12,050 nt of DNA from Candidatus Thorarchaeota archaeon. GTDB taxonomy: Archaea > Asgardarchaeota > Thorarchaeia > Thorarchaeales > Thorarchaeaceae. This document shows, piece by piece, positions 1 to 12,050 of the stretch (within the stretch, counting starts at the first letter, position 1; the number at the start of each line of letters is the position of its first letter). Under the pieces are notes generated by a model. That model ran no database searches and had not been told where the DNA came from. It saw only the letters and a list, made by a program, of their open reading frames with translations. The DNA is taken from assembly GCA_029858305.1 (NCBI GenBank), contig JAOUFI010000068.1, forward strand, positions 1 to 12,050. Reading direction: 5' to 3'. The translations under genes and the position numbers were made by a program.

Positions 1-81
1 TGACATACCATACCAACAATATTACCATACCGCTGACATGGCTCTAAGATAACTCTTAAAGGACAACTATTGGACGAAGGC

Positions 82-1230
82 ATGGAGACACCAGACAAGT
101 TGACGAAACGAAAAGACTCCAGTGTAGAAGTACAGAATACTTCTAAAGAAACTGCCCAGAAATCACCAAGAAAACGAGGTATCGAAGTTCCTAGTGCACA
201 TAGATTGGTTTTACGGGATGTAGGTTATCCTTTTCGAGTGAAAGGCGATCCCAAACCAATGGGTCTGGAGGTTGACAGTCTAGAATTATTTGCAGACTAT
301 GCAAGAGAACAATGGATGGGAACCATTGTACAGCAGGGCACTTATCTCTTTGATCGATATATCCTGCCAGATTACGCTTTTCAGGTTCAAGAGGTTGAAC
401 CTGAAGAATCAATTGTTTCTAAGAATACTAAAATCATTCTTGAATCCCCTACGGGTTCAACATTAGATGTCAAATTCCGATCAGTTACCCTTGAGAATGT
501 AATAGGCCACGAGTCAGTGAAACAGAAATGCAAGATAATCCTGGAATATCTTCGTCAACCGTCACGGTTTGGTGAATGGGCACCACGGGCTGTGTTGTTC
601 CATGGACTACCTGGTACTGGGAAAACAATGACAGCTCAAGCTGTAGCAAATGAAGCAGATGCAAGGATATTCTTGGCAAAAGCTTCAGATCTAATTGGTG
701 TCCATGTAGGTGATGGTGGGCGAAGAATAAGCGCGCTATTCGATGATGCTCGAAAGCACTCACCAAGTATCATTTTCATTGATGAACTTGATGCAATAGG
801 TCTAGCTCGGTCGTTCCAATCAATTCGTGGTGACGTATCTGAGGTAGTAACTGCCTTACTCGGGGAACTCGACCAAACCAGTGAGGAATCCGGAGTCGTC
901 GTAATCGGTGCGACTAATGCATTGCCTCTTATCGATCCTGCCATTAAAAACAGATTTGATACAGTCTTCGAGTTTCCTCTGCCAACATTAGAGGAGCGCT
1001 ATGATATTCTTCGATTATATGCTGAAAGGTTGCCACTCAAACTTGAGGCCGACCTGAAGGAAATTGCTCGAAGAACTGAAGGACTATCTGGGAGAGACCT
1101 TAGAGACCGTATACTAAAAGAGTCACTTCATACTGCAATTACTGATGGTGTGACTACTATATCCTCCGAAATCGTTCATAGAGTGCTGGACAAAATACAA
1201 CCAAAGAGTAGACCCACTTACACAATTTAA
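82..1230 (+). CDS. AMA-type archaeal AAA+ ATPase (COG1223-like; small N-domain plus a single AAA module)
   Basis: Walker A GLPGTGKT, Walker B IIFIDE, second region of homology ATNALPLIDPAIKNRFD, pore region RSFQSIRGDVSEVV. The N-domain carries GYPF (AMA GYPL-like motif) and FADYAREQW. The ORF opens at TTG 70; ATG 82 is the preferred start. Confidence 0.85.
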   Translation: METPDKLTKRKDSSVEVQNTSKETAQKSPRKRGIEVPSAHRLVLRDVGYPFRVKGDPKPMGLEVDSLELFADYAREQWMGTIVQQGTYLFDRYILPDYAFQVQEVEPEESIVSKNTKIILESPTGSTLDVKFRSVTLENVIGHESVKQKCKIILEYLRQPSRFGEWAPRAVLFHGLPGTGKTMTAQAVANEADARIFLAKASDLIGVHVGDGGRRISALFDDARKHSPSIIFIDELDAIGLARSFQSIRGDVSEVVTALLGELDQTSEESGVVVIGATNALPLIDPAIKNRFDTVFEFPLPTLEERYDILRLYAERLPLKLEADLKEIARRTEGLSGRDLRDRILKESLHTAITDGVTTISSEIVHRVLDKIQPKSRPTYTI

Positions 1231-1235
1231 TCAGT

Positions 1236-1799
1236 TTGACAATAAGGGTGAATGAAGCCTTGAGAATCATAATTGTCACTGGTATGCCCGGTGCGGGTAA
1301 AAGTGAGGTAGCCCAAGCTTTTCGAGATACTGGTATTCCTATAATAGTAATGGGGGATGTTGTACGCGATGAAACTCGAAAACGTGGCTTAGATGCAAAT
1401 CCTGAAAACACCCGGAAAGTCATGCTTGAGTTACGGGAAAGAAATGGTCTTGGTGCAATAGCTAAACACTGTCTTGATCATCTTCGCCGCCTTGAATCCG
1501 ATGTCATTGTCATTGAAGGGTGTAGGAGTATTGCTGAAATTGATGTTTTTGATGATTATGCTGATGAGGTGATTATAATCTGCGTTCATTCATCTCCAAA
1601 GGTGCGATATACTCGCCTGCGTGATAGAAATCGTGCAGATGCTCCTCCAACATGGGAAAATTTCAGAGAACGCGATATACGAGAAATCTCAGTAGGTCTT
1701 GGTGGCGTAATCGCACTTAGTGATATTATGCTGATTAATGAAGGCACGCTCGACAGTCTGCGTGTCATGTCAAAAGAATTAGCAACGAAGATGACCTAA
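1236..1799 (+). CDS. UPF0200/COG0237-family P-loop nucleotide kinase (often annotated dephospho-CoA kinase-like)
   Basis: N-terminal IIIVTGMPGAGKS, MGDVVR, IEGCRS, RYTRLRDRNRAD, and FRERDIREISVGLGGVIALSDIMLINEG. Adjacent to a UPF0201 gene as in other archaea. Start uncertain (TTG 1236, GTG 1248 or TTG 1260). Confidence 0.8.
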   Translation: MTIRVNEALRIIIVTGMPGAGKSEVAQAFRDTGIPIIVMGDVVRDETRKRGLDANPENTRKVMLELRERNGLGAIAKHCLDHLRRLESDVIVIEGCRSIAEIDVFDDYADEVIIICVHSSPKVRYTRLRDRNRADAPPTWENFRERDIREISVGLGGVIALSDIMLINEGTLDSLRVMSKELATKMT

Positions 1800-1800
1800 T

Positions 1801-2229
1801 ATGATAATCACTGTCAGATGTCTGGTTCATCCAACCGAAGATGTTGAAAGAGTAAAGGCATCAATAGAAACACATCTTGGTAAAATTCCAATAAAGGTTG
1901 TTGAACATAGTAAACTCATTGAGCTCACATCATCAAATGTGAATCGAGAAATCCTCTCTACTGTGCGTCAGTTAATTCATGAGAAACGAATACTTGCTGC
2001 AGTCCGTACAAGATTGCTGAAAAATTACAATGACTTAGATTATACAACAAGTATTCATCTTGACAAGCAAGCTGCCTATGTTGGAAAACTGAGAGTGGTA
2101 GATAATGATGTAGAAACACCCCCCTTAGGCTCTATTGAGATTCATATTGTCTTCGAAACAGGTCATCAGTTTGAAGAATTTCTTGATTGGTTTAGTCCAA
2201 GAACCAAAGATGGGAAAGTAATCACTTAG
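1801..2229 (+). CDS. UPF0201/COG1931 archaeal putative RNA-binding protein
   Basis: Family motifs VHPTEDVERVKASI, LDKQAAYVG, PPLGSI, FLDWFSPRTKDG; begins 1 nt after the kinase stop. Confidence 0.85.
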   Translation: MIITVRCLVHPTEDVERVKASIETHLGKIPIKVVEHSKLIELTSSNVNREILSTVRQLIHEKRILAAVRTRLLKNYNDLDYTTSIHLDKQAAYVGKLRVVDNDVETPPLGSIEIHIVFETGHQFEEFLDWFSPRTKDGKVIT

Positions 2230-3251
2230 AGCTTGACCGTCACAACTTCTCGAATAAGTCCGCTATGTACAATAATATTGATTTTGTATCCAATACTAAG
2301 ACCGGCATTTCGAATCATTTCTGAGAGTTCCATTTCGCTACTAGCACATATACATAGATTCTCTCCACCCGGTTGAAGGATAGAGGGAGCTTTCCTAAGT
2401 AGAGAGTCGAAAAGTTCCCTCGACTCTGCGCCTCTCGTCGAGCTGGACCGACCATAAGGTGGGTCGGTAACAATATGGTCTACAGTCTGAACAGGGAGGT
2501 ATAGAGCATCAGCTTGTATTATAGAATACTTTGAATTAATCCCACTTAGATTCACTCTTGCTCCTTCTAACAAGGTCCAATTTTTGTCTATACCTATTAC
2601 CAAGGCTCCAATATATGAAGCCTCACAAAGAATTCCACCTCCACCACAAAATGGATCTAGTACAGTATTACCTGGTCTGACTCCAGCCAAGTTACACATT
2701 GTTCTTGCTAATGTACTATTCATCATACTTGGATGAAAGAAGGGTTTCTTTCCTGGTTCCCTCGCTCGTAACAAGCGTCTGAGCTTGGATTCAATGGATT
2801 TGCATACTAGAAATCGCCCAGCTACTATTATTACGAGAATGTGTGTATCAGGAGATTTCAATTCTACTTTTGCTCTAGTGACATTTCGAATATGTGCTCC
2901 CAATTTTTTTTCTATTTCGATTCTCTTTTGATGGTCATATACACTCTCAATACACATTGTTCTCACTGAGAATTTATCAGAGGAAAACACATTATCCTTC
3001 CAGCACTCATCTGAGATATCATCAATAATAGACTCTTCATGAATGAATTCACCAATAAGGATACCAGCTCGTTGGACATGTGCTGCTCTCTCCAACAGAA
3101 ACCCTGTTGGATTAACCGCTGACTTCAGTTTTGCTATACGTCCTAACCATGTGATTCTAATATTGACTGGATATAACTTTACCAATGCTTCTATCTCAGC
3201 TCTTGCTAGTTCCAGATTCTCACCAGACACTTGGACAAAGTAATTGATCAA
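2226..3251 (-). CDS. trm11: tRNA (guanine-10-N2)-methyltransferase, Trm11/TrmG10 family (THUMP plus Rossmann methyltransferase)
   Basis: SGENLELARAEI N-terminus, THUMP elements (FSVR...VELKSPD), KPFFHPSMM, VLDPFCGGGGILCEA SAM-binding motif, IVTDPPYGRSS catalytic motif. The ORF-track start at 3311 overlaps the GPN gene, so in-frame TTG 3251 is more likely. Its stop overlaps the convergent UPF0201 stop (2226-2229). Confidence 0.9.
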   Translation of the reverse strand: MINYFVQVSGENLELARAEIEALVKLYPVNIRITWLGRIAKLKSAVNPTGFLLERAAHVQRAGILIGEFIHEESIIDDISDECWKDNVFSSDKFSVRTMCIESVYDHQKRIEIEKKLGAHIRNVTRAKVELKSPDTHILVIIVAGRFLVCKSIESKLRRLLRAREPGKKPFFHPSMMNSTLARTMCNLAGVRPGNTVLDPFCGGGGILCEASYIGALVIGIDKNWTLLEGARVNLSGINSKYSIIQADALYLPVQTVDHIVTDPPYGRSSSTRGAESRELFDSLLRKAPSILQPGGENLCICASSEMELSEMIRNAGLSIGYKINIIVHSGLIREVVTVKL

Positions 3252-3261
3252 GTAGGCATCA

Positions 3262-4026
3262 CTACTCGTATATGTTATCTCCACCAGAAAAGATACGCTG
3301 TATCTCTCCATAGAGAAGGTCGAACCCGGTCATATCCTTAGATGACACCGGAACAGTCACACTCGTAGATCCAATATTTCCAAGCATATCCAGAATTGAT
3401 TTAGAGTATTCTCTGACAAGTCCCTCTGAAGACTGATCAAGTGCTTCTTCAAGTAGATGTACTTCTGATCCCCAATCTACAATCTCCTCAATCTCATCTT
3501 CCATAAGAATATCGGTCTTACTGAGTATATTCAGCTGCGGCAGACCAAATCGAATATTGATTGATAGCCCTAGGAGCATAGAAGAAAGATATCCTATAGG
3601 AGTTTTTGCAATATTAGAATCTAGAAGATAGAGGGATAGTGAAGGATCATCGCCTCTTAAGCCTGAAACCATTAAAGGACCTGAATTTCGATAGGCAAAA
3701 AGCTCCATTTGCCCCGGGCAGTCCACAAGGACATAATCTCTCTCAGATTCAATGATTTCTTCTCGCAATTCATTAACACTGCCTACTCCCATATCTAGGG
3801 ATGCAACAAGAGCTCCGTTAGGACCAAGTCCAAAGTTATTCATCACCTCTCCATAATCAACATACTCCCGAATATCCACATCACTTGTGTATGGTGGACT
3901 CTCAACACCAGGATCAATGTTAACAACTGTTACACTCAAATCTGATTCTACTAACCATTTTTCAAGTGATGCAGTAAGAAGCGATTTTCCTGAACCTGCA
4001 GTTCCAACTAGAAATATGAAGAACAT
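3262..4026 (-). CDS. GPN-loop GTPase (archaeal GPN, PAB0955-like)
   Basis: GTAGSGKS P-loop, NIDPG, diagnostic LGPNGAL, DCPGQMELF, LSKTD. ATG 4026 preferred over TTG 4038. Confidence 0.92.
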   Translation of the reverse strand: MFFIFLVGTAGSGKSLLTASLEKWLVESDLSVTVVNIDPGVESPPYTSDVDIREYVDYGEVMNNFGLGPNGALVASLDMGVGSVNELREEIIESERDYVLVDCPGQMELFAYRNSGPLMVSGLRGDDPSLSLYLLDSNIAKTPIGYLSSMLLGLSINIRFGLPQLNILSKTDILMEDEIEEIVDWGSEVHLLEEALDQSSEGLVREYSKSILDMLGNIGSTSVTVPVSSKDMTGFDLLYGEIQRIFSGGDNIYE

Positions 4027-4038
4027 TGAAAGAACCAA

Positions 4039-4144
4039 TCAGGAAAATGGAATCTCCCCTCTATGAGTTCTTCGGTAGGTTAATACCACGATTTTAAACC
4101 ATTCTACACAAGTCTTATCTATAATCTAGGAAAGGAGGTGTGAT
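4039..4144. promoter_or_regulatory. Divergent promoter region between the GPN gene and the HTH regulator, with a strong Shine-Dalgarno for the regulator
   Basis: Head-to-head genes; AT-rich TATA-like boxes TTTTAAA 4092-4098 and TTATCTATA 4115-4123; AGGAGGTG at 4133-4140, 4 nt before ATG 4145. Confidence 0.55.
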
Positions 4145-4888
4145 ATGGACTCGAGCGAACCGCTACAGAGGCTTGCGGAGGCAATGGCAGGCGAAATCTG
4201 TCTTGCAGAGGTTGATCCGGGTTCAGTGATGCGAAGGTGGCGTGAGCGTTTTCATATCTCGCAGAAGAGCCTTGCCAAATACCTCAATGTTTCTCCTTCG
4301 GTCATCAGCGACTATGAGAGCGGAAGAAGAAAGTCTCCCAGAGTTGAAACTATCAAGCGTTTTGTTGAAGGTCTTATAGAAATGGATGCAGCTGAGGGCA
4401 GTCGTGTTGCTGTAGCTCTTGAAAAACTAATAGCACCCGAGATTGCATCTGATGCGATTCTCGATAGCCGCGAGTTTGGATTTCCAATCCCTGCAAGACT
4501 ACTAGTTGAATACCTAGAGTGCAAAATACTCACTCATAATGGTTTACTTGATCGAGATATTTATGGTTATACAGCCCTAGATAGTATCAAGGCAATTGTA
4601 AGCCTTACACCTCAGCAACTTCTTCGACTCTATGGTGGAACAACTCAGCGCATAGCTATTCTTACAAATGTGTCTACAGGCAGGTCTCCTATGGTAGCTA
4701 TCAAGGCAAGCCAAATTGGTACTTCGATGGCAGTGAAACCTGCTGCTGTCATTCTTCAAGGTGTGAAAGAACTTGACCCTTTAGCTGTGAAGATTGCTGA
4801 TAGTATTCACCTTCCACTATGTGTATCTGAAATCAAGTCAGCTGAGATTCTGATACATACAGTTAGATCATTTAATCCTGAGATGTAA
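4145..4888 (+). CDS. Archaeal Xre/Cro-type HTH transcriptional regulator (COG1709-like, C-terminal DRTGG-like domain)
   Basis: HTH MRRWRERFHISQKSLAKYLNVSPSVISDYESGRRKSP; C-domain GYTALDSIKAI, TNVSTGRSPMVAIK, KPAAVIL. Confidence 0.85.
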   Translation: MDSSEPLQRLAEAMAGEICLAEVDPGSVMRRWRERFHISQKSLAKYLNVSPSVISDYESGRRKSPRVETIKRFVEGLIEMDAAEGSRVAVALEKLIAPEIASDAILDSREFGFPIPARLLVEYLECKILTHNGLLDRDIYGYTALDSIKAIVSLTPQQLLRLYGGTTQRIAILTNVSTGRSPMVAIKASQIGTSMAVKPAAVILQGVKELDPLAVKIADSIHLPLCVSEIKSAEILIHTVRSFNPEM

Positions 4889-4900
4889 TTTCTGAATGAG

Positions 4901-6205
4901 ATGATTGAAATGGAGTTTGTAATGGAAATCAATGATCCGATTCATGATTTCATTGGATTGACCGATGTTGAGGCTAAGATAGTCAACTCTGAAACCTATC
5001 AAAGACTCCGAAGAATCAAACAACTTTCCGGTGGTCATTTTGTATATCCGAGTGCTGAACATACACGATTTGCACACTGTATTGGAGTTATGCATCTAGC
5101 AGGTCGTACTGGGAAGCATTTGCTGAACAAGCTTGAACTGGGAGACGATGTTCTTCAAGATGTACGTGTAGCTGGCCTTCTTCATGACCTCGGTCATGGA
5201 CCTTTTAGTCATGTCTTCGAAGAATCTCTCATCGAAAATAGAGGATGGAATCATGAAGATGTTACCGAATGGCTTGTTTTAGAGAGTGAAATCGGAGATA
5301 TTCTTGAAGCTGTTGGAATTTCTAAGAAACGAATTTCCGATTTGGTAAGGGGTCGAAGAACCAGTAAGAAAGATGCTGTTGTGAGCGGCATAGTCGCTGG
5401 ACAGGTAGACGCAGATAAGATGGATTATCTAATTCGAGACTCTTTCTACTGTGGTGTGAACTACGGACTAGTTGATATTCATCGCTTAATTGACAGCCTT
5501 GAAGTTTCAAAAGATTATCAGCTGGAGTTTAGCATTGCAGCGAGAGGTGCACTCGAGGCTTTCCTTGTGGCGCGTTATGAAATGTTTCTCAATGTCTATT
5601 ATCATAAGACAGTTCGAAGTGTTGAAGTGATGCTTGTAAAACTCATCAATGCTGCAAACAATGTTCTACATCTCACCAGCTTCAAGACCCCTGAAGAGTT
5701 CCTAGTATTAGATGATATGTCTTTGGTATCAATGATGCGTGGTATTGATCCAACAGAATCAGATTATGCAAGAGAAGCATCAATCATGATGAATCTCTTA
5801 GATTCAAGAGTTCTGTATAAATCAGTATTCGAAAAAGTGCTACATACTCAAGATAGGTTTGTTTCTAAGGTTCTCACAAAGAGAAAAGTGCGTGAAAGTA
5901 TAGAAGAGGAGATAGCATCAATTGCTGGAGTTGGTAATCACGAAGTCATTGTTGATGTACCCACGCTGCCTTCTGTTCCATACAATCCTCATCAGCTAAA
6001 TCCGATGGAGATAGCAATCTTTGAAATTGTAGATGGCAAAAAGGTCTCTCATAACCTCTCAGAATACTCCAATATTGCTGAAATGATGAAAGGATATCTT
6101 GATGTAATCCGTGTTTATACCTTTGATAAAAATCGGGCTAAAGTCGGTCGTGCCGCTCGTGAGGTCTTTCAAGAAGTACCAGATACTGCCCTAATCCATA
6201 TGTGA
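4901..6205 (+). CDS. HD-superfamily phosphohydrolase, SAMHD1-like dNTP triphosphohydrolase family (COG1078)
   Basis: INDPIH, YQRLRRIKQL, HTRFAHCIG, LLHDLGHGPFSHVFE, DADKMDYLIRDS, VYYHKTVR. Start may be ATG 4910 or 4922 (GGAG at 4912-4915). Confidence 0.88.
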   Translation: MIEMEFVMEINDPIHDFIGLTDVEAKIVNSETYQRLRRIKQLSGGHFVYPSAEHTRFAHCIGVMHLAGRTGKHLLNKLELGDDVLQDVRVAGLLHDLGHGPFSHVFEESLIENRGWNHEDVTEWLVLESEIGDILEAVGISKKRISDLVRGRRTSKKDAVVSGIVAGQVDADKMDYLIRDSFYCGVNYGLVDIHRLIDSLEVSKDYQLEFSIAARGALEAFLVARYEMFLNVYYHKTVRSVEVMLVKLINAANNVLHLTSFKTPEEFLVLDDMSLVSMMRGIDPTESDYAREASIMMNLLDSRVLYKSVFEKVLHTQDRFVSKVLTKRKVRESIEEEIASIAGVGNHEVIVDVPTLPSVPYNPHQLNPMEIAIFEIVDGKKVSHNLSEYSNIAEMMKGYLDVIRVYTFDKNRAKVGRAAREVFQEVPDTALIHM

Positions 6206-6276
6206 TACTCCGGATGATGATTTCCCTGAGTATTGAAAAAGCAATTTGAACCGACTTTGTATTTTCTGTGTGGAGA

Positions 6277-6283
6277 TTATATA
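6277..6283 (+). promoter_or_regulatory. Candidate TATA box for the roadblock-DENN-GTPase cassette
   Basis: TTATATA in the 131-bp intergenic gap, about 55-65 nt upstream of the start; preceded by a T-rich tract (6256-6268) that could terminate the HD transcript. Confidence 0.5.
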
Positions 6284-6336
6284 GTATGAATTAGATTCTA
6301 CTTTGAACCTATCCAGTTCCCTGGGGCTGAGAGCAC

Positions 6337-7284
6337 TTGAGCGACGAAATGACTGAAACCCTGCAAAACATAAAGGCTATCACAGGCGTTGAAAATGTCG
6401 TGCTAATCCAGAAGGATGGACTTCCTGTAGCAAGCGCAGGTGTATGGTTTAGTAAGGAAGAAGTCTTTGCAGTAGCCTCTTCAACATGTGCTATCTTTGG
6501 AGTGGCTAAGTTAATCCATGGCGATTTCAAATATCTATTGATGGAATCAGAAACTTCCAAGGTATTTCTAGCATCTCTTCCCAATGATTCTGACTACTTT
6601 CTCACTGTGACTACCGCTCCGCGTGTAAATCTAGCAGCCCTGTTTATTGAGATGAAGGATAACCTTTCACGACTAGCTTTTCTACTAAAGCAGCATATTG
6701 ATGGAAGACTACCCCCACTCCGGTCGTATAGTAGTGATGAAACTCGTCGGGTACTTGAAGGATTCGCCGTAGCTGAAGGTCGCGATACAACCTATGGGAT
6801 ATCACGCTCAGTCATTTCACTAGATAGATCCCAGGCCTTAAGTCTGAGAGCCCTTCTCCGCCAAGTTCATGACTGCATTCCTAACATAGGATCAGTGTTT
6901 TTATCGCTTAGTGGTGGCGTTCGAGTATCACTAGAAGGATTTACCAATGATAGGCTTGCTGCTATGTCCTTTGCACTTCACGACGCATCTGAACGTGTTG
7001 TAAGAACGCTCCGCAATAGCTCTCTGCAGACAGTACTTTGTGAAACTGACACTATCCGTCACTTCATTTATGCTGTGCCTAACGGTGTATTCAGCCTGTG
7101 GGTAGATAAGGATAGTCAAAAACTTGGTCTAATGAGATTGTTATTGAAGCATTACATCGATGAGATTAGAAGAGTTCTGGTTTCCGTGTCTATGGTCAAA
7201 CCAGCTGTTCCTGACGACTTGAAGGAGCTGCTTCTTGCAGGTGGTTCTGATGGAGGACTAATGTTAACGAGGAGAAACAAATGA
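6337..7284 (+). CDS. Tandem Roadblock/LC7 (MglB/LAMTOR-like) domain protein, two divergent domains
   Basis: Domain 1 (aa ~5-117): LQNIKAITGVENVVLIQKDGLPVAS...NLAALFIEMK. Domain 2 (aa ~168-281): LLRQVHDCIPNIGSVFLSLSGG...DRLAAMSFALHDASERV...KLGLMRLLLK. Both follow the roadblock pattern. Start TTG 6337 or ATG 6349. Confidence 0.82.
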   Translation: MSDEMTETLQNIKAITGVENVVLIQKDGLPVASAGVWFSKEEVFAVASSTCAIFGVAKLIHGDFKYLLMESETSKVFLASLPNDSDYFLTVTTAPRVNLAALFIEMKDNLSRLAFLLKQHIDGRLPPLRSYSSDETRRVLEGFAVAEGRDTTYGISRSVISLDRSQALSLRALLRQVHDCIPNIGSVFLSLSGGVRVSLEGFTNDRLAAMSFALHDASERVVRTLRNSSLQTVLCETDTIRHFIYAVPNGVFSLWVDKDSQKLGLMRLLLKHYIDEIRRVLVSVSMVKPAVPDDLKELLLAGGSDGGLMLTRRNK

Positions 7285-8201
7285 CTTACTCTATATTACA
7301 CATGATTGAGCTGATGGATGAACAGTTTCCATTATTACTACATTCAGTATTGGAACGGATACCTGTAATTGTAGCAGGCGAAGATATCGAACTCGTTGAT
7401 GACATAGCAGAGAGTCTTACGACACTTAGTCCTCACCGGCACAAACTTGTCTTTTGGCGTGACTTCACATCAGAATCCGAAATATTATCGGTTTGGGAAG
7501 AAGAAAAACACAACTATGAAGTGAGCAGGACTGTTGTATGCGGTCTCTCTGGAAATCTCCGACTAGCTCTTGATAGGATCACAAGATTCACCGGATGGAC
7601 ATTAGCAATTCCCTTGGGTTCAACAGTTTTAGGTATTCAAGTAAATGAAAAAATTCTTGGGGATGTCATTTCGCATGTTCTCCGTAACACTAGCAACTGT
7701 GGAATACTTAGAGTCAGTTCACCATCATTGATGAACTTCTCACTTATCAAACCAATAGATAGTAACTATAATGTGGAAAAGAAGATAGTCAGTAAAATCC
7801 TAGTTCGTAAAAAGCAATCTCTTGAGAGGATCAGACGTCTCCTCACAAAATCTCTGAGAGGAATGAATGTGTCTGAGCATATTATTAGCGCAGTATTGAA
7901 GCTAGACGATGAATCTGAAAAACTGACGCAAGATGTTTTTGAGGAGGAAGTGAATAACTATGTTCATGCTGCAAGGAGGGCGGTAACACTTCTCTCTCGC
8001 ATTAGACTTGCCAGAGAGCTCGGCGCATCAACGACATTAACTGAAAGAAACTTGTATGAAGCAATTGGATGGGAAGGTGGAGAACTGCCCGATTTGATTC
8101 AGTTTATCAGGGCAGAATGGCACGAGGACTTCTCTGATTGTGTCAAACTTGGAACAATCTCTGGTCTTGGGGCTTGGGTTGATAGTATGTGGGGAACATG
8201 A
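7281..8201 (+). CDS. Uncharacterised protein, probable stand-alone DENN domain of folliculin C-terminal type
   Basis: Clean 306-aa ORF with ATGA overlap and GAGGAG SD (7269-7274). The N-terminus SILHMIELMDEQFPLLLHSVLERIPVIVAGEDIELVDDIAESLTTLSP fits the DENN-core pattern, and the C-terminal half looks helical. The gene itself is well supported; the family call is by eye. Confidence 0.6.
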   Translation: MTYSILHMIELMDEQFPLLLHSVLERIPVIVAGEDIELVDDIAESLTTLSPHRHKLVFWRDFTSESEILSVWEEEKHNYEVSRTVVCGLSGNLRLALDRITRFTGWTLAIPLGSTVLGIQVNEKILGDVISHVLRNTSNCGILRVSSPSLMNFSLIKPIDSNYNVEKKIVSKILVRKKQSLERIRRLLTKSLRGMNVSEHIISAVLKLDDESEKLTQDVFEEEVNNYVHAARRAVTLLSRIRLARELGASTTLTERNLYEAIGWEGGELPDLIQFIRAEWHEDFSDCVKLGTISGLGAWVDSMWGT

Positions 8202-8219
8202 AATAGGGGGTCTCGAAAA

Positions 8220-8801
8220 GTGATAATTGACTATGGCAATCGAACTGTTGGTCTTAAGATAGTATTCTTTGGACCTGCCATGAGTGGAAAAACAACTGCA
8301 ATACGTTGGCTTTTCTCAACACTTGATTATGCCGACAAGCTCACATCGATAGAGAATACCGTTGGAAGGACCATGTTCTGTGATTTTGGTACAATCCCAT
8401 TTCCACTCAGCGCGAGTTGGACGATTAATGCGCATATCTGGTCTGCAACAGGTCAGGACTTCTATAGGTCCACAAGAGAGGTCGTACTTGTAGGAGCAGA
8501 TGGTGTTATTTTCATGGCGGACTCCCAAAGCAACTTGCTTGATGAAGACTTGGCAAGCTGGAATGAATTGATGTCGATGATTTTAGAAGAAGAGCGGCCA
8601 CTCCCAGTTGTTATCTGTCTTAATAAACAAGACTTACCTGCTGCTGTACAAGAGGAACAACTCCGAGCATATTTCAGACTTCCATTATCGGTTCCTGTTT
8701 TTCAGAGTATTGCTAAAGATGGTCATAATATCCTTGAAGCTTTTCAGTACATTTTCCAAGCAGCCATGAGAGCCAGTGTCATTGCAAAGCCAATTTCCTG
8801 A
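8220..8801 (+). CDS. mglA: MglA-like small Ras-superfamily GTPase
   Basis: N-terminal IDYGNRTVGLKIVFF, G1 GPAMSGKTT, G2 GRTMFCDF, G3 SATGQ, GADGVIFMADSQ, G4 NKQD, G5 SIA. GTG start preceded by AGGGGG (8205-8210). Confidence 0.88.
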   Translation: MIIDYGNRTVGLKIVFFGPAMSGKTTAIRWLFSTLDYADKLTSIENTVGRTMFCDFGTIPFPLSASWTINAHIWSATGQDFYRSTREVVLVGADGVIFMADSQSNLLDEDLASWNELMSMILEEERPLPVVICLNKQDLPAAVQEEQLRAYFRLPLSVPVFQSIAKDGHNILEAFQYIFQAAMRASVIAKPIS

Positions 8802-8837
8802 TGAATGGCGCTCATAGTGCTTAAGATTAGCGAACCA

Positions 8838-8843
8838 TTTATA
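8838..8843 (+). promoter_or_regulatory. Candidate TATA box upstream of pyrG
   Basis: TTTATA preceded by CGAACCA in the mglA-pyrG gap; SD-like GAGGT at 8909-8913. Confidence 0.4.
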
Positions 8844-8918
8844 CGACCTGCGGTGACTCCAGCTTCAATCCTAGTCGGGCACTTGGTGAGCTATGATATT
8901 TGTGATTAGAGGTCGATT

Positions 8919-10601
8919 ATGTTGAGTTCTATTAATGTAGGAACGAAATTTGTTTTCATAACTGGTGGTGTTCTATCTGGTATTGGTAAAGGTGTAACAA
9001 CAGCATCAATTGCAAAGCTTTTCCAGTTCCGCGGCTATAGTGTTCGAACAATCAAGATTGACCCCTATCTCAATATAGATCCCGGCACTTTGAATCCAAT
9101 CGAGCATGGTGAAGTTTTTGTGACCGACCAGACTTGGACATTTAGTCCTGTGGAAGGTTTTGATTTCTTAATCTCTGAGATTGATTTGGATTTTGGTACT
9201 TATGAACGATTCACTGGTATGGAAGTTCATCCGTCTCAAAATATAACATCTGGACAAATCTACATGTCTGTCATAATGGAGGAAAGAAAGGGTGGATTCC
9301 TCGGAAGAACGGTCCAAATAATACCTCATATTACAGATAGAATCAAGCAGAGAATTTGGGATGTTGTTCAAAAAGAACCAATACCTGATATCCTTCTAGT
9401 CGAAATCGGTGGCACCGTAGGCGATATAGAGGCCATGCCCTTCCTTGAAGCAGTACGACAACTCATCAGGGAAGTTGGGAGAGATCGAGTCGCAGCTGTT
9501 CATGTCACTTTAGTTCCTTACGTAAAATCAGTTGGAGAGTTCAAGACAAAACCGACCCAACACAGTGTACGAACTCTTCAAAGTCTGGGGATACAACCAG
9601 ACATAATTATTTGTAGATCAGAAAAACCACTGACAGCATCCGCAAAAGAAAAAATAGCACTATTCTGTAACGTTCCTGAGGCACAGGTTGTTTCAAATCC
9701 TGATATATCAGTCATCTACCAGCTTCCATTATCGTTTGAAGATGAAGGTCTTGGGGAAATCTTAGTCAATCATTTTAGACTTGAGTCGCGCGTTCCCAAT
9801 ACAGATGTATGGCAAAAAATCGTGCAATCATTTGAAAATCCCTCTGAAAAAGTAACAATTGCTATGCCTGGGAAATACACTATGTTAGGAGATTCCTATA
9901 AGAGCATCAATGAAGCATTAGCTCATGCGGCTGCAGCTTGTGGTGCTCAGGTAGAGATAAAGTGGATTGAAACAGATGAGCGAAGCACGGAAGAATGTCT
10001 TCTTGAAGATCTCTCTGATGTCGATGGTGTTCTACTCACACCGGGTTTTGGAGAACGTGGAGTCGAAGGTATGATTAGTGCTGCTATTGTTGCTTTAGAA
10101 TCTAAAATTCCTCTTTTGGGAATCTGTTATGGTGCCCAATTATCAACAGTTGCGTTCGCGCGACGTGTTATGGGTTGGAAGGGTGCTAATACCACGGAAG
10201 TCGATGCAGATAGTCTCTATCCAGTGGTCGATTTAATGGATGATCAGAAGCTAACCGAGGACAAGGGCGGAACAATGAGACTTGGAGGACATGCAGTTTA
10301 TATTGTTAAGGGGTCTCGTCTGCACGAAATTTATGGAACGGATATAGTTCGAGAAAGATTTAGGCATCGATTCCATCTTATTGAAAGATACCTCAAAAAA
10401 ATGCGTGAACGAGGTCTTAGTGTATCAGCATATGATGCTAGTAAGCGGATAATCAACGCAATAGAACTTACTGATCACCCCTTTTGGATTGGTGTTCAAT
10501 TTCATCCTGAGTTCAAATCTAGACCCGGAGAACCACATCCACTTTACTTGGGTCTAATAAGAGCTGCTCTTGCATACAAGAAAGTGAGAGTGACATCATA
10601 G
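8919..10601 (+). CDS. pyrG: CTP synthase (divergent)
   Basis: [59 protein letters not shown]; glutaminase triad GICYG and FHPEF. Confidence 0.97.
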
Positions 10602-11767
10602 TGGACAAGAATCTCGACAAGCTATTGTCTCAACTCGTTAAAGAAATAGAGCGAGTCGAGGTGACAAAAAACCGATTTGGTGAAGTCTTACGGAATATTA
10701 AAGGAATAATCAATCTTGCTAAGTTTCCAGCTGTTTCATCTGCCACTGTTGAAAAAGGGCTCACAAAAAAGGTGGAACCAACTATTCTATCTGGGCTGCG
10801 AATAGCTGGAATTGATGGTGGATTGGTCCGACGCCAGTTTCGATCTATGGATTTAATTTTAGTAAGAGGTATTGCAGTTATATTTCAATTTGGCCCAGAA
10901 GAGGGTCCCAATGTTGAATTCTTTCCAGATCCCTTTCCTGAACCCCAAATACGACCTATGATGTTAACATTATCTGGAACGGAGTTGGATCAGCTTGCAT
11001 CATTAGAAAGAGTTGCTGCCGAACTCAGAGTGACTCTTGCAGTTCTTGATAAATTCCATACCGACTTAATTCTAGTAGACGGCTCATTATTCTATCATCC
11101 TCGAGACCGCCCCCAGATGGGATCGGCAGTCTACGAGAAATTCCAAGAGGTACTATCTCTGTACAAACAATTGTACAACAAGACTCGTAAGAAAGGGACA
11201 ACTCTTGTTGGTATTGTGAAGGATAGCAGATCAAGCAAAGTGACTAGTATTCTGGGTGATATCCTCCCGCATATTATACGTGATCCAGCAATATTTGAGA
11301 TGATGCAAGGAGTAGACTATCGATGGTTACTCAAAATCTCTCGAGATTGTGATATCTTAGACACGTTCTTGAATGAGGGCGAGCGATCTTTTGTTTTCAA
11401 ATATTCTTCAGAGCTACAAAACACCAGTAATTCACTACCAGACGATTTGACGAGTTGGGCGTCATCTATTTGGGTAACATACCTAAAGACCGCTCGGGAT
11501 GACTTACCACTAAGAATAGAGATTCTTACTGACCCCGACTCAGTCGACGAAGTATGGAAGATTGACAAAGCACTAGCTGCAATTCTTCCTCTCTCTTGGC
11601 AACATCCTGAATATGGTATTCCCACCCCAATTCTCGAAGCAGATACAAGAGCAAGGATAACAGCTAATGAAACAAGCATGGTAATAGATCGACTGATGGC
11701 TCTATCTGGACTCACCTATACAACCCTCGAGAAAAGACGTTCAAGAAATCCTTTTGGAGGTAACTAA
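10601..11767 (+). CDS. nurA: NurA-family nuclease
   Basis: IAGIDGG (D72), ILVDGSL (D160), VGIVKDS, PLRIE, and YGIPTPILEADTRARI. GTG start overlaps the pyrG TAG by 1 nt. Followed by a herA-like ORF. Confidence 0.88.
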   Translation: MDKNLDKLLSQLVKEIERVEVTKNRFGEVLRNIKGIINLAKFPAVSSATVEKGLTKKVEPTILSGLRIAGIDGGLVRRQFRSMDLILVRGIAVIFQFGPEEGPNVEFFPDPFPEPQIRPMMLTLSGTELDQLASLERVAAELRVTLAVLDKFHTDLILVDGSLFYHPRDRPQMGSAVYEKFQEVLSLYKQLYNKTRKKGTTLVGIVKDSRSSKVTSILGDILPHIIRDPAIFEMMQGVDYRWLLKISRDCDILDTFLNEGERSFVFKYSSELQNTSNSLPDDLTSWASSIWVTYLKTARDDLPLRIEILTDPDSVDEVWKIDKALAAILPLSWQHPEYGIPTPILEADTRARITANETSMVIDRLMALSGLTYTTLEKRRSRNPFGGN

Positions 11768-11768
11768 A

Positions 11769-12050
11769 ATATCAACAGACTATCCATCTACAGCACGACT
11801 AGGAACCGTTGTTTCTACAGATTCAGGTCCTAATGTCATGGAATTTTCATTCGTAGTGGAAGGTGACCCCAAAGATGTAGTTGCCAGGCGTGGGGAGTTC
11901 ATCTCAGTAGTTACCGATAACGGAACCGTGATTGCGAGAGTACAAGATCTCGTTCGAACAAATAGATATTACCAACATGCAGAAGCAGTGAGAGAGTACC
12001 AATCACGAGGAGAGCCGCTACGCTCCATATTTCCCACGGATCGTTGGCAG
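11769..12050 (+). CDS. herA: HerA-family helicase/ATPase, N-terminal HAS-barrel region (partial, runs off the window; absent from the ORF track)
   Basis: Open frame to the window end: (I)STDYPSTARLGTVVSTDSGPNVMEFSFVVEGDPKDVVARRGEFISVVTDNGTVIARVQDLVRTNRYY...IFPTDRWQ. HAS-barrel pattern (GxVV, FxFVV, RGEFI, IARV); directly follows nurA. Start ambiguous (ATA 11769 or TTG 11754). Confidence 0.75.
   Translation, partial: MSTDYPSTARLGTVVSTDSGPNVMEFSFVVEGDPKDVVARRGEFISVVTDNGTVIARVQDLVRTNRYYQHAEAVREYQSRGEPLRSIFPTDRWQ

What the first reader, a model, noticed from the sequence alone, without database searches (positions are those of the whole stretch)
7281..8201. Stand-alone folliculin-type DENN domain lacking the N-terminal longin: a 'split folliculin'?
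Seen: aa 4-51 SILHMIELMDEQFPLLLHSVLERIPVIVAGEDIELVDDIAESLTTLSP. By eye this aligns with the start of the human folliculin C-terminal DENN domain as I recall it ([49 protein letters not shown]; recalled, needs verification), sharing HM, F-x-x-L, VL, VI, D-[IV]-[ED]-LV, E-x-L-x-T-x-x-P. Later segments IRRLLTKSLRGMNVSEHIISAVL and NLYEAIGWEGGELPDLIQF also echo the folliculin C-terminal helices. The protein starts directly at the DENN core with no uDENN/longin. Inference: the translationally coupled upstream roadblock pair (a longin-related fold) supplies that part in trans, resembling a pre-fusion state of longin-DENN proteins.
Basis: partly seen in the sequence, partly recalled or inferred. Interest (0 to 1): 0.8.

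Follow-up and report, generated by a model that had tools for sequence, protein, structure and literature searches.

The report
Longin-less DENN protein of Asgard archaea
This Asgard archaeal gene encodes a protein predicted to have the fold of eukaryotic DENN/folliculin GTPase regulators but lacking their front (longin) domain, and it sits in a widely conserved three-gene cluster with a double-roadblock protein and an MglA-type GTPase that likely work together as one switch; a cluster of this make-up was already described in 2020.

Summary
The ORF (7281-8201, 306 aa, Thorarchaeota) is real. Its AlphaFold model (pLDDT 90) matches DENN-family chains best (DENND10 Z 13.6, folliculin 12.7, C9orf72 11.3), from residue 1, so the central and downstream DENN parts are present and the longin is not. 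It is DENN-like, not specifically folliculin. It is the middle gene of an operon, tandem roadblock / DENN / MglA-type GTPase, found in ten of 30 Asgard families sampled. Liu et al. (bioRxiv 2020) already describe such an operon and Heimdall longin-DENN fusions, and this scan found it before on other DNA. 'Split folliculin' is only partly supported: no roadblock-DENN fusion was found, and the Asgard fusions use a different, longin-like N-terminus. The roadblock pair looks like a single-chain MglB. A side lead: after DENN proteins, the nearest folds are pilus/secretion ATPases, in register with their Walker A loop, hinting at where the DENN fold came from. Verdict: already known, interest 0.27.

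The parts
6337..7284 (+). Tandem (double) roadblock protein, 315 aa, TTG start; predicted single-chain MglB-like pseudo-dimer
   Evidence: Pfam Robl_LC7 E 1.6e-9, two stretches; halves 1-122 and 160-287 align with each other over 111 columns, probability 78; model matches MglB 6hjm Z 12.8, rmsd 1.8, 118 aligned, tied with other roadblocks
7281..7284 (+). ATGA overlap of the roadblock stop and the DENN start (likely translational coupling)
   Evidence: Sequence; 4-base overlap in 77 of 79 Thor loci that hold both genes, 1-base overlap in 2
7281..8201 (+). Stand-alone DENN-fold protein, 306 aa (the finding)
7281..7760 (+). Central DENN alpha/beta domain (about aa 1-160), P-loop-NTPase-like topology without a Walker A motif
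   Evidence: Secondary structure of the model; DENN chains and P-loop ATPases both align here
7770..8126 (+). Helical downstream DENN part (about aa 164-282)
   Evidence: Model helices 164-280; folliculin 345-558 aligns with model 1-282
8160..8192 (+). C-terminal helix (aa 294-304) ending in an invariant Trp, beyond the part that matches DENN chains; low confidence in the monomer model, possible partner-binding tail (inference)
   Evidence: W304 invariant in 62 of 62; pLDDT about 48
8220..8801 (+). MglA-type small GTPase, 193 aa, GTG start, with R50, T51 and Q79 matching MglA R53, T54 and Q82
   Evidence: PDB sequence search: MglA E 2e-28 to 1e-26, next Arf 4e-8 and Rab7 1e-7; the three residues invariant in 62 of 62

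Best explanation
The protein has a predicted DENN fold without a longin domain, is the middle gene of a conserved roadblock-DENN-GTPase operon of Asgard archaea, and likely serves as the accessory subunit of an MglA/MglB-type switch. In this model the tandem roadblock protein folds into a single-chain equivalent of the MglB dimer and binds the GTPase (inferred from MglA/MglB); the GTPase supplies its own catalytic arginine (R50, shown conserved; function inferred), so no folliculin-type arginine finger is needed; the DENN protein docks on this complex and tunes nucleotide exchange or the place where the switch acts, as cDENN/dDENN domains do by adding GTPase contacts or scaffolding partners in eukaryotes (inferred). 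Shown: genes, order, folds by prediction, conserved residues, co-occurrence. Not shown: any binding or activity.
For: DENN fold: six of the top six chains of 48,161 are DENN family; Foldseek's top five are folliculin, E 1.2e-3 to 3.5e-3. Gene order roadblock-DENN-GTPase in 38 of 41 loci from other Asgard families by a strict spacing rule; of the other three, one is in order with an over-long ORF call, one is cut by a contig end, one is a true exception. In 80 Thor loci the roadblock is upstream in 79 and the GTPase downstream in 77, the rest end at contig ends. Tandem roadblock and stand-alone DENN occur in the same ten families (168 and 163 of 182 genomes) and the tandem roadblock in 0 of 118 genomes of the other 20 families. 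GTPase is MglA-type with R53/T54/Q82 equivalents. Roadblock model matches MglB. In the one genome where the operon is broken (G138) roadblock and GTPase stay adjacent and the DENN gene lies elsewhere, as expected if MglB-MglA is the core. MglB binds MglA 2:1 and MglA brings the catalytic Arg itself (PMC8336837, passages).
Against: No binding or activity test exists here. The G138 case also shows that the DENN gene need not be co-transcribed. Foldseek gave no match at E <= 0.001 and structural identities are only 10-17%. The own genome has a second MglA-type gene next to a single roadblock without any DENN gene (G000:C186), so such switches can exist without DENN. Kin genomes are not independent, so the co-occurrence counts overstate.
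Confidence: 0.6

Rival explanations
1. Split folliculin / split DENN module (first reader; close to Liu et al.'s GEF proposal): the roadblock pair takes the place of the uDENN longin, forms one tripartite module with the DENN protein in trans and acts as exchange factor; this is the state before the longin-DENN fusion.
For: Overlapping genes and matching distribution. Roadblock and longin are related by circular permutation and bind GTPases alike (PMC3521125, passages); the MglB dimer resembles the uDENN dimer of C9orf72-SMCR8. Families rich in N-terminally fused DENN proteins (f5 28/28, f22 21/21, f27 11/11) lack the tandem roadblock, a near-complementary pattern.
Against: No roadblock-DENN fusion: listed matches lie in open frames of at most 385 aa (DENN, 150 rows listed, 35 not) and 397 aa (roadblock, 150 listed, 32 not); two searches of longer proteins found none, which is weak evidence. 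The one fusion protein compared matches the DENN alignment (probability 91) but not the roadblock alignment (0.2); 0 of 30 fusion loci hold anything matching the tandem roadblock. G112 carries the operon and two fusions side by side. The fusions share only the first 50-170 residues with this family, so they are paralogues, not fused orthologues.
Confidence: 0.2
2. The DENN protein is an effector: a dead relative of pilus/secretion ATPases that carries the MglA signal to a type IV pilus-like motor, as MglA controls pili in Myxococcus.
For: A PF00437 secretion ATPase gene lies within 27 kb of the DENN gene in 15 of 25 genomes with listed coordinates (hand count); T2SSF genes beside it in L221 and L223, a prepilin peptidase in L222. 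Structural and register similarity to GspE/FlaI. MglA activates type IV pili through effectors in M. xanthus (PMC13408092, passages).
Against: The genes between operon and ATPase vary and are mostly housekeeping (FtsZ, Cdc6, TFIIB-like, aminotransferase), so the linkage may be an old chromosomal block; 9 of 25 have the ATPase on another contig and 1 at 63 kb. PF00437 matches occur in 60 of 61 Asgard genomes, with or without the operon. The sequence similarity is weak (probability 15).
Confidence: 0.12
3. The DENN protein works apart from its two neighbours and the cluster is kept only by co-regulation.
For: The gene is detached in G138.
Against: Same order over ten families with otherwise different flanks and matching presence/absence.
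Confidence: 0.05

Closest known systems
[quoted passage not shown]
   Same: Same three gene types, conserved across Asgard lineages; the paper also reports Heimdall proteins with folliculin's domain order and proposes a GEF role.
   Different: Here the GTPase tests as MglA-type, not Rab-like, and the roadblock protein is a tandem pair; the module was found in ten of 30 families sampled, not in all. Their Fig. 5b, Supplementary Table 7 and the Nature version could not be seen, so identity rests on the text.
Folliculin (FLCN) C-terminal domain; C9orf72, SMCR8, DENND10, DENND1 cDENN+dDENN
   Same: Fold over model 1-282: DENND10 Z 13.6 (rmsd 4.2, 187 aligned), FLCN 12.7 (3.7, 188), C9orf72 11.3 (4.1, 204), SMCR8 10.9 (4.0, 195), DENND1A 9.7 (5.5, 191).
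   Different: No longin/uDENN, hence no FLCN R164-type arginine finger; neighbour GTPase is not Rag, Rab or Arf; extra conserved C-terminal helix; no Pfam match above cut-off.
MglA/MglB of Myxococcus xanthus and Thermus thermophilus
   Same: GTPase closest to MglA with R53/T54/Q82 equivalents; roadblock partner gene upstream whose fold matches MglB.
   Different: Two roadblock domains on one chain instead of a homodimer; a DENN-fold gene inserted between the two.
Asgard (Heimdall-type) longin-DENN fusion proteins (Liu et al. 2020; GP-motif longins in PMC12290439, passages)
   Same: Homologous DENN start; L134 falls in a mostly Heimdall cluster with 23% Pfam Folliculin.
   Different: They carry their own N-terminal domain, have no MglA-type or tandem roadblock neighbour within about 1.5 kb (0 of 30 roadblock, 1 of 30 a weak GTPase match), and are the better candidates for folliculin's forerunner.

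Membership tests
DENN module (uDENN-cDENN-dDENN) | central alpha/beta cDENN domain | tested here: met
   Predicted model aligns with DENND10, FLCN, C9orf72, SMCR8, DENND1 from residue 1
DENN module (uDENN-cDENN-dDENN) | helical dDENN domain | tested here: met
   Alignments run to model residue 281-289 and FLCN 555-558
DENN module (uDENN-cDENN-dDENN) | N-terminal longin (uDENN) on the same chain | tested here: not met
   DENN match starts at residue 1-3; upstream ORF ends in a stop that overlaps the start; orthologues are about 270-310 aa
DENN module (uDENN-cDENN-dDENN) | GEF or GAP activity on a small GTPase | not testable with these tools
   Needs biochemistry
Folliculin/FLCN-FNIP | Pfam Folliculin_C above its cut-off | tested here: not met
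   None for the window protein; best family member 20.2 bits against 27
Folliculin/FLCN-FNIP | closer to FLCN than to other DENN proteins | tested here: inconclusive
   Foldseek ranks FLCN first; VIA ties DENND10 13.6 and FLCN 12.7-12.8; Atlas neighbours are mixed: C9orf72-like, SPA, Folliculin_C, DENND11
Folliculin/FLCN-FNIP | longin domain with GAP arginine finger | tested here: not met
   No longin on the chain; the upstream partner is roadblock-type
Folliculin/FLCN-FNIP | Rag GTPase as partner | tested here: not met
   The operon GTPase is MglA-type; partners elsewhere in the genome were not tested
Asgard roadblock-DENN-GTPase operon (Liu et al. 2020) | roadblock gene, DENN gene and small GTPase gene together | tested here: met
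Asgard roadblock-DENN-GTPase operon (Liu et al. 2020) | conserved across Asgard lineages | tested here: met
   Ten of 30 families, 163 of 300 genomes for the DENN gene; order kept in 38 of 41 loci
Asgard roadblock-DENN-GTPase operon (Liu et al. 2020) | same asCOGs / loci as their Fig. 5b; GTPase labelled 'Rab-like' | not testable with these tools
   Figure and supplements not held; the label differs from the MglA result, but their text says only that the family is distinct from Rag
MglA/MglB module | MglA-family GTPase with intrinsic Arg finger (R53), T54, Q82 | tested here: met
MglA/MglB module | adjacent roadblock gene giving a roadblock dimer | tested here: met
   Two roadblock repeats on one chain; their packing as an MglB-like dimer was not inspected
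MglA/MglB module | roadblock dimer binds the GTPase and acts as GAP | not testable with these tools

The most novel reading that the evidence does not exclude
Probability: 0.2. Interest if true: 0.75.

Novelty: already known. Interest (0 to 1): 0.27.

Why it matters
DENN proteins regulate Rab, Rag and Arf GTPases throughout eukaryotic membrane traffic and nutrient signalling, and their origin is open. A three-protein prokaryotic module of small soluble proteins makes it testable whether a DENN domain already acted on a GTPase before eukaryotes. The operon itself is in print since 2020; what this work adds is that the GTPase is MglA-type with its own arginine finger, that the roadblock pair is better read as MglB than as a missing longin, and a weak lead that the DENN fold descends from secretion ATPases.

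Tried and rejected
Sequence-only routes to DENN failed: Pfam on the protein (only Sec2p, E 0.11), PDB phmmer, PDB with the family profile (ferritin coiled-coil noise), with P0133 and with the fusion alignment. Searches for longer fused forms of the DENN and of the roadblock alignment found none (weak evidence by the tool's own note). The two long hits of the representatives search (P0166, P0189) are repeat proteins and were dropped as noise; P0137 (400 aa) has an internal insertion, not a fused domain. Complex prediction of roadblock + DENN + GTPase was not available, so there is no verdict on binding. No folliculin-type longin appears among the 50 listed matches of the roadblock model; an unlisted family is not excluded. 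The sigma-70 promoter/terminator scan gave chance levels (7 against 6.4; 2 against 1.5) and does not fit archaea. RNA runs: six short contigs from two runs of one study cover parts of all three genes, one crossing the roadblock/DENN junction (7208-7525), but contigs show neither transcription nor one transcript; not used as evidence. The Nature 2021 version of Liu et al. is not held. No tree was built, so the direction fusion versus fission is not determined.

Full report
1. The observation. The ORF at 7281-8201 (+) encodes 306 aa and holds the quoted segments. It is under purifying selection (against L002: 104 synonymous, 18 non-synonymous codon changes; five other orthologues alike). Named close relatives are Thorarchaeota. 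Upstream, a 315-aa ORF (6337-7284) overlaps its start by ATGA; 18 bases downstream starts a 193-aa GTPase (8220-8801).

2. Is it DENN? Not by plain sequence search: Pfam and PDB give nothing relevant for the protein. The ESM Atlas lists clusters with C9orf72-like (12% of members), SPA, Folliculin_C (22%) and DENND11 families at 0.90-0.94 and warns that no single family is singled out. The AlphaFold2 model (46 sequences, pLDDT 90, pTM 0.86) settles it: among 48,161 chains the first six are DENND10 (Z 13.6, rmsd 4.2, 187 aligned), folliculin twice (12.7, 188), C9orf72 (11.3), SMCR8 (10.9) and DENND1A (9.7), all from model residue 1-3 to 282-287 (one search agrees). Foldseek ranks five folliculin chains first at E 1.2e-3 to 3.5e-3, none at or under 0.001. 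So cDENN and dDENN are present, the longin is absent, and the protein is DENN-like rather than specifically folliculin.

3. The neighbours. The upstream protein has two roadblock repeats (Pfam E 1.6e-9; halves align, probability 78); its model (pLDDT 78) matches MglB (Z 12.8, rmsd 1.8) tied with other roadblocks. The GTPase is MglA-type: E 2e-28 to MglA against 4e-8 to Arf and 1e-7 to Rab7; R50, T51 and Q79 align with MglA R53, T54, Q82 and are invariant in 62 of 62 orthologues. MglA R53 is described as an intrinsic arginine finger (PMC10933270, passages), and MglB binds MglA 2:1 (PMC8336837, passages).

4. Conservation. In 80 Thor loci the roadblock gene is upstream in 79 and the GTPase downstream in 77; the misses are contig ends. 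In 300 other Asgard genomes of 30 families the family profile matches 172: 163 of 182 genomes in ten families, nearly all strongly, and 9 weakly in three other families. The tandem roadblock is found in 168 of the same 182 and in 0 of the other 118. I fetched 41 loci outside the window's family (chosen by hand from the listed rows to span families): 38 show roadblock-DENN-GTPase by a strict spacing rule, one more is in order with an over-long ORF call, one is cut by a contig end, and one (G138) is broken, with roadblock and GTPase left adjacent elsewhere. Kin are not independent, and absence means not found in the genomes searched.

5. The 'split folliculin' idea. The weak matches are 310-400-aa proteins with the DENN start at residue 140-220, behind another domain. 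A profile of seven of them matches all genomes of f5 (28/28), f22 (21/21) and f27 (11/11), families without the tandem roadblock; L134 falls in a mostly Heimdall Atlas cluster with Pfam Folliculin in 23%; 12 of 30 have a GP in the first 60 residues, recalling the GP motif described for GAP-type longins (PMC12290439, passages). This near-complementary spread fits a fused/unfused contrast. But the fused partner is not the tandem roadblock: the one fusion compared matches the DENN alignment (probability 91) and not the roadblock alignment (0.2); none of 30 fusion loci matches the roadblock profile; no listed frame is long enough for a roadblock-DENN fusion; longer-protein searches found none (weak). 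G112 has both forms. Roadblock and longin are related folds (PMC3521125, passages), so an analogy remains, but the roadblock pair is more simply the MglB of the MglA next door. Complex prediction, the direct test, was not available.

6. Mechanism. Most likely (0.6) an MglA/MglB-type switch with a DENN accessory subunit: single-chain roadblock pseudo-dimer as GTPase platform and GAP, GTPase with its own arginine, DENN protein docking on the complex to tune exchange or location. Genes, order, predicted folds and conserved residues are shown; binding and activities are inferred. Rivals: split module acting as GEF (0.2), effector towards a pilus motor (0.12), unrelated passenger (0.05).

7. Two side leads. 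(a) An earlier scan note (e1-5584415) pointed to pili. A PF00437 ATPase lies within 27 kb of the DENN gene in 15 of 25 genomes (hand count; three further operon-bearing genomes had no listed DENN coordinates and were left out; one more is at 63 kb, nine are on other contigs, including the own genome). T2SSF and prepilin peptidase genes accompany it in some, but so do Cdc6, FtsZ and other housekeeping genes, and such ATPases occur in 60 of 61 genomes. (b) Right after the DENN chains come GspE and FlaI (Z 9.4, 9.3) over model 1-230, longer and higher than other P-loop proteins (Z <= 7.9, to about 160; PilB-type 3jc8 8.0 to 226). A profile of 24 Asgard secretion ATPases aligns with residues 10-78 at probability 15, with G33 on the Walker A glycine; singly, 19 of 24 fall in that register against 6 of 57 other Walker-A proteins of the own genome, though only one of the 24 (32.3) scores well above the best control (20.0-23.5). 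The ATPases are kin, so this is a lead only. A general NTPase resemblance was noted for folliculin and played down (PMC3438538, passage; PMC3521125); a search for DENN/folliculin with VirB11, PilT, FlaI or TadA listed 15 of 31 papers, none containing DENN or folliculin.

8. What is known. Liu et al. (bioRxiv 10.1101/2020.10.19.343400; section 10 read whole) predict an operon conserved in most Asgard archaea of a roadblock-superfamily protein, a small GTPase and a DENN protein, note Heimdall proteins with folliculin's domain order, and propose a GEF role. Their figure, supplements and the Nature version could not be seen; these may already hold the MglA assignment or the tandem structure. Searches for Asgard with DENN, folliculin, MglA or roadblock showed no experimental study of this operon in the held library; PMC13408092 (passages) models a Thorarchaeota MglA-MglB pair, whether this one I could not tell. 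Eight earlier reports of this scan on other genomes reach the same verdict; I had found the paper before that look-up, and they are not independent support.

9. Verdict. Observation confirmed; interpretation partly supported; already known. Interest 0.27. Most novel reading not excluded: DENN arose from a dead secretion ATPase recruited into an MglA/MglB pilus switch (probability 0.2, interest 0.75 if true).

Noticed in passing
window 7281-7970 (aa 1-230 of the DENN protein): After the six DENN-family chains the best folds are the archaeal secretion ATPases GspE (Z 9.4, rmsd 3.8, 181 aligned) and FlaI (9.3), covering model 1-230, while other P-loop proteins stop near residue 160 at Z <= 7.9. 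Profile alignment puts G33 on the Walker A glycine in 19 of 24 Asgard secretion ATPases against 6 of 57 other Walker-A proteins of the own genome; scores are weak.
   Followed up: partly
L221-L229: A secretion (PF00437) ATPase gene, sometimes with T2SSF or prepilin peptidase genes, lies 5-27 kb from the operon in 15 of 25 genomes with listed coordinates; the block also holds housekeeping genes.
   Followed up: partly
L115 4454-5350 and L231 1501-3121 (G138): Operon broken: DENN gene alone beside pyruvate formate lyase; roadblock and GTPase adjacent on another contig.
   Followed up: yes
L116 and L159 (G240); L132, L137, L139 (G112): G240 has two complete copies of the operon; G112 has the operon plus two N-terminally fused DENN proteins.
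   Followed up: partly
L112 2380-3066 (also L113, L114, L118, L120, L130): In family f9 a second small GTPase (Pfam Arf E 1e-17) faces the operon from the opposite strand.
   Followed up: no
G000:C186:998-1959 and G000:C47:6656-7534: The own genome has a second MglA-type gene followed by a single roadblock gene, and a third MglA-type domain inside a 292-aa frame.
   Followed up: no
L065 4001-4922: One Thor locus has a frameshift in the DENN gene, perhaps an assembly error.
   Followed up: no
alignment A2, first roadblock domain: Orthologues of families f9 and f24 carry an insertion of about 20 residues in the first roadblock domain.
   Followed up: no
window 70-6205 and 8919-12050: Flanks are ordinary archaeal genes by Pfam: AAA+ PRS2-type ATPase, small kinase, RNA-binding protein, THUMP methyltransferase, GPN-loop GTPase, HTH protein, HD hydrolase, CTP synthase, NurA; the last ORF runs off the end and was not tested.
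   Followed up: partly
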